Shown here piece by piece: positions 1 through 64,000 of a stretch of DNA of 64,000 nt. The stretch is from Alphaproteobacteria bacterium. GTDB lineage: Bacteria > Pseudomonadota > Alphaproteobacteria > MPNO01. A program made the translations under genes and the position numbers. The notes beneath the pieces were generated by a model. The model was not told the DNA's origin, made no database searches, and saw nothing but the letters and a program-made list of their open reading frames with translations. The stretch covers positions 1,184,001 through 1,248,000 of the forward strand of contig CBDFLJ010000002.1 of the NCBI GenBank assembly GCA_965248835.1, given 5' to 3'. Positions within the stretch are counted from its first letter, which is position 1. The number at the start of each line of letters is the position of its first letter.

Positions 1-206
1 CCGGCGATGGTGCGGGTCTTGAAGTCGTTCGGGCGGGCGAGCTCGGAGTCATGGCCGACATAGAGCCAGCATTTCGAGAAGATCCCGGCCAGTTCGGCGC
101 GGTGGATCTCCGGATCGACATAGGACGAGCGCGCGACGCGGAAGAGACGATCGTCGGGATCGATCCGAACCGCCTGCCGAATGCGCTGGTGGACGATGGT
201 CTGCAT
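1..206 (-). CDS. Rieske aromatic ring-hydroxylating oxygenase alpha subunit, N-terminal part (runs off window start)
   Basis: Not in ORF track. Manual translation from ATG at 206 gives MQTIVHQRIRQAVRIDPDDRLFRVARSSYVDPEIHRAELAGIFSKCWLYVGHDSELARPNDFKTRTIAG, the typical Y.D.E...E...IF...W.Y.GH.SE...P.DF.T..I.G start of ring-hydroxylating alpha subunits. GGAG lies upstream. Confidence 0.8.
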   Translation of the reverse strand, partial: MQTIVHQRIRQAVRIDPDDRLFRVARSSYVDPEIHRAELAGIFSKCWLYVGHDSELARPNDFKTRTIA

Positions 207-321
207 CCCGACTCCGGCAATCCGCTCCCCGCGCGCGTCATTGCCTTGCGAGGCGGCTGATGGATGTCCATCGTGACCTCGCCCGGGGCCGGGCGTCAAC
301 CAAGCCGATGGCTGGGCAGGA

Positions 322-1578
322 TCAGACCGATGCCGCGAAGTCGCTCGGCTCGTAGGCGGCGGCATGGCGGACCGCGACCGCCCGCAGGTCTGCGACGCTC
401 ATGCATCCGAGCTGGCCGAGGGTGGCGCTGACGTCCTCGATCCAAAGATCGATCAGGTGCGCCGGCCCGCGGGGGCCGAGCGCCCCCAGGCTCCACAGGA
501 ACGCCTTGCCGGCAAATGCCGCATCCGCTCCCAGCGCGACCGCGCGCGCCGCGTCGATCCCGGACCGCACGCCGCTGTCGAAGATGATGCTCGCCTTGCT
601 GCCGACCCGGGCGGCGATCGCGGGCAGGACATCGACCGGCGCCGGCAAGGCCTCGATCTGGCGTCCGCCATGGCTCGAGACGACGATGCCGTCGAGCCCG
701 AGTGCGACCGCGCGCTCGGCATCGTCGGGATGCAGCACGCCCTTGAGGACCAGCGGCTTGCGCCAAGCGTCGCGGTATTTTGCGACCTCCTCCCAGGTGA
801 ACGCGCCGCCGCTTTCGCGCTGGATGAACCGGGCCGCCTCGGCGAGGCTCGCACCCGGTTCCATGTAGCGGTCCAATGAGATGAACCGCGGAATGCCGCT
901 GCGCAGCATCGCGGCGAGCCAGCGCGGCGATGACAAGGCGTCGAGCCGCAGCCGCGGCGTCAGGCGGAACGGCGTGGTGATCCCGCTCTTGACCTCGCGC
1001 GGCCGGGTGGTCCGCGTCGGCGTGTCGATGGTCAAGACCAGCACGTGCACGCCCGCCGCCTCTGCGCGGCGCACCAGGTCGAAGCCGATCCGGTGGCCCT
1101 CGCGCGAGAACCGGTAGAGCTGGAGCCAAAGGACGTCAGGCGCCAGCTTGGCCGCGCGCTCGATGTCGATGCCCGACAGGACGCCCAGGGTATAGGGCAC
1201 CCGGGCCGCCTGCGCCGCGCGCGCCAGATGGGTTTCGGCACCCGGATAGGCCGTGCCGGGGCCGCCGATCGGCGCAATGCCGATGGGCGCTGCGTAATCG
1301 CGGCCGAACAGCCGCGTTGTGGGCGGCGGCGGCTCGACCACCGCGCCATAGCGCGGCACCAGCTCAACCGCATCCAGCGCCGCCCAGTTGCGTGCGATGC
1401 CGCCGTCGGCCCCAGCCCCGCCGTCCATGTACTCGAACGCGAAGTTCGGCATCACCCGGCGGGCGCGGGCCCGCAGGTCCTGGGCGGTCGGGTAGCGCTG
1501 CTTGAGCGCCCGGTCGGGCGGCCGCATCGGCTCGTTGCGTTTCGCCGCGCTCGGTGGGGGCGTCAAGGACTCGGGCAT
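322..1578 (-). CDS. FMN-dependent alpha-hydroxy acid dehydrogenase (L-lactate/mandelate/glycolate oxidase family)
   Basis: FEYMDGGAG, WLQLY, LVLTIDTP, LVLKG, SSHGGRQ and DSGVRSG motifs. Start may be 1527 instead. Confidence 0.9.
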   Translation of the reverse strand: MPESLTPPPSAAKRNEPMRPPDRALKQRYPTAQDLRARARRVMPNFAFEYMDGGAGADGGIARNWAALDAVELVPRYGAVVEPPPPTTRLFGRDYAAPIGIAPIGGPGTAYPGAETHLARAAQAARVPYTLGVLSGIDIERAAKLAPDVLWLQLYRFSREGHRIGFDLVRRAEAAGVHVLVLTIDTPTRTTRPREVKSGITTPFRLTPRLRLDALSSPRWLAAMLRSGIPRFISLDRYMEPGASLAEAARFIQRESGGAFTWEEVAKYRDAWRKPLVLKGVLHPDDAERAVALGLDGIVVSSHGGRQIEALPAPVDVLPAIAARVGSKASIIFDSGVRSGIDAARAVALGADAAFAGKAFLWSLGALGPRGPAHLIDLWIEDVSATLGQLGCMSVADLRAVAVRHAAAYEPSDFAASV

Positions 1579-1598
1579 CGTGACGGCTTTGGCTCCGG

Positions 1599-2711
1599 TC
1601 AGAGGAAGTGGCCGCTCTTGCTGGCCTTGGTGGACAGGTAGAATGCGTTGTGGTCATTGGACGGGAAGGCGTGGGGGACACGCTCGGTGACCTCGATGCC
1701 GAAATGGGCAAGCCCGTCGACCTTGTCGGGATTGTTGGTCATCAGCCGGACCTTCGCAAACCCCAGCCGGCGCAGCATCTCCGCAGCCGGCAGAAAGATC
1801 CGCTCGTCGGCCTCGAAGCCCAGCCGCTCGTTGGCCTCGACGGTGTCGAAGCCCTGGTCCTGCAGCGCGTAGGCACGCAGCTTGTTGATCAGCCCTATGC
1901 CGCGGCCTTCCTGAGCGAGATAGAGCAGGATGCCGCTGCCGGCGGCAGAGATGTGCTCGATCGCCCCGCGGAGTTGCTGGCCGCAATCGCATTTGAGCGA
2001 GCCCAGCAGGTCGCCCGTGAAGCATTCCGAATGGAGCCTGGCGAGCACCGGGCCCGGCGGTGCGGGATCGCCGATCACGATGGCGAAATGCTCGATGCCG
2101 CCATCGCGCGGCCGAAAGGCGACGATTCGGGTCGCCTCCGCGCCTTCGAGCGGGACCCGCGCCGATGTCACGCGTTCCAGCGCGCAGGCCGCGGCGAGGT
2201 CATAGGCCATGATGTCCGCAGCGGTCAGCCGCAGAACCGACGTGCCGGGCGGTCCCAGCACCACGCCGAGATCATCGACGGAAACGGTAAGCACCGCCGG
2301 CAGCAGCCGGGCGATCTTTGCCAGCCGGACGGCGGCGAGGACCCCTTCGGGCACCGGATCGCGGCGTGCCTCGAACGGCCCGCGAAGCGGATGAGACAGG
2401 TCGGTTGCCGGATCGGCAAGGCTCGCCAGGGCTTCGACCGCAAGCCAGTCCGGCACCGGGATGCGCACCACGTCGGGGGTGTAGAGTCTGATCTTCAGTG
2501 TCACCGCCCTGTTGTGGGTGATCGCCAGATCGGGTTCGACGCCGGCCCAGGCGCGCAGGGCCGCCAGACGCTCGGCGGAGGCGAACTCGGCCGCGAACGC
2601 GATCACGCCCGGGACGCTGTCGGGATCGGCGATGACCACCGGCAGCCCGCGGCGCAGGTCGCCCGCGGCCCGGTCGACACCGGCCAGGGGTGAGACCGCA
2701 AACCCACTCAT
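1599..2711 (-). CDS. ribA: GTP cyclohydrolase II (alphaproteobacterial type with degenerate N-terminal domain)
   Basis: RLHSECFTGDLLGSLKCDCGQQL, QEGRGIGLINKLRAYALQD, LMTNNPDK and YL.TK..KSGH motifs. ATG at 2711. Confidence 0.93.
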   Translation of the reverse strand: MSGFAVSPLAGVDRAAGDLRRGLPVVIADPDSVPGVIAFAAEFASAERLAALRAWAGVEPDLAITHNRAVTLKIRLYTPDVVRIPVPDWLAVEALASLADPATDLSHPLRGPFEARRDPVPEGVLAAVRLAKIARLLPAVLTVSVDDLGVVLGPPGTSVLRLTAADIMAYDLAAACALERVTSARVPLEGAEATRIVAFRPRDGGIEHFAIVIGDPAPPGPVLARLHSECFTGDLLGSLKCDCGQQLRGAIEHISAAGSGILLYLAQEGRGIGLINKLRAYALQDQGFDTVEANERLGFEADERIFLPAAEMLRRLGFAKVRLMTNNPDKVDGLAHFGIEVTERVPHAFPSNDHNAFYLSTKASKSGHFL

Positions 2712-2812
2712 AGACCCTAAATACGCCGCCCAGGGCGATCGGGCAAACACCGGGCCGGCCCCTTGCCGCCCGGCTGGCGCTGTGCGAGGTTGAGGATGCG
2801 ATCGCAAGGAAC

Positions 2813-3838
2813 GTGGTGGTCATGGAAGCCTGGGAAGTCAAAGACTTGGCGAAGTCTTTCGGCGCTGATCTGGTCGGTATCGCCAGCGCGGAGGTGCTCA
2901 ACGCCTTCCCCCCCGATCCGCTGTTTCCCCAGACCCCGGAACGCATCTCGCCGCACGCAAAGTCGGTCATCGTCATTGTCCAGCGCATCCCGGTCGGCGC
3001 CTTCCGCTGCAAGACCAACGTGCCGGTCCAATACATCAACATGCTGGTGCTGCGCCGCATGGACAAGATCGCCTACCGCGTGGTCGAGGCCCTGGAGCGT
3101 GCCGGTTACCCGAGCTTCGTGACCGCGGCCCAGGAGACCGATTGGTCCTACAAGCGCGCCTCCTACGGCCGGCTCAGCACCCGGCACCTGGGAATCGAGG
3201 CGGGGCTGGGCACGTTCGGGCTGGAGGTGAACATTCTGACGCCGGAGTTCGGCCCGCGGATCTATCTGACCGGCGTCCTGAGCGAATGTGTGCTGGAGCC
3301 CGACCGGCCGATGACGGAGCAGGTCTGCATCGGTGAAAGCTGCAGCCGCTGCCTTTATTCCTGCCCGACCGATGCGGTACGCCATTTCGGCATCGACAAG
3401 CGGGCGTGTTCCATCGAGGCGCAGGAGTTTGGTTTCTCCACCATCCTCAAGTTCTGGGAGCATTTCATCGCATCGGACGGAGCGACCAGGCGCCGGCTGA
3501 TCAGCGACCGCGAGATCTTCGGGTTCTGGCAGGGGCTGTTGCGGGTGGTCGGTTCGTTCGGCGACTGCCCGCGCTGTCTTGCCGTCTGTCCGGTGGGCAA
3601 CGACTACCATGCCCATCTGGCCGACCTGCAGAAGGTGATCCCCGAAAAGACGCCCGAGAAGGTCGACAAGGCGCGCGGTTTCAAGGATGCACGCAAGGCT
3701 GGCGCCGATATCGACGGGCTCAACGACTGGAACGTTCGCTGGGTTGGTCCCGAAGGCTACAAGGGGATCGTCGCCCGCCAGCTCCAGGCCTTCAAGGCAG
3801 AGCAGCGCGCACGTGAAAAAGACGCACTTGAGGATTGA
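2813..3838 (+). CDS. Reductive dehalogenase/epoxyqueuosine reductase-fold 4Fe-4S dicluster protein (paralog A)
   Basis: K..AK..GADLVGI and AGLGTFG...LTPEFGPR motifs; CIGESCSRCLYSCP, a lone Cys (DKRAC) and CPRCLAVCP give 8 motif Cys. No Tat signal. Confidence 0.8.
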   Translation: MVVMEAWEVKDLAKSFGADLVGIASAEVLNAFPPDPLFPQTPERISPHAKSVIVIVQRIPVGAFRCKTNVPVQYINMLVLRRMDKIAYRVVEALERAGYPSFVTAAQETDWSYKRASYGRLSTRHLGIEAGLGTFGLEVNILTPEFGPRIYLTGVLSECVLEPDRPMTEQVCIGESCSRCLYSCPTDAVRHFGIDKRACSIEAQEFGFSTILKFWEHFIASDGATRRRLISDREIFGFWQGLLRVVGSFGDCPRCLAVCPVGNDYHAHLADLQKVIPEKTPEKVDKARGFKDARKAGADIDGLNDWNVRWVGPEGYKGIVARQLQAFKAEQRAREKDALED

Positions 3839-3841
3839 GCG

Positions 3842-4852
3842 ATGGTTGCTGCCTACAAGACACCGCTCGATGCCGCGGCGATCAAGCAAAAGGCCAAGGC
3901 GCTCGGCGCCGATCTCGTCGGCATCGCCGACGGCGCGGTGATGGACGCCCATCCGCCCGACCCGCGCAATCCGCAACGGCCCAGCGACATCACCGAGCAC
4001 GATGGCGGACGGGTGATCGTGCTGGCCAAACGCTATACCGCCGGCACCACGCGAATCGCCCGGTGGGACGAGCGCCACAAATATTACAACGACGAGATCA
4101 CGCTCACGAGGCTGGAAGAGACCGCGCTGGAACTCGTCTTCTGGCTCGAGGACCATGGCTATCCGGCGATTATCATCCCGCCGACCCATGTCGACCCTTG
4201 GCGCTACCGCGGCGACCCGGGCCAGCACATGACCACGGTTCTCTCGCTCACCCACGCCGCTGTCGAGGCAGGCCTGGGCACGCTCGGGCTCAACCTCCAG
4301 CTCCTCACGCCCGAATTCGGGCCGCGGGTAATCCTGACCGCGGTCCTGTGCAGCCTCCCGTGCGAAACCGATCCCCGGATCACCGAGACCCTGTGCAAGG
4401 GCCCCGAATGCGGCCGTTGCCTGTCAGCCTGTCCGGGCGATGTGGTCGGGCATTGGGACCGGGACTGGCCGGCCTGCGACCGGTTCCGCTCTCCGCACGG
4501 CTTTGCTCAGTTGGTCGACCATCTGGGCGAGATCCTCGAAGCGCCGGACGAGGCCGCCCAGCTCGATCTGATCCGGTCGGAGACCAGCTTCAACCTCTGG
4601 CAGTCCATCCTGCGCGGCGCCGGGGTGATCACCGGCTGCCGGCGCTGCCAGGACGTCTGCCCGGTGGGCGAGGACTATGAAGCGATGCTGGACGATGCGC
4701 TGGAGCAGATCCCCGAGGCCAGCGCCGAGAAGTCCACCCGCCTGGCCGAGATGAACGTCGCCGAAGAAGCCGGCGGTTTACCGGAGAGTTACCGGGCGCA
4801 GGAGCGCTGGATCGGATCGCTCGGTTATCGACGGGATGCCGGCGGCGCATGA
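3842..4852 (+). CDS. Reductive dehalogenase/epoxyqueuosine reductase-fold 4Fe-4S dicluster protein (paralog B)
   Basis: KAKALGADLVGI, AAVEAGLGTLG..LLTPEFGPRV, CKGPECGRCLSACP, WPAC and CRRCQDVCP motifs. Separated from paralog A stop by 3 nt. Confidence 0.8.
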   Translation: MVAAYKTPLDAAAIKQKAKALGADLVGIADGAVMDAHPPDPRNPQRPSDITEHDGGRVIVLAKRYTAGTTRIARWDERHKYYNDEITLTRLEETALELVFWLEDHGYPAIIIPPTHVDPWRYRGDPGQHMTTVLSLTHAAVEAGLGTLGLNLQLLTPEFGPRVILTAVLCSLPCETDPRITETLCKGPECGRCLSACPGDVVGHWDRDWPACDRFRSPHGFAQLVDHLGEILEAPDEAAQLDLIRSETSFNLWQSILRGAGVITGCRRCQDVCPVGEDYEAMLDDALEQIPEASAEKSTRLAEMNVAEEAGGLPESYRAQERWIGSLGYRRDAGGA

Positions 4853-6204
4853 GCGCGATCGAGGACCTCGCCCGGGTCCATCGAAGGGCCCATTACGCGG
4901 ACCTGCCGCTGTGCATCCCGGAAAGCGCCGCGCAGGTCGCAGCGATCCAGAGCGCGCGCAAACGCGTCGCCGTGGAGCGGGCGCGGCGGTCGACATTCTG
5001 GCGGCCGCGGCTGCAACACATCGCGCTCGACAGGCTGGACGATCCCGAGGAGTGGGCGCGGATTCCGATCCTCGACAAGGACCAGCTCCGCGCGATGACG
5101 CCGGAGGCCTTCTACGCCGATTTCTGCACCGCCGGAGAAACACCGATCTGCGAGTATTGGCGCTCCGGCGGCAGTACCGGCCGGCCGCTGTTCTACCCCA
5201 AGACCTACGAGGACATGCTCTACAACATGATCGGCTTCACCCGGACGTTTGCCTGTGCCGGGATCGGGGCGGTGCCGGGATCGAGCGAGCGGGTGCACCT
5301 GTCGATGCCGCTGGGCATCCACCCCGCCGGCCATGTGTGGGCGCGGGCGGCCGAGATCATGGGCATGGCCGTGGTGTGGGGCGGATCGGGCGCATCGCTG
5401 CCCTCGACCCAGCAACTCGAGCTCATCGAGATGCTGTCGCCCACGGTGTGGATGGGGATGTCGAGCTACGGCCTGCATCTGGCGAACCTCGCCAACACGA
5501 GGGGCGGCGACCTTGCAGGCAGTTCGGTCAAGACCATCATGTGCACCGCCGAGCCGTGTTCGGCGGCCAAGCGTGAGAAGCTGGAACGCGACTGGGGGGC
5601 CAAGGTCTTCGACTGCTTCGGCATGACCGAGGTCAGCATGCTTGGCGCCGAGGGGCCTTCACGGGAGGCTTTCCGGGTCTGGTCGGATCTGGCGTTCTTC
5701 GAGGTGCTCGATCCGGAGACACGCAAGCCGGTCGCCGATGGTACACCCGGTCGACTGGTCGTGACCGCGCTGTTCGGCAACGAAGGGGCACCGTTCCTGC
5801 GCTGGGATTCCGGCGATATCGTGATCATGAACCCGACGGTGAGCGACGACGGCCCGTTCTCGGTCTTCCCGTTGCTGCGCCACGCCCACCGGACCGCCGG
5901 GTTCTTCAAGGTGCGCGGGGTTAACGTCAATCACCAGGAGTTCGAGGACTTCGTGTTCGACAACGCGGCGATCAACGACTTCAAGGCCGAGCTAGTCAGC
6001 GACACGACCGGGCTCGACCTGATGCGGGTCTCGATCGAGGTCCGCTGCGGCGTCGACGCGGAAACCGAGCGCCGCGATGTCGAGCGCCGCACCAAGGCGT
6101 TGTTCGAGGTTTCCCCGGAGGTGGTCGTGCTGGAGACCGGCACCCTCGCCGCGGAGTTTGAAGCCAGCGTCAAGGCGCCGCGGTTCGTCGACCGGCGTGC
6201 ATAG
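4849..6204 (+). CDS. Phenylacetate-CoA ligase (PaaK)/F390 synthetase-like adenylate-forming enzyme
   Basis: IPILDKDQLR, RSGGSTGRP P-loop, TAEP, DCFGMTE, LRWDSGD and KVRGVNV motifs. ATGA overlap with upstream gene. Confidence 0.82.
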   Translation: MSAIEDLARVHRRAHYADLPLCIPESAAQVAAIQSARKRVAVERARRSTFWRPRLQHIALDRLDDPEEWARIPILDKDQLRAMTPEAFYADFCTAGETPICEYWRSGGSTGRPLFYPKTYEDMLYNMIGFTRTFACAGIGAVPGSSERVHLSMPLGIHPAGHVWARAAEIMGMAVVWGGSGASLPSTQQLELIEMLSPTVWMGMSSYGLHLANLANTRGGDLAGSSVKTIMCTAEPCSAAKREKLERDWGAKVFDCFGMTEVSMLGAEGPSREAFRVWSDLAFFEVLDPETRKPVADGTPGRLVVTALFGNEGAPFLRWDSGDIVIMNPTVSDDGPFSVFPLLRHAHRTAGFFKVRGVNVNHQEFEDFVFDNAAINDFKAELVSDTTGLDLMRVSIEVRCGVDAETERRDVERRTKALFEVSPEVVVLETGTLAAEFEASVKAPRFVDRRA

Positions 6205-6377
6205 GCCGGGACGGTTGGTCCTCCTGGCGAGTCGCCGAACCGGATTTCGTCATTGGTGATTCGCTTCTCCGGCGCGTTCGACGACCGCGCCGATATCGGC
6301 GGTTATCTCATAACATTCTGATATATATGGATTTATTTTCTGGCCGGATCAAAAAGCCGGCGAATCGCGGGCGCCGG

Positions 6378-6427
6378 AAAAACGCGTTTTTATGGTTAAC
6401 AAACCTTTTACATATAAGGATTATATG
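6378..6427. promoter_or_regulatory. AT-rich regulatory region with CtrA-like box and palindromes
   Basis: AAAAACGCGTTTTT palindrome (6378-6391); TTAA-N7-TTTAC (6396-6411) overlapping TTAACCAT on the minus strand; CATATAA-GGA-TTATATG inverted repeat (6411-6427). Confidence 0.5.
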
Positions 6428-6442
6428 GCTTGGATTTACGGT

Positions 6443-6570
6443 TTCTCCCTTCCGTGAATCCTCTGCGCCACAGGGGGGGAGTTTGGTTGTCCTACCAATG
6501 CCTCCCTGTGACCCCTCTGTGACTTGCGGGGCCATAACGGCCGGCGCCGGCTTTGGCTCCGCATCTTTTT
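6443..6570 (+). ncRNA. Putative small regulatory RNA (MmgR/suhB-like CCUCCCU...GACUU core plus terminator)
   Basis: Hairpins at 6445-6481 and 6483-6498, a single-stranded anti-SD CCTCCCT (6501-6507), GACTT, then a terminator stem 6525-6563 and TCTTTTT. Lies between convergent genes. The 5' end is an estimate. Confidence 0.55.
6525..6570 (+). terminator. Rho-independent terminator
   Basis: TGCGGGGCCA pairs with TGGCTCCGCA (10 bp, one G-U) and is followed by TCTTTTT. Confidence 0.7.
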
Positions 6571-6609
6571 ACCCCAATTCGAACGCGAAAAACAGCCGCC
6601 TGTTGCCGC

Positions 6610-7938
6610 TCAGCCATAGAGCGCGGCACAAATCACCACCGCGCCGGCGATCCCGGCGAGATCGGCGGTCAACCCGACCGCCAGCGCATGACGGATGCGG
6701 CGGATCTGCACCGCGCCGAAATAGACCGCGAGCACATAGAACGTCGTCTCTGTCGAGCCCTGCAGCGTGCTGACGACGTATCCGGCATAGCTGTCCGGCC
6801 CGATCGCAGGATCGTTGATGATCGCGGCGAGCACCCCGTAGGCGCCCGAGCCCGACAGCGGCCGCAGCAGCGCCATCGGCAGCGCTTCGGCCGGCAAGCC
6901 GACCAGCGACGTCACCGGCGATAGGACCGCGATCAAGCCGTCCAGCGCGCCGCTGGAGCGGAACATGCCGACCGCGACCAGGATCGCGACCAGATAGGGG
7001 ATGATCCGGACCGCGACCTGAAATCCGTCCCGCGCGCCGTCGACGAAGACCTCGTAGATACGCACGCGCTTGGCCACGCCGAAACCGAGGAGCGTGACGG
7101 CCAGTCCCGGGATGATCCAGGGCGAGATATGGGTGCCGAACATGATGGTGAGCGGCACCAGCGCGGCAATGAAACCCAGCGCCAGAACCGATACCCAGGC
7201 CGGATAGGCCTCGCCCGCCGCCTCGGCGGCCTCGGGATCGAACGGCGCAAGGTCTGTGGCGGGCTCCTCGGTGGTCTCGGCCCGGCTCCCGGCCTCACGC
7301 CGCACCCGCTCCGCGATCGCCGCCGGGGAGGCGGCAAACCGGCCATAGAGCTTTGCCGCCACGATCGCGGTGGTGGTCGAGCATATGGTCGCGAACAACG
7401 TCGTCGGCAGGATCCCGGCCGGATCGCCGGAGCCTGCGGCCGCGCGCAGCGCGATGACGCCGGTGGGCAACAGCGTCACCGAGGAGGTGTTGATTGCCAG
7501 GAACAGCACCATCGCATCGCTCGCGGTGCCTTTGTGGGGGTTGAGCCGGTCGAGCTCCTGCATCGCACGGATCCCGAACGGCGTTGCCGCGTTGCCGAGC
7601 CCGAGCGCGTTGGCCGACATGTTGAGGATCATCGCGCCCATTGCCGGGTGGTCGTGCGGGATGCCTGGGAACAGGCGGACCATCAGCGGCCGGATGGTCT
7701 TGGCGATGATGCTAAGCAGCCCGCCGGCCTCGGCGACCTTCATCAGGCCGAGGAAGAACGCCATCACCCCGATCAGCCCGATGGCGAGGGTGACGGCGCT
7801 GCCGGCGGTCTCGACCATGCCGAGCGCCAGGGTCTCCATCGGACCGACCGGCTCGAGGCCGGCCGGGACCCAGACGATCTGCCGCCACGCCGCCGTCCCG
7901 AACGCGATCAGAACGAGCGCGAAGAAGACCGCGTTCAT
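6610..7938 (-). CDS. Fused SpmA/SpmB-family (nucleoside recognition Gate domain) membrane protein
   Basis: ANALGLGNAATPFGIRAM and LAINTSSV (SpmA half); LRPLSGSG and GSTETTFYVLAVYFGAV (SpmB half). Confidence 0.88.
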   Translation of the reverse strand: MNAVFFALVLIAFGTAAWRQIVWVPAGLEPVGPMETLALGMVETAGSAVTLAIGLIGVMAFFLGLMKVAEAGGLLSIIAKTIRPLMVRLFPGIPHDHPAMGAMILNMSANALGLGNAATPFGIRAMQELDRLNPHKGTASDAMVLFLAINTSSVTLLPTGVIALRAAAGSGDPAGILPTTLFATICSTTTAIVAAKLYGRFAASPAAIAERVRREAGSRAETTEEPATDLAPFDPEAAEAAGEAYPAWVSVLALGFIAALVPLTIMFGTHISPWIIPGLAVTLLGFGVAKRVRIYEVFVDGARDGFQVAVRIIPYLVAILVAVGMFRSSGALDGLIAVLSPVTSLVGLPAEALPMALLRPLSGSGAYGVLAAIINDPAIGPDSYAGYVVSTLQGSTETTFYVLAVYFGAVQIRRIRHALAVGLTADLAGIAGAVVICAALYG

Positions 7939-7963
7939 CTGGCGACGGGCGCGCGGCGGGGGC

Positions 7964-8392
7964 TTAGATGCCGGCGCTCAGCCCCGCCGCCTCGATGCCG
8001 GCAACCGCGGCGACCTCGTCATTGTCGGAGGTATCGCCGCTGACGCCGACCGCGCCGATGATTTCCTCGCCGTCCTTGATCAGGACGCCTCCCGGCACCG
8101 GCACCAGGCGTCCCTGGGCGACATCGGACAGGGCGCCGATGAAATGCGGGCGTTCTGCGGCCATGGCGCCCAGCGCGCGCGAAGACCGTCCCATGCCGAC
8201 CGCGCCGAAAGCTTTGCCCGTAGCGATGTGTGGGCGAAGCGCCGCGCCCGGCCCGTCTTCGCGCTTGAAGGCCTTGAGGTGTCCGCCGTCATCGACCACC
8301 GAGACGGTCAGCGGATTCATGCCCTTGTCGTGGCCGGTCTCGATCGCGACATCGACGATCGTCGCCGCCTGCGCCAGTGTGAGATTCGCCAT
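7964..8392 (-). CDS. GlcG/HbpS family heme-binding protein
   Basis: VSVVDDGGHL..F.R.DG, IA.GKA, GGVLI and IGAVGVSG.TSD.DE..A..G motifs. AAGGAG RBS before ATG 8392. Confidence 0.88.
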   Translation of the reverse strand: MANLTLAQAATIVDVAIETGHDKGMNPLTVSVVDDGGHLKAFKREDGPGAALRPHIATGKAFGAVGMGRSSRALGAMAAERPHFIGALSDVAQGRLVPVPGGVLIKDGEEIIGAVGVSGDTSDNDEVAAVAGIEAAGLSAGI

Positions 8393-8505
8393 TGCGCTGT
8401 CTCCTTGTCCGATGGAATGGTGCCGCACCGTAGTCGCAGGCCCTGACCAAAGAAAGCTTGAAGTGCCCCGGCACGCCCGTGATAGGGTCCGACGAGGAGG
8501 CGCCG

Positions 8506-9387
8506 ATGGTCATGCGAAAACGTCGTTGCGGGTCCTTCGAGATCCAGGCGGTCGAGGAGTGGTCGGGCCTCTATCGCGACCCGCTGGAAATGTATCCCGA
8601 TGCGACGCCCGAGATCGTCGACCGACACCGCGATTGGCTGGTCCCCGAGGCGTTGGACGCCGAGTCGGGCCTGATGATCTTCGCCTTTCAGAGCTACCTT
8701 TTGCGGACCGGCCGCTACACGATCCTCATCGATTCCTGCGTCGGCGAGGACAAGGAGCGCCCCGACCGGCCGAACTGGCACCGTAAGAAATGGCCGTGGC
8801 TCGACAACCTCAAGGCCGCCGGCGTTGCCCCCGAGGAGGTCGATTTCGTGATGTGCACCCATCTGCACGTCGATCACGTGGGCTGGAACACCAAGCTCGT
8901 GGACGGGCGTTGGGTGCCGACCTTCCCCAACGCCGCCTATCTGTTCGGGGAGACCGAGTACCGCCACTGGGAGGCCGAGTCCAAGAACCTCGACTTCATG
9001 CGCGAGGTCTTCGCCGACAGCGTCCTGCCGATCATGGAAGCGGGCAAGGCCACTCTGATCGGCGCCGATTTCGAGATCGACGCGGGGCTGACGATCGAGC
9101 CGACTCCCGGGCACACGCCGGGCCATATCTGCCTCAACGTGAACTCGCAGGGCCAGCAAGCGGTGTTCGCCGGCGATCTGATGCACCACCCGCTCCAGGT
9201 GCCCGAGCCGCAGCTCTCCAGCATCTTCTGCAGCGACGCCGAGCAGTCGCGCATCACGCGCAAGGCCTTCGTCGAGCGCTATACCGACAGCGATACGGTC
9301 ATCCTGCCGGCCCATTTCCCCGGGCGCTCGGCCGGGCGCATCAGGGACCAGCGCGGAACGACGCGGTTCGTCTTCTGCGATGACTGA
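8506..9387 (+). CDS. Metallo-beta-lactamase fold hydrolase (lactonase-like)
   Basis: THLHVDHVGWN, PTPGHTPGH, GDLMHHP and PAHF motifs. GAGGAG RBS. Confidence 0.9.
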   Translation: MVMRKRRCGSFEIQAVEEWSGLYRDPLEMYPDATPEIVDRHRDWLVPEALDAESGLMIFAFQSYLLRTGRYTILIDSCVGEDKERPDRPNWHRKKWPWLDNLKAAGVAPEEVDFVMCTHLHVDHVGWNTKLVDGRWVPTFPNAAYLFGETEYRHWEAESKNLDFMREVFADSVLPIMEAGKATLIGADFEIDAGLTIEPTPGHTPGHICLNVNSQGQQAVFAGDLMHHPLQVPEPQLSSIFCSDAEQSRITRKAFVERYTDSDTVILPAHFPGRSAGRIRDQRGTTRFVFCDD

Positions 9388-10192
9388 GGCGCTTGGCGTC
9401 GGCATCGCGGGTCTGGGCGCGGTCGGCTGGCCGGTTGCCCGCGCCCTGGCGAACGGTCTGGACGGGCTCAGGCTCGCCGCGGTGTCCAGCCGCGATCTGG
9501 CCCGTGCGCGCGAACGCATGGCCGACATCGCGCCCGATGCCCCGGTGGTCCCTGCCGCCGCCCTGCCGGAACATGCCGACGTCGTCGTCGAATGCGTACC
9601 CAAGGCCGCCTTCGCCGAGGTCGCCGAGCCTGTGGTCGCGGCCGGCAAGATGCTGGTCACCGTCAGCGGGGCCGCACTCCTGGTCCATCCCGACATCGTC
9701 GACCGCGCCCGGCAGACCGGCGCGCGGATCGTGCTTGCGACCGGTGCGCTGCTCGGCCTCGATGCCGTCCGGGCAGCCGCGGAGGGCGAGATCCACGAGG
9801 TGCGGATGATCACCCGCAAGCCGCCCAGATCGCTCATCGGCGCGCCGCACCTGGAGCGGAACGGGATCTCGATCGACGGCCTTTCCGGGCCGCTCAAGGT
9901 CTTCGAAGGCTCCGCCCGTGAGGGTGCGGCGGGCTTCCCGGCCAATGTCAACGTCGCCGCGGCCCTGGGGCTTGCGGGTATCGGACCCGACCGCACGCGG
10001 CTCGAGATCTGGGCCGATCCGGCACTGGAGCGGAACACCCACGAGATCATCGTCGAAGCGGACAGCGCGCGCCTGACCATGAAGATCGAGAACGTGCCCT
10101 CGGACGAGAACCCGGGCACCGGCCGGATCACCGCCCTCAGCGTCATCGCCGCGCTGCGCGGGCTCGGCGCCCCGCTCAAGGTGGGGAGCTGA
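9380..10192 (+). CDS. nadX: L-aspartate dehydrogenase family protein
   Basis: GLGAVG Rossmann motif; VVVEC, TGALLGLD, TRKPP, F.GSAREGA..FPANVNVAAAL and ENP.T..ITALS motifs. Confidence 0.8.
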   Translation: MTEALGVGIAGLGAVGWPVARALANGLDGLRLAAVSSRDLARARERMADIAPDAPVVPAAALPEHADVVVECVPKAAFAEVAEPVVAAGKMLVTVSGAALLVHPDIVDRARQTGARIVLATGALLGLDAVRAAAEGEIHEVRMITRKPPRSLIGAPHLERNGISIDGLSGPLKVFEGSAREGAAGFPANVNVAAALGLAGIGPDRTRLEIWADPALERNTHEIIVEADSARLTMKIENVPSDENPGTGRITALSVIAALRGLGAPLKVGS

Positions 10193-10239
10193 GGCGTCCG
10201 TCGAGCTTTGCCAAGCTCATGATCAGGGAGAACGAGGCC

Positions 10240-11148
10240 ATGGAATACCAGGCACTCAAGTGGGAAGTGCGCGACAACCCCAAGCGTCCGGGCGAGCGCT
10301 GCATCGGCGTGATCACGCTGAACCGGCCGGAGGCGCTGAACGCCGTCGACGTGCGGATGCGGGTCGAACTCGACATCCTGTGCGACCAGATCAGCCACAA
10401 CAACCATCTCAAGGTGATCGTCCTGACGGGCGAGGGCAGGGGCTTCTCGGCCGGCGGCGACCTGAAGTCCGAAGCCGACCCGCTGGGCGCCGGATCGGAC
10501 CCCGCGTTCGACATGGGCAATTTCGGGCCCTACAAGGAGCTCGCTCACCTGTTCTTCAACGACCTGCGTCACCAGGTCCTGCAGCGCGCCTTCCGCAAGC
10601 TGGAGGATCTGCCTCAGATCACGATCGCGGCGATCAACGGGCCGGCGGTCGGCATCGGGCTGGAGATCACCACCCTGTGCGACCTGCGGATCGCCTCGGA
10701 CCGGGCGAGGCTCGGCGAGGTCGCGGTGCCGGCAGGCTTCCTTCCCGAATCCGGCGGCGCGCGCAACCTTCCCAAGCTCATCGGCATCGGCAAAGCGCTG
10801 GAGCTGATCCTCACCGGGCGGATCATCGAGGCCGAGGAGGCCGAGCGCATCGGACTGGTCGAGCGCGTGGTTCCCCATGAAGACCTGCTCGACGAAGTGA
10901 TGACGCTCGCCGGTCGGATTTCCTCCAACCCGTATCTGTCGGTCCGCTACGCCAAGGAACTGGTGAAAATGTACTGGAACGCCAACCGCAGCCAGGAAGG
11001 CTGGGACCGCGAGTTCGCAGCGATCCAGGAAATCACCCGGACCGGCGACTGCCGCGAGGGGATGCGCGCCTTCATGGCCAAGCGCCCGCCGGAATACCGC
11101 GGTCCTTACTACGAAGCCTGGCCGTTCGGGAACGGCGCCGGTGACTGA
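10240..11148 (+). CDS. Enoyl-CoA hydratase/isomerase (crotonase) family protein
   Basis: ITLNRPEALNA, GFSAGGDL, AAINGPAVGIG and GFLPESGG motifs. Alternative start 10219. Confidence 0.9.
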   Translation: MEYQALKWEVRDNPKRPGERCIGVITLNRPEALNAVDVRMRVELDILCDQISHNNHLKVIVLTGEGRGFSAGGDLKSEADPLGAGSDPAFDMGNFGPYKELAHLFFNDLRHQVLQRAFRKLEDLPQITIAAINGPAVGIGLEITTLCDLRIASDRARLGEVAVPAGFLPESGGARNLPKLIGIGKALELILTGRIIEAEEAERIGLVERVVPHEDLLDEVMTLAGRISSNPYLSVRYAKELVKMYWNANRSQEGWDREFAAIQEITRTGDCREGMRAFMAKRPPEYRGPYYEAWPFGNGAGD

Positions 11149-12694
11149 CCGGCCGTCGATCCCGGCGCGCTTGAACCTTTGCGGCGCGGTTCTGGACGAT
11201 ATTGTGCGCGGCGGGCACGGCGAACGAACCGCCTTCGTCTGGGAGGGCGGGTCGATCACCTGCTGGGCGCTCCTGGATCGGGTGAAGCGGCTTGCCGGCG
11301 GGCTCGCCGCGCACGGGATCGTTCGCGGAATGCCCGTTCTGGTGCGCATGCCCAACTGCATCGAATTCGTGCTCACCTTTCTGGCACTAACCCGGCTGGG
11401 CGCGATCCCTGTGCTGCAGAATTCGCTGCTCGGGACGGAGGAGGTCGACTATGTCCTCGAGCATAGCCAGACCAGAGCGGCGGTTTCGCTGGCAGCGATC
11501 GCCGATCCGCTGTTGCGCCGCGCCGAGACGATCGATGTCCTGATCTGGCGCGGAACACGTCCCGGCGCAACCTCCTTGGAGACGATGGCGCAAGGTGGTC
11601 CCGCGGTGCTCGCGCCCGCCGATACCGCGGCCGACGAACCTGCCTTCATGGTCTACACCTCGGGCACCACGGGCCGGCCCAAGGGGATCGTCCACGCCCA
11701 TCGATGGGTCCACGCGCTCGGCGAGGCCAACCGCTGTCGGGTACCGCCGGAGCCCGGAGACGTCGCGCTTGCGACCGGCGAGTGGAGCTTCATCAGCGCG
11801 CTCGGCCATAACGTGGTGTTTGCGCTGCGCAACGGCGTAACCGGCGCGATCCTCGAGGGGCGGGCGCAGCCCGAAAGGGTGCTGGCAGCGATCGAGGCGT
11901 TCAAGGTCACGCTGCTCTATTCGGTAGCCACGGTCTACCGCCGCGTGCTTGCCATCGCCGGGGTCGAGAACCGTTATGACCTGTCGAGCCTGAGGGGTTG
12001 CAGCGCCACCGGCGAAGCCCTCGAGGCCGCGACCTGGGAGGAGTTCAAGCGGCGCATCGGCTGCGAGATCTGGGAGCATTACGGTGTCTCCGAGATGCAG
12101 ATGGTGCTGGGCCAGGGTCCGCGGCACCCGGTCCGCCCGGGATCGATCGGCATTCCTCTGCCCGGCACTCCGGTCGCGGTCTGCGACGAGGATTACCGCG
12201 AACTGCCCGCCGGCGAGATCGGCCGGTTCCTGATCGGCGCCGACAACCCGGGCTTCTTCCTCGGCTACCATCGAGACGAGGCGTTGACCCGGCAGGTGAT
12301 CCATGACGGCTGGTACCATACCGGCGACCTCGCCTGGCGCGACGACGACGGCTATTACTGGATCGCCGGGCGCGAGGACGATTGCTTCAAGAGCCGCGGC
12401 ATCTTCATCTCGCCCTACGAGATCGAGGACGCGCTCCGCCGGCATGCAGGCGTCGCCGAGGCCTGCGTGGTGCCGAGCCCCGATCGGGAAATTGGCAACC
12501 GGATCCGCGCGGTCGTCGTGCTGCGCGGTAAGCACGCGGGCTCCGACGGGCTGGGCGATCGGATCCGCACCAGCCTGCGCGGCAGAATCGCGCCGTTCAA
12601 GATCCCGCATATCGTTGAAGTCGTCGACGCCCTGCCGATGAGCCCGGTCGGAAAGGTGCTGCGCCGAAAGGTCGCCGAAGGCGATAGCTCATAG
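11141..12694 (+). CDS. Acyl/aryl-CoA ligase (benzoate-CoA ligase-like)
   Basis: YTSGTTGRPKG, HYGVSE, WYHTGD, GREDD and LP.S..GK..R motifs. GTG start overlaps upstream stop. Confidence 0.88.
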   Translation: MTDRPSIPARLNLCGAVLDDIVRGGHGERTAFVWEGGSITCWALLDRVKRLAGGLAAHGIVRGMPVLVRMPNCIEFVLTFLALTRLGAIPVLQNSLLGTEEVDYVLEHSQTRAAVSLAAIADPLLRRAETIDVLIWRGTRPGATSLETMAQGGPAVLAPADTAADEPAFMVYTSGTTGRPKGIVHAHRWVHALGEANRCRVPPEPGDVALATGEWSFISALGHNVVFALRNGVTGAILEGRAQPERVLAAIEAFKVTLLYSVATVYRRVLAIAGVENRYDLSSLRGCSATGEALEAATWEEFKRRIGCEIWEHYGVSEMQMVLGQGPRHPVRPGSIGIPLPGTPVAVCDEDYRELPAGEIGRFLIGADNPGFFLGYHRDEALTRQVIHDGWYHTGDLAWRDDDGYYWIAGREDDCFKSRGIFISPYEIEDALRRHAGVAEACVVPSPDREIGNRIRAVVVLRGKHAGSDGLGDRIRTSLRGRIAPFKIPHIVEVVDALPMSPVGKVLRRKVAEGDSS

Positions 12695-12740
12695 GAGGCG
12701 GCTGCGTGTTCGGCCGCCGGGCGTCCATAGGTGCCCGGGA

Positions 12741-13712
12741 TCAGCGGACCGGGTCGTCGAAAGGCGAGTCGAACACGCCGAGATCGCCCAGCGCGTCCTC
12801 GGCGAAGCGGCGGGACAGGATCTCGTCGTGGCCCACCGCGCGGGTTTTCGGGTTAAGCGCCTTGAACCCGTCGAGCTGGGCCTGCCAATGGCCGGACGTC
12901 ATCTCGCCGTTGACGGCAAACCCGCCATTGTCCCGCTCCTGGCGCCAGATCGCGGCGACGGCGTCGTCGGGGATCGCGATGGTTACGTTGTTGCGGAAGA
13001 CGGTCTCGAAGGTCTCGAAGTCGTCGTGCAGCGCGCGCGAGGCCCGAATCATGCCGCGGGCCAGCCTGGCCAACGCCTCCGGGTTGTCTCGCTCATAGTC
13101 CTCGGTCGTCGACAGCACGCCGTGCGGCTGGAGCGGAACCAGCCGTTTGAGGTCGGCGAACCCGAGCAGGTTGGAAAGCTTGTCGCCGTGGTTCGCGGCC
13201 AGCGAGATCGCCTCTTCGACGCGGATCAGCGAGACGTCGATCGTGCCCGCGAGCAGCGCCTGGATGCGTTCGGGCGGCGGACCGAGGGCACGCCAGTCGA
13301 TTTCGTCTTCGCCGATGCCCAGCGCGGCCACGGTCAGCCGGGCCATGTGATGGCTGAGCGCGCCGAAGCCGTCGAGCGCCCAGGAGACGCCGCGGAGCTG
13401 GTCCGGGGCGGTGATCGATTTTCGGACGACCAGGTTCTGGGCCAGCCCGCGCGCCATCGAGACGACGATCCGGACCGGCGCCCCGTCGGCGCGCGCCGCG
13501 ATCGCCGGCCCCAGCCCGCCGTAGCAGGCATCGACCCGGCCGGCGAGCACCGACTCGATCGCCTGCACCCCGCCGTGGACCGGGATCCATGTCACATCGA
13601 GGCCCTGGTCCGCCCACAGCCCGAGGTCGGTCACGGCTGCACAGGCGAGGTCGTCGACCCCGAACGTCACACCGGAAGCCGCGGCAAGCCGCATCGCGAT
13701 TCGGTCGGTCAT
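12741..13712 (-). CDS. NMT1/THI5/SsuA-like substrate-binding-fold protein without evident signal peptide
   Basis: G...QGLDV, GGVQAIESVLAGRVD, L.G...A....G..SH and R..AL.AG.ID pattern. ATGA overlap with the MaoC gene. Confidence 0.72.
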   Translation of the reverse strand: MTDRIAMRLAAASGVTFGVDDLACAAVTDLGLWADQGLDVTWIPVHGGVQAIESVLAGRVDACYGGLGPAIAARADGAPVRIVVSMARGLAQNLVVRKSITAPDQLRGVSWALDGFGALSHHMARLTVAALGIGEDEIDWRALGPPPERIQALLAGTIDVSLIRVEEAISLAANHGDKLSNLLGFADLKRLVPLQPHGVLSTTEDYERDNPEALARLARGMIRASRALHDDFETFETVFRNNVTIAIPDDAVAAIWRQERDNGGFAVNGEMTSGHWQAQLDGFKALNPKTRAVGHDEILSRRFAEDALGDLGVFDSPFDDPVR

Positions 13713-14167
13713 TCTCGCTCCATGGGGCGGCGGCGGACGAAATGGAGACTGCTCAGCGTCATCACCACATCGTCCTCCTGGTTGCGGGTCTGGTAAGCGA
13801 TCCGGATCGCATCGCGGCCGCCTTCTTCCTTGGCCGGTGAGACCTCGATGATCTCGGCCGTCACCTTCAGCGTGTCCCCGGCGCGCACCGGCCGGAGCCA
13901 GCGCAGCTTGTCGATACCGGGCGAGCCCATGCCGCACGCCCGGAAGGTGCCGGTGCGGACGAACAACCCGAAGGTCAGCGACGCGGTCTGGTAGCCCGGC
14001 GCGACGATGCCGCCGAACATGGTCTCGGACGCCGCCGCGGGGTCGGTGTGATAGGGAAGGGGGGCATAGCGTTCCCCGAAGGCGATTATCTCCTCTTCGC
14101 TCAGCGTCATCGGCGCGCTCTCGATGACCTGGCCGACGAAGAAATCCTCAAAATAGAGATCGTCCAT
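13709..14167 (-). CDS. MaoC family dehydratase (hotdog fold)
   Basis: LYFEDF.VG, I.AF...Y.P.PYH.D, FGGIVAPG and LRWLRPVRAGDTL motifs. Confidence 0.88.
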   Translation of the reverse strand: MDDLYFEDFFVGQVIESAPMTLSEEEIIAFGERYAPLPYHTDPAAASETMFGGIVAPGYQTASLTFGLFVRTGTFRACGMGSPGIDKLRWLRPVRAGDTLKVTAEIIEVSPAKEEGGRDAIRIAYQTRNQEDDVVMTLSSLHFVRRRPMERE

Positions 14168-14175
14168 GGTCTCGC

Positions 14176-17100
14176 TCACGCCGCGACCGCGGCCAGCCGC
14201 TCGACAAGGTCCCGGACGCCGCCCAGCCGCCTGCCGGTCCCGGTCCAATCGCGCCGGAAAACCAGACGGTGGTCGGGCCGAAGCCTGGTGCGCCCGGCAT
14301 CGTCCTGGATGAAGTTGATCAGCCCTGCCGGGTTGGCGAAGCTGTTCTCGTGGAAGGCGAGCAGCGCGCCTTTGGGTCCTGCATCGATCTTCTCGATTCC
14401 TGCCGCGCGGCAGAACTGCTTGATGGCCACGACCTGGAGCAGGGTCTCGACTTCTTCGGGCAGCGGCCCGAACCGATCGATCAGCTCAGCCGCAAAGGAC
14501 TCGATCTCGGTCTTGTCTTCCAGCCGCGCGATCCGCCGATAGAGCCCGAGCCGCACGTCGAGGTCGCCGACGTAATTCTCCGGGATCAGGACCGGAAGGC
14601 CGAGCGTAATCTGCGGGGTCCAGTCCGATTTCGGCGCGTCGGATCCGCCGCGCGCTTCGGCGACCGCCTCCTCCAGCATCTGCTGGTAGAGCTCGACCCC
14701 GACCTCGCGGATATGGCCCGACTGCTCCTCGCCGAGCAGGTTGCCCGCCCCGCGTATGTCGAGGTCATGGCTTGCCAGCGAAAACCCCGCGCCCAGCGTG
14801 TCCAGGGTCTGCATGACCTCCAGCCGCTTCTGCGCGGCGGTGGTCAGCGCATGGGCCGGCGGCAGGGTGAGGTAGCAATAAGCCCTGAGCTTAGACCGGC
14901 CGACCCGGCCGCGAAGCTGGTAAAGCTGGGCCAGCCCGAACATGTCCGCCCGGTGGACGATCAACGTGTTGGCCCGCGGAATGTCGAGCCCGGACTCGAT
15001 GATCTGGGTCGAGACCAGGATGTCGATGCTGCCCTCGTAGAAGCCGACCATGACGTCCTCGATCGCGCGGCTGGTCATCCGGCCGTGGGCGATGGCGATC
15101 TTCACCTCGGGCACGAGCTCGGACAGCCGTGCCGCGACCTCGTCGAGCTGGGCGATCCGCGGGCAGACATAGAAGCTCTGTCCGCCGCGGAAATGCTCGC
15201 GCATGATCGCTTCGCGCACGATCACCGGATCGTAGGGCAGCACGAAGGTGCGCACCGCCAGCCGGTCGACTGGCGGGGTGGCGATTGTGCTCATCTCGCG
15301 CACCCCGCTGAGCGCCATCTGCAGGGTCCTGGGGATTGGCGTCGCGGTCATCGTCAGCACGTGCACGTCGGCCTTGAGCTGCTTGAGCTGCTCCTTGTGG
15401 GCGACCCCGAAATGCTGCTCCTCGTCAACCACCAGCAGGCCGAGATTGCGGAAACGAATCGACTTGGCGAGGAGGGCGTGGGTGCCGATGACGATGTCGA
15501 TGCTGCCGTCGGCGATCCCGGCCCTGGTCGCGGCGGCCTCCTTCGCACCGACCAGCCGCGAGAGCTGTCCGATGCGGACCGCCATATCCACGAAGCGCTC
15601 GTTGAAGGTCGCGTGGTGCTGGCGGCACAAGAGAGTGGTCGGCACCACGACCGCGACCTGGCCGCCGGCGTGGACGGTGTTGAACGCGGCCCTGAGCGCG
15701 ATCTCGGTCTTGCCGAAGCCGACATCGCCGCAGATCAGGCGGTCCATCGGTTGGCCGTTGGCGAGGTCGCCCAAGGTGTCCTTGATCGCATCGCGCTGAT
15801 CTTCGGTTTCGATGAACGGGAACCGGGCGCAAAACTCCTGATAGAGGCCGGGCTCGACAGTGATGGCCTGCGCGGGTCGGAGCTTGCGTGCGGCTGCGAC
15901 CTTGATCAGCTCGCCCGCCATGTCGAGCAGCCTTTTCTTGAGCTTCGCCTTGCGGTGCTGCCAGGAGGCGCCGCCCAAACGGTCGAGCATCGCCTCGGAC
16001 TCGCCGGAGCCGTAACGCGACAAGACTTCGAGACTCTCGACCGGGACGTAGAGCCGGTCTCCGCCGGCATAGGACAGGCGCAGGCAATCATGCGGCGCGT
16101 TCAGCGCGACCACGGTCTCCAGCCCTTCGTATCGGCCGATGCCGTGCTCGACATGGACCACCAGGTCGCCGGGAGCAAGGTCGGCGATGTCGGCAATGAA
16201 CTCCGAAGCCCTGCGCTTGCGGCGCGCCGGCCGGATCAACCGCTCGCCCAGGATGTCCTGCTCGCCGATCACGGCGAGATCGGCGGTCTCGAAGCCGCGC
16301 TCTACCGCAAGCGTGGCAAGCGCGACGCCATCCGAAGGTAGCGCCTCGACCTCGGGCCAGCTCTCCACCGGGTGGAGTGCGCGCACGCCGTGTTCGCGCA
16401 GGAGCTGGCCCAGCCGCTCGCGCGAGCCGGCGGAATACCCGGCGACGACCACGCGGCGCCCGCTCGCGCAATGCTCCCGGATCGCCGCGCACACACGGTC
16501 GAACAGGTTGGCCCGGGGTGCCTCGTCATCGGGATCGCCCGCACCCGGCGGGCCGGCCGCAAAGTTCGCTGCCTGGCGTCCATCGAAGTGGGCGATGCCG
16601 TCATAGGCGCCATGGGGCAGGTCGTCGGGCGCGCTGAACGGCTGGAAGCAGCCGACCCGGTTGCCGGCAAGTGCTGCGTCCCACGCGGCCGCGTCGAGAT
16701 AGAGCCGGTCGGGCGGCAGCGGGCGGTAGACCGGTATCGCCTCAGCGGCATTCCCGGTCGATCGGTTATGGGCGAAGCTCATCCGCGCATCGTAGTAGTC
16801 GGCAATCATTTCCAGCCGTGCGTCGCGGACCGCTTCGAACTGATAATCGAGCGTGACCAGCGCGCCCGGCGCGTAGTCGAAGATCGTCTCCATTTCCGCG
16901 TGGAACAGCGGCAGCCAGTGCTCCATGCCGATCTGCTGGCGCCCTTCGGAGATCGCCGCGTAGAGCGGATCCTCGCCGATGGCGCCGAACAGCGCGCGGT
17001 AGCCGGCGCGGAAGCGGCCGATCGAATCCGGGTCGAGCATCACCTCGCTGACCGGGGCAAGCGCCAGTCGTTCGACCACGCCGCAGGTCAACTGGGTACC

Positions 17101-17697
17101 GGCATCGAAGGCGCGGATGCCTTCGAGCACGTCGCCGAACAGATCGAGCCGGATCGGTTGCTCGTGGCCGGGCGGGAAGACGTCGACGATGCCGCCGCGC
17201 ACGGCGAACTCGCCGGGCTCGCGCACGGTGCTGGTCCGCCGGTAGCCATTGCACGTGAGAAATCCGCTCAGCGCGTCGAGGTCTATTCTGTCACCAGGCT
17301 GTGCGGCAAAGGCCGCATCCTTCAGCGCCGCGCGCGGCGGCACCCGCTGCAGCACCGCGTTGACCGTGGTGAGCACGACCAGCGGGCCGTCGCCGGTGCG
17401 CCGTGCCAGCCGGCACAGCGTATCAATCCGTTCGCTGGTGATCTCGCTGATCGGCGAGACCCGGTCATAGGGAAGACAGTCCCAGGCGGGGAACCGCAAG
17501 ACCTCCAGGTCGGGGGCGAAAAAGCCCACCCCGTCGGCGAGACGGGCGAGACGGGTGTCTTCGCGGGCGACGTGGAGAACTGCCGGCGCTCGGCCGCCGC
17601 GCGCCAGATCGGCGATCACCCGCGCGTCGAGGCCTTCGGGCACCCCTGCAAGGAGTGTCCGCCCGGCCGCTGTCACTGCCTCGATCAGATCGAGCAA
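14176..17697 (-). CDS. mfd: Transcription-repair coupling factor
   Basis: FPAWDCLPYD, VVHVEHGIGRY, CGDVGFGKTE, DEEQHFG, TATPIPRT, QLRGRVGR and DLDIRGAGNLLGEEQSG motifs. Confidence 0.98.
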   Translation of the reverse strand: MLDLIEAVTAAGRTLLAGVPEGLDARVIADLARGGRAPAVLHVAREDTRLARLADGVGFFAPDLEVLRFPAWDCLPYDRVSPISEITSERIDTLCRLARRTGDGPLVVLTTVNAVLQRVPPRAALKDAAFAAQPGDRIDLDALSGFLTCNGYRRTSTVREPGEFAVRGGIVDVFPPGHEQPIRLDLFGDVLEGIRAFDAGTQLTCGVVERLALAPVSEVMLDPDSIGRFRAGYRALFGAIGEDPLYAAISEGRQQIGMEHWLPLFHAEMETIFDYAPGALVTLDYQFEAVRDARLEMIADYYDARMSFAHNRSTGNAAEAIPVYRPLPPDRLYLDAAAWDAALAGNRVGCFQPFSAPDDLPHGAYDGIAHFDGRQAANFAAGPPGAGDPDDEAPRANLFDRVCAAIREHCASGRRVVVAGYSAGSRERLGQLLREHGVRALHPVESWPEVEALPSDGVALATLAVERGFETADLAVIGEQDILGERLIRPARRKRRASEFIADIADLAPGDLVVHVEHGIGRYEGLETVVALNAPHDCLRLSYAGGDRLYVPVESLEVLSRYGSGESEAMLDRLGGASWQHRKAKLKKRLLDMAGELIKVAAARKLRPAQAITVEPGLYQEFCARFPFIETEDQRDAIKDTLGDLANGQPMDRLICGDVGFGKTEIALRAAFNTVHAGGQVAVVVPTTLLCRQHHATFNERFVDMAVRIGQLSRLVGAKEAAATRAGIADGSIDIVIGTHALLAKSIRFRNLGLLVVDEEQHFGVAHKEQLKQLKADVHVLTMTATPIPRTLQMALSGVREMSTIATPPVDRLAVRTFVLPYDPVIVREAIMREHFRGGQSFYVCPRIAQLDEVAARLSELVPEVKIAIAHGRMTSRAIEDVMVGFYEGSIDILVSTQIIESGLDIPRANTLIVHRADMFGLAQLYQLRGRVGRSKLRAYCYLTLPPAHALTTAAQKRLEVMQTLDTLGAGFSLASHDLDIRGAGNLLGEEQSGHIREVGVELYQQMLEEAVAEARGGSDAPKSDWTPQITLGLPVLIPENYVGDLDVRLGLYRRIARLEDKTEIESFAAELIDRFGPLPEEVETLLQVVAIKQFCRAAGIEKIDAGPKGALLAFHENSFANPAGLINFIQDDAGRTRLRPDHRLVFRRDWTGTGRRLGGVRDLVERLAAVAA

Positions 17698-17710
17698 CGG
17701 TCTTCGCGTC

Positions 17711-17965
17711 TCACTGCGCGTGCTTGAAGGCCATCAACATGGCCATGACGTCGGTGTCGTAGGCGGCGGGCACGGGCTCCTGGCCGATCACCCAGGCCAG
17801 GATTTCCGGATCGGAGCGTTCGAGCAGCGCCTCGAAGCGGCCAAGCTGGGCCTCGCTCATGGTCTCCAGGCAGGTCTTGGCAAAGCCGCCGATGACGAGA
17901 TCGCTTTCCTTGGTTCCACGGCGCAAGCTGCGGAAGAGCAACCGTTTGCGGCGGGTGTCCTGCAT
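17711..17965 (-). CDS. sdhE: Succinate dehydrogenase flavinylation/assembly factor 2
   Basis: KRLLFRS.RRGTKE.DL, a variant of the RGxxE motif. Sits in the usual position between mfd and recG. Confidence 0.9.
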   Translation of the reverse strand: MQDTRRKRLLFRSLRRGTKESDLVIGGFAKTCLETMSEAQLGRFEALLERSDPEILAWVIGQEPVPAAYDTDVMAMLMAFKHAQ

Positions 17966-18072
17966 TTCTCAGATTTGGCCGATGCTCCGAATCGCGTAGG
18001 ATATAGACCGTCCCAAACGGCCTGTCAGCCCCGAACGGGCCGCCACGCCGACTCCCTCGTGCACGACCGGTG

Positions 18073-20154
18073 ATGCGCCCCGAGATTCTTTTCCCGTTGT
18101 TCGCCGCGGTCCGCTCCCTGCCTGGGGTCGGGCCCAGGATCGGCAAGGCGATCGAACGGCTGGCCGGCGCGCGGGTGGCGGACCTGCTGTGGCACCTGCC
18201 GACGGGAATCATCGACCGCCGTTTCTCGCCCAATCTGGTCGATGCACCGGAAAAGGCCGTGGTTACGGTCACCGTCGAGGTCGACGGCCACCAGCCGCCG
18301 GGCAACCCGCGCGCGCCCTACCGGGTGGTCTGCCATGACCAGACCGCGGCGCTCGATCTGGTCTTTTTCAATGCCAATGCGGAATATCTGGAGGGCATGC
18401 TGCCGGCGGGCGAGACCCGGGTGGTGAGCGGCCGGATCGAGCGCTACCGCGACCGGCTGCAGATGACCCATCCCGACCATGTCGGCCGGGAGGGAGAGAT
18501 GGCCGCCCTGCGGCGCCTCGAGCCGGTCTATCCGCTGACGACCGGCCTGACGGCCAGGCCGCTCGCCCGGGCGATCGGCGAGGCGCTGGCGCTGGCGCCC
18601 GACCTGGAGGAATGGAACGACCCGGCCTGGATGGCGCGCCGCGCCTGGCCGGGCTGGATCGAGGCGCTGCGCGCGGCCCACAACCCGGAAAGCGCCGGAG
18701 ATCTGGAGCCCGGAGCACCGGCCCGTCAACGCCTCGCCTATGATGAGCTCCTGGCCAACCAACTCGCGCTGGGGTTGGTCCGATTGCGCCGCCGCGAACG
18801 TCCGGGCCGGGTGATCGCCGGCGATGGCCGGCTCGCCGCGGCGGCGCGGGAGGCGTTGGGGTTCGCCCTCACCCGGGCCCAGGAGGAAGCGGTGCGCGAG
18901 ATCTCCGACGACATGGGGGCTGCAGAGCGGATGATCCGCCTGCTCCAGGGCGATGTCGGCAGCGGCAAGACCGTGGTCGCCTTCCTTGCGATGCTGGAAG
19001 CCGTGGAAAGCGGCGCACAGGCCGCCCTGATGGCCCCCACGGAGATCCTCGCCCGGCAGCATTTTGCCACCATCGGGTCCCTGGCCGAGCGCATCGGCGT
19101 CGCCGGCGTGCTGCTGACCGGGCGCGAGCGCGGCAGGACCAGGGCTGCCGCGCTCGAGGGGCTCAAGGCCGGCACGCTCTCGATCGCCGTCGGCACCCAT
19201 GCGCTCCAGGAGCAGGCGGTCGAATTCGCCGATCTCGCACTTGTCGTAATCGACGAACAGCACCGGTTCGGGGTCGACCAGCGCGTCGCGCTCGCCGACA
19301 AGGGCAGGGCGGTCGATATGCTGGTGATGACCGCAACGCCCATCCCGCGCACGCTGATGATGTCGGCGTACGGCGACATGGATGTCTCCCGCCTGCTCGA
19401 AAAGCCGCCCGGCCGGCGGCCGGTCGATACCCGCGTGCTGCCGCTCGACCGGCTGGATGCGGTGGTCGAGCGGCTGCGCGGGGCGATCGCCGAAGGGGCG
19501 AGGATCTACTGGGTGTGCCCGCTGGTCGAGGACTCCGAGTCGCTCGACCTCGCGGCCGCGACCGAGCGCCACGCGGCGCTCGAGGCCTGGTTCGGCGACC
19601 GTGTCGGCCTGCTCCACGGCCGGATGAAAGGCCCGCAGAAAGACGCGGTCATGGGCCGCTTCGCCGACGGCGACATCGACATCCTGGTGGCGACCACGGT
19701 GATCGAGGTCGGGCTCGATGTCGCCGACGCGACGGTGATGGTGATCGAGCACGCCGAGCGGTTCGGCCTGGCCCAGCTCCACCAGCTCCGCGGCCGGGTG
19801 GGGCGCGGCGTGACCGCCTCGTTCTGCCTGTTGCTCTACGGCAGCCCGCTCACCGAGGCAGCGCGGGCCAGGCTGGCCGTCATGCGTGAGACCGATGACG
19901 GGTTTCGCATCGCGGAGGAGGATTTGCGGCTGCGCGGTGCGGGCGAGCTCCTGGGCACCAGGCAATCGGGCCTGCCGGCGTTCCGGCTCGCCGACCTGGC
20001 CGCCCACGCGGCGCTGTTCGACGTCGCCCGCGACGATGCGCGGCTGATCATCGAGCGTGATCCGGAGCTTGCCACCGCGCGCGGCCAGGCGCTGCGGACC
20101 TTGCTCTATTTGTTCGAGCGCGACGCCGTGGTCCGGACCGTCCGGTCGGGCTGA
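18073..20154 (+). CDS. recG: ATP-dependent DNA helicase RecG
   Basis: MRPEILFPLF start; LLQGDVGSGKT, DEQHRFG, TATPIPR, QLRGRVGRG and DGFRIAEEDLRLRG motifs. Confidence 0.98.
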   Translation: MRPEILFPLFAAVRSLPGVGPRIGKAIERLAGARVADLLWHLPTGIIDRRFSPNLVDAPEKAVVTVTVEVDGHQPPGNPRAPYRVVCHDQTAALDLVFFNANAEYLEGMLPAGETRVVSGRIERYRDRLQMTHPDHVGREGEMAALRRLEPVYPLTTGLTARPLARAIGEALALAPDLEEWNDPAWMARRAWPGWIEALRAAHNPESAGDLEPGAPARQRLAYDELLANQLALGLVRLRRRERPGRVIAGDGRLAAAAREALGFALTRAQEEAVREISDDMGAAERMIRLLQGDVGSGKTVVAFLAMLEAVESGAQAALMAPTEILARQHFATIGSLAERIGVAGVLLTGRERGRTRAAALEGLKAGTLSIAVGTHALQEQAVEFADLALVVIDEQHRFGVDQRVALADKGRAVDMLVMTATPIPRTLMMSAYGDMDVSRLLEKPPGRRPVDTRVLPLDRLDAVVERLRGAIAEGARIYWVCPLVEDSESLDLAAATERHAALEAWFGDRVGLLHGRMKGPQKDAVMGRFADGDIDILVATTVIEVGLDVADATVMVIEHAERFGLAQLHQLRGRVGRGVTASFCLLLYGSPLTEAARARLAVMRETDDGFRIAEEDLRLRGAGELLGTRQSGLPAFRLADLAAHAALFDVARDDARLIIERDPELATARGQALRTLLYLFERDAVVRTVRSG

Positions 20155-20985
20155 TTATGCCGGCTGCTTTTTTTCCGAACCCTCGGCGCCGGTGTCGTCG
20201 TCCTCGTCCGCATCGGGCTCGGGAATCGCCTCGACCAGCCTTTCGTAGGGCACGGTCTGCTCGTCCAGGTTGGCGCGGGCGACCCGCTTGACCGCCTTCC
20301 GCGCGGCGGGGCGACGGTCCTCCGGCGTGACGATGCCGCCCGAGACAACCATCTTGATGCCTTCCTCGACCGTCATCGACAGGATCACCAGCTCGCGTCT
20401 GGGAATGAACAACAGATAGCCCGAGGTCGGGTTGGGCGTCGTCGGCAGGAAGACGTTGACCACCTCGTCCTCGGTGAGCTCCTGGACCTCGCCCAGAGTC
20501 TGGCCGGTGATGAAACCCAAGGCCCAGCTCCCCCGGCGCGGATACTCGAACAGGACCACCTGCCGGAACGCGTTCGACTGCTGCTTCAACACCGTCTCGA
20601 AGATCTGTTTGGTGGCACTGTAGACGCTGCGGATCACCGGCATCCTGGCCAGCAACTGTTCGCTGATCGACATCCACATTCGGCCGACGGCGCCGGCCGC
20701 GGCCGCCCCGATGATGGTCAGCAGGATGAACACGATTACCAGGCCGAGCCCCGGAATGGAGAACGGCAGGTAGGTCTCGGGGTTATATGCCGGCGGGATA
20801 AGCGGCGTGACCTTGCTGTCGATCCAGTTGATGATCAGCCAGGCGATATAGAAGGTGATGACGATCGGCGCGGTGACCAGAACGCCGGCGAAGAAATAGG
20901 CGCGGATCCGCCGGCCGACGCGCAGCCGCCGGCGCTGCGCCAGCCGCCGGCGGCCTCTGGTTTCAGCCTTGACCGCGTCGTTCAT
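20155..20985 (-). CDS. DUF502 family membrane protein
   Basis: YFFAG.LV..P..IT, IPGLG, EYPRRG and VFLPTTPNPTSGYL motifs. Confidence 0.9.
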   Translation of the reverse strand: MNDAVKAETRGRRRLAQRRRLRVGRRIRAYFFAGVLVTAPIVITFYIAWLIINWIDSKVTPLIPPAYNPETYLPFSIPGLGLVIVFILLTIIGAAAAGAVGRMWMSISEQLLARMPVIRSVYSATKQIFETVLKQQSNAFRQVVLFEYPRRGSWALGFITGQTLGEVQELTEDEVVNVFLPTTPNPTSGYLLFIPRRELVILSMTVEEGIKMVVSGGIVTPEDRRPAARKAVKRVARANLDEQTVPYERLVEAIPEPDADEDDDTGAEGSEKKQPA

Positions 20986-21129
20986 CGTGGCGTCTCCGCT
21001 TGGCTGGATTCGACGCATTCCCGCAACCAACCTGTGACTGGAATCCGCCCCGTCAAGAGCCAATCAACCTGCTTCGAAAGAACGCTCCAATCGAGGTCGA
21101 AGGCATGACGTCGCTCTGCGCGGGCGCTT

Positions 21130-21777
21130 TTATTCCGCCGCCTGGACCGCGCTGTCCTGGCGCGCGAGATCGAGGACCTGGAGAATGACCTCCGGTGACT
21201 GGGCGCCGGAGACGGCGTAGCGCCCGGCGATGACGTAGCACGGCACGCCGTTGACGCCCAGGAGGCGCACTTGCTGGTCTTCGGCGATCAGCCGGGCGCG
21301 GTCTTCATCGGTGGCCAGATAGGCCGCGAGCGCCCGGCCGTCGAGCCCGAGCTCGCCGCCCAGCGATACCAGCGTCGCGTGATCGCCGATGTCGCGCCCG
21401 TCGACGAAATAGGCGCTGAACAGCCGGTCGACCATCTCGGGAGCGATGCCGTAGCTGGCGGCGTAGGCGATCATACGGTGGGAATCCAAGGTGTTCGGGG
21501 TCCGCTCGATCGCCTCGAAGCGGAACGCGATGCCTTCCTGGCGGCCCGACCTTTCCAGGGACTGGCTGTGCCGCTGGGCCCGCTGCAGCCCGCCGAACTT
21601 GGCCGCCATATAGCTGCGGCGCTCCCTGCCTTCGGGCGGAGTCCGCGGGTCGAGCTGGAAGGGCCGCCAGACGAAGACGACATCGAGTTCGGGGCGCGCG
21701 GCCAGGGCCCGGGACAGGCGGGTTTGCCCGATATAGCACCACGGGCAGATGGTATCGATGATGACGTCGATCTGCAT
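21130..21777 (-). CDS. DsbA family oxidoreductase (FrnE-like)
   Basis: D.ICPWCYIG, WRPFQLDP, PNTLDSHR, GVNGVP and VSGAQ motifs. Confidence 0.9.
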   Translation of the reverse strand: MQIDVIIDTICPWCYIGQTRLSRALAARPELDVVFVWRPFQLDPRTPPEGRERRSYMAAKFGGLQRAQRHSQSLERSGRQEGIAFRFEAIERTPNTLDSHRMIAYAASYGIAPEMVDRLFSAYFVDGRDIGDHATLVSLGGELGLDGRALAAYLATDEDRARLIAEDQQVRLLGVNGVPCYVIAGRYAVSGAQSPEVILQVLDLARQDSAVQAAE

Positions 21778-21875
21778 GGAGCACCCAATGCGCGACGCAT
21801 ATGCGCAGCCTCGGCCGTGATACGGGCTTTGATACGGCCCCACAACCCACAAAGCGATCCGCTCCGGCGTGCAGC

Positions 21876-22853
21876 CTAGCGCACGCCGAGAAAATGGATG
21901 CTGAACATCGCGCCGGCATCGGTCCATGCCGAGATCGGCTCGAACCCGGCGCTGCGCGCGAGGCCGCGAAACTCCTCGATTGTGTATTTGTAGGAGTTCT
22001 CGGTGTGGATGCTCTCGCCTTCCCCGAAGGCGAATGCATGCCCATCGACATGGACCGTCTGCGGCCGGGTGCTGACCAGGTGCATCTCGATCCGGCCGAG
22101 GCCGCGGTTGTAGGGCGCATCATGGCTGAAGCCCGCGAGATCGAAATCGCCGCCGAGCTCGCGGTTGATGCGTACCAGGAGGTTCTCGTTGAACGCCGCG
22201 CTGATCCCTTCGTGGTCGTTGTAGGCGGCGATCAGGAGGGCTTCGTCCTTTTTCAGATCGACGCCGATCAGGAGCACTGCGCCCTTGCCCAGGGTTCCGG
22301 CGACCAGCGCGAGGAAGTCCCTGGCTTCCTCGGGGGTGAAATTGCCGATGGTCGAGCCAGGAAAGAATCCGACGCGCATCCCGTCCGCCGCCTCCGCGGC
22401 GGCCCCGACGGCGACGCCGCGGGTGTAATCGGCGCAGATCGCCTCCACGGCCAGGTCCGGAAATCCGTCGGCGATCCTGCCCGCGGCTTCGATCAGATGC
22501 GCGCGCGAGATATCGATCGCGGTATAGGCGCCGGGCCGGTCGAGGGCTGCGAGCAGCAGCCGGATCTTGACGGAAGATCCGCTGCCGAACTCGATCACAT
22601 GGCAGAAGCTGCCGATGATCTCGGCGAATTCCGGGCCATGGCGTTCCAGGAGCCCAATCTCGGTGCGGGTCGGGTAGTACGCCTCCAGCGCGCAGATCCG
22701 GTCGAACAGCTCGGAGCCGGCCTTGTCGTAGAAGAACTTGCAGGGAAGCGTCTTGGGCTTACCGGAAAGCCCGGCCAGGACGGCGGCCTTGAAGTCCTCG
22801 ACCTGCGGCCCGTCGTCGCGGAATCGGATCCTCGGTCCGGCTGTGAAGTCCAC
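21876..22853 (-). CDS. egtD: L-histidine N(alpha)-methyltransferase
   Basis: LPCKFFYD..GS.LF, YYPTRTE, GSGSS.K, FPGSTIGNF, AYND..G, RIEMHL and IHTENSYKY motifs. Confidence 0.9.
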   Translation of the reverse strand: MDFTAGPRIRFRDDGPQVEDFKAAVLAGLSGKPKTLPCKFFYDKAGSELFDRICALEAYYPTRTEIGLLERHGPEFAEIIGSFCHVIEFGSGSSVKIRLLLAALDRPGAYTAIDISRAHLIEAAGRIADGFPDLAVEAICADYTRGVAVGAAAEAADGMRVGFFPGSTIGNFTPEEARDFLALVAGTLGKGAVLLIGVDLKKDEALLIAAYNDHEGISAAFNENLLVRINRELGGDFDLAGFSHDAPYNRGLGRIEMHLVSTRPQTVHVDGHAFAFGEGESIHTENSYKYTIEEFRGLARSAGFEPISAWTDAGAMFSIHFLGVR

Positions 22854-22958
22854 GGAAATGCCTCTCTATTCCATTGTCGAACCGGACGTTCGACGTTCCG
22901 AAGGCGTCAACAATATCGTAGGCACGGTTTCCCAACCCAGTCGGACGAGCAGGCGGGA

Positions 22959-24176
22959 TCAGCGGCTGGGCGGGACGCGGCGGCGCACGGTGAGAAACGT
23001 CGCAACCGCCAGCACCGCCAGAATGCCCGCGATCAGAAAAACCAGGTCCGGACGGCCGGCGTCCATGACCAAGCCGAATACCAGCGGCATTATCGCCGTG
23101 CCGATATGCGCGCCGGTGGAAACGAAGGCGAAGACTTTTCCATGATCGCCGTGCGGGGTCGCGGCGTGGACCATCAAATCGCGCGTGCCCTGGACGATTC
23201 CGCGCAGGAACCCGGCCATGGTCAGGACCCCGACGAGCAGGGCGATCGGCAGCGAGCCGTTTCCGGCCATCAACAGCATGGCGCCCGAACCGAGCAGCCC
23301 GATAACCGCGGTGATGCTCCTGGCTCCCAAGCGGTCGGCCAGCACCCCGCCGGCGAGGATCCCAGCCGCACCGCCCAGGATGAACCCCGTCAGCGCGCCG
23401 TTCGCGGTTGCGAGAGGCATCGAATAGATCCCCACCAGGGCCGAGGGCGCGAACGCCCGGACCCCGGTGAAGGCGGTATTCATGATGATGAAGAACAGGA
23501 AGCACAACAGGATCGGAGTCGAGACCAGCAGCCCGATACCGGCCCGCAGCCCACCGAGCCCCCCGCTCCGGGCGTTGCGCGGGCTCTCCGGTTCGGTCCC
23601 GTCGAGCCGGCTGCCGAAAGGGATCAGCGCGATCGCAAACGCGAGGCCGACGACGCCGATCAGCAGGAACGCGGCACGCCAGTCCCACAGCGCGGTCAGG
23701 GAGACCATGGTCATCGGGGCGATCGCGGTGCCGATGTTGCCGCTGAAGGAATGAAGCGTGTAGGCGCGGCCGAGCCGCCTCTCAGGCACGGTGCGCGACA
23801 GGATGGAATAGTCCGCCGGGTGATAGACCGAATGCGCGAGGCCGGCGATTGTGAACAGCGCCAGCAGCGACCAATAGGAGCCGGCGAACGCGACCAGGCC
23901 TATGGCGATCGACTGGATGAGCAGGCCGCCGATCAGGACGCGCCGGCCGCCGATCCGGTCGACCACGAAGCCGCACGGCACCTGGCCCAGCGCGGTGGCT
24001 ATGCTGAAGACGCTCAGCACCAGGCCGAGCGCGGTATAGGAGACGTTGAAATCGGCGACCAGCAGGGGAAACAGCGGCGGCAGGCTGAACTGGTAGACGT
24101 GGCTCATCATGTGGGCCAGCCCGATCAGCGAGATGACCCGAACCGACCCCCCGAGGCTCGCCGACGGTGCGCTCAT
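22959..24176 (-). CDS. MFS transporter
   Basis: H..SH.Y...LPPLFP, G..VDRIGGRR, VYHPADYSIL and GRAY.LHSF.G motifs; many hydrophobic segments. Confidence 0.88.
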   Translation of the reverse strand: MSAPSASLGGSVRVISLIGLAHMMSHVYQFSLPPLFPLLVADFNVSYTALGLVLSVFSIATALGQVPCGFVVDRIGGRRVLIGGLLIQSIAIGLVAFAGSYWSLLALFTIAGLAHSVYHPADYSILSRTVPERRLGRAYTLHSFSGNIGTAIAPMTMVSLTALWDWRAAFLLIGVVGLAFAIALIPFGSRLDGTEPESPRNARSGGLGGLRAGIGLLVSTPILLCFLFFIIMNTAFTGVRAFAPSALVGIYSMPLATANGALTGFILGGAAGILAGGVLADRLGARSITAVIGLLGSGAMLLMAGNGSLPIALLVGVLTMAGFLRGIVQGTRDLMVHAATPHGDHGKVFAFVSTGAHIGTAIMPLVFGLVMDAGRPDLVFLIAGILAVLAVATFLTVRRRVPPSR

Positions 24177-25390
24177 CTTCCGTACCGCCCGCGCACTGTC
24201 GCGAAGCTCAGCAGCGCGAGCCCCATCAGGACCGCGGAAATCCAGAACACCCAGCTCGCCGGATAGAGGTCGAGGATGAAGCCGAAGCCCAACGGCACCA
24301 GCCCGCCGGCGAGGTTCGCCCCGCTGGACACGAAGCCCATCACGCGCCCCATCGCGCCGTCGGGCGTCACCGAGCGCAGCAGAAGATCGCGCGAAGGCAG
24401 GATGAACCCGGTCAGAAAGCCGACCGCGGTCAGGCAGCATGTCAAGACCGGCAGCGGCATCGAAACCGTGCCCACCGCGGCGGTCAACAGCGCCGCCGGG
24501 ACCAGGGTCAGGAGCGCGGTGCCGATCCGCGGGCCGTAACGATCGGCAACCTGAGCACCGACCAGGATCCCGACCGCGCTTCCGACCAGCAGCCCGAACA
24601 GGGCGATGTTGACGACTGCGAGCGGCGTCCGGAAAAGCTGGTCGAGCGCGGCGACCGCGAAGGCCCGCAGCCCCCCCATGCCGGCCATCTGGCTTACGAA
24701 GTAGAAGAAGCACATCACGATCGGCGCGGACACGAGTAGCCCGATCCCCGCCCGGGTGCCGTCGATCCGCCTGCCGCCGTCCGCCGCGCGGGCGATCCTG
24801 TCCTGCCGGTCCTGATCGAGCAGTCCGCGGTTGAGGAACACGAGCAGGGAGACCGCCACGCCGACCGCACCGATCGCCAGGAACGCTGCCCGCCAGTGCC
24901 AGAGCTCGGCCACGGTGACCATGAAGACCGGCGCGATCGCGAACCCGAGCGTGCCGGTGAAGGAATGGATGCCGTAGGCCCGTCCCAGCCGGCTTTCCGC
25001 CACGGTGGCGGTCAGGATCGCGTAGTCGGCGGGGTGGTAGACCGTATGGGCGGCGCCGGCCAGGCCGCACAGCACCGTGACCTGCCAATAGGACTCGCAC
25101 AGCCCGATCAGAGCGATGGCGCTGCCCTGCACCGCCATGCCGGCGATCAGCAGGACGCGCCCGCCGATCCGGTCGACCAGGAAACCGACCGGGATCTGTC
25201 CCAGCCCGGCGGCGAGCCCGAAGGCGGTCAGCGCGAGGCTGAGCTCGGTGTAGCTGACGCCGAAGGCGTCTTTCAGCAACGGGAACAGCGGCGGCAGGAC
25301 CAGGAAATAGGCGTGGCTCAGCATGTGCGGCACGCAGACGAGCGCGATCACCTTGCCGTCGCGGCCGAATGTCGCGCTGACCTGCGCCAT
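24173..25390 (-). CDS. MFS transporter (paralog of adjacent gene)
   Basis: HMLSHAY..VLPPLFP, VDRIGGR, VYHPADYAIL and GRAYGIHSFTG motifs. Confidence 0.88.
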   Translation of the reverse strand: MAQVSATFGRDGKVIALVCVPHMLSHAYFLVLPPLFPLLKDAFGVSYTELSLALTAFGLAAGLGQIPVGFLVDRIGGRVLLIAGMAVQGSAIALIGLCESYWQVTVLCGLAGAAHTVYHPADYAILTATVAESRLGRAYGIHSFTGTLGFAIAPVFMVTVAELWHWRAAFLAIGAVGVAVSLLVFLNRGLLDQDRQDRIARAADGGRRIDGTRAGIGLLVSAPIVMCFFYFVSQMAGMGGLRAFAVAALDQLFRTPLAVVNIALFGLLVGSAVGILVGAQVADRYGPRIGTALLTLVPAALLTAAVGTVSMPLPVLTCCLTAVGFLTGFILPSRDLLLRSVTPDGAMGRVMGFVSSGANLAGGLVPLGFGFILDLYPASWVFWISAVLMGLALLSFATVRGRYGR

Positions 25391-25717
25391 TGCTTCACCT
25401 GCCGGGTTGCCGAGATCGATCGCCGCCGCGCGGCGGCCGCACGATACAGGGCCGCGCCGAGCCAAGCCAGTCCGGGATCCGGGCGAACCGTCACTGCCCA
25501 TCTCTCGTCAGGCTGTCCTGGTCGATGCCGTCCGGGACGCCCCTCTGCCCTGGATTTCTTGCGCGGGCTGCGGCCGGCGGGTCCGGCTGGAGCGGCCGAT
25601 CGACGGCCCGGTCGTCCGCATGGCCGGAGCGCGGGCGAAAACCGTTGCGCGGCCGGCGCGCGGCGGGGACGATGGCACCGCGTCCGGATCGCATCCAGCA
25701 GCGCGGAAAGGGGCCCC

Positions 25718-26713
25718 ATGACGATCGACATCTACACCCACATCTTTCCAGGTGATTTCTACGCCCAGATGACCAAGGCCGCGCCGCGGCTGGACAACAT
25801 CGGCAAGCGGATGCAGCAGGTCACGATGATCCACGACCTCGATGTGCGGTTCCGGCTGATGGACCGGTTCGAGGCCTACGGCCAGGTGATCTCGCTGCCC
25901 AATCCGCCGCTGGAGGACATCACCGATCCGCGGACCGGCACGGCGCTGGCGCGTATCGCCAACGATGCGATGGCCGGCGTCGTTGCGCGCCATCCCGACC
26001 GGTTCCCCGCCTTCATCGCCGCGCTTGCGATGCACGACATGGACCAGGCGATGGACGAGCTCCACCGGGCGATCCGCGATCTCGGCGCCCGCGGCATCCA
26101 GATCTTCACCAACGTCGCGGGCAAGCCGCTGGATCTGCCCGAGTTCCAGCCGCTGTTCGCGGCCATGGCCGAGTACGACCTGCCGATCTGGATGCATCCC
26201 GCGCGCGCCGCCGACATGCCCGATTACAAGGCCGAGGCGCGCTCCCGCTACGAGATGTGGTGGTGTTTCGGCTGGCCCTACGAGACCTCTATCGCCATGA
26301 CCCGGCTGGTCTTTTCGGGCCTGTTCGACCGCCACCCGGGGATCAAGATCATCACCCATCACATGGGCGGCATGATCCCGTTCTTCGACGGTCGGATCGG
26401 CGCGGGCATGGAGGTGCTGGGCCAGCGCACGACCGATGAGGACCATTCCGAGGTGCTGTCGTCGCTGAAGCGGCCGCATCTGGACTATTTCAAGATGTTC
26501 TACGGCGACACTGCGATGTTCGGCAGCAATCTCGGCATCAAGTGCGGACTGGAGTTCTTCGGCATCGACCACGTGGTGTTCTCGACCGACTGCCCGTTCG
26601 CCCCGGTGCCCGAGACCTTCGCCTCGATTGACGCGCTGGACCTGGACGATGCCGACCGCGAGAAGCTGTTCGGCGGCAACGCGCGACGCCTGATGCGCCT
26701 CGACGAGGGATGA
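25718..26713 (+). CDS. Amidohydrolase_2 family protein (ACMSD/aromatic acid decarboxylase-like)
   Basis: IDIYTHIFP, A..AND, GA.GIQI, IWMHP, ITHHMGG and FSTDCPF motifs. Confidence 0.85.
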   Translation: MTIDIYTHIFPGDFYAQMTKAAPRLDNIGKRMQQVTMIHDLDVRFRLMDRFEAYGQVISLPNPPLEDITDPRTGTALARIANDAMAGVVARHPDRFPAFIAALAMHDMDQAMDELHRAIRDLGARGIQIFTNVAGKPLDLPEFQPLFAAMAEYDLPIWMHPARAADMPDYKAEARSRYEMWWCFGWPYETSIAMTRLVFSGLFDRHPGIKIITHHMGGMIPFFDGRIGAGMEVLGQRTTDEDHSEVLSSLKRPHLDYFKMFYGDTAMFGSNLGIKCGLEFFGIDHVVFSTDCPFAPVPETFASIDALDLDDADREKLFGGNARRLMRLDEG

Positions 26714-28299
26714 GCGAAGCGCTCTTCATTCGCGGCGGGACCCTCATCGACGGCACCGGCGGCCCCGGCGTCCGCGCCGATGTCGCGGTCCGCGACGGCC
26801 GGATCGCCGCGCTGGGCAGCGACATCACCGCCGGCGGGGCGCGGGTGATCAATGCCGCAGGCAAGGTCGTTGCGCCCGGCTTCATCGACATCAAGACCCA
26901 TTCGGACTGGACGCTGCCGCTGATGCCGCTGGCCGAGAGCAAGGTCCGCCAGGGCGTGACCACCGAGGTGATCGGCCATTGCGGCTATTCCTGCGCGCCT
27001 GCGCTGCCGGGCAAGGCCGAAGCGCTTGCCCAGTATCTGAGCCCGAGCGCGCCGTGGCTCGAATTCCGGGAGACGACGTTCGCGGACTATGCCGCGCGCT
27101 ATCCGCAGACTTCGGTCAACCGGGTGATGCTGGTCGGCCACAACACGCTGCGGCTGATGAGCATGGGCATGGACGACCGGCCGCCCGAACCCGATGAGCT
27201 CGACCTGATGGTCCGGCTCCTGGAAGAGGCGCTCGACGGCGGTGCGCTGGGCCTGTCCTCGGGGTTGTTCACCGCGCCCGGATCCTATGCCGAGAGCGAG
27301 GAGCTGGTGACGCTCGGCCGTATCCTCAAGGCCCGCGGAGCGCGCTATTTCACCCACCTGCGCGATGAGGCCAACACCGTCTTCGATGCCGTCGAGGAGG
27401 CGATCGTGTTCGCCGAACAGACCGGCGTCCACGTGCAGATCGTCCACATCAAGCTGTCGGGGATGGACAACTGGGGCGGCGCGGAGCGGTTGATCGACCG
27501 GCTGGAGGCGGCGCGGCGCGGCGGCGCGGCGATCGATTGCGACCAGTACCCCTATACGGCGGCGAGCAACCCGTTGCGCAACCTGTTCCCGACCTGGCTG
27601 CAGGAGGGTGGAATCGATGTCATGCTGGGCCGGCTTTCGCACCCTGACGTCCGCGCGCGCCTGCGCGCCGATGTTGCGCGCGACGGGCTGAACAATTTCG
27701 GCCGGATTCCGTCATGGGGTGCGGTCCGCATCTCGATTTCACCCGACCAAGCGCATTATGCCGGGCGAACGGTCGCCGAGATTGCGGCCGAGCGCGGCGT
27801 CGATCCGTTCGATGCCGCGCTCGATTACATCCTCGCCGACCGCGGCCAGACCCGCGTCCTGGTCACTTCGATCTCCGAAGACGACGTCAAGGCGTTGATC
27901 GCCGCGCCGAAGGTGATGGTCGGCTCGGACGGAAATGCGGTCGCGCCCTACGGAACGACCGGCCAGGGCAAGCCGCACCCGCGGTTCTACGGCACGTTCG
28001 CGCGCATCCTGGGTCATTACGTGCGCGGGTTGGGTCTGCTGCCGATCGAGACGGCAATCCACAAGATGACCGGCGCTTCGGCCGCTGCGCTCGGCCTTGC
28101 CGACCGCGGTGTGCTGCGCGCCGGTGCGGCCGCCGACATCACCGTCTTCGATCACGACACCATCGCGGAACAGGCGAGCTACCAGGACCCCCACCGGTTC
28201 GCCACCGGAGTCGATCATGTGCTGGTCAACGGCACCGCGGTGCTCGCCTACGGCGAGCACACCGAGGCGGTCCCTGGCCGCATGCTGCGGCGGCAGTAG
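26710..28299 (+). CDS. N-acyl-D-amino-acid deacylase (D-aminoacylase) family amidohydrolase
   Basis: G...DGTG, APGFIDIKTHSD, QGVTTE..GHCG, THLRDE, HIK, GSDG and PHPRFYGTF motifs. Confidence 0.88.
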   Translation: MSEALFIRGGTLIDGTGGPGVRADVAVRDGRIAALGSDITAGGARVINAAGKVVAPGFIDIKTHSDWTLPLMPLAESKVRQGVTTEVIGHCGYSCAPALPGKAEALAQYLSPSAPWLEFRETTFADYAARYPQTSVNRVMLVGHNTLRLMSMGMDDRPPEPDELDLMVRLLEEALDGGALGLSSGLFTAPGSYAESEELVTLGRILKARGARYFTHLRDEANTVFDAVEEAIVFAEQTGVHVQIVHIKLSGMDNWGGAERLIDRLEAARRGGAAIDCDQYPYTAASNPLRNLFPTWLQEGGIDVMLGRLSHPDVRARLRADVARDGLNNFGRIPSWGAVRISISPDQAHYAGRTVAEIAAERGVDPFDAALDYILADRGQTRVLVTSISEDDVKALIAAPKVMVGSDGNAVAPYGTTGQGKPHPRFYGTFARILGHYVRGLGLLPIETAIHKMTGASAAALGLADRGVLRAGAAADITVFDHDTIAEQASYQDPHRFATGVDHVLVNGTAVLAYGEHTEAVPGRMLRRQ

Positions 28300-28354
28300 G
28301 GGGTCGGCGGCTGAATATACCGGTCGAACACGCCGGTCCAGGCGCGCCGCGGAC

Positions 28355-29185
28355 TCAGGCGCCCAGAAAGAGCCGGCCGATATCCGCATCGGCCAACAGC
28401 GCATCGCCCGGGCCGGCCTTGGCGAGTCGGCCGGACACCAGCACATAGCCGATATCGGCGAACTCCAGGCCCTTCTTGGCGTTCTGCTCGACCATGACGA
28501 TGGTCTTTCCCTCGTTGCGCTGCAGGTCGTCGAGGATTTCGAAGACCATGTCGATGAACCGCGGCTCGAGCCCGATCGAGGGCTCGTCGACCAGGAGGAT
28601 CGACGGGTCCATGATCAGCGCGCGGGAGATCTCCAACAGCCGGCGCTCGCCGCCGGACAGCACGCCCGCGCGCTGGTCGCGGCGGTTGCGCAGCCGATCG
28701 TACTTCTCGAAGATACGCTCGGCCGCCGCCTGGGCCTGATCGACCGTCGCCATCAGGTAGCCGCCCATCAGCAGGTTCTCCTCGACCGTCAGGTCGGGAA
28801 ACACGGAGTTGTCCTGCAGGATGTAGGCGATGCCGGCATCGCGCAGCTTCTCGTTGGGTGCCAGGCCGGTCACGTCCCGGCCGGCGACCGAGATCGTTCC
28901 CGCGCGGATGTCGGTAAAGCCGTAGATCGAATGCAGCACCGTCGATTTGCCGGCGCCGTTGGGTCCGATCAGGCACAGAGTCTGGCCCCGCCCGAGCACG
29001 AGGTCGAAGCCGTGCAGCACCTCCATCTTGCCGTAGCCGGCGACCAGGCGGTCGATACCGAGCAGCGTATCGCCGTCGACCAGAGCTTCGAGGTCGGCTC
29101 TCCCGGGGCCTTCGGCGGTCAGCCGCTCGGCTTCGCGCGCGACGTCATCGGCCGAGATCAGGGTCTCGAATTCGTCCGCGCTCAT
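28355..29185 (-). CDS. Branched-chain amino acid-type ABC transporter ATP-binding protein (LivF-like)
   Basis: GPNGAGKST, LSGGE, DEPSIGL and VEQN motifs. Confidence 0.9.
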   Translation of the reverse strand: MSADEFETLISADDVAREAERLTAEGPGRADLEALVDGDTLLGIDRLVAGYGKMEVLHGFDLVLGRGQTLCLIGPNGAGKSTVLHSIYGFTDIRAGTISVAGRDVTGLAPNEKLRDAGIAYILQDNSVFPDLTVEENLLMGGYLMATVDQAQAAAERIFEKYDRLRNRRDQRAGVLSGGERRLLEISRALIMDPSILLVDEPSIGLEPRFIDMVFEILDDLQRNEGKTIVMVEQNAKKGLEFADIGYVLVSGRLAKAGPGDALLADADIGRLFLGA

Positions 29186-29931
29186 CAATGCGCTCCGAGA
29201 TAGGCATCGATCACGCGCTCGTCCTCGCGCACCTGATCGGGCGATCCGTCGGCGAGCAACTGGCCGTGGGCGAGGCAATATATGTGCTCGGCCAGGGTCA
29301 TGATCACCCGCATATTGTGCTCGATCACCAGCAAAGTGATCCCGAGCTCGGCATTGGCCCGCTTCAGCCGGTCGATGATGCCGTTGATCAGGGTCGGGTT
29401 GATGCCGGCCGTCGGCTCGTCCAATAACAACAGCTTGGGCTCGTTCATCAGCGCCATCGCGAACTCGAGCAGCTTCTGCTGGCCGAAGGACAGATCGCCG
29501 GCCAGCAGCAGGCGCTTGGAATGCAGCCCCACGAAGTTCAACAACGACTCTGCCTTTTCGCGGTCGCTCGGTGCGTGGCTCGCGAACATCGCGCGCAGAC
29601 CTTCCTCCCGGCTGGGCAGGGAGATCAGCATGTTCTCCACGCAGCTCATGTCGCCGTAGATACGGGTCTGCTGAAAGGTGCGCAGCAGCCCGAGCCGGGC
29701 GATCTGGGGCACGCGCAACGTCGAGATCTCCCGACCTTCGAACCGGATCGAGCCGGAATCGATGGGGTGGTAGCCGACGATGGAGTTGAACAGCGTCGTC
29801 TTGCCCGATCCGTTGGGGCCGATCAGCCCGATGATCGCTCCCTCGGGCACGTCGAGCGAGACCGCATCGTTGGCGATCACGCCGCCGAAGGTCTTGCTGA
29901 CGCCCTCGACCGCGAGCAGGGCACCGCTCAC
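29185..29931 (-). CDS. Branched-chain amino acid-type ABC transporter ATP-binding protein (LivG-like)
   Basis: GPNGSGKTTLFN, RTFQ, LSFGQQK, DEPTAG, IEHNM and V..AYLG motifs. Confidence 0.9.
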   Translation of the reverse strand: MSGALLAVEGVSKTFGGVIANDAVSLDVPEGAIIGLIGPNGSGKTTLFNSIVGYHPIDSGSIRFEGREISTLRVPQIARLGLLRTFQQTRIYGDMSCVENMLISLPSREEGLRAMFASHAPSDREKAESLLNFVGLHSKRLLLAGDLSFGQQKLLEFAMALMNEPKLLLLDEPTAGINPTLINGIIDRLKRANAELGITLLVIEHNMRVIMTLAEHIYCLAHGQLLADGSPDQVREDERVIDAYLGAH

Positions 29932-30956
29932 CGGTCGGGCTCCTCGATGCGGTGCCCGAAAAGTCCGGGCCAGCGCTCGCGCACGAAGCCCATGATGCCC
30001 TCCGGGAAGAACACCACGATCACCACGATCAGCGCGCCCAGCGCGACCTGCTGCCAGCCCAGGAAGAAGGTCCAGAACGTCTCCTTGAAGACGTGGAAAA
30101 TCAGGGCGCCGATCACCGGTCCCCAGATCGTGCCCTTGCCGCCCAGGATCGCCATCAGCACCATCCAGACCCCGAAAGTGATGCCGGCGAACGCGGTATC
30201 GCGCGGGTCGACGAAGCCGACCAGCAGCCCGACCGGCCCGCCGGCGAGCCCGAGGAAGAACGCCGAGACCGACCAGGAGACGGTCTTGTAGCGGGTGGTG
30301 TGGATGCCCATCGCCTCGGCCTTGTCCTCGTCGTCGCGGATGGCGTTGATCGCCAGACCGAAGCGGCCGCGATAGAGCCGGCGGTAGGAGAAGAAGACCA
30401 CCGCCGCCAGCACGAAGAACACGAAGTAGAAGAAGAAGGCCCGGCTGCCCAGCTCATCGGGAAAAACCGGGGTCGCAATCCCCGATCCGGCGCCGATATA
30501 GTCCCAGCCCGCGGCCAGCTCGCCGGCGGCGATCCCGAGCCCCAGGGTGCCGATGGCAAAGTAGTGGCCGCGCAGGCCCAGCACGCCGGAGCCGAGCACA
30601 ACCGCCACCGCGGCGGCGGCCAACCCGCCGGCCAGCGTCCCGACCGCCAGGCCGACCAGATACTGTTCCGTCGTGAAGGTGAAGGCCTTCTCGCCGCCGG
30701 CGGCGGTATAGGCGGCCACATCGTGCGCGAGCCCGATCTGGACCACTACGCAGACATACATCCCCACCCCGAAATAGAGGATGTTGCCGAAGGAGTTGTA
30801 GCCCATCTGGCCGCCCTGGGCGTCCCAGGTGAGTGCGAAGATCACCATCAGCCAGATGAAGGCGAGTTGGGCGACGATGGTGGTGAAGACGAACGGCGCC
30901 GCCAGGCTGAAGACCGCGACCGCGCCGTAGCCCAGCATGCCCAGCCGGCGGCTCAT
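29928..30956 (-). CDS. Branched-chain amino acid-type ABC transporter permease (LivM-like)
   Basis: GY.SFG, LRGHYFAI.T, AIRDDE..AEAMG and LGG.GT.WGP motifs. Confidence 0.9.
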   Translation of the reverse strand: MSRRLGMLGYGAVAVFSLAAPFVFTTIVAQLAFIWLMVIFALTWDAQGGQMGYNSFGNILYFGVGMYVCVVVQIGLAHDVAAYTAAGGEKAFTFTTEQYLVGLAVGTLAGGLAAAAVAVVLGSGVLGLRGHYFAIGTLGLGIAAGELAAGWDYIGAGSGIATPVFPDELGSRAFFFYFVFFVLAAVVFFSYRRLYRGRFGLAINAIRDDEDKAEAMGIHTTRYKTVSWSVSAFFLGLAGGPVGLLVGFVDPRDTAFAGITFGVWMVLMAILGGKGTIWGPVIGALIFHVFKETFWTFFLGWQQVALGALIVVIVVFFPEGIMGFVRERWPGLFGHRIEEPDR

Positions 30957-31855
30957 GCCAGATATTTTCGCAAGCGCCGCAGCCGGAGGTTGCGCCAGAC
31001 AAGGATCGCGACCATCAGCAGGTAGACGAAGGCCACCTGGAACTCGGCGCCGAGAATGAAGCCGGCGTAGTTCTCCAGCGCCCCGAGCCCGAAGCCCGCT
31101 AGCACGACGCCGGCGACGTTGCCGAGCCCGGCCACCACGACGATCAGGAAGGAGCGCACGGTATAGAGGATGCCGAGGAAGGGGTGGATCACCCAGATCA
31201 TGACGACCAGCGCGCCCGCCGCGCCGCAGATCGCGGCATTGAGCGCATAGGTGGTGGCGTAGACGTGATCGGTGTCGACCCCCATGATGCGGGCGGCGCG
31301 GGCGTTCTGCGCGGTCGCCCGGATGGCGCGCCCGAGCTTGGCGCGGCGCAGGAAGACCAGCAGCACCGCACCCAGCACCACCGCGAGGCCGAAGGCGACG
31401 ACCTTGATCTGGGCGATCACCAGGCGGCCGTCGAGCAGCACCCAGGAATCGAGCCCGGGCTCCGCGCTCTGGATGTCGGCGGTGAAGATCAGGTTCATCA
31501 ACTGCTGCAGCAGGATGCTGATGCCGAAGGTCGCAAGGATCGAGATGAAGAGATCGCGGTCGACGATGCGGTAGATGACGGTTCGGTAGAGCGCCCAGCC
31601 GAGCAAATAGAGCGCAAGTGCGGCGATCGGGATGGAGATGATCGGGTTGATCCCCATCCCGACGAACAGGATGTAGGCGATGAAGCCGCCGAGGATCACG
31701 AACTCGCCCTGGGTGACGTTGATGATGTTCATCACCCCCCAGACCAGAGCCATGCCGTAGGCGGGCATGGCGAGAATGGCGCCGACCAGAAGCCCGTCGA
31801 TCAGCACCTGAAAGGCGAGCGAGGGGGTGTTCAGCAGAAGGGTCAGGTTTTCCAT
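30953..31855 (-). CDS. Branched-chain amino acid-type ABC transporter permease (LivH-like)
   Basis: G..L.WGVMNIIN..QGE and GRAIRA.AQN..AA..MG motifs. Confidence 0.9.
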   Translation of the reverse strand: MENLTLLLNTPSLAFQVLIDGLLVGAILAMPAYGMALVWGVMNIINVTQGEFVILGGFIAYILFVGMGINPIISIPIAALALYLLGWALYRTVIYRIVDRDLFISILATFGISILLQQLMNLIFTADIQSAEPGLDSWVLLDGRLVIAQIKVVAFGLAVVLGAVLLVFLRRAKLGRAIRATAQNARAARIMGVDTDHVYATTYALNAAICGAAGALVVMIWVIHPFLGILYTVRSFLIVVVAGLGNVAGVVLAGFGLGALENYAGFILGAEFQVAFVYLLMVAILVWRNLRLRRLRKYLA

Positions 31856-31924
31856 AGCGCGCGGCGGCACCCGCGCACGTCGCCGCGCACGGGTACCGCT
31901 TCCGACCTGAGGCGTGCAGCCGGT

Positions 31925-33154
31925 CTAGCTGGTCGGCCTGAACTTGCCGGTGGCGAACTTGCTGGGCGCGACCGGAACATATTTGAGGCCCTGGATCTGC
32001 CGCAGCACCATGGGCTTGGCGATGTTCTTGCCGGCGCTGTCGAAGCTGATCTTGCCGTAGAACGTGTCGAGCTTGATGCCGGAAATGGCGTCACGCACCT
32101 TTGGAAGCTCGAAGGTCCCGGCTTTCTCCAGCGCCTTTGCATAGACGTAGACCGCAGCACTGGACTCCGCAGACTGGTAGGGCGGGTTGTACTTATAGAC
32201 CTTGGTGAACTCGTTGTAATAGTCGAGCGCGGTGCCGAAGATCGGATCGCCGTAGTTCAGGTTCTCGTCCCACTGCGTTGCGCACAGCGTGTTCTCGGCG
32301 TTCGATCCGAACTTCTTGGTGTCGGTCACCTTGGCCGCCTCGCAGTGCGTCATGGCGAGCATCGGCACCTTGATCTTCATCTGGGCCATCTGCCGGATGG
32401 TCAGGGCCGCACCCTTGGAATGGCCGGAGACCACCAGGAGATCGGGCCGCAGGGCGCGCACCTTGTTGAGCGAGGAGGTCATGTCGTTGAGCTCGGGCGG
32501 CAGTTTGTCGTCGACGACGATTTTCATGCCGTATTTCTTGACTGCGTCCACCACGCCGAGGCGCACGTCCTGCGAGAACGGATCGTTCTCGAAGACCAGC
32601 GCGATCCGCAGGCTGCCGGGATCCTTGCCCTTGGCGCGTGCCTGTTCGGCCGCCAGGGTGATCGACTCCGACAGGTACTGATCGGCCGTCGACAGGACTG
32701 CGAACAGGTAGCGGTAGCCCTTGGTGAACAGCGACCGCGCGGCCCCGTTGGCTTCGATCATCGGGATCTTGTGCTTCTCCACCACCGGGGCTACGGCCTT
32801 GGTCAGGCCCGAGGAATACGGCCCGAGCATGAACTTGATGCCGTCCTGAAGGATCAGGCGCTCGGTGAGCTGTGCGCCGCGCACCGGCGTGGATTCGTCG
32901 TCATAGTATTGCACGGCAATCTTGTATTTCTTGCCGGCCACCGTGACGCCGCCGGCATCGTTGATCTTCTTGACGGCAAGGTCGTAGCCGCGTTGGGCGT
33001 GCTGCCCGGCGGTCGAGTATTTTCCGGTCAGCGAAAGTGCCGCCCCGAAGGTTATGGTATCGCCCTCGACCTTCGCGCCGGCCGGATTGGCGGCGAGCGC
33101 AAGAGCCGCGGCGCCTGCGCACAGCGCCGCGAAACGCGAAATTGCTTTGGTCAT
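31925..33154 (-). CDS. ABC transporter substrate-binding protein (LivJ/LivK-like)
   Basis: Signal peptide ending A-G-A; LSLTG, IN..GG, YDDES.P and LGPYSSG motifs. Confidence 0.9.
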   Translation of the reverse strand: MTKAISRFAALCAGAAALALAANPAGAKVEGDTITFGAALSLTGKYSTAGQHAQRGYDLAVKKINDAGGVTVAGKKYKIAVQYYDDESTPVRGAQLTERLILQDGIKFMLGPYSSGLTKAVAPVVEKHKIPMIEANGAARSLFTKGYRYLFAVLSTADQYLSESITLAAEQARAKGKDPGSLRIALVFENDPFSQDVRLGVVDAVKKYGMKIVVDDKLPPELNDMTSSLNKVRALRPDLLVVSGHSKGAALTIRQMAQMKIKVPMLAMTHCEAAKVTDTKKFGSNAENTLCATQWDENLNYGDPIFGTALDYYNEFTKVYKYNPPYQSAESSAAVYVYAKALEKAGTFELPKVRDAISGIKLDTFYGKISFDSAGKNIAKPMVLRQIQGLKYVPVAPSKFATGKFRPTS

Positions 33155-33434
33155 TTCGACGGATCTCCCATTCGTGCTGTCAGAAGCCGGATTTCGATAT
33201 CGCGGGATGGCCTCCCGATTTTGGCGAAATCGTACCAGACAATTCCGCCACCGCCTATCTCGTTGTCGGTTGCGGGTTTACGGACTTCGGGCGGCTGTTA
33301 GAATTGCCTGCACAAGCATCGAGAAGCGCCGGCGAACGCCGCGCGCCCGGCCGGGGAGGCTAACCGATTTCGTCATTCAGAGACGGTTCGCGGTCGGTGG
33401 ATCTCCGCCGGCGATTTCCGGCGTCGGATTCCCA

Positions 33435-34760
33435 ATGCTGATCGAATGGTGGATCCCTCTGCTGATCATCTTCGGCGGGGTGATGGTGCTGCTGGCCGCG
33501 GGCATCCCCGTGGCGTTCGCGTTCATCATCGTCAACATGGCGGGCGTCCAGATCCTGCAGGGCGGCGGGTCGGCGTTCAACACCTTCACCGCCAGCATGT
33601 ACGCCTCGGTCACCAGCTTTACACTGTTGCCGATCACGCTGTTCATCCTGATGGGGGAGATCCTCTGGCATTCGAACGTCGCCTTTCGCGCGATCGACGT
33701 GCTCGACAAGCTGCTGGGTCGGCTCCCCGGGCGGCTGAGCATCCTGACGGTGGTCTCGGGCACGGTGTTCTCCAGCCTCAGCGGCTCGACCATGGCCAAT
33801 ACCGCGCTGCTCGGCACCATGCTGCTGCCCGACATGGAGCGGCGCGGTTACAAGACGCCGATGTCGATCGGGCCGATCATCGCCAGCGGCGGGCTGGCGA
33901 TGATCGTGCCGCCGAGCTCGCTCGCGGTGATCCTGGCCGCCATCGGCAAGCTGTCGATCGGCCGGCTGCTGGTGGCCGCGCTGATCCCCGGGATGATCAT
34001 GGCGGTCCTTTACATCGCCTACATCGTCATTCGCTGCCGGCTGCAGCCGGAGCTGACACCGGCCTACGAGGTCGAGCGGGTGCCGCTGGGCGAACGGCTG
34101 AAGGGGGTGGTCCTCTATCTGCTGCCGCTGGGGGTGATCGTCTTCCTGGTCACCGGGGTGATCGTGATCGGTGTCGCCACGCCGACCGAGGCGGCGGCGA
34201 TGGGCTGCATGGGCTCGTTCGTGGTCGCAGCGGCCTATGGCGGGCTGTCGCGCGAGGTCGTGATCCGCGCGGTGACCGGCACGGTGCGCATCTCGGTGAT
34301 GATGTTCGCGATCCTGATCGGGGCCATCGGGTTCAGCCAGATCATGGCCTTCTCCGGCGCGACCCGCGGGCTGCTCCAAGCGGTCGGCGAGCTCGACGTC
34401 CATCCGCTCCTGCTGATCCTGCTCATGCAGCTCGTCGTCCTCGCGCTCGGCACCTTCATGGAACAAGTCTCCATCATGCTGATCACGCTGCCGCTCTACA
34501 TTCCGATCGTGAAGCTGCTCGGCTACGACCCGATCTGGTTCGGTGTCTTGATGCTGATCAACTTGGAGATGGCGCTGACGACCCCGCCGTTCGGCATGCT
34601 GCTGTTCGTCATGAAGGGCGTGGCCCCGGTCGGCACCAAGATAAAGGCGATCTATCTGGCTGGGCTGCCGTTCCTGATCTGTGACCTGATCGCCCTGGTC
34701 ATCGTTCTGCTGGTGCCCGAGACGACGAGCTGGCTGCAGGACTACTTCTATCGAAGATGA
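33435..34760 (+). CDS. TRAP transporter large permease (DctM)
   Basis: LFILMGE, SGS..A, G.LA.I.PPS, TPTEA, DPIWFG and TPPFG motifs. Confidence 0.92.
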   Translation: MLIEWWIPLLIIFGGVMVLLAAGIPVAFAFIIVNMAGVQILQGGGSAFNTFTASMYASVTSFTLLPITLFILMGEILWHSNVAFRAIDVLDKLLGRLPGRLSILTVVSGTVFSSLSGSTMANTALLGTMLLPDMERRGYKTPMSIGPIIASGGLAMIVPPSSLAVILAAIGKLSIGRLLVAALIPGMIMAVLYIAYIVIRCRLQPELTPAYEVERVPLGERLKGVVLYLLPLGVIVFLVTGVIVIGVATPTEAAAMGCMGSFVVAAAYGGLSREVVIRAVTGTVRISVMMFAILIGAIGFSQIMAFSGATRGLLQAVGELDVHPLLLILLMQLVVLALGTFMEQVSIMLITLPLYIPIVKLLGYDPIWFGVLMLINLEMALTTPPFGMLLFVMKGVAPVGTKIKAIYLAGLPFLICDLIALVIVLLVPETTSWLQDYFYRR

Positions 34761-34857
34761 GCACGCGCCCGGAGCGGTTTGTCGGCCGTGGCTTGGCAGT
34801 GCTAGAGTTTTTCGCAGGCGTTCAACGGTTGGGACGCTTCAAAATGGGAGGAAACGG

Positions 34858-35850
34858 ATGTCAATAGCAACGATGTGGAAAAGCGCCGCTTCGGTCGGGC
34901 TCGCCGCGGCCATAGGGCTCATGGGACAGCCGGCGGCGGTCAAGGCGGCCGATCCGATCGTGCTCAAGGGTTTGATTCCCTGGCCGGCGGATTTCGTGGG
35001 AAGCCATGGTTTCCTCGAATTCCAGAAGGCGGTTAACAAGGCACTCAAGGGTAAGGTCTTCGTGAGCCTGCTCGGCTCCTCCGAGGTCGTCCCGCCGTTC
35101 GAGCAGTTCGAGGCGGTGCGCGACGGCGTCGTCGACGTGCTGATGACCGCCGGCGCCTATTACAAGGCCACCGTTCCCGAGGCCGCCGCCGGCCTCGGCT
35201 CCACAAAGTTCGCAAGCGAGCAGCGCAAGAACGGCTATCTCGCGCTGATGCGCGAGATCCACGCCAAGCACGGCGTCTACTACCACTCCGGTGTCGGCGG
35301 CACGAAGGGCAATGGGTACCGCTGCTACTCGAACGTAAAGCTCGCCAGCTCCGACCTGACAGGCATCAAGATGCGCGTCTCGCCGACATACGTCCCGCTG
35401 GTCACCGCGTTGAAGGGCACGCCGATCCTGATGAAGGCCGGCGAGGTCTATACGGCGCTGGAGCGCGGCGTGGTCGACGGATTTTGCTGGACCTTCCTGG
35501 GGATCCGCGATTACGGCTTCCACGAGGTGACCAAGTACGTCATCGACGTGCCGTTCTATTCCAACGACACCGCGGTGCTGATCAACATGAAGACCTGGAA
35601 GAGCCTACCGGCCGAGATGCGCAAGGCGATCGACGATCTCGGGCCGCAGATCGAACTGGCGACCGAGAAGTTCATGACCGACATGAACAACAAGGAGGAC
35701 GAGGCGCTCAAGAAGGAAGGCCTTCAGTTCATCAAGTTCGACGCCGCCGAGACCGGGAAGTGGAAGAACGCGGCATACGAGTCGCACTGGAAGTTTATCA
35801 AGAAACAAAGCCCGGCATATGCCGACAAGCTGAAGAGCCTGGCGGAATAG
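34858..35850 (+). CDS. TRAP transporter substrate-binding protein (DctP)
   Basis: Signal peptide; DL.G.KMRV and GEVYTALERGVVDG motifs. Confidence 0.9.
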   Translation: MSIATMWKSAASVGLAAAIGLMGQPAAVKAADPIVLKGLIPWPADFVGSHGFLEFQKAVNKALKGKVFVSLLGSSEVVPPFEQFEAVRDGVVDVLMTAGAYYKATVPEAAAGLGSTKFASEQRKNGYLALMREIHAKHGVYYHSGVGGTKGNGYRCYSNVKLASSDLTGIKMRVSPTYVPLVTALKGTPILMKAGEVYTALERGVVDGFCWTFLGIRDYGFHEVTKYVIDVPFYSNDTAVLINMKTWKSLPAEMRKAIDDLGPQIELATEKFMTDMNNKEDEALKKEGLQFIKFDAAETGKWKNAAYESHWKFIKKQSPAYADKLKSLAE

Positions 35851-35868
35851 CGGCCGGCTAGGCACCAT

Positions 35869-35917
35869 CCGGCCGCCCGCACGAGAGGCTTCCCCACCAG
35901 GCCGTGCGGGCGGCCGG
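35869..35917. repeat. Perfect 15-bp inverted repeat (stem-loop) between dctP and dctQ
   Basis: CCGGCCGCCCGCACG (35869-35883) and CGTGCGGGCGGCCGG (35903-35917); no U-tract follows. Confidence 0.75.
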
Positions 35918-35942
35918 GCCATCGCGAGGTCCGGCAGAGATC

Positions 35943-36437
35943 ATGAAAGCCATCACCGCCGCCTATGACCGGTTCCTGGCGCTGCTCGCAATCATCGTGG
36001 GAATGATGGTCCTGGCATCGATGGTCTTCGTGGTCGTCGATGTCCTGCTTCGCTACTTCTTCGGCTCGCCGATCGGCTGGGTGATCGAGGTTTGCGAATA
36101 CTTCCTGCTGTTCACCCCGTTTCTCGGCATGGCATGGCTGGTGCGCCAGCTCGAAGGCCATATCCGCATCGACCTCCTCGTCCAGGCGCTGAGTGCCAGA
36201 CTGCAATCGCTTTTCAATCTCGGCGGCTCGATGCTGATCGCGCTGACGCTGGTCTTCGGCACCTATTACACGGGGATCTCGGCATGGGGCCACGTCGTCA
36301 GGAACGTTCAGACGCCCGGCGTCTATCCGATCCCCAAGGGCTATCTGATGTTCGTGATCACCCTGGGGTTTGCGCTGACCACCATCGAGTTCCTGCGCAA
36401 GGCCTACGGCCACTACCGCGAGGTCCGCTCACCCTGA
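35943..36437 (+). CDS. TRAP transporter small permease (DctQ)
   Basis: Four hydrophobic segments; DV..RY.F.SPI.W..E and GHIRIDLL motifs. Confidence 0.9.
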   Translation: MKAITAAYDRFLALLAIIVGMMVLASMVFVVVDVLLRYFFGSPIGWVIEVCEYFLLFTPFLGMAWLVRQLEGHIRIDLLVQALSARLQSLFNLGGSMLIALTLVFGTYYTGISAWGHVVRNVQTPGVYPIPKGYLMFVITLGFALTTIEFLRKAYGHYREVRSP

Positions 36438-36594
36438 GCCGGCCGGATTTCCGGCCGGGAACCGATCGGCAATCGCGGTGAAAATGCGTGCCGGGCTCTC
36501 GCATAAGGGCACGACTTGGGTTAAAATGACACCGATCGGCCAAAGACGCCGGCAAGGCGCCGTGGCCGGTCGCGTTGGGAATAGGGAGGTGCGG

Positions 36595-36750
36595 ATGTTC
36601 ACCACCGCCGTGGTCGTGGCCGCCTTGGGGGGCGCGGCCTTGTTGATCTGGTATCACCGGCGTCGGCGAAGGACTGTTTCCACCGACGGCAGCCGCCGCG
36701 TGGATACGCCGGGCGCGCGTCTGGACCGTATCCGCCGGGCCGGCCTGTAA
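36595..36750 (+). CDS. Putative 51-aa single-pass membrane protein
   Basis: Strong RBS AGGGAGGT just before the ATG; hydrophobic helix FTTAVVVAALGGAALLIWY followed by RRRRR. Confidence 0.5.
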   Translation: MFTTAVVVAALGGAALLIWYHRRRRRTVSTDGSRRVDTPGARLDRIRRAGL

Positions 36751-36827
36751 GAGCCCGAACTGCCGCCGAACGCAGGTTTCGGACCGGTGGCGTCCGCTTG
36801 CGGCCGGAGCCGCCGGGACACGGAGTG

Positions 36828-37880
36828 ATGGGCGCGCGCGTTCAGGCGAAGTGGATCTCGACGTTCGAGCGGGTCTTCGCGCTATGCGCGCTGGAACCCG
36901 GCGATCCCGTCGCAATCCTGTCGGAGACCCAGTCCCGGCCGGTGCTCGTCGAACTGGCGGAGCTCGCGCTCGCACGGCTGGATGCCAAGCCGTTCCATGT
37001 CGTCCTGCCCAGCCCGGCACAACGTGCCCCGGTGCCGGTGCGCTCGACCGGCGCCTCGGATGCGATCCAAGGCCTGGAGCCGGCGATTGCGGCGCTCGGT
37101 GCATCCACCCTGGTGGTCGACTGCACGGTCGAGGGCATCCTGCACGCGCCGGAGCTCGGGCGCATCCTCAAATCCGGGGCGCGGGTTCTGATGATCAGCA
37201 ACGAGCATCCCGACGCGCTGGAGCGCCTGGTGCCCGACCCGGCGCAGACCCCGCGGATCAAGCACGGGATCCGCATGATGCGCGAGGCCCGGCAGATGAC
37301 CGTCCGGAGCGAGGCCGGGACGGACCTTGTGGTCGATGTGGGCGATGCGCCCGCCGCCGGGGTCTGGGGCTATTGCGAGCACCCGGGCCAAGTCGCCCAT
37401 TGGCCGGGCGGGCTGGTGCTGTGCTTCCCCAGGGCAGGCACCGTGCAGGGCCGGCTGGTGCTCGACACCGGGGACGTCAACTTGACCTTCAAGCGCTATA
37501 TCGAGAGCCCGTTGACGCTCGTCCTCGAGGATGACCATGTCGTTGCGATCGAAGGGGAGGGGCTGGATGCGGACCTGTTCCGCGAATACATCGCCGCCTG
37601 GGGCGACCGGGAGGCCTATGCGGTCTCCCATGTCGGCTGGGGGATGAACCCGGCCGCCCGCTGGGAAGCGATGACGATGTATGACCGCGGCGATTTCAAC
37701 GGCACCGAACTGCGCGCCTTCGCCGGCAACTTCCTGTTCTCCACCGGTGCCAACGAAGCGGCAAAGCGCTATACGCTGGGCCATTTCGACATCCCGCTGC
37801 GCAACTGCACCGTCGCGCTCGACGGGAAGGTCGTCGTCGAGAAGGGCAAGCTCGCCGACGTGTTCGGTCCGCAGGCTTAG
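36828..37880 (+). CDS. Peptidase M29-fold protein, 2,5-dihydroxypyridine 5,6-dioxygenase (NicX)-like
   Basis: GTDL, HWPGG, SHVGWGMNP, RAFAGNFLFSTG.N and HFDIPLRNC motifs match the NicX C-terminal pattern, including the His/His/Asp iron ligands. Confidence 0.75.
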   Translation: MGARVQAKWISTFERVFALCALEPGDPVAILSETQSRPVLVELAELALARLDAKPFHVVLPSPAQRAPVPVRSTGASDAIQGLEPAIAALGASTLVVDCTVEGILHAPELGRILKSGARVLMISNEHPDALERLVPDPAQTPRIKHGIRMMREARQMTVRSEAGTDLVVDVGDAPAAGVWGYCEHPGQVAHWPGGLVLCFPRAGTVQGRLVLDTGDVNLTFKRYIESPLTLVLEDDHVVAIEGEGLDADLFREYIAAWGDREAYAVSHVGWGMNPAARWEAMTMYDRGDFNGTELRAFAGNFLFSTGANEAAKRYTLGHFDIPLRNCTVALDGKVVVEKGKLADVFGPQA

Positions 37881-37936
37881 AGCATGCTCCGATCGGCTCG
37901 AAGCGGGCCGGCCCGGCGTGTTCGGGAGATGCTCTA
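37878..37936. repeat. TAGAGCAT...ATGCTCTA palindromic intergenic element (RIME/MITE-like)
   Basis: 8-bp perfect terminal inverted repeat, extended imperfectly by GCTCCGA/TCGGGAG; it supplies the upstream TAG stop. Confidence 0.45.
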
Positions 37937-37939
37937 GCC

Positions 37940-39163
37940 ATGGCAAACCGCCATCCCTGGCAGGCGATGGCCGGCGATCGGCGGGCGATCGGCGAGACGA
38001 TCACCCGGCTCGGCCGCGACAATTTCTTCCCGCGCAGCGCCGCGCTCGACGAGGCCGCCGCCTTTCCGTTCGAGAACTACGACGACATGCGCGAGGCGGG
38101 GATCCTGGCGCTTACCGTGCCCGCCGCCGACGGTGGGCTGGGTGCGGGTTTCGCCGATTACGGCTGGCATGCCGCGGAGATGGGCCGCTGGTGCGGCGCC
38201 ACCGCTCTGACCTTCAACATGCATGCCTGCACACCGCTCTGGATGAGCGTGATCGCCGATGACCTCGACATGGACGCCGCCGCCCGGGCCGCGCACAAGG
38301 CCAACCGAGAGCGCCATTTCGAGCGCATCGTCGAGCATGGCGCGGTGTTCGCCCAGCCGTTTTCCGAAGGCGGCGCCGCAGCCGCCGGCAAGGCGCCGTT
38401 TGGGACGCTGGCCGCCAAGGTCGACGGCGGCTGGGTGCTCAACGGCAAGAAGATCTTTGCTTCGCTGTCCGGCGCGGCGGACTATTACGGCGTGCTGTGC
38501 ACCGAGGACAAGCCCGACGCGGATGTCGCAGACACGCTGTTCGTTGCCGTCCCCAAGGAAGCGGAAGGGCTGTCCTTCGTCGGCCCGTGGGATCCCGTCG
38601 GCATGCGGGCGACCGTTTCGCGCACGATGCTGATGGACAAGGTCTTCGTCAGTGACGAGATGCTGCTCCTGCCGCGCGGGATCTATCACCAGGCCGCACG
38701 GCGCTGGCCGCACATGTTCCTGACACTGTGCCCGTCCTATCTCGGGATCGCCCAGGCCGCCTACGACTTCACCGTCGTCTATTTGCGCGGCGAGATCGAA
38801 GGCATGCCGGTCAAGCGCCGAATGTATCCGACCAAGCAGATCAGCACCGCTGACATGTTCGTCAAGCTCCAGCTCGCGCGCGCGATCTTCGGCCAGGTCA
38901 TGGCCGAGGCCCGGCTCGACCCGTCCAAGGAAGACCGGCTGCGTGCTTATGCCGCGCAATTCACCGTCATGGAGACCGCGAACGAGATCTGCCGGCTGGC
39001 CATTCGCACCTGCGGCGGCCAGTCGATGCTCAAGTCGCTGCCTCTGGAGCGCTATTACCGCGATTCACGCCTGGGCTCGCTGATGCTGCCCTGGACGGCC
39101 GAGCTCTGCCTCGACCGGCTGGGGCGCGAGACGCTCTACGAGCCGGGCGAGGCCGACGACTGA
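37940..39163 (+). CDS. Acyl-CoA dehydrogenase-fold flavoprotein
   Basis: FP.ENY, GG.GA, FSEG, W.LNG.K.FAS, WDP.GMRAT.S, CGG and LERYYRD.R motifs. Confidence 0.88.
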   Translation: MANRHPWQAMAGDRRAIGETITRLGRDNFFPRSAALDEAAAFPFENYDDMREAGILALTVPAADGGLGAGFADYGWHAAEMGRWCGATALTFNMHACTPLWMSVIADDLDMDAAARAAHKANRERHFERIVEHGAVFAQPFSEGGAAAAGKAPFGTLAAKVDGGWVLNGKKIFASLSGAADYYGVLCTEDKPDADVADTLFVAVPKEAEGLSFVGPWDPVGMRATVSRTMLMDKVFVSDEMLLLPRGIYHQAARRWPHMFLTLCPSYLGIAQAAYDFTVVYLRGEIEGMPVKRRMYPTKQISTADMFVKLQLARAIFGQVMAEARLDPSKEDRLRAYAAQFTVMETANEICRLAIRTCGGQSMLKSLPLERYYRDSRLGSLMLPWTAELCLDRLGRETLYEPGEADD

Positions 39164-39171
39164 GCACACCG

Positions 39172-40662
39172 GTGGACATCTCCAACTGGATCGACCGCTG
39201 GGCCGATTTCAGCCCCCGCAAGACCGCAATCACCTTCGAGGGCCGCGCCATCACCTATGCCGATCTGCGCGAGCAGGTCCACCGCCTGGCCGCAGTGCTC
39301 CGTGAGGGTCTGGGCGTTGCGCGCGGCGGCCGGATCGCCTTCCTCGGCTACAACAGCCCTGACTTCCTGGCGCTGCTGTTCGCCTGTGCGCGGACCGGGG
39401 CGGTGATGGTGCCTCTCAACTGGCGCCTGGCCGCGCCCGAGCTCGCCTTCATCCTGGAAGACGCAGGGTGCGGGACGTTGTTCGTCGAGCCCGCGTTTGC
39501 CGAAACGGCGGAAGAGGCGACCGGGGCGTTGCCCGATTGCCGCACGATCGATGCCGCCGGCCTTGCGGACCTCCTTGGTCGCGCAGGCGGGGATGCGCGC
39601 GATCCGTCAGTGGGGCTCGATGCCCCGATCCTGATCGTCTACACCTCGGGCACGACCGGCCGGCCCAAGGGGGCGGTGCTCACCCAGTCCGCGCTCGCCT
39701 TCAACGCCGCCAATGCGATCGCGGCCTACGACATGACCAGCCGCGACCGCGTGCTGACAAACCTTCCGATGTTCCATGTCGGCGGGCTCAACATCCAGAC
39801 CACGCCGGCGTTGTGTGCGGGCGCCAGCATCGTCCTGCAGCCCCGCTTCGAGCCCGATGCGGCGATCGCAGCCCTGGAGTCCGAACACCCCAGCCTGATG
39901 ATCCTGGTGCCGGCGCTGATGACCGCGTTGATGGATCATCCGGCCTGGCCGGACCTCGATTTCACCCGGCTGCGCTGCATCAACACCGGATCGACCGCGG
40001 TGCCGATGCCGTTGCTCGAGGCCTATCTCGAACGCGGCGTGCCGGTCACCCAGGTCTACGGGTCGACGGAGACCGCCCCGATCGCGATCCATCAGCGGAT
40101 CGCCGATGCCTGGGCGACGGCCGGTTCGTCCGGCAAGGCCGCGCTCTATTGCCGGGCGGCGATCGTCGGCCCCGACGGCCGACCGCTGCCGCCGGGCGAG
40201 CGCGGCGAGATCGTAATCCGCGGCCCCAACGTGATGACCGGTTACTGGCGCGACGAGGCGGCGACCGAAGAGGCGCTGCGCGAGGGCTGGTTCCATACCG
40301 GCGATGTCGGCCTGACCGACGAGGACGGCAACTACTACGTCGTCGACCGGCTCAAGGACGTGATCATTTCCGGCAGCGAGAACATCTATCCGGCCGAGCT
40401 CGAAAGGGTCCTGGAGCGCTCGCCCGAGATCGCCGAGGCCGCGGTCGTCGGCCGCAGCGATGACAGGTGGGGCGAGGTGCCGGTCGCCTTCGTGGTCGCC
40501 CGGGACGGGATCACGCTCGACCGCGAGGCGGTCCTCGGCCTGTTCGAGGGCGAGCTTGCCCGCTACAAGCACCCGCGCGAGGTGGTCTTCCGCGATGCGC
40601 TGCCGCGCAATGTGATGGGCAAGGTCCTCAAGTTCGAGCTCCGCGAGGCCTTGCGCCCGTGA
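39172..40662 (+). CDS. Acyl-CoA synthetase (long-chain/FadD-like AMP-binding)
   Basis: YTSGTTGRPKG, YGSTET, WFHTGD, DRLKD.IISG.ENIYP.E and LPRN..GK motifs. Confidence 0.9.
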   Translation: MDISNWIDRWADFSPRKTAITFEGRAITYADLREQVHRLAAVLREGLGVARGGRIAFLGYNSPDFLALLFACARTGAVMVPLNWRLAAPELAFILEDAGCGTLFVEPAFAETAEEATGALPDCRTIDAAGLADLLGRAGGDARDPSVGLDAPILIVYTSGTTGRPKGAVLTQSALAFNAANAIAAYDMTSRDRVLTNLPMFHVGGLNIQTTPALCAGASIVLQPRFEPDAAIAALESEHPSLMILVPALMTALMDHPAWPDLDFTRLRCINTGSTAVPMPLLEAYLERGVPVTQVYGSTETAPIAIHQRIADAWATAGSSGKAALYCRAAIVGPDGRPLPPGERGEIVIRGPNVMTGYWRDEAATEEALREGWFHTGDVGLTDEDGNYYVVDRLKDVIISGSENIYPAELERVLERSPEIAEAAVVGRSDDRWGEVPVAFVVARDGITLDREAVLGLFEGELARYKHPREVVFRDALPRNVMGKVLKFELREALRP

Positions 40663-41849
40663 GCCGGACCTTGCGGGCCCGCGGAGCGTTTGGCGCCCTG
40701 CTGATCACCGTCTTCATCGACATGGTCGGGTTCGGGATCATCATTCCGTTCACGCCGTTCTGGGCGGAAAAGTTCGGTGCCTCGCCCGATATCGTCACCC
40801 TGCTGTTCGCCACCTATTCGATCTTCTCGTTCGCCTTCGCGTTTCTGTGGGGTTGGGCGAGCGACCGCTGGGGCCGCAAGCCCGTCCTGGTGCTGAGCCT
40901 GATGGGCTCGGTGCTGTCCTTCCTGTGGCTGGGACTTGCCGAAGCGCTGTGGATGCTGTTCGCCGCCCGTGCGCTGGGCGGGATCTTCGGCGCGAACATC
41001 CCGGTCGGCCAGGCCTATATCGCCGACATCGCGCCGCCGGAAAGCCGGGCCAAGGGGCTGGGTCTGCTCGGCGCGGCCATCGGGTTGGGCTTCACCCTCG
41101 GCCCGGCGATCGGCGGGCTCCTGGCCGGGCCGGATCCCGCGAACCCGGATTTCCGGACACCTTTCTTCGCCGCCGCCGGGGTGTCGTTTCTCGGCATGGT
41201 CTTCGCAGCGGTCTTCCTGCCCGAGCCAGGACAGCGCAGGGAGGACGGCGCTCACAAGAGCGCAATGGAGCGGCTGAGCGGGTTCTCCAAGGTCATCACC
41301 AGCCCCGTCGTCGTCGGCGCGGTGACCTGCCTGACCATGATGGGCTTCGTCATGGGCGGGCTCGAATCGACCTTTGCCATCTGGACCGAACGCGTCGTCC
41401 AATGGGGCCCACGCGAGACCGGTTACTTCTTCGCCTATATCGGCGTGTTGCTGGTGATCATCCAGGGCGGTCTGATCGGCGTGCTGGTCAGGCGCCTCGG
41501 CGAGGCGCGGCTGGCTGCGGCGGCGATCCTGGTCATGGCGGGCGGCATCGGCATGCTGCCCTGGTGCGATACGGTCGAGCTTATCGTGCTGAGCGGCGCC
41601 TTGATCTGCGTCGGCTTCGGCCTCGGTCAGCCGTCGCTCAACGCGCTGGTCTCGCGCAATGCGCCGGCCGGCAGCCAAGGCGCGGTCATGGGGGCATCGC
41701 AGTCCGCGCAAAGCCTTGCCCGGATTTTCGGGCCAGTGACCGCCGGCGCCCTGTTCGCCTCTCTGGGCCGGGATTCGCCCTATGTGATGGGCGGCATCGT
41801 CCTGTTTGCCGCCTTCCTGGTGGCGGTCGCCATCTTGCGCGACCGATAA
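40659..41849 (+). CDS. MFS transporter, TetA/DHA1-like
   Basis: VFID.VGFGIIIP, G..SDRWGRKP, AYIAD and G.GF.LGP.IGG motifs. GTGA overlap with the ligase stop. Confidence 0.88.
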   Translation: MSRTLRARGAFGALLITVFIDMVGFGIIIPFTPFWAEKFGASPDIVTLLFATYSIFSFAFAFLWGWASDRWGRKPVLVLSLMGSVLSFLWLGLAEALWMLFAARALGGIFGANIPVGQAYIADIAPPESRAKGLGLLGAAIGLGFTLGPAIGGLLAGPDPANPDFRTPFFAAAGVSFLGMVFAAVFLPEPGQRREDGAHKSAMERLSGFSKVITSPVVVGAVTCLTMMGFVMGGLESTFAIWTERVVQWGPRETGYFFAYIGVLLVIIQGGLIGVLVRRLGEARLAAAAILVMAGGIGMLPWCDTVELIVLSGALICVGFGLGQPSLNALVSRNAPAGSQGAVMGASQSAQSLARIFGPVTAGALFASLGRDSPYVMGGIVLFAAFLVAVAILRDR

Positions 41850-41945
41850 TCGCGAAAACCGACGTCGCGGGGCTCGATTTTGTCTGTCTCATCGGCGATT
41901 ATTCGCTACCCGAGAAACTGGGGATTGTGGTCCAGGAGGCAATCG

Positions 41946-42815
41946 ATGGGAGAGTTGAACTACGCCGCGCCGGAGACCCTGCAAGACGCTGTCGCGATGC
42001 TTGCAGATGCAGGCGGCGGCGGGCAGGTCCTTGCCGGCGGCACCGACGTGCTGGTGCTGCTGCACGGTGAGGTCATCGAGCCCGACCTCATCGTCGACAT
42101 CAAGAACATCCCCGAACTCCAAGGCATCACGGTCGATGACGGCGCCTATACCGTCGGTGCCGCGACCACCGGCATGGCCCTGGTGGACCATCAGGGTTTC
42201 AGCGCGACGTGGCCGGGGGTGATCGAGGGTGTCGCCCTGATCGGCTCGATCCAGGTCAAGGGGCGGGCCAGCATGGGCGGCAATCTGTGCAACGCCTCGC
42301 CTGCGGCGGACTGCGTACCGCCTCTGATCACCGCCCGCGCGCTTGCCAACATCATCGGCCCGAACGGTCCGCGCAGCGTCCCGGTCGAGGACATCGTCAC
42401 CGGCCCGGGCAAGACTTCCCTGGCGCTGGGCGAGATCATCGTCTCGTTCACCTTCCCCAAGCGTCCGCCCCATTCCGGCGACTGCTATCTGCGCCTGACG
42501 CCGCGCACCGAGATGGACATCGCGATCGTCGGTGCGGCGGTCAACCTCACCCTCGACGACGACGGCACATGCACCGATGCCCGTGTCTCGCTGGGCGCGG
42601 TTGCGCCGACCCCGCTGCTGGTCGAACAGGCGGGCGCTGCGCTGGTCGGCACCAAGGTCGACGATGAGGCGCTTGCGAACCTGTCCGCGGCCGCGAGCGC
42701 AGCCTGCAATCCGATCAACGACAAGCGCGGCACGATCGCCTACCGCATCAAGACAACGGGTGTAATAGCGCGCCGCGCCGCGCAGACTGCGCTCGAGCGT
42801 GCGAGGAGGAACTGA
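41946..42815 (+). CDS. Xanthine dehydrogenase family FAD-binding subunit (CoxM/CutM-like)
   Basis: LAGGTD, IGS.Q...RAS.GGNLCNASPAAD and PI.DKRGT..YR motifs. Confidence 0.9.
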   Translation: MGELNYAAPETLQDAVAMLADAGGGGQVLAGGTDVLVLLHGEVIEPDLIVDIKNIPELQGITVDDGAYTVGAATTGMALVDHQGFSATWPGVIEGVALIGSIQVKGRASMGGNLCNASPAADCVPPLITARALANIIGPNGPRSVPVEDIVTGPGKTSLALGEIIVSFTFPKRPPHSGDCYLRLTPRTEMDIAIVGAAVNLTLDDDGTCTDARVSLGAVAPTPLLVEQAGAALVGTKVDDEALANLSAAASAACNPINDKRGTIAYRIKTTGVIARRAAQTALERARRN

Positions 42816-43294
42816 TGACACGAAAGGTCCATGTAAGGACGATCGTCAACGGCGACGAATACGAGTATCTGTGCGAGCCGGGCCAGACCCTGGTCGACGT
42901 GCTGCGCAACGAGCTCACGCTGACCGGGACCAAGGAAGGCTGCTCAACCGGCGATTGCGGGGCGTGCAGCGTGATGCTCGACGGCACCCTGGTGTGCTCG
43001 TGCCTGACGCTGGCGATCGAGACCGACGGCAAGTCGGTCGAGACCATCGAGGGCATGGCCCAGGGCGAGGAGCTGCATCCGCTGCAGCGGAACTTCTTGG
43101 AGCTCAACGGGTTGCAGTGCGGCATCTGCACTCCCGGCATCCTGATCGCGGCGCGCGCGTTGCTGGAGCGCAACCCCGACCCGAGCGAGACCGAGATCCG
43201 GTTCTGGCTTGCCGGCAACCTCTGCCGCTGTACCGGTTACGACAAGGTGATTCGATCCGTCCAGGCGGCGGCCGAAGAAATGAGAGGAAACTGA
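42815..43294 (+). CDS. Xanthine dehydrogenase family 2Fe-2S subunit (CoxS/CutS-like)
   Basis: GTKEGCSTGDCGAC, QCGICTPG and GNLCRCTGY motifs. Confidence 0.93.
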   Translation: MTRKVHVRTIVNGDEYEYLCEPGQTLVDVLRNELTLTGTKEGCSTGDCGACSVMLDGTLVCSCLTLAIETDGKSVETIEGMAQGEELHPLQRNFLELNGLQCGICTPGILIAARALLERNPDPSETEIRFWLAGNLCRCTGYDKVIRSVQAAAEEMRGN

Positions 43295-43296
43295 CA

Positions 43297-45573
43297 ATGG
43301 CGACCATCCTCGAAGACAGCGGCTTCAATCCCGATAAGGCGCTCAAGGTCGTTGGCCAGAACCCGGTCAAGCAGGACGGGCCGGACAAGGTCACCGGGCG
43401 GGCGAAGTTCGGCGCCGACCTGGTGCTGCCGGGCATGTTGTTCGGCAAGATCCTGAGGAGCCCGCATGCGCATGCGATGCTCAGGTCGATCGATATCTCG
43501 AAGGCCGAGGCGCTGCCGGGCGTCAAGGCGGTCGTCACCCGCGACGATTTCCCGGACCACCCCCAGGGAAGCCCGAACGGCGATCTGACCCGCAACATCA
43601 TGGCCCGCGAGAAGGTTTTCTATGACGGCCATCCGGTCGCGGCGGTTGCCGCGACCAGCGAGGCAATTGCCAAGCGCGCGATCCGGCTGATCGAAGTCGA
43701 CTACGAAACCCTGCCGCACGTCATCGACCCGGTCGAGGCGATGCAAGATGACGCGCCGGTCTTGCACGATTACCTGCGCACCAAGGGAATCGAGGGCGTC
43801 GAGGACAAAACGACCAACCTGGTCGAGCGGCTTGACCTCGACATGGGCGATGTCGAGAAGGGCTTCGCCGAGGCCGATGTGATCGTCGAGCGCGAATTCG
43901 ACAGCAAGCCGATGCACCAGGGCTATATCGAGCCCCAGGGTTGCGTCGCCAACTGCAACGACGACGACGAAATCGAGCTCTGGTGCTGCACCCAGGGCAC
44001 CCACGTCTTCCGTGACCGGCTGGCGGCAATCCTCAAGCTGGATTCCTCGCGCATCCGGGTCAGCCAGTCCGAGATGGGCGGCGGGTTCGGCGGCAAGACC
44101 GGCTTCTACGGCGAGCCGCTCGCGGTGGTCCTGTCCAAGAAGGCGCGCCGCCCGGTCAAGATCGTGCTTACCCGCAACGAGGTCTTCCGCTGCACCGGCC
44201 CGGTCGCCGGCACCCATTCGCGGATCAAGATCGGCTGCACCAAGGACGGCAAGATCACCGCGGCCGCGGCCGAGCTGATCTTCCAGACCGGCGCGTTCAC
44301 CGGCTCGATGTTCTTCAACGCCGGCCAGGCGATGTTCACCCGTTACGCGCTGGAGAACATCAAGACGCGCTCCTACGAGGTCGTCTCCAACCGGCCGAAG
44401 GTCAACGCCTTCCGCGCACCCTGCGTGCCGCAGATCGTCTTCGGCGTCGAGGGCATCATCTCCGAACTGGCCGAGAAGGTCGGCATGGACGGCATCGACT
44501 TCCGACTCAAGAATGCCGCGGTCGAAGGCTACCGGACGATCTACGGCGACACGTTCGGCCCGGTCGGCTTCGTCGAGACCCTGGAGGCCGCCAAGGCCTG
44601 CGACCACTACAACACGCCGGTCGCCGAGGGCGAGGGCAGGGGGATCGCCAGCGGCTTCTGGTTCAACCGCGGCGGCGACACCACGGGCTCTCTCACCATC
44701 ACGCCCGACGGCTCGGTGACGATCATGCTGGGGACGTCCGACGTCGCGGGCTCGCGCGTCTCGATCAGCATGATGGCCGCCGAGGAGCTCGGCGTGCCGC
44801 TCGACAAGGTGCGCGCGATCCTGGCCGACACCAGCGCGATCGGCAACAACCGCGTGACCGCGGGCAGCCGCACCACCTTCTCCTCCGGTATGGTGATCGT
44901 CGATTCCGCCCGCAAGACGATCAAGGAGATGGTCAGGCGCACCGCCGAGATCTGGGGCGTCTCCGAGGAGGAGGTGACCTTCGAGGACGGCTATTGCCGG
45001 CCGGCCAGCGCCAACGTGGGCGATTTCGACCCGTTGTCGATCGCCGACATCGCGGCGCGGACCAGCGTCAGCCACGGTGCGATCTCCGGCCATTCGGAGC
45101 TTAACGTCACCGGCGCGGGTCCCGGGTTCGGCCTGCATATCGTCGACCTCAAGGTCGACCGCGAGACCGGCCGGGTCGATATCTCCCGCTACACCGTGGT
45201 CGAGGACGCCGGAAAGGCGATCCATCCGCTCCAGGTCGAGGGCCAGTTCCAGGGCGGCGCCGTCCAGGGCGTCGGCTGGGCGCTGAACGAGGAGTACATC
45301 TACAACGAGGACGGCAGGCTCGATAACCCAAGCTTCCTCGACTACCGCATGCCGGTCGCCTCCGACGTGCCGATGGTCGATACCGTCATCGTCGAGGTAC
45401 CCAACCCGCTTCACCCCTATGGCCTGCGCGGCGTCGGCGAGGTGCCGGTGGTGCCGACCCTGGCCGCGATCGGCAACGCCATCGGCAACGCCATCGGCAT
45501 CCGGCCGCAATCGCTGCCGATGTCCCCGCCCAAGCTGCTCGAACTCATGGAGCAGGCCCAAGGCGGCGGCTAA
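43297..45573 (+). CDS. Xanthine dehydrogenase family molybdopterin-binding subunit
   Basis: DKVTGRA.F, RSPHAHA, GGGFGGK, AFRAP, VEGQ.QGG..QG.G.AL.E and RGVGE motifs. ATG at 43297 follows GAGG. Confidence 0.92.
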   Translation: MATILEDSGFNPDKALKVVGQNPVKQDGPDKVTGRAKFGADLVLPGMLFGKILRSPHAHAMLRSIDISKAEALPGVKAVVTRDDFPDHPQGSPNGDLTRNIMAREKVFYDGHPVAAVAATSEAIAKRAIRLIEVDYETLPHVIDPVEAMQDDAPVLHDYLRTKGIEGVEDKTTNLVERLDLDMGDVEKGFAEADVIVEREFDSKPMHQGYIEPQGCVANCNDDDEIELWCCTQGTHVFRDRLAAILKLDSSRIRVSQSEMGGGFGGKTGFYGEPLAVVLSKKARRPVKIVLTRNEVFRCTGPVAGTHSRIKIGCTKDGKITAAAAELIFQTGAFTGSMFFNAGQAMFTRYALENIKTRSYEVVSNRPKVNAFRAPCVPQIVFGVEGIISELAEKVGMDGIDFRLKNAAVEGYRTIYGDTFGPVGFVETLEAAKACDHYNTPVAEGEGRGIASGFWFNRGGDTTGSLTITPDGSVTIMLGTSDVAGSRVSISMMAAEELGVPLDKVRAILADTSAIGNNRVTAGSRTTFSSGMVIVDSARKTIKEMVRRTAEIWGVSEEEVTFEDGYCRPASANVGDFDPLSIADIAARTSVSHGAISGHSELNVTGAGPGFGLHIVDLKVDRETGRVDISRYTVVEDAGKAIHPLQVEGQFQGGAVQGVGWALNEEYIYNEDGRLDNPSFLDYRMPVASDVPMVDTVIVEVPNPLHPYGLRGVGEVPVVPTLAAIGNAIGNAIGIRPQSLPMSPPKLLELMEQAQGGG

Positions 45574-45621
45574 GCCCAGGATCGGGATCGGCCCGACGGA
45601 TCCGAAAGGGGCCCGGCGGCG

Positions 45622-47691
45622 TTGAGCGATTACCGGCTGGGTGTCGATGTCGGCGGCACCCATACCGATCTCGTGCTGCTGGACGGCACGGGCCAGGCCC
45701 TGATCGAGAAGGTCCAGAGCACGCCGGAGAACCCGGCGATGGCGGTGCTCGAGGGCATCGCGCGGCTCGTCGGGCGCGGCATCGATGCACGCGCCATCGA
45801 TTTCTTCGGCCACGGCACCACGGTGACGACCAACGCGCTTTTGGAGATGAAGGGCGCGCGTCTGGGCATGCTGATCACCGACGGGTTCCGGGCGATCCAG
45901 GAGGTCCAGAGCCAGGCCCGCGAAACCAACCAGTTCGAGCTCAAGTTCAAGAGGCCGCCGCCGCTGGTGCCCCAGAGCCTGACCGCAGAAATCCGCGGCC
46001 GGATCGATCATGCCGGCAACGAGATCACGCCGCTGTCCGAGGCCGACATCCACGAAGCCGTCCGCCGCCTGGCCGAGGCCGGCGTCGAGGCCTATGCGGT
46101 CTGCTACCTGTTCTCCTACATGAACCCCGCCCATGAGCGGCGCACAGCCGAAATCATCCGTGAGCATGTCCCGGACGCCTATGTCTCGCTTTCCTGCGAG
46201 GTGCTGCCGCGCGTCCGTGAGTGGCCACGGATGTCGACGACCTTGCTGAACGCCTATCTCGAACCGGTTCTGGTGCGCTATGCCGCCGATCTCGACCGCG
46301 GGCTGGACGAGGCCGGTCTGGCGACACCCCGGCGGTTCCTGATGCAGTCCAACGGCGGCGTGATGCCGCTCGATGCCTCGCGCGGCGGCGGGCGGACCGT
46401 GCATACCCTGTTGTCGGGTCCGGCGGCCGGAGTCCAGGCCTGCGGCTACGCGCTGGGCGAGCTCCAGGGCTGGTCCAGGATCGTCACCATGGACATGGGG
46501 GGCACGAGCTGCGACATCGCCTTCATCGAGGACGGCGCGCCGCTGGAGGCGACCGAGGGGATGATCGCCGAGCGCAGGCTCGACATCCCGGCGCTCGATA
46601 TTTCGACCATCTCCGCCGGAGGCGGGACCATCGCGCGGCTCGGCGCGGCGCAGTATCTCTCGGTCGGCCCCGACAGCGCCGGCGCAAGCCCGGGTCCGGC
46701 GTGCTACGGCAAAGGCGGCACACGCCCGACGGTGACCGATGCGGACCTGCTGTGCGGTTACCTCAACCCCGACCATCTCCTGGGCGGAGCGACCCGGCTC
46801 GACAGGGAGGCCGCCGCCGGGGCGATCGAGAGCGCGATCGCCCGGCCGATGGGGCTGAGCCTCGGAGAGGCTGCGGCCGGGATCGTGCGGCTGATCAACG
46901 CGCGCATGGCTGACGAGATCCGGGTGCAGGCCGCGAAGAAGGTGATCGAGCTTGGCGAATTCACCCTGGTGGCGTTCGGTGGTGCGGGCCCGGTCCACGC
47001 CGCAACCGTCGCCGAAGAGCTCGGCATCCACCGCATCCTGGTGCCGCCGAATCCCGGCGCCTTTTCCGCCCTGGGCCTGTTGTGCACCGATGTCGTCCAC
47101 GACTACATCCGCTCCGAAGTCGGCGATATCGCCGCCATGGCGCCGGAACGCGGTGAGGCGGCGTTCGCCGGGCTCGAGGCCCGGGCGGCTGCCGATCTCG
47201 CGGCCGAAGGGCTGGGCGACCAGCCGCGGCACTTCATCCGCGAAATCGACCTGCGCTATGCCGGTCAAGGCTATGAAATCCGCACCCCGCTGGACGGGCT
47301 GGCGGCGCGCCCGCTGACCGCCGAGGGAATCGTTCAGATCCGGGCGCGGTTCCACGATCTGCACCGGGAACTGCACGGCCATTCGGCGCCGGACTCCGGG
47401 ATCGAGGTGGTGAGCTTCCGCGTCCGGGTCCGCGTGCCGGTTCCCAAGCAGGCCGTCGCCGATCCGATCGCGGTGCGCAGCGGTTCCGGCACACCACGGG
47501 GCACGCGTCCGGTTACCTTCGACGGCACGTCGTGGCACGACACGCCGGTCTACTGGCGCGATGAGCTGGGGACCGCCGCGCTCGGCGGGCCGGCGGTGAT
47601 CGAGCAGCTCGATGCGACCACCGTGGTGCCGGTGGGCTGGACCGCACAGCGCGACCGGTACGGCAACATTCTCGCGGAGCGCGCGGCATGA
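45622..47691 (+). CDS. Hydantoinase/oxoprolinase A subunit (ATP-dependent lactamase)
   Basis: GVDVGGTHTD, HGTTVTTNA, MQSNGG, SGPAAG, DMGGTS.D, GP.SAGA.PGP.CY and FGGAGP.H motifs. Confidence 0.92.
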   Translation: MSDYRLGVDVGGTHTDLVLLDGTGQALIEKVQSTPENPAMAVLEGIARLVGRGIDARAIDFFGHGTTVTTNALLEMKGARLGMLITDGFRAIQEVQSQARETNQFELKFKRPPPLVPQSLTAEIRGRIDHAGNEITPLSEADIHEAVRRLAEAGVEAYAVCYLFSYMNPAHERRTAEIIREHVPDAYVSLSCEVLPRVREWPRMSTTLLNAYLEPVLVRYAADLDRGLDEAGLATPRRFLMQSNGGVMPLDASRGGGRTVHTLLSGPAAGVQACGYALGELQGWSRIVTMDMGGTSCDIAFIEDGAPLEATEGMIAERRLDIPALDISTISAGGGTIARLGAAQYLSVGPDSAGASPGPACYGKGGTRPTVTDADLLCGYLNPDHLLGGATRLDREAAAGAIESAIARPMGLSLGEAAAGIVRLINARMADEIRVQAAKKVIELGEFTLVAFGGAGPVHAATVAEELGIHRILVPPNPGAFSALGLLCTDVVHDYIRSEVGDIAAMAPERGEAAFAGLEARAAADLAAEGLGDQPRHFIREIDLRYAGQGYEIRTPLDGLAARPLTAEGIVQIRARFHDLHRELHGHSAPDSGIEVVSFRVRVRVPVPKQAVADPIAVRSGSGTPRGTRPVTFDGTSWHDTPVYWRDELGTAALGGPAVIEQLDATTVVPVGWTAQRDRYGNILAERAA

Positions 47692-49358
47692 CCGGCCGCG
47701 TCGATCCGATTACCGTCGAGCTCCTGCGCAACCGCATCGCCAGCGTGATGCAGCAGATGGACTACCACTTCTACCGCTCGGGCTATTCGACGATCGTCCG
47801 CGAGTCCCGCGACTTCAGTTGCGTGATCGTCGATGCCGACGGCCGGCTGCTCGTCGCGCCGTGGATGTTCTTCCACGGCCCGGTCTATTACCACCTGATC
47901 CAGCGGATCCTCGCGATCTACGGCACCGCGGACCTCGCCGAGGGCGACGTGTTCGTTTCCAACCACCCCTATGAGGGCAATCTGCCGCACGCCTCCGACA
48001 TGGGCTTCGTCGCTCCGATCGTCCATGACGGCCGGCTCGTGGCCTTCGCGGCCACGATCGCCCACAAGGCCGATGTCGGCGGCACCGTGCCGGGCAGTAC
48101 CTACGGCCAGGCGACCGAGCTCTATCACGAAGGGATGCTGCTGCCGCCGATCCGCATCCACCGGGCGGGCGAGCCGATCGAGGACATGATGCGGCTGATC
48201 GCGGCGAACACCCGCGCGCCCTATGTGGTGCTCGGCGACATTTCGGGCCAGATCGGCGTGACCCGGATCGGCCGCCAGCACGTTCACGAGATGTGCGCGC
48301 GCTACGGCACCGGGACCGTGCTGGCGGCGATGGAAGCGATGATCGACGCCTCGGGCGAGGATTTCCGGGCGGCTCTCGCGCGTATCCCCGACGGGGTCGG
48401 CGAGGCCGAGGGCTTTCTCGATCACGACGGCGTCGACGAGTCCACGCCGGTCCGCATCCATGTCCGGGTTGCCGTCAAGGACGGGCGGCTGGCCTTCGAC
48501 TTCACCGGCTGCGATGCGCAGACGCGCGGGCCGGTGAACCTGCGGATCGCAATGGTCGAGGCGTGCGTGTTCTACTGCCTGATCGGGCTGCTCGATCCCG
48601 ATCTGCGCTTCTCTGACGGCGCGCGCAAGCTGGTCAGCTTCAGCTTCGCGCCGCGCAGCGTGCTGAGCGCCGAGCCGCCGGCGCCGTGCTCGTCCTACAT
48701 GAAGACCTGCCAGAAGCTGGTGGACGTCATCCTTGAGGCGCTCGACCCGCTGCTCGAGGGGCGGGCGATCGCCCATTCCGGCGGCAGCGGCGGCTCGATC
48801 GTTGTCGCCTGGCAGGACGGGGCGGCGAGCGACCGCGGCAACCAGTACGAGATCTTCGGCAGCGCCTACGGGGCCGGCGAAGGCGCCGACGGCGCCTCGG
48901 GTGCGACGGTCCATCTCGCCAACCTCTACGCCGCGCCGGTCGAGATCATCGAATCCGAGTTCCCCTGCCGCATCCGGCGCTTCGAGCTCGATGCCGATTC
49001 GGGCGGGGCGGGGCGGTTCCGCGGCGGGCTCAATTTCCGCCGGGTCTACGAGCTGCTCGCGCCGGCCCAGGTGGTCTACCGCTCCGACAGGGCGCGCGTC
49101 CCGCCGGCCGGACTGCGCGGCGGCAAGCCCGGCGGCCCGAGCCGCCTCACCCTCAACCCCGGCACCGCCGACGCCCGGACCATGCCTTCGTCCTGCCGTC
49201 TCGAGCTCGAGGCGGGCACGGTCTTTTCCGTCAACGGCGCCGGCGGCGGCGGTTACGGCGAGCCCGCCGAGCGCGCCCGCGAGAGCATCGCCCACGACCT
49301 TGAACAAGGCTACGTCACCCGGGAAGGCGCCAGGCGGGACTACGGTTACGAGGGGTAG
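47688..49358 (+). CDS. Hydantoinase/oxoprolinase B subunit
   Basis: S..VRE.RDFS, NHPY, H..DVGG..PGS, EG, P.E..E..FP, DSGGAG.FRGG and GGGGYG.P motifs. Confidence 0.92.
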   Translation: MTGRVDPITVELLRNRIASVMQQMDYHFYRSGYSTIVRESRDFSCVIVDADGRLLVAPWMFFHGPVYYHLIQRILAIYGTADLAEGDVFVSNHPYEGNLPHASDMGFVAPIVHDGRLVAFAATIAHKADVGGTVPGSTYGQATELYHEGMLLPPIRIHRAGEPIEDMMRLIAANTRAPYVVLGDISGQIGVTRIGRQHVHEMCARYGTGTVLAAMEAMIDASGEDFRAALARIPDGVGEAEGFLDHDGVDESTPVRIHVRVAVKDGRLAFDFTGCDAQTRGPVNLRIAMVEACVFYCLIGLLDPDLRFSDGARKLVSFSFAPRSVLSAEPPAPCSSYMKTCQKLVDVILEALDPLLEGRAIAHSGGSGGSIVVAWQDGAASDRGNQYEIFGSAYGAGEGADGASGATVHLANLYAAPVEIIESEFPCRIRRFELDADSGGAGRFRGGLNFRRVYELLAPAQVVYRSDRARVPPAGLRGGKPGGPSRLTLNPGTADARTMPSSCRLELEAGTVFSVNGAGGGGYGEPAERARESIAHDLEQGYVTREGARRDYGYEG

Positions 49359-49403
49359 AGTCAGTTCGCCCCAAAAAATCGACCCCGAGCCCAACTGACG
49401 TTC

Positions 49404-50528
49404 TCAGGCGCAGGCCGCACCTTCGACAAGGGATTCAAGCTTGAGACGGGCGATCGCCGGGTCGATCTTGCCGATGCCGGCAAAGGTGGCAAAGCCGCAA
49501 TCGGTGCCGGCGATGACGCGCTCGCGCCCGACAAGGTCGACGAAGCGGCCGATCCGTTCGGCGACCAGGGCGGGGTGCTCGACATAGTTGGTCGTCGAAT
49601 CGATCACCCCGGGGATGAGGATCTTGTCATCCGGCAGGCCGCGGCCGCGAAAGACCGTCCATTCGTGGGCATGGCGCGGGTTCGCCGCCTCGAACAGCAA
49701 CGCCTGCGGCTTGGCCTTCATCAGCGCGGCAAAGATCTTGTCCAGTGCAATGTCGCGGTGGTGCGGGCCCTCGTAGTTGCCCCAGCAGACATGCATGCGC
49801 GCGCGCTCGGCCGGCACGTTCGCGAGCGCGGCGTTAAGCACCGCGACATGGACCTCCGCATGGCGGACGAAGTCGGCATCGCTGTCGCGGCTGTAGACCA
49901 CGTGCCGGCCCATGGCGAGATCGGGGCAGTCGATCTGGACGGTCAGCCCCGCCCGGGCGATCGCTTCGTATTCCCCGGCCATCGCTTCGGCGAGCGCGGC
50001 CAGATAGGCGTCCTGGTTCGGATAGTGGTCGTTCGCCTGGAAAATGGCGATCACGCCCGGGGATGCGGCGTTCATAAAGCCGTCCGCGATTCCGGCCTCG
50101 GCGAGCGTGCGGGTCAGGCGATCGATCTCGCGGGCGGCCGGCGCCCGGTCGCGCACCGCCACCGGGCCGGTACAGCGCGGCCGGTGCAGCCGGCGGGTGC
50201 CGGCGGCCTGGCCCATCTGCCGGCGATAGTCCGGGAAGTCGCCAAGATCGTCGAACAGGAGCGAAGGGCTCTCGCCGGAGAACCCGCTCAGCCGGTCCTG
50301 GATGTATGTCGCATAGCCGGTCCGGCCGACCTCGCCGTCGTTGACGATGTCGATGCCGATCGCGGCCTGCTCGGCAACGATCTCGGCGACCGCGCGGTCG
50401 ATGCGCGCCTCGAAGTCATCCGCATCGTAATCCTCGCCATGCTCCTTGGCGTGGAGCAGCGCCACCACATCGGCGGGCCGGGGCAGGCTGCCGACATGGG
50501 TGGTCCGGATGCGCGGAGGCTCAGAAAT
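49404..50528 (-). CDS. Cobalamin-independent methionine synthase II (MetE C-terminal fold)/epoxyalkane:CoM transferase-like Zn enzyme
   Basis: TTHVGSLPRP, DGE, QIDCPDL, HVCWGNY, FEAANPRH and GTDCGF motifs (His/Cys/Glu/Cys Zn ligands). Start uncertain: ATT 50528 assumed, TTG 50684 is the alternative. Confidence 0.82.
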   Translation of the reverse strand: MSEPPRIRTTHVGSLPRPADVVALLHAKEHGEDYDADDFEARIDRAVAEIVAEQAAIGIDIVNDGEVGRTGYATYIQDRLSGFSGESPSLLFDDLGDFPDYRRQMGQAAGTRRLHRPRCTGPVAVRDRAPAAREIDRLTRTLAEAGIADGFMNAASPGVIAIFQANDHYPNQDAYLAALAEAMAGEYEAIARAGLTVQIDCPDLAMGRHVVYSRDSDADFVRHAEVHVAVLNAALANVPAERARMHVCWGNYEGPHHRDIALDKIFAALMKAKPQALLFEAANPRHAHEWTVFRGRGLPDDKILIPGVIDSTTNYVEHPALVAERIGRFVDLVGRERVIAGTDCGFATFAGIGKIDPAIARLKLESLVEGAACA

Positions 50529-51357
50529 GGATCGCCTGGCCGCCGAGGTCGCGCCAGGCCACGGGTGCGCCGGCCGCCTCGGCCGCCTCCCCGGGCGGCA
50601 GCGTGGGATCGAACAGTGCCGCGCGGAAGCGCCGGCCGTTGACCTGATCGGCCTCCCGGCTGGCGAGCCAGCATATGGGCGCAACCATGACCTCGGGGCG
50701 GATCAGCAGGGAGCGGTCGACGAAGCGCCCATCGTTCGGGATCATCCGTGTGTCGGCGCGACCGCCGGGGACCAGGACGTTCGCCGTCACCCCGGTGCCC
50801 TCGACCTCGTGGGCCAGCACCGACATGAAGCCTTCCGCGCAGGACTTGGCCGGGCCGTAGGCGCCGATCCCGCCGGCCATCATGGTATCGAGGCTGGTGG
50901 TCACGGTGACGATCCGCCCCCAGCCGCGCTCGAGCATGGCGGGGATCGCCGCCCGAGTCATGATGAACGGCCCGCTGCCGTTGACCGCGACGGTGGCAAG
51001 CCACAGGTCGATATCGACCTGCCAGACGGGCGGGCGCGGCCGGGTGTTGGTCGGCGCGTGTTCCTGGGGTCCGAGGGCGGCGTTGTTGACCAGCATGTCG
51101 AGCTGGCCGAAAGCCTGCTCGACCGCGGCGACCGCGGCGGCGGCATCATCGGGTCTGGTGACGTCGCCGGCGATGCCGATTACCCTGGTCGGGTCGCTCG
51201 CCGCCCCGATCGCGGCCACCGCGTCCGCGCGCTCGGGCGCGTCGCGTTCCATGACCGCCACGTTCGCACCGGACTCCGCAAGTGCCGCCGCCATCGTCCT
51301 GCCGAGCCCGCGCCCGGCGCCGGTTACCAAGACTGTCGTACCGCTGAGATCGCTCAC
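50521..51357 (-). CDS. SDR family oxidoreductase
   Basis: TGAGRGLG, NNAA, YGPAK and N.LVPGG motifs. Confidence 0.9.
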   Translation of the reverse strand: MSDLSGTTVLVTGAGRGLGRTMAAALAESGANVAVMERDAPERADAVAAIGAASDPTRVIGIAGDVTRPDDAAAAVAAVEQAFGQLDMLVNNAALGPQEHAPTNTRPRPPVWQVDIDLWLATVAVNGSGPFIMTRAAIPAMLERGWGRIVTVTTSLDTMMAGGIGAYGPAKSCAEGFMSVLAHEVEGTGVTANVLVPGGRADTRMIPNDGRFVDRSLLIRPEVMVAPICWLASREADQVNGRRFRAALFDPTLPPGEAAEAAGAPVAWRDLGGQAIHF

Positions 51358-51375
51358 ACTCGTCCTCGCTCGCTG

Positions 51376-52221
51376 CTACTCATCAGGCATGATCGCCTGG
51401 GTGCCGAGTTGCTGCCAGGCGACTGTGGCGCCGGCTTTTTCGATATTGGCCTCCGCGCTCGCCTCGGGGTCCCACAGGGCGGCCAGGAACCGCATGCCGT
51501 TGACCCCGGCCGAGGCATCCGAGGCGAGCCAGACCGAGGGCGCCACCATCACCGACGGCTGGATCAGGGCATCGCGCTCGAAGCCGCTCGCCTCGGGTAT
51601 CATGCGCGTGTTGGCGGGTCCGCCCGGGACCAGCACGTTGGCGGTAACGCCTGTGCCCTCGAGGTCCTGGGACATGACGCAGGTGTTGGCTTCGCAGGCC
51701 GCTTTGGACGGGCCATAGGCTCCGCTGCCCTTGAGGTACATGGTCCCGAGGCTGGTGGTCACGTTGATGATGCGCCCGCTGCCGCGCTCCAGCATGTGCG
51801 GGACCGCGGCGGTGGCCATCAGCTGGGGGCCGTAGGCGTTGACCGACAGCGTGCGCTGCCACCAGGCGAGGTCGCATTCCCAGAATTTGGGCGGGTTCTT
51901 CATGAAGTCCTCGCCGAAGACCTGCGGGCCGATCGCAGCGTCGTTGAGCAGCACATCGAGCCTGCCGTAGCGCTCGATCGCGGCGGCGACCGCAGCCTCG
52001 GCGTTCTCCCGCTCGGTCACGTCGGCCCGGATCGGGATTGCGACCCCCTGGCCGCCGGCTTTCTCGGCCTCGGCCGCGACGGCGCGGAGCACGTCCTCGT
52101 CGACATCGACGAGCGCCACCGAAGCCCCGGCGGCGATCATGCCGAGCGCCATCGCCCGACCGAGGCCGCGCCCTGCGCCGGTCATCATGACCACCTTGCC
52201 GTCCAGCGGTTTCCCGGCCAT
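51376..52221 (-). CDS. SDR family oxidoreductase (paralog of adjacent gene)
   Basis: TGAGRGLG, NDAA, YGPSK and N.LVPGG motifs. Confidence 0.9.
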   Translation of the reverse strand: MAGKPLDGKVVMMTGAGRGLGRAMALGMIAAGASVALVDVDEDVLRAVAAEAEKAGGQGVAIPIRADVTERENAEAAVAAAIERYGRLDVLLNDAAIGPQVFGEDFMKNPPKFWECDLAWWQRTLSVNAYGPQLMATAAVPHMLERGSGRIINVTTSLGTMYLKGSGAYGPSKAACEANTCVMSQDLEGTGVTANVLVPGGPANTRMIPEASGFERDALIQPSVMVAPSVWLASDASAGVNGMRFLAALWDPEASAEANIEKAGATVAWQQLGTQAIMPDE

Positions 52222-52239
52222 GGGTCTTTCCTCCCGAGT

Positions 52240-53355
52240 CTATGTCGAGCCGGCGACGTCGAGGCCGATATGGACCACCTCCGTGCCGTCGTCGATTTCC
52301 CGGCCCAATGCCCGCACGGCCGTGTCGGTCTCGGCAAGCGGGAACATGTGCGAGCACAGCGGCTTCAGCTCATCACCGCGGCGCTTCAATATGTCGAGCG
52401 AGCGGTCGATCGACACCCAGCTCGCCGACAGGACGCCGATGAGCTGGATCTCGTTGATCACGATCTTGTCGGTGATCAGATCGCCCACCGGCTTGAAGCT
52501 CTTCAGGCCGGCCAGCACGATACGGCCGCCGCGGCGCACCATGTCGACCGCATCGATAATCGGCTGGGTTGCGCCGGCGGAGACCTCGACCACCACGTCG
52601 GCGCCGCGCCCGCCGGTCAGTTCGCGGACCACCTCGACAGGGTTCTGCTTGTCCACGTCCACGCACACATCCGCGCCGAGCTGCCGGGCCAGTCCGAGCC
52701 GGTGCGCGTCCTGTGCGGTGCCGGTGACGATGACGGTGCCCGCGCCGGCCTCCCGGGCCGCGACCACGCACAGCAACCCACGCTGGCCGGGTCCCTCGAT
52801 CACCACGGTCTCGCCGATCTGGGTGTTGGGTGCCTCATAGGCCCAGCGGACGCCGTTGGCCAGCGGGTTGAACAGCGACAGCACGTCGCGCGGGATCGTG
52901 TCTGGCACTTTATGCACCAGGGAGTGCGGGTGCAGATACATGTGGCTCGCATACCCGCCCCACAGGCCGGGCGCGGTGTTCGTCGACTGATAGAGGCCGT
53001 AGCCGAGGTTGCTCTCGCACAGCGTGGTCTTGCCGATCGCGCATTGGAAGCAGTGGCCGCAGGCGATGATCCCCTCGACCACCACGCGGTCGCCCTCCTT
53101 GACTTTCCAGCGCTTGGCGGCCTCCGGACCGACCCGGTCGATCCAGCCCATGATCTCGTGGCCGGGAATGATCGGGGTGATGTCCCACGGCGTGCCCACC
53201 AGATGGCCGGTATATTGCTCGTAATCGGTGCCGCACAGGCCGGCTGCCTCGACCCGGAGCACACCCTCATCGGCGCCGATCTCGGGCAAGTCGAAGTCGC
53301 GGAACGCGAAGGTGCGCGGGCCTGTCAGAACGGCCGCGTTGGCTTGCTCGACCAT
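52240..53355 (-). CDS. Zinc-dependent alcohol dehydrogenase (MDR family)
   Basis: GLCGTD, PGHE, CGHCFQC.......C and GPGQRG motifs. Confidence 0.9.
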   Translation of the reverse strand: MVEQANAAVLTGPRTFAFRDFDLPEIGADEGVLRVEAAGLCGTDYEQYTGHLVGTPWDITPIIPGHEIMGWIDRVGPEAAKRWKVKEGDRVVVEGIIACGHCFQCAIGKTTLCESNLGYGLYQSTNTAPGLWGGYASHMYLHPHSLVHKVPDTIPRDVLSLFNPLANGVRWAYEAPNTQIGETVVIEGPGQRGLLCVVAAREAGAGTVIVTGTAQDAHRLGLARQLGADVCVDVDKQNPVEVVRELTGGRGADVVVEVSAGATQPIIDAVDMVRRGGRIVLAGLKSFKPVGDLITDKIVINEIQLIGVLSASWVSIDRSLDILKRRGDELKPLCSHMFPLAETDTAVRALGREIDDGTEVVHIGLDVAGST

Positions 53356-53383
53356 TGGCGTGTCTCCTTTGCCTTGAAAGGCG

Positions 53384-53410
53384 GCCGCCGGGACGAACTG
53401 CCCCGGCGGC
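53384..53410 (-). terminator. GC stem-loop downstream of dctP (weak terminator or mRNA stabiliser)
   Basis: GCCGCCGGG (53384-53392) pairs with CCCGGCGGC (53402-53410); only a short TTT follows on the minus strand. Confidence 0.45.
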
Positions 53411-53430
53411 GTATCGAAGCCGGCGCGCTT

Positions 53431-54456
53431 CTACGCTCCGGCGTGCGACTTTGCAGTCTCCTTCATCAACTCGAACATCTCCTTTGTGTCCTTGCGGGCG
53501 CCGAGGACATCGTCGCCGATCGGCTTGGTGATCTCCATGAACTGCTTCTGCTCGGCCGGCGAAAGCCGGATCACCTCGGCGCCGCCATCGCGCCATTTCT
53601 GCTCTGCGGTGGCCGCGAATTCCTGGCCGACCTTGTACATGTGCGGCTCGACCGCGCGGCCGGCTTCTTCAACCACCTTCTTAAGGTCGGCCGGCAATTT
53701 GTTGTAAAACGCCATAGAGACGAAGCCGACACAAGGGATGTAGGTGTCGTTGACCACGGTGATGAATTTGGTGACCGTGAAGTGCTTGGTCGCGGCCATC
53801 ACCACGATCGAGGAGCGGATACCGTCGATCAGCTTTCGCTGCAAGGCCGGCAATGTCTCGCCATAGGGCATCGGCACACCGGTGGCGCCCAAGCGCCGCA
53901 TGACCTCGGTCTCGACCTTGGTGGCGAGCACGCGGAACTTGCGGCCTCTGAAGTCGGCCAACGTGCGGACCGGCTTGAGCGAGGCGTAGGAGGTCGGCCC
54001 GTACATCCACACGCTGACACCCTTGACGCCCTTCGTGGTGCCGATGTTCAGGAACGGGTCGCGGAAGCGCCGGTCGGTGATGGTGTCGTGCGCATGCTTG
54101 GGGCTGTTGAAGACGCCAGGGACCTCAAGGACTTGGAATCGCGAGTCGACGCCTTTCAGGAAACCTGCAGGCGTGCCGAAGAACTCGACCGTGCCGAGCT
54201 GCAGGCCCTCGACCATGCGGGGGATCTTGCCGAGTTGTCCGGAGGGGTAAAGATCGGCCTTGATGCGGCCGCCGGACAGTTTCTCGACCTCGCCCTTGTA
54301 CGCCCTGATGAACTCGTGCAGCGGGTCGTTGGCGACGACGATTGCCAGCTTCATGGTGTATTTCTGCGCTGCGGCCGGATCGACCCGGCCGAGCAGCGCG
54401 GTCACGGCGAGGAGGGCGGCTAGCCCCCAAACCGTCGCTCGACCTGTTGTCCTCAT
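53431..54456 (-). CDS. TRAP transporter substrate-binding protein (solitary DctP)
   Basis: Signal peptide; GRI...LYP.GQLG, DF.G.KFR and P.PY.E...ALQ...IDG motifs. Confidence 0.9.
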   Translation of the reverse strand: MRTTGRATVWGLAALLAVTALLGRVDPAAAQKYTMKLAIVVANDPLHEFIRAYKGEVEKLSGGRIKADLYPSGQLGKIPRMVEGLQLGTVEFFGTPAGFLKGVDSRFQVLEVPGVFNSPKHAHDTITDRRFRDPFLNIGTTKGVKGVSVWMYGPTSYASLKPVRTLADFRGRKFRVLATKVETEVMRRLGATGVPMPYGETLPALQRKLIDGIRSSIVVMAATKHFTVTKFITVVNDTYIPCVGFVSMAFYNKLPADLKKVVEEAGRAVEPHMYKVGQEFAATAEQKWRDGGAEVIRLSPAEQKQFMEITKPIGDDVLGARKDTKEMFELMKETAKSHAGA

Positions 54457-54578
54457 GCTTCACCTCCGAATGAGTCGAATTCGCATCGTTGATTGCCCCG
54501 CGGTCTGCGTGACCGCCTGGTTATGCGGCAACGGCTCGATACTGGCGTAGATGCCCGAAGGTGTAAACGGCCGCCCGG

Positions 54579-55313
54579 TCAGACGGGCGCAGCGGCGATG
54601 CACGAGGCCGCAAAGTCCGGGTAGACCTCCGCGATCTGGTCGCGCACCGGACCGCGGATCAGCGCCAGACGGTCGGGCTCGGGCGACGGCGTTTGCGGAA
54701 TTTCCGCCGGCACGTCGAAGCCGAAACCCGTCTGGCGTTCGACATCGGTCAGACCGACCCCGGGATGGAGGCTTCGCAGGCGGAACCGTGCCCGGTCGCG
54801 GTCGAAGGCGAACACGCACAGGCCGGTTACCAGCGCATACGGCCCGCCGGGCCGGTATATTCCGGGCGGGCTGGTGCCGGGTGCGCTGATGAAATCGACC
54901 GCCTCGACCAGGACGCGACGGCTGTGCTCGTCGCGGAACAGGATCACCCTGGGGATCAGGAAGTACAGGAAAGCCGAGCCGTAGCTGCCCGGGAATCTTG
55001 TCTCCAGGGCAGGATAGGACCCGGTGCCCACGAGATTGATGTTGCCCGTCCCGTCGATCTGGCCGCCGCCCAGGAAGAAGGCATCGATCCGTCCTTGGGC
55101 GGCGCGGTCGTGCAGCTCGCTTCCGCCGTCGCTGAACGGGTTGTGACGCCGGCTGCCCAGTATGCTGGCTCGGGTCCGCCCGCCGCTGTCGGCCTGCACC
55201 GCGAGAGCGGCCGTGGCCGGTATCGGCGAATTGGTGCCCACGGCGACATTGGCGAGCCCGGCGATCATCCGGGCGAGCACGCAGGCCAGAAACTCTTCGC
55301 GCGTCGCTTTCAC
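54579..55313 (-). CDS. CoA-transferase family I beta subunit (GctB-like)
   Basis: FFLGGGQID..GNINL, RFPGS.G, V..VDFIS.PG and L.SLHPG motifs. Confidence 0.82.
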   Translation of the reverse strand: MKATREEFLACVLARMIAGLANVAVGTNSPIPATAALAVQADSGGRTRASILGSRRHNPFSDGGSELHDRAAQGRIDAFFLGGGQIDGTGNINLVGTGSYPALETRFPGSYGSAFLYFLIPRVILFRDEHSRRVLVEAVDFISAPGTSPPGIYRPGGPYALVTGLCVFAFDRDRARFRLRSLHPGVGLTDVERQTGFGFDVPAEIPQTPSPEPDRLALIRGPVRDQIAEVYPDFAASCIAAAPV

Positions 55314-55316
55314 CGC

Positions 55317-56141
55317 CTATTCGGCCTGCACCCTGCCGGCGACGCAGTCCCGGAGGTAGCGCGCGAAGCCGTCCTCGGTCCGCGCGGCCGCGGCGTATTC
55401 GGCGAGATGCGTCCGGTCCGCCTCGTAGGTGCCGGCGAGCCCGAGCGGCCAGGCACCGTTGGGGACATGGGCCGCGGCCTCGATATAGAGCGGTGCGATG
55501 GTGCCGGCCAGGTAGCGCTCGTCCTCCATCAGATTGCCGTCAAACCGCGCTTCGTAGGTCGCGACCGTGGTCTTGGCGGCATGTGCCAGCACGATCGCCT
55601 CGCGCGCGTTGCCGACCCAGAGGTTGCCGTATGCATCGCCCAGCCGGGCATGGAACAGCGCGACGTCCGGGCGGACCGCAGGCAGGACGACGACCGGGTC
55701 CTCGTCCGCGGCGAACGGGTTCTGCATCACCTTCCAGTCGTCGCGGTGGGCAAGCAGGTCCGAGCCGATGATGCCGCGCAGGGACACGAAGGGCATGCCC
55801 TTCTCGCCGGCCTGGACGGCGGCGTACATCGCCTGGCAGGTCGCATCGCGCATCTCCAGGCGGTCCTGCTCGACGGCGCGCCGAAAGCGGGGCGCGGCGC
55901 CGTGCTCGCCGAGCGAGAGGCCGCTGCATTCGATGCGCCGCACACAGCCTGCACCGATCAGGAGGTCGGCCAGGTATCCGCCCGATGGCAGGCACCATAG
56001 GCTCAAGTCGCGCACGCCGCGCCGGATCAGGGCGCGCACCGCCGCGCTGGCGGCACCGGCCTCGGCCTTGGGCAGAGCCAGAAGGCAGCCGTCGGAGACC
56101 GCTGCCAGGATCGTTTCGAGCGCTTCTTCGCAATCGTGCAC
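55317..56141 (-). CDS. CoA-transferase family I alpha subunit (GctA-like)
   Basis: R.LIRRG..DL, DLLIGAG, GE.G.APRF, G.PF...RG..GSD and PA..PDVALFH...GD..GN motifs. Confidence 0.82.
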   Translation of the reverse strand: MHDCEEALETILAAVSDGCLLALPKAEAGAASAAVRALIRRGVRDLSLWCLPSGGYLADLLIGAGCVRRIECSGLSLGEHGAAPRFRRAVEQDRLEMRDATCQAMYAAVQAGEKGMPFVSLRGIIGSDLLAHRDDWKVMQNPFAADEDPVVVLPAVRPDVALFHARLGDAYGNLWVGNAREAIVLAHAAKTTVATYEARFDGNLMEDERYLAGTIAPLYIEAAAHVPNGAWPLGLAGTYEADRTHLAEYAAAARTEDGFARYLRDCVAGRVQAE

Positions 56142-56234
56142 GGCCGCTGTCTCGCGCTGGGAACTCTTGTCCGAATGTGATCCGCGGCGCGCGCCCTGGC
56201 AATGATTTCCTGCCGGATGCGGCGGCGGGGCGGC

Positions 56235-58076
56235 TCAGGCGTCGAGCCCGGCATCGGCGGCGAATTCCGCCGCGTCGATCGCTTGTTGCTGGCGCGCCCA
56301 CATGCTGGCGTAGAAGCCGCGCTTGGCGAGGAGGGCCGCATGCGTGCCGCGCTCGACGATGCGGCCCTGGTCGAGCACCAGGATCTCGTGTGCATCGATG
56401 ACCGTGGACAGGCGGTGGGCGATGACCAGCGTGGTGCGGTCCCTGGAAACGTCTTTGAGGGCGGCCTGGATTTCGCGCTCGGTCCTGGTGTCGAGCGCCG
56501 ATGTCGCCTCGTCGAACAACAGGATCCGCGGCCGCTTGAGGATCGTGCGCGCGATCGCCACCCGCTGCTTCTCACCGCCGGACAGCTTGAGCCCGCGCTC
56601 GCCGACCATCGTCGCGTAGCCGTCGGGCGTGGCTTCGATGAAACCGCTGATCGCGGCCATCTGCGCGGCTTCGACGACCTCCTGCTCGGATGCGCCCGGC
56701 CGGCCGTAGGCGATGTTGTAATGGACGGTGTCGTTGAACAGCACGGTGTCCTGCGGGACGATCCCGATCGCCGCGCGCACGCTGTCCTGGGTGATATCGC
56801 GGATGTCCTGGCCGTCGATCCGGATCGCACCCGAATCGATGTCGTAGAACCGGAACAGGAGGCGCGCGATGGTCGATTTGCCGGCCCCGCTCGGCCCGAC
56901 GATCGCCACCCGCTTGCCGGCCGGCACTTTCAGCGAGACGTCCTTGAGGATCGGTCGGCGCGGGTCGTAGGCGAAATCGACGTTTTCGAACACCACCTCG
57001 CCGGGCCCCTCGGCCAACGGCATGGCGCCCGCCCGGTCCTCGATCTCCGCGTCGATCCGCAGCAGGTGGAACATCGCCTCCATGTCGGTCAGCGACTGCT
57101 TGATCTCGCGGTAGACGAAGCCGAGGAAGTTGAGCGGCATGTAGAGCTGGATCATGTAGGTGTTGACCATCACGAAATCGCCCACGGTCATCCGGCCTTC
57201 GGCGACGCCGAATCCGGCCATCAACATCACCGAGGTCAGGCCGCAGCCGACGATCAGCGCCTGGCCGATGTTGAGAAGCGACAGCGAGGCGTTGGAGACC
57301 ACCGCCGCGCGCTCGTGGCGCTCCAACGCGTTGTCGAATCGGCTTGCTTCGTATGATTCGTTGCCGAAATACTTGACCGTTTCGTAATTCAGCAGAGAGT
57401 CGATGGCGCGGGTGCTGGCCTCCTGATCGGTCTCGTTCATGCGCCGGCGGTATTTGAGCCGCCATTCGGTGACCGCCATCGTGTAGGCGATGAAGCCGAA
57501 GATGGTGGTCAAGGTCACCAGCGCGAACCAGATGTTGAACAGGGCCCACAGGATCGCGCACACCATGGCGATCTCGAGCAGCGTCGGCAGGATGTTGAAC
57601 AGCGTGAACCGAAGCAGGAAATCGATCCCCTTGGTGCCCCGCTCGATCGCCCGGGAGAGTCCGCCGGTCTGGCGTTCGAGATGAAACCGCAGCGCCAGCC
57701 GGTGAAGGTGCTCGAAGGTCTTCAGCGCGACCCCGCGGATCGCGCGCTGGCCGACCTTGGCGAAGATCGCATCGCGCAGCTCGGCAAACGCGATCGACAG
57801 GATCCGTGCGACGCCGTAGCCGATGATCACGCCCACCGGCACGACGACCAGCGCGCCGCCTTCACCGCCCAGCCGGTCGACAGCGTCCCTGTAGAGCACC
57901 GGGACGTAGACGATCGCGACCTTGGCCGTGGCGAGGAACGCCAGCGCCAGGACCACCCGGACCTTGGTCTCGACCTCGCCCTTGGGCCACAGATAGGGCG
58001 CAAGGTCAGACAGCGCGCTCCATTCGAAACCGCCGTCCTTGCGGCGGCCGCCCGGCGTTCGATCTTCGGAACTCAT
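56235..58076 (-). CDS. ABC transporter ATM1/HMT1-type fused permease-ATPase
   Basis: FHLERQTGG, DSLLNYETVKYF, GPSGAGKST, VPQDTVLFNDT, LSGGEKQR and DEATSALD motifs. Confidence 0.93.
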   Translation of the reverse strand: MSSEDRTPGGRRKDGGFEWSALSDLAPYLWPKGEVETKVRVVLALAFLATAKVAIVYVPVLYRDAVDRLGGEGGALVVVPVGVIIGYGVARILSIAFAELRDAIFAKVGQRAIRGVALKTFEHLHRLALRFHLERQTGGLSRAIERGTKGIDFLLRFTLFNILPTLLEIAMVCAILWALFNIWFALVTLTTIFGFIAYTMAVTEWRLKYRRRMNETDQEASTRAIDSLLNYETVKYFGNESYEASRFDNALERHERAAVVSNASLSLLNIGQALIVGCGLTSVMLMAGFGVAEGRMTVGDFVMVNTYMIQLYMPLNFLGFVYREIKQSLTDMEAMFHLLRIDAEIEDRAGAMPLAEGPGEVVFENVDFAYDPRRPILKDVSLKVPAGKRVAIVGPSGAGKSTIARLLFRFYDIDSGAIRIDGQDIRDITQDSVRAAIGIVPQDTVLFNDTVHYNIAYGRPGASEQEVVEAAQMAAISGFIEATPDGYATMVGERGLKLSGGEKQRVAIARTILKRPRILLFDEATSALDTRTEREIQAALKDVSRDRTTLVIAHRLSTVIDAHEILVLDQGRIVERGTHAALLAKRGFYASMWARQQQAIDAAEFAADAGLDA

Positions 58077-58157
58077 GGTATCGTGGATGCCTTATCGGTT
58101 TGGGTTCATATAAGACTGCGCCTGCGGGCTGGCCAGCGGCGCGCCTGAGGGCCGGCC

Positions 58158-58949
58158 GTGTTTGCGGTTTCGAAGATATTCTGGTGGGTGTTTCAGCCGG
58201 CGAATCTGCTGCTGATCTGTCTCGTCTTCTTCGCCTTGCTGTCCTATGTGCCGGGCTGCCGCCGCTTCGGCCGGTCGGGAATCGCGGTCGCGACGTTCTG
58301 CGCTGTGCTGATCTCGGTGCTGCCCATCGGGACCTGGCTGCTGCGCCCGCTCGAGAACCGGTTTCCCGCCATCGATGCGCTGCCCGAGCATGTGACCGGC
58401 ATGATCTCGGTTGGCGGCGCGATCGATTCCCTCACGACCGTCGAGCGCGGCCAAGTCGCCCTGATCGACGGGGCGGAACGGTTGACCAGCTTCGTCGCGC
58501 TGAGCCGGCGCTATCCCGGGCTACGGCTGGTCTTTTGCGGCGGGTCGGGCTCGCTGCTCCGCCCGGACCTCAAGGAAGCGACGCTCGCCAAGCGGTTTTT
58601 CGCCGAGATGGGTCTCGATCCCGCGCGTGTGAGCTTCGAGGCAAGGTCGCGGAACACCTACGAGAATGCGTTCAACACCGCATCCTTGCTGCGCCCCTGG
58701 GAGGGTAGCCAGCTATGGGTGCTGATCACATCGGCCTCCCACATGCCGCGCACGGTCGGCGTCTTTCGCAAGGCCGGATTCACGGTTCTTCCATATCCGG
58801 TCGATTATGCGACCGGCACCCGGACCGCCGACTACGCCGCCGGGCTGCATGACGGGCTCGATTTGCTCAGCAGCGGGATCTACGAGTGGCTGGGGCTGAT
58901 TGCCTATCGGATTCTCGGCCGGACCGATGCGTTGTTTCCGGGGCTGTAA
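58158..58949 (+). CDS. YdcF/DUF218 (ElyC-like) protein
   Basis: N-terminal transmembrane helices; LE.RFP, GGSG, E..SRNT.ENA and ITSA.HMPR motifs. Confidence 0.88.
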   Translation: MFAVSKIFWWVFQPANLLLICLVFFALLSYVPGCRRFGRSGIAVATFCAVLISVLPIGTWLLRPLENRFPAIDALPEHVTGMISVGGAIDSLTTVERGQVALIDGAERLTSFVALSRRYPGLRLVFCGGSGSLLRPDLKEATLAKRFFAEMGLDPARVSFEARSRNTYENAFNTASLLRPWEGSQLWVLITSASHMPRTVGVFRKAGFTVLPYPVDYATGTRTADYAAGLHDGLDLLSSGIYEWLGLIAYRILGRTDALFPGL

Positions 58950-59038
58950 GGTCGATCGCCCGCATTGCATCCAGTTCCGATCCTGTGGCACTAACGCCGG
59001 ATCGAGCGTCGCGTCAGTCACAGCCGGAGGGACCGCCA

Positions 59039-60025
59039 ATGTCGAGATTCATTGCCCGCCGCGGCGTCATAGCCTGCGTCATCGTTGCCGTGGCGGTGAG
59101 CGCGCCCGCCGCCGGCGCGCCGGCCGGGCAGGACTTCGAGTCCTTCCTTGAAGGCGTCCGCGTCGAGGCGCGCGCGCGCGGCCTGAAGGAGGAGACCATC
59201 GTTTCGGCCCTGAGCGATGTCCGCCCGGTCACTCGAGTGGTCGAGCTCGACCGCAGGCAGCCGGAATTCACCTTGACGATCGACCAGTACATGTCACGGG
59301 TGGTCTCCAAGGCTCGGGTGGAGAAGGGCAGGGCCCGGCTTGCCAGGCACGCCACCCTGCTGCGACAGGTCGCCGCCAAGTTCCGGGTCCAGCCGCGCTT
59401 CATCGTCGCGCTCTGGGGCATCGAGACCGATTTCGGCCGGCTCAAGGGCAGCTTCCCGGTGATCGCCTCGCTGGCGACCCTGGCCCACGATGGACGCCGG
59501 TCGGCCTATTTCCGCAAGGAGCTGTTCAATGCGCTGACGATCATCGACCAGGGCCATATCACGGCCGCGGAGATGATCGGATCATGGGCCGGCGCGATGG
59601 GCCAGAACCAGTTCATGCCCTCTTCGTTCCTGCGCTTCGCCGTCGATTACGACGGCGACGGCAGGCGGGACATCTGGACCAGCCAGGAGGATGTCTTCGC
59701 CTCGACCGCCAATTACCTCGCCCGGGTCGGCTGGCGCGACGACCAGACATGGGGACGGCGCATACGGCTCCCGCCGAATTTCGATGCCGCGCTGCTCGGC
59801 CTGAAGATCCGCAAGGGCCTCGTTGAATGGCAGAAGCTCGGCGTGCGGCGCCATGACGGCAGCGACCTGCCGACGCGCAACCTGAGCGCGTCGATCATCC
59901 GCCACGGCGAGACCGGACCGGCCTATGTCGTCTACAACAACTACCGCGCGATCCTGAAGTGGAACCGGGCGCATTTCTTTGCGACCGCGGTCGGCAGCCT
60001 TGCAGATCGGATCGCCGGCGGTTAG
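59039..60025 (+). CDS. mltB: Lytic murein transglycosylase (MltB family)
   Basis: DR.QPEF, WGIET.FG, GSWAGAMGQ.QFMPSS, D.DGDG..DIW and N...I.KWN motifs. Confidence 0.88.
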   Translation: MSRFIARRGVIACVIVAVAVSAPAAGAPAGQDFESFLEGVRVEARARGLKEETIVSALSDVRPVTRVVELDRRQPEFTLTIDQYMSRVVSKARVEKGRARLARHATLLRQVAAKFRVQPRFIVALWGIETDFGRLKGSFPVIASLATLAHDGRRSAYFRKELFNALTIIDQGHITAAEMIGSWAGAMGQNQFMPSSFLRFAVDYDGDGRRDIWTSQEDVFASTANYLARVGWRDDQTWGRRIRLPPNFDAALLGLKIRKGLVEWQKLGVRRHDGSDLPTRNLSASIIRHGETGPAYVVYNNYRAILKWNRAHFFATAVGSLADRIAGG

Positions 60026-60038
60026 TGTCCCCGGCCGA

Positions 60039-60983
60039 ATGGATGCCGTGGCTTCGAGATCGCGAACCCTTGCCGATATCATTCGGCGCCGGCCGCTCCT
60101 GGCCGCCGCCGCCATAGCTTCGCTCGTGATCCTGGGCTCGTGCGCGGCACCGGACCGCCGCCCCGGCGCACCGCCCGGCGCGCGGACCGGCGGCCAGTAC
60201 AAGATCGGTCTGCCCTACCGGATCAACGGGACCACTTACCGCCCAGCGGTCGACTACGACTATGTCGAAACCGGGATCGCGTCCTGGTACGGTCGGAAAT
60301 TCCATGGCCGCGCGACCGCCAACGGCGAAATCTTCGACATGAACGCGGTCAGCGCCGCGCATCGCACCCTGCCGCTGCCCAGCATCGTCCGGGTGACGAA
60401 CCTGAAGAACGGACGCTCGATCGTGGTGCGGGTGAACGACCGCGGCCCGTTCGTCAAGTCGCGGATCATCGATCTGTCGCGCCGCGCGGCCCAGGTCCTG
60501 GGCTTCAGGGCCAAGGGGTTGGCCCGGGTCAGGGTGGAGATCATGGCCGAGCAAAGCCGCCGGGCGGCGGCGATCGCAATGGGCGGGGTGCCGCCTGGGC
60601 CGGTGATGGACGCGCGCCGAACGCCGCTGCCCAATGACTTGGCGATCGTCCGCGATCCCAAGCCGGTGCGGGTCGCTTTCATTGACGCCTCACCGCTGCC
60701 GGCAACGAAACGGCCCGCGCGGCCCGGGCCTGCACCCGCGGCATCGGGCGAGAGGGCAAAGCGCTACTATGTCCAGGCCGGCGCCTTCCGGGACTATGCC
60801 AATGCGGTCAGGCTCCAATCCTGGCTTGCCTCGATGGGCGAGGCGGCGATCGTGCCATCGAGCGCGGATGCGCCGATTTACCGGGTGCGCTTCGGACCTT
60901 ACGCCGATCCCGCCGATGCCAGAGGGTTGTTGAGCGCCATCGTTGCCAGGGGTCGACCGGATGCCCGAGTCGTTTCCGATTGA
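60039..60983 (+). CDS. rlpA: Septal ring lytic transglycosylase RlpA family lipoprotein with SPOR domain
   Basis: Lipobox LGSC; GIASWYG, TANGE, AAHRTLPLPS, VRVNDRGPF and IIDLS motifs; C-terminal VQAGAF. Confidence 0.92.
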   Translation: MDAVASRSRTLADIIRRRPLLAAAAIASLVILGSCAAPDRRPGAPPGARTGGQYKIGLPYRINGTTYRPAVDYDYVETGIASWYGRKFHGRATANGEIFDMNAVSAAHRTLPLPSIVRVTNLKNGRSIVVRVNDRGPFVKSRIIDLSRRAAQVLGFRAKGLARVRVEIMAEQSRRAAAIAMGGVPPGPVMDARRTPLPNDLAIVRDPKPVRVAFIDASPLPATKRPARPGPAPAASGERAKRYYVQAGAFRDYANAVRLQSWLASMGEAAIVPSSADAPIYRVRFGPYADPADARGLLSAIVARGRPDARVVSD

Positions 60984-61004
60984 CTCAATGATTCGCCGCC
61001 GCGT

Positions 61005-61643
61005 GTGAGACCGGGCCGGTTCATCACCTTCGAAGGCGGCGAGGGGGCGGGGAAGTCGACCCAGGCCGCCTATCTCGCCCGGGCTCTGCGCGCACGCGGA
61101 CACGCGATCCTTGCCACCAGGGAGCCGGGCGGGACGCCGGGCGCCGAGCGCATCCGCGCACTGATGCTCGAAGACGCCGGATACGCCTGGGATCCGCTCT
61201 CCGAGGCGCTGATGCATTTCGCCGCGCGTCGTGAGCATGTCGAGAAGACCATCCGGCCGGCTCTGGCCGAGGGCAGGTGGGTGATTTCCGACCGCTTCGC
61301 CGATTCGACCCTAGCCTATCAGGGATACGGCGCCGGCGGGCCGATCGAGGCCATCCGGGCGATCGAACCCGCGACGCTGGGCGCGTTCCGTCCGGACCTG
61401 ACGGTAATCCTCGATCTCGACGCGGCCGCGGGGCTGGCGCGTGCCCGCGCGCGCGCGCCGGCCGGCGATCGCTACGAGAAGCAGCCGCTCGCCTTTCACC
61501 AGCGCCTTCGCGAGGGCTTCCGCGCGATCGCAAAGAACGCCCCCGAGCGCTGCGTGGTGATCGACGCCGGCCGGGACGAAGCCGCGATCGCAGCCGCCGT
61601 CCTCGAGGCGGTCGATCGGCGGTTGCCGGAAGCGGTCCAGTGA
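61005..61643 (+). CDS. tmk: Thymidylate kinase
   Basis: FITFEGGEGAGKSTQ, REPGG and DRF.DST.AYQG motifs. Confidence 0.96.
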   Translation: MRPGRFITFEGGEGAGKSTQAAYLARALRARGHAILATREPGGTPGAERIRALMLEDAGYAWDPLSEALMHFAARREHVEKTIRPALAEGRWVISDRFADSTLAYQGYGAGGPIEAIRAIEPATLGAFRPDLTVILDLDAAAGLARARARAPAGDRYEKQPLAFHQRLREGFRAIAKNAPERCVVIDAGRDEAAIAAAVLEAVDRRLPEAVQ

Positions 61644-62707
61644 ACGCCCTGCCGGCACCGCGCGAGAACCCCGACCTGGTGGGTCAGGAGGCCGCCGAAA
61701 AGGTCTTTTTCGACAGATGGCGGTCGGGCCGGCTGGCCCATGCATGGCTGATCACCGGGCCCGCCGGCATCGGCAAGGCGACGCTGGCCTACCGGATCGC
61801 GCGCTTCCTGCTGGCGGACGGCGAGGGCACGCAGGGCGGACCGCTCGCCATACCGACCGACCACCCGGTGTTTCACCGTGTCGCCTCGGGCGGGCATGTC
61901 GATCTGATGGTGCTCTCACGCGAGGCGGGGCAGGGCGGCGACGGCCCGCGCACCGTCATCGGCGTCGATGCGGTGCGCGCCGCGGGCCGGTTTCTCTCTC
62001 TGACCGCCGGTCAGTCCCGTTGGCGCGTGGTCATCCTCGACAGCGCCGACGAGCTCAATGCCAACGGTGCCAACGCGCTCTTGAAGGTTCTCGAAGAACC
62101 CCCGGCCAATACCGTGATCCTGCTGGTCTGCCACGTTCCCGGGCGGCTGCCGGCAACGGTACGCTCGCGCTGCTGCCGGCTGAAGCTGGGCCGGCTTGCC
62201 GAGCCGGAGATGCGGGCGCTGATCGAGAAGATGCTGGCGGAGGTTGATGCCGACGACCGCGAGGGCCTGCTCGCCCTTGCCGACGGCAGTATCGGCCGGG
62301 CGCTCGCCTTGGTCGAGGCGCGGGGTCTGGAGCTGTTCCGCGAGGTGATAGGGCTTCTTGCCGGCCTTCCCGCTCTCGACGTGCCGGCGCTGCACAGCTT
62401 CGGCGACCGGCTGGCCAGGCGCGACGCGGAAGCGGCCTGGCGGACGGCGATGCATCTGTGGCTGTGGTGGCTTGCCCGAATCGTCCGGGCCGGGACGACC
62501 TCGTCCGGCGCGCTTGCCGGCGGCGAGATCATTCCCGGCGAGGCCGAGATCGCCCAGGCGGTGATCCGGCGCGCCGGGGTTGAAAGGCTGGTGGAGGTGT
62601 GGGAGAAGAGCGCCGCACTCATCGCCCAGGCCGACCGCGTGAACCTCGATCGCAAGCAGGTCGTGATTGGCGCCTTTCACCAGCTCCAGACCGCGATGCG
62701 GAGCTGA
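61640..62707 (+). CDS. holB: DNA polymerase III subunit delta'
   Basis: HAWLI.GP.GIGKAT, ANALLK.LEEPP and LP.T.RSRC motifs. GTGA overlap with tmk. Confidence 0.94.
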   Translation: MNALPAPRENPDLVGQEAAEKVFFDRWRSGRLAHAWLITGPAGIGKATLAYRIARFLLADGEGTQGGPLAIPTDHPVFHRVASGGHVDLMVLSREAGQGGDGPRTVIGVDAVRAAGRFLSLTAGQSRWRVVILDSADELNANGANALLKVLEEPPANTVILLVCHVPGRLPATVRSRCCRLKLGRLAEPEMRALIEKMLAEVDADDREGLLALADGSIGRALALVEARGLELFREVIGLLAGLPALDVPALHSFGDRLARRDAEAAWRTAMHLWLWWLARIVRAGTTSSGALAGGEIIPGEAEIAQAVIRRAGVERLVEVWEKSAALIAQADRVNLDRKQVVIGAFHQLQTAMRS

Positions 62708-62745
62708 CAGGCCTTGGCGCTGACCAGCCATCCCGGAGAGCGTGC

Positions 62746-64000
62746 ATGCTCGGCGACAAGCGCTACTACCTGACGACGCCGATCTACTACGTCAACGACG
62801 CGCCGCATATCGGCCACGCCTACACCACGCTTGCCTGCGATGTGCTGGCCCGCTTCATGCGCCTGGACGGCTACGAGGTGTTCTTCCTGACCGGGACCGA
62901 CGAGCACGGCCAGAAGGTCGAGAAATCCGCCCAGGACGCGGGCATGGACCCGCAGGCCTTCACCGACAAGGTCTCGGAGAACTTCCGCAAGCTCGCCAAG
63001 GCGATGAATTTCTCCAACGACGCCTTCATCCGAACGACCGAGCCGCGCCATGCCGAGGCCTCGCAGGCGATCTGGCAGGCGCTGATGGATAACGGGCATA
63101 TCTATCTCGGCTCCTATGCCGGCTGGTATGCGGTGCGCGACGAGGCCTATTACGGCGAAGACGAGATCACCACCGACGAGGACGGGATTCGGCGCGCGGC
63201 ATCGGGCGCCGAGGTCGAATGGGTCGAGGAGCCGTCATACTTCTTCGACCTGTCCCAGTGGCAGGAACGTCTGTTGGCGTTCTACGAGGCCAATCCCGAC
63301 TCGATCGCGCCGCGCTCGCGCCGCAACGAGGTGATCAGCTTCGTCAAGGGCGGGCTCAACGACCTGTCGGTCTCGCGCACCAGCTTCAAATGGGGCGTCC
63401 CGGTGCCGGACGATCCGGACCACATCATGTATGTGTGGCTTGACGCGCTGACCAACTACGCGACCGCGGTAAGCTATCCGGATATGGCGGCCCCGGACTT
63501 CCAGAAATTCTGGCCGTGCGATCTCCACATGGTCGGCAAGGACATCCTGCGCTTTCATGCGGTCTACTGGCCGGCCTTCCTTATGGGGGCGGGGATCGAG
63601 CCGCCCAGGCGGGTCTTCGCCCATGGCTGGTGGACCAACGAAGGACGGAAAATCTCCAAGTCGCTCGGCAACGTGATCGATCCCTTCGCCATCATCGCAC
63701 ATTACGGCCTGGACCAGATCCGCTATTTCCTGATGCGCGAGGTCCCGTTCGGCAATGACGGCGATTTCTCGCATCGGGCGATCGTCAACCGCATCAACGG
63801 CGATCTTGCGAACGACCTGGGAAATCTGGTCCAGCGCGTCGCAGCAATGATCCAGCGCTATTTCGACGGCGCGATGCCGGCGCCCGGACCCTGGACGGAT
63901 GCCGACCGCGCGTTGCTCGACGCCGCGGCAGCGACGCTGGAAGCCAGCCGCGGACACATGCGCGATCAGGTCTTCCACCAGGCGCTGGAGGATCTCTGGA
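62746..64000 (+). CDS. metG: Methionyl-tRNA synthetase (runs off window end)
   Basis: Not in ORF track. Translation from ATG 62746 gives YYLTTPIYYVNDAPHIGHAY, TGTDEHGQK, YVWLDAL, GKDILRFH and KISKSLGN. Confidence 0.96.
   Translation, partial: MLGDKRYYLTTPIYYVNDAPHIGHAYTTLACDVLARFMRLDGYEVFFLTGTDEHGQKVEKSAQDAGMDPQAFTDKVSENFRKLAKAMNFSNDAFIRTTEPRHAEASQAIWQALMDNGHIYLGSYAGWYAVRDEAYYGEDEITTDEDGIRRAASGAEVEWVEEPSYFFDLSQWQERLLAFYEANPDSIAPRSRRNEVISFVKGGLNDLSVSRTSFKWGVPVPDDPDHIMYVWLDALTNYATAVSYPDMAAPDFQKFWPCDLHMVGKDILRFHAVYWPAFLMGAGIEPPRRVFAHGWWTNEGRKISKSLGNVIDPFAIIAHYGLDQIRYFLMREVPFGNDGDFSHRAIVNRINGDLANDLGNLVQRVAAMIQRYFDGAMPAPGPWTDADRALLDAAAATLEASRGHMRDQVFHQALEDLW

What the first reader, a model, noticed from the sequence alone, without database searches (positions are those of the whole stretch)
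2813..6204. Candidate new system: tandem cytoplasmic RdhA/QueG-fold B12-Fe/S proteins coupled to a PaaK-like CoA ligase
Seen: two paralogous proteins of about 340 aa (3-nt gap) and an adenylate-forming ligase (ATGA overlap) form a self-contained three-gene unit. Both paralogs have GADLVGI, AGLG..G...TPEFGPR and 8 Cys (CX4CX2CX3CP, a lone C, CX2CX3CP). Established: this scaffold binds cobalamin and two [4Fe-4S] clusters in reductive dehalogenases and QueG. Seen: no Tat leader, no RdhB anchor, no fused reductase domain, and the QueG DYH and GCDxCQ signatures are not in their expected positions. Inference: a possibly heteromeric cobalamin-dependent reductase (dehalogenation, epoxide deoxygenation or similar) acting on an aryl/acyl-CoA or adenylate made by the ligase. 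I do not recognise this arrangement from characterised pathways.
Basis: partly seen in the sequence, partly recalled or inferred. Interest (0 to 1): 0.82.

Follow-up and report, generated by a model that had tools for sequence, protein, structure and literature searches.

The report
Two-subunit B12-type reductase with CoA ligase
Three tightly linked genes encode an uncharacterised two-subunit relative of the vitamin-B12/iron-sulfur reductases (QueG, reductive dehalogenases) plus an acid-activating ligase, and it probably removes a substituent from a CoA-activated, likely aromatic, acid.

Summary
A (2813-3838), B (3842-4852) and a PaaK-like ligase (4849-6204) are real and tightly packed, and both paralogs carry the stated motifs.

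A and B are neither QueG nor RdhA. They score 45/40 bits against a QueG cut-off of 200 and 30/26 bits against an RDH cut-off of 160. The genome has a true QueG elsewhere. On a quick tree they fall in a third branch of the superfamily.

B follows A in 72 of 72 related loci with room. The ligase follows in 71 of 72.

A+B binding is supported by a complex model (0.65; best control 0.00) and by predicted A-B fusion proteins.

New here:
- **Asymmetric pair.** A keeps the basic residue that lies under the corrin in QueG (25/25). B has lost it (0/26) but keeps all eight cluster cysteines.
- **Ligase swapped, CoA link kept.** Paralogous A/B pairs in one genome sit with ordinary acyl-CoA ligases and acyl-CoA dehydrogenases.
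- **Co-occurrence.** Carriers are enriched for CobS, a third QueG-like protein and a transglutaminase-like protein.

Substrate, reaction and cobalamin binding remain untested. This scan noted the same trio seven times on other DNA. My literature searches found no description of it.

The parts
2813..3838 (+). Subunit A: QueG/RdhA-fold protein with two [4Fe-4S] motifs, the likely corrinoid-binding catalytic subunit. The probable true start is the ATG at 2822.
   Evidence: ORF. QueG TIGR00276 45.1 bits against cut-off 200; RDH TIGR02486 29.6 bits against 160. AF2 model pLDDT 89.6. VIA-align Z 17.7 to QueG 5d08_B (rmsd 3.3, 210 aligned), 17.5 to NpRdhA 6zxx_C, 17.3 to RDH 8q4h_A. R124, Y118, G119 and Y151 are invariant in 25/25 A orthologues.
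3842..4852 (+). Subunit B: paralogue of A (39% identity) with the same fold and all 8 cluster Cys, but degenerate at the positions that in QueG lie under and beside the corrin. Probable electron-entry or structural partner.
   Evidence: QueG 39.9 bits, RDH 25.6 bits. AF2 model pLDDT 77.7. Z 16.6 to QueG 5d0a_D (rmsd 4.3, 219 aligned). 0/26 B orthologues have a basic residue at the A-R124 column, 0/26 Tyr at A-Y118, 1/26 Gly at A-G119. Complex model with A: 0.65 against best control 0.00.
4849..6204 (+). PaaK-like adenylate-forming (probable CoA) ligase, translationally coupled to B through an ATGA overlap.
   Evidence: PF00501 57.7 bits (cut-off 29.9). Best NCBIfam match is haloarchaeal PaaK at 139.6 bits against cut-off 700, and it is below every equivalog cut-off. 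Closest solved relative is PaaK 4r1l, E 1.3e-24. It follows B in 71 of 72 loci with room.

Best explanation
A and B form a cytoplasmic heterodimer that belongs to a third, uncharacterised branch of the cobalamin/[4Fe-4S] reductase superfamily (QueG, RdhA, with CblC as a more distant fold relative).

Proposed mechanism:
1. The ligase activates a carboxylic acid, most likely an aromatic one, to its CoA thioester.
2. Low-potential electrons from an unidentified ferredoxin or flavodoxin pass through the four [4Fe-4S] clusters (two in B, two in A) to a base-off corrinoid held in A only.
3. Co(I) or Co(II) in A carries out a two-electron reductive elimination of a substituent from the acyl-CoA: a halide, an epoxide oxygen, a hydroxyl or an amino group. 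The invariant A residues Y118, K114 and H125 are candidate proton donors.
4. B has lost the corrin-site residues and serves as electron-entry and structural partner.

Shown here by computation: the fold, the separate clade, the conserved gene order, the predicted A:B interface, the A/B asymmetry, and the link to CoA-ester genes.

Inferred only: cobalamin binding, the electron path, the substrate class and the reaction type.
For: Fold and clade:
- A has Z 17.7 to QueG, 17.5 to NpRdhA and 16.9 to PceA, which are tied. B has Z 16.6, 16.3 and 15.4.
- Both are far below the QueG and RDH family cut-offs.
- A true QueG (438.7 bits) lies elsewhere in the genome.
- On the quick ML tree, QueG plus the RDH types fall on one side (SH-aLRT 97) and the A, B, C and D types on the other (97).

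Heterodimer:
- Complex score 0.65; best of 3 controls 0.00. The mark was reached by 116 of 157 solved complexes and 2 of 215 mismatched pairs. The runs agree in at least 95% of contacts and the partner's pLDDT is at least 90.
- Predicted fusion proteins P0121 (670 aa) and P0122 (678 aa) have an A-type N half and a B-type C half.
- B is present in 72/72 loci with room.

Asymmetry:
- QueG Arg141 sits under the corrin (PMC5175355, passages). It aligns with A R124.
- That column is R in 25/25 A, R or K in 14/15 distant relatives, K in 2/2 C-type and K in the genome's own QueG. It is basic in 0/26 B.

CoA link:
- The ligase is present in 71/72 loci with room.
- In genome G261, two further A/B pairs sit in the operons TetR | A'-B'-acyl-CoA dehydrogenase-AMP-binding ligase and TetR | A''-B''-RDH-like-acyl-CoA dehydrogenase-AMP-binding ligase-TPP enzyme.

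Aromatic theme among neighbours: BenE, Rieske dioxygenase alpha/beta, LigB dioxygenase, IorAB-like, kynureninase, and AraC/MarR/LysR regulators.

Cobalamin:
- CobS is found in 17/20 carrier genomes against 161/381 non-carriers (Fisher p 2.6e-4; kin are not independent).
- The window's own genome has MetH, QueG and a cobalamin riboswitch.
Against: - No experiment. Cobalamin binding is inferred from fold, motif and co-occurrence only.
- The window's own genome showed no CobS or CobN, so it would have to import corrinoid.
- Two loci have A and B without a nearby ligase: L087 and the metagenome contig L097.
- Apart from the recurrent transglutaminase-like gene, neighbours beyond the trio vary between lineages, and no single catabolic pathway is shared.
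- The order of steps is not fixed by gene order. The ligase could act on the product of A/B rather than make its substrate.
- PceA has no Arg under the corrin (its own tail blocks the lower face; PMC5175355 passage), so B's loss of R124 does not prove loss of corrinoid.
- The complex pass may partly reflect likeness to any solved RdhA oligomers among the structures the model was trained on (PceA as a crystal homodimer is recalled, not taken from a call).
- The B model is only moderate in confidence (pLDDT 77.7).
Confidence: 0.58

Rival explanations
1. A/B is a catabolic reductive dehalogenase, or a similar reductase, that acts on the free acid as NpRdhA acts on bromohydroxybenzoate. The ligase only activates the product for downstream breakdown.
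For: A and B match the catalytic domain of NpRdhA as well as they match QueG (Z 17.5 and 15.4). True RDH-family genes lie near the trio in 9 of 80 loci (TIGR02486 201 bits) and inside one paralogous operon. Gene order does not fix reaction order.
Against: A and B are far below the RDH cut-offs, and the column of PceA Arg305 is Tyr in A. The tight translational coupling with a ligase (71/72) and the replacement of the ligase by another class together with an acyl-CoA dehydrogenase fit a CoA-ester substrate better.
Confidence: 0.14
2. A/B is an iron-sulfur-only reductase or electron-transfer module that has lost cobalamin and keeps only the scaffold. It reduces the ligase's acyl-adenylate or CoA ester by radical chemistry.
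For: Cobalamin binding was not tested. The own genome lacks CobS and CobN. B is already degenerate in the corrin site. The fold is also shared with flavin nitroreductases at lower Z (5 to 7).
Against: A keeps the AGLG...TPEFGPR motif and the basic residue under the corrin in 25/25 orthologues. Carriers are enriched for CobS (17/20 against 161/381). The own genome uses cobalamin (MetH, QueG and a riboswitch).
Confidence: 0.12
3. A/B processes or remodels corrinoids themselves, as a CblC-like trafficking or dealkylation function, with the ligase activating a corrinoid or lower-ligand carboxylate.
For: A and B match MMACHC/CblC structures at Z about 10. The own genome seems to depend on imported corrinoid. 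An HbpS/DUF336-like gene lies nearby at window 7964-8428.
Against: QueG and RdhA matches are much stronger (Z 17 against 10). Only 20 of 401 sampled Alphaproteobacteria carry the pair, while 178 of 401 have CobS. The neighbours are catabolic: acyl-CoA dehydrogenase, enoyl-CoA hydratase, dioxygenases and BenE.
Confidence: 0.05
4. A and B are divergent QueG enzymes that finish queuosine in tRNA.
For: Some databases name close homologues 'epoxyqueuosine reductase QueG'. QueG is the best sequence match among solved structures (E 4.6e-11).
Against: They score 45 and 40 bits against a cut-off of 200. A true QueG at 438.7 bits is present in the same genome. The column of catalytic Asp134 is Ser in A and Met/Leu in B, and DYH is absent. 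They lie on the far side of the tree from QueG. Only 20 of 401 sampled species carry them.
Confidence: 0.02

Closest known systems
Epoxyqueuosine reductase QueG (TIGR00276; PDB 5d08, 5d0a, 5t8y, 5d6s)
   Same: Same cobalamin-domain plus ferredoxin-domain fold (Z 17.7 for A, 16.6 for B). Shares the AG(L/I)G...TPE(F/Y)G motif and two [4Fe-4S] motifs. Cytoplasmic, with no Tat signal. A keeps a basic residue at the QueG Arg141 column.
   Different: QueG is reported as a monomer (PMC5175355 passage); here there is a predicted heterodimer of paralogues. The catalytic Asp134 and His106/DYH are not conserved. A and B are far below the family cut-off. They are coupled to a CoA ligase rather than to tRNA. 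They are rare, in 20 of 401 sampled species.
Catabolic reductive dehalogenase NpRdhA/BhbA type (PDB 4ras, 6zxx, 6zy1)
   Same: Cytoplasmic and present in aerobic Alphaproteobacteria. The same catalytic fold (Z 17.5 for A). It acts on a substituted aromatic acid. One polypeptide pairs a catalytic B12 domain with a vestigial B12-like domain (PMC12219181 passage), which is analogous to catalytic A plus degenerate B.
   Different: NpRdhA is a single chain of about 700 aa with a fused reductase module (description recalled and from the PMC12219181 passage). A/B are two chains of about 340 aa that both keep two clusters, have no fused reductase, are below the RDH cut-offs, and have an obligatory ligase partner.
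Respiratory reductive dehalogenases (PceA 4uqu; RDH complex 8q4h; TIGR02486, PF13486)
   Same: Same fold and motif. The second cluster motif is interrupted by an insertion (C199 ... C252-x2-C255-x3-C259), as in RdhA.
   Different: No Tat leader and no RdhB anchor. The column of PceA Arg305 is Tyr in A and aliphatic in B. RDH model scores are 30 and 26 bits against a cut-off of 160.
Phenylacetate-CoA ligase PaaK (TIGR02155; PDB 4r1l, 2y4o, 2y27)
   Same: The ligase has the short PaaK-type adenylate-forming architecture (PF00501 plus a sub-threshold PF14535 match). PaaK is its closest solved relative.
   Different: 108.5 bits against a cut-off of 646.3 for PaaK, and below the cut-off of every other named equivalog. 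Two 48-50% identical paralogues in the same genome sit in unrelated contexts. The substrate is unknown.

Membership tests
QueG (tRNA epoxyqueuosine reductase, TIGR00276) | Whole-protein score over the curated cut-off (200 bits) | tested here: not met
   A scores 45.1 bits and B 39.9 bits. The genome's real QueG scores 438.7 bits at C1:747318-748316.
QueG (tRNA epoxyqueuosine reductase, TIGR00276) | Catalytic Asp134 and its partner His106 (DYH); roles taken from PMC5175355 passages, | tested here: not met
   The Asp134 column is S in 22/25 A and M/L in 25/26 B. The DYH region aligns to a helix without D-Y-H.
QueG (tRNA epoxyqueuosine reductase, TIGR00276) | Basic residue under the corrin (Arg141) | tested here: met
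   Met in A (R in 25/25 orthologues) and not in B (0/26).
QueG (tRNA epoxyqueuosine reductase, TIGR00276) | Restores queuosine / acts on tRNA | not testable with these tools
   Needs complementation of a queG mutant or an in vitro assay.
Reductive dehalogenase RdhA (TIGR02486, PF13486) | Score over the family cut-off (160.35 bits) | tested here: not met
   A scores 29.6 bits and B 25.6 bits. PF13486 was not reported for either.
Reductive dehalogenase RdhA (TIGR02486, PF13486) | Tat leader and RdhB membrane anchor (respiratory type), or a fused reductase module (catabolic type) | tested here: not met
   No twin-arginine N-terminus. The flanking genes are a RibA-like gene and the ligase. Lengths of 341 and 336 aa leave no room for an extra domain.
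Reductive dehalogenase RdhA (TIGR02486, PF13486) | Active-site Arg305 (PceA numbering); Tyr246 could not be placed in the alignment | tested here: not met
   The Arg305 column is Y151 in A (25/25) and I/L/M/V in 25/26 B.
Cobalamin/[4Fe-4S] reductase superfamily (QueG/RdhA fold) | Cobalamin-binding alpha/beta domain followed by a 2x[4Fe-4S] ferredoxin domain | tested here: met
   Z 17.7 (A) and 16.6 (B) to QueG over 210-219 aligned residues, with RdhA tied. The 8 motif Cys are invariant in 32 sequences.
Cobalamin/[4Fe-4S] reductase superfamily (QueG/RdhA fold) | Actually binds a corrinoid | not testable with these tools
   Indirect evidence only: motif, R124 and CobS enrichment.
PaaK (phenylacetate-CoA ligase, TIGR02155 / NF041878) | Score over the equivalog cut-off | tested here: not met
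   108.5 bits against 646.3, and 139.6 bits against 700.
Adenylate-forming enzyme superfamily (PF00501) | AMP-binding domain over the Pfam gathering score | tested here: met
   57.7 bits against 29.9.

The most novel reading that the evidence does not exclude
A/B founds a third catalytic class of the cobalamin/[4Fe-4S] superfamily: a thioester-dependent aryl-CoA reductase that works in aerobes. It would strip a ring substituent (amino, hydroxyl, halide or epoxide oxygen) from a CoA-activated aromatic acid, with one catalytic and one degenerate subunit.

One concrete possibility is the deaminating aminobenzoyl-CoA reductase (2- or 4-aminobenzoyl-CoA to benzoyl-CoA). The review I read (PMC4539516, passages) describes this activity without naming a gene. 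That reading would explain the kynureninase gene directly after the ligase in 9 of 80 loci.
Probability: 0.3. Interest if true: 0.85.

Novelty: new variant of a known kind. Interest (0 to 1): 0.7.

Why it matters
Only two reaction types are established for this B12/iron-sulfur scaffold: reductive dehalogenation (RdhA) and epoxide reduction on tRNA (QueG).

A widespread, strongly conserved heterodimeric branch that is hard-wired to CoA ligases would add a third chemistry. It would act on thioester-activated acids, in ordinary aerobic Alphaproteobacteria from sea water, sponges, soil and wastewater.

It could supply the missing gene for reductive substituent-removal steps on aryl-CoA esters that are known only as activities. 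It would also correct many 'QueG' and 'ferredoxin' annotations.

The predicted division of labour gives clear, cheap tests: A catalytic, B degenerate but cluster-bearing, one corrinoid and four clusters per dimer.

Tried and rejected
- **Rfam.** No match at gathering threshold anywhere in the window, so there is no cobalamin riboswitch before the operon.
- **Promoter and terminator scan of 2500-6700.** Nothing above the shuffled expectation.
- **Sequencing runs.** No RNA holder is listed.
- **Metagenome scan with the diverse alignment A2.** Not possible because no stretch was conserved enough. The scan with the fusion protein P0121 gave only 3 loci.
- **Phylum-level sample.** The pair was not found in the 380 other genomes searched at E <= 1e-40. 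This is a sample, not proof of absence.
- **Ligase paralogues in the genome** (C1:80184-81470, C2:1993136-1994422). They do not sit next to QueG-like genes, so they give no lead to a substrate.
- **Transglutaminase-like partner.** No sequence match among solved structures and only generic named clusters in the Atlas.
- **Kynureninase/anthranilate as the general substrate source.** Rejected as universal: it is present in only 9 of 80 loci, and the own genome has no kynureninase by tblastn.
- **RibA-like neighbour as a functional partner.** It lies beside the trio in 27 of 80 loci, but at varying distance and only in related lineages. I treat it as synteny.
- **Careful ML tree.** It did not finish within the time limit. 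The quick tree is reported instead.
- **My GC3-based gene caller.** It failed on the 52% GC genome G261 and was replaced by longest-ORF picking plus tblastn.
Full report
**1. The observation**

The window holds three same-strand ORFs at 2813-3838 (A, 341 aa), 3842-4852 (B, 336 aa) and 4849-6204 (ligase, 451 aa). A and B are 3 nt apart, and B and the ligase overlap by ATGA. A and B are 39% identical over 312 residues (E 4e-63).

Both carry GADLVGI, AGLG..G...TPEFGPR, C-x4-C-x2-C-x3-CP, a lone Cys and C-x2-C-x3-CP. Each has 10 Cys, not 8. The 8 motif Cys are invariant in a 32-sequence alignment of the wider family. That alignment omits two apparently frameshifted rows, P0143 and P0165, that were in the first version.

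Neither N-terminus has a twin-arginine leader. A probably starts at the ATG at 2822, because the identical database protein is 338 aa.

**2. What family**

- Pfam gives A only sub-threshold ferredoxin hits. B passes only Fer4_10, at 27.4 bits against a cut-off of 25.5.
- NCBIfam gives QueG 45.1 and 39.9 bits (cut-off 200) and RDH 29.6 and 25.6 bits (cut-off 160).
- By sequence the best solved relatives are QueG 5d08 (E 4.6e-11 for A) and PceA 4uqu (2.3e-7).
- The AF2 model of A (pLDDT 89.6, pTM 0.87) matches three structures equally well: QueG (Z 17.7, rmsd 3.3, 210 aligned), the catalytic domain of NpRdhA (Z 17.5) and the RDH complex 8q4h (Z 17.3). PceA follows within one Z unit (16.9). MMACHC/CblC follows at about 10.
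- The model of B (pLDDT 77.7) gives the same list at Z 16.6, 16.3 and 15.4.
- The same genome has a true QueG (438.7 bits) at C1:747318-748316 and several other weak QueG/RDH-like paralogues.

I built a quick ML tree of 55 rows. It used 11 of my 25 A rows and 10 of my 26 B rows, plus distant relatives, the genome's own paralogues and fusion halves. The careful search did not finish.
- The genome's own QueG and the RDH-type proteins fall on one side (SH-aLRT 97). A, B, a third 'C' type and more distant 'D' relatives fall on the other (97).
- B is a clade (99). A and B group together with support of 89.

So A/B is a separate branch of the superfamily, not QueG and not RdhA.

**3. Conservation of the unit**

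A has 1786 database relatives at E <= 1e-3. The 120 best are all at least 78% identical and are mostly unnamed, or are called 'ferredoxin' or 'QueG'. Against 50%-identity representatives there are 1897 hits at E <= 1e-3 but only 81 at E <= 1e-30, many of them fragments. The core family is therefore narrow and strongly conserved.

The species-genome collection gave 130 relatives, of which the best 80 loci were kept. Nearly all record titles are Alphaproteobacteria MAGs, and four are labelled only 'Pseudomonadota bacterium'. Of the 72 loci with at least 2.5 kb after A, B follows in 72 and the ligase in 71. The exception is L087. A metagenome contig, L097, also has A and B with no ligase in the 6.6 kb downstream.

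In most loci A is more conserved than B, and B more than the ligase. L025 is an example, at 81, 69 and 59%.

**4. Heterodimer**

A complex model of A with B scored 0.65 against a best control of 0.00.
- The mark was reached by 116 of 157 solved complexes and 2 of 215 mismatched pairs.
- The runs agree in at least 95% of contacts and the partner's pLDDT is at least 90.
- My own alignments were used, so these counts hold only roughly.
- The interface is asymmetric: A 60-82 and 223-246 against B 92-126 and 220-232.
- If RdhA oligomers are among the structures the model was trained on (PceA as a crystal homodimer is recalled), part of the pass may be likeness to them.

Independent support comes from two predicted proteins of 670 and 678 aa that have an A-type N half and a B-type C half. 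More distant tandem forms of 735-794 aa also exist.

**5. The two subunits are not equivalent (new here)**

In B. subtilis QueG, Arg141 lies under the corrin. Asp134 is the proposed catalytic acid and His106 is its partner (PMC5175355, passages read). The HMMER alignment and a MAFFT alignment of 70 sequences place Arg141 on A R124.

Column counts:

| Column (A numbering) | A orthologues | B orthologues | Other relatives |
|---|---|---|---|
| R124 | R in 25/25 | basic in 0/26 (T, S, A, N, G, E, D, P) | R or K in 14/15 distant relatives; K in 2/2 C-type; K in the own QueG |
| Y118 | Y in 25/25 | Y in 0/26 | |
| G119 | G in 25/25 | G in 1/26 | |
| Y151 (the PceA Arg305 column) | Y in 25/25 | aliphatic in 25/26 | |

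B nevertheless keeps all eight cluster Cys. I read A as the corrinoid-binding catalytic subunit and B as a cluster-bearing partner with a degenerate corrin site. This echoes the vestigial cobalamin domain reported for NpRdhA (PMC12219181, passage).

One caveat: PceA also lacks this Arg (passage), so the loss in B is suggestive, not proof.

**6. Link to CoA esters (new here)**

Genome G261 has three A/B pairs.
- One is the canonical A-B-PaaK-like ligase. It lies next to LysR, a LigB-type dioxygenase, an MFS transporter and an MR/MLE enzyme.
- The second is TetR | A'-B'-acyl-CoA dehydrogenase (600 aa)-AMP-binding ligase (519 aa).
- The third is TetR | A''-B''-RDH-like (PF13486)-acyl-CoA dehydrogenase-AMP-binding ligase-TPP enzyme.

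The ligase class is swapped but the ligase link is kept, and an acyl-CoA dehydrogenase joins the operon. This argues that the substrate is a CoA thioester.

**7. Wider partners and distribution**

I clustered heuristic gene calls from the 80 loci. These counts are lower bounds, because the caller missed genes. Recurrent neighbours are listed below.

| Neighbour | Loci of 80 |
|---|---|
| Enoyl-CoA hydratase | 21 |
| Transglutaminase-like protein | 19 |
| AMP-binding ligase directly upstream | 18 |
| Third QueG-like 'C' protein of about 305 aa | 10 |
| Kynureninase directly after the ligase (TIGR01814, 308 bits) | 9 |
| Acyl-CoA dehydrogenase | 9 |
| True RDH-family gene about 6 kb upstream | 9 |
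| Rieske dioxygenase alpha/beta | 8 |
| AraC regulator | 7 |
| TauD | 6 |
| IorA-like / IorB-like | 5 / 4 |
| BenE | 4 |
| MarR | 4 |

In the window's own genome the C-type gene is 71% identical to the adjacent copy in L025, but it lies 820 kb away from the trio (C2:2007346-2008254). It is followed there by a degenerate AMP-binding protein and an FAA hydrolase. The transglutaminase-like gene lies at C2:1887529-1888437, beside HpaB-like, amidase and UbiX-like genes.

In an even sample of 401 Alphaproteobacteria species genomes (G000 included), the A/B pair occurs in 20 genomes and in 16 of 308 genera, with 560-646 bits for all but one fragmented match (332.5 bits) across many families.

| Feature | Carriers (of 20) | Non-carriers (of 381) |
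|---|---|---|
| C-type QueG-like protein | 13 | 2 |
| Transglutaminase-like protein | 15 | 34 |
| CobS | 17 | 161 |

Fisher p values are 9e-18, 2e-11 and 3e-4. Related genomes are not independent, so these values overstate the case.

A second sample of 380 other genomes drawn at phylum level had no match at E <= 1e-40.

The own genome showed no CobS or CobN. It does have MetH, QueG and a cobalamin riboswitch, so it uses corrinoid and probably imports it.

**8. Mechanism and rivals**

- **Best reading (0.58).** The ligase makes an acyl-CoA, probably an aryl-CoA. Electrons pass through the four clusters to a corrinoid in A. A substituent is removed reductively from the thioester.
- **Rival, 0.14.** The same enzyme acts on the free acid, with the ligase working downstream.
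- **Rival, 0.12.** A cobalamin-free iron-sulfur reductase.
- **Rival, 0.05.** Corrinoid processing.
- **Rival, 0.02.** True QueG.

The aromatic theme of the neighbours and the kynureninase link make aminobenzoyl-, hydroxybenzoyl- or halobenzoyl-CoA attractive substrates. Reductive deamination of 2- and 4-aminobenzoyl-CoA is described as an activity in the review PMC4539516 (passages read). Neighbours differ between lineages, and the own genome has no kynureninase by tblastn, so no specific substrate can be claimed.

**9. Novelty**

- 'epoxyqueuosine reductase' with 'phenylacetate-CoA ligase': 0 papers.
- QueG, reductive dehalogenase, CoA ligase and cobalamin together: 1 paper, on Asgard metagenomes, seen in the listing only.
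- 'QueG-like', 'RdhA-like' and similar terms: 5 papers. I read passages of PMC12219181 and PMC5175355; the others I saw as listing only. None of what I saw describes this unit.
- Reductive dehalogenase, CoA ligase, cobalamin and thioester together: 2 reviews. I read passages of PMC6922536.

I opened no supplementary files. Subscription-only literature is not covered by these searches.

This scan had noted the same trio seven times in other genomes, with the same general reading. I re-tested that reading here and added the A/B asymmetry, the ligase swap with the acyl-CoA dehydrogenase, and the genome-level co-occurrence with CobS, the C-type protein and the transglutaminase-like protein.

Noticed in passing
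window 1599-2807 (-): A stand-alone GTP cyclohydrolase II (RibA-like; PF00925 204 bits, PRK08815 277 bits below its cut-off) with an N-terminal extension of about 200 aa, transcribed divergently from A. tblastn finds it beside the trio in 27 of 80 related loci, at varying distance. The listed TTG start leaves only 5 nt to A, so the real start is probably internal, near residue 33.
   Followed up: partly
window 6610-8428 (-): A Gate-domain (nucleoside-recognition) membrane protein and an HbpS/DUF336-like protein lie downstream on the other strand. Both recur next to the trio in several related loci.
   Followed up: no
window 8458-12694 (+): A run of metallo-beta-lactamase-fold hydrolase, aspartate-dehydrogenase-like protein, enoyl-CoA hydratase and a benzoate-CoA-ligase-family enzyme (291 bits, below cut-off 375). 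Most or all of it is syntenic with the trio in L008, L015 and L040.
   Followed up: no
own genome C2:2007346-2010510 (locus L090 7347-10510): A third QueG-like 'C-type' protein (303 aa, 26 bits to QueG) is followed 3 nt later by a 500-aa protein with only fragmentary AMP-binding matches, then by an FAA-hydrolase-family gene. This is a second pairing of a QueG-like protein with an adenylating enzyme in the same genome.
   Followed up: partly
own genome C2:1062729-1064921 (locus L095 4730-6922): A 730-aa open frame whose C-terminal part is 55% identical to a bona fide RDH-family protein (TIGR02486 201 bits in L009) and whose N-terminal part weakly repeats the RDH N-terminus. It lies right after a molybdenum hydroxylase large subunit. 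It could be a tandem or fused cytoplasmic dehalogenase homologue.
   Followed up: no
L101 6862-8130 (-), genome G261: An RDH-like protein (PF13486 31.7 bits, above its cut-off) sits between a paralogous B subunit and an acyl-CoA dehydrogenase, giving three superfamily members in one operon.
   Followed up: no
L087 12704-13117: The one long locus without a ligase has a partial second B-like stretch (58% identity to B residues 191-327) about 2.7 kb after the complete B gene. This may be a rearranged or decaying copy.
   Followed up: no
own genome, both contigs: A single AMP-binding ligase query gave about 70 tblastn hits across the genome, so this organism carries an unusually large set of acyl-CoA ligases. 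The assembly has 2 contigs, with estimated completeness 100 and contamination 9.51.
   Followed up: no
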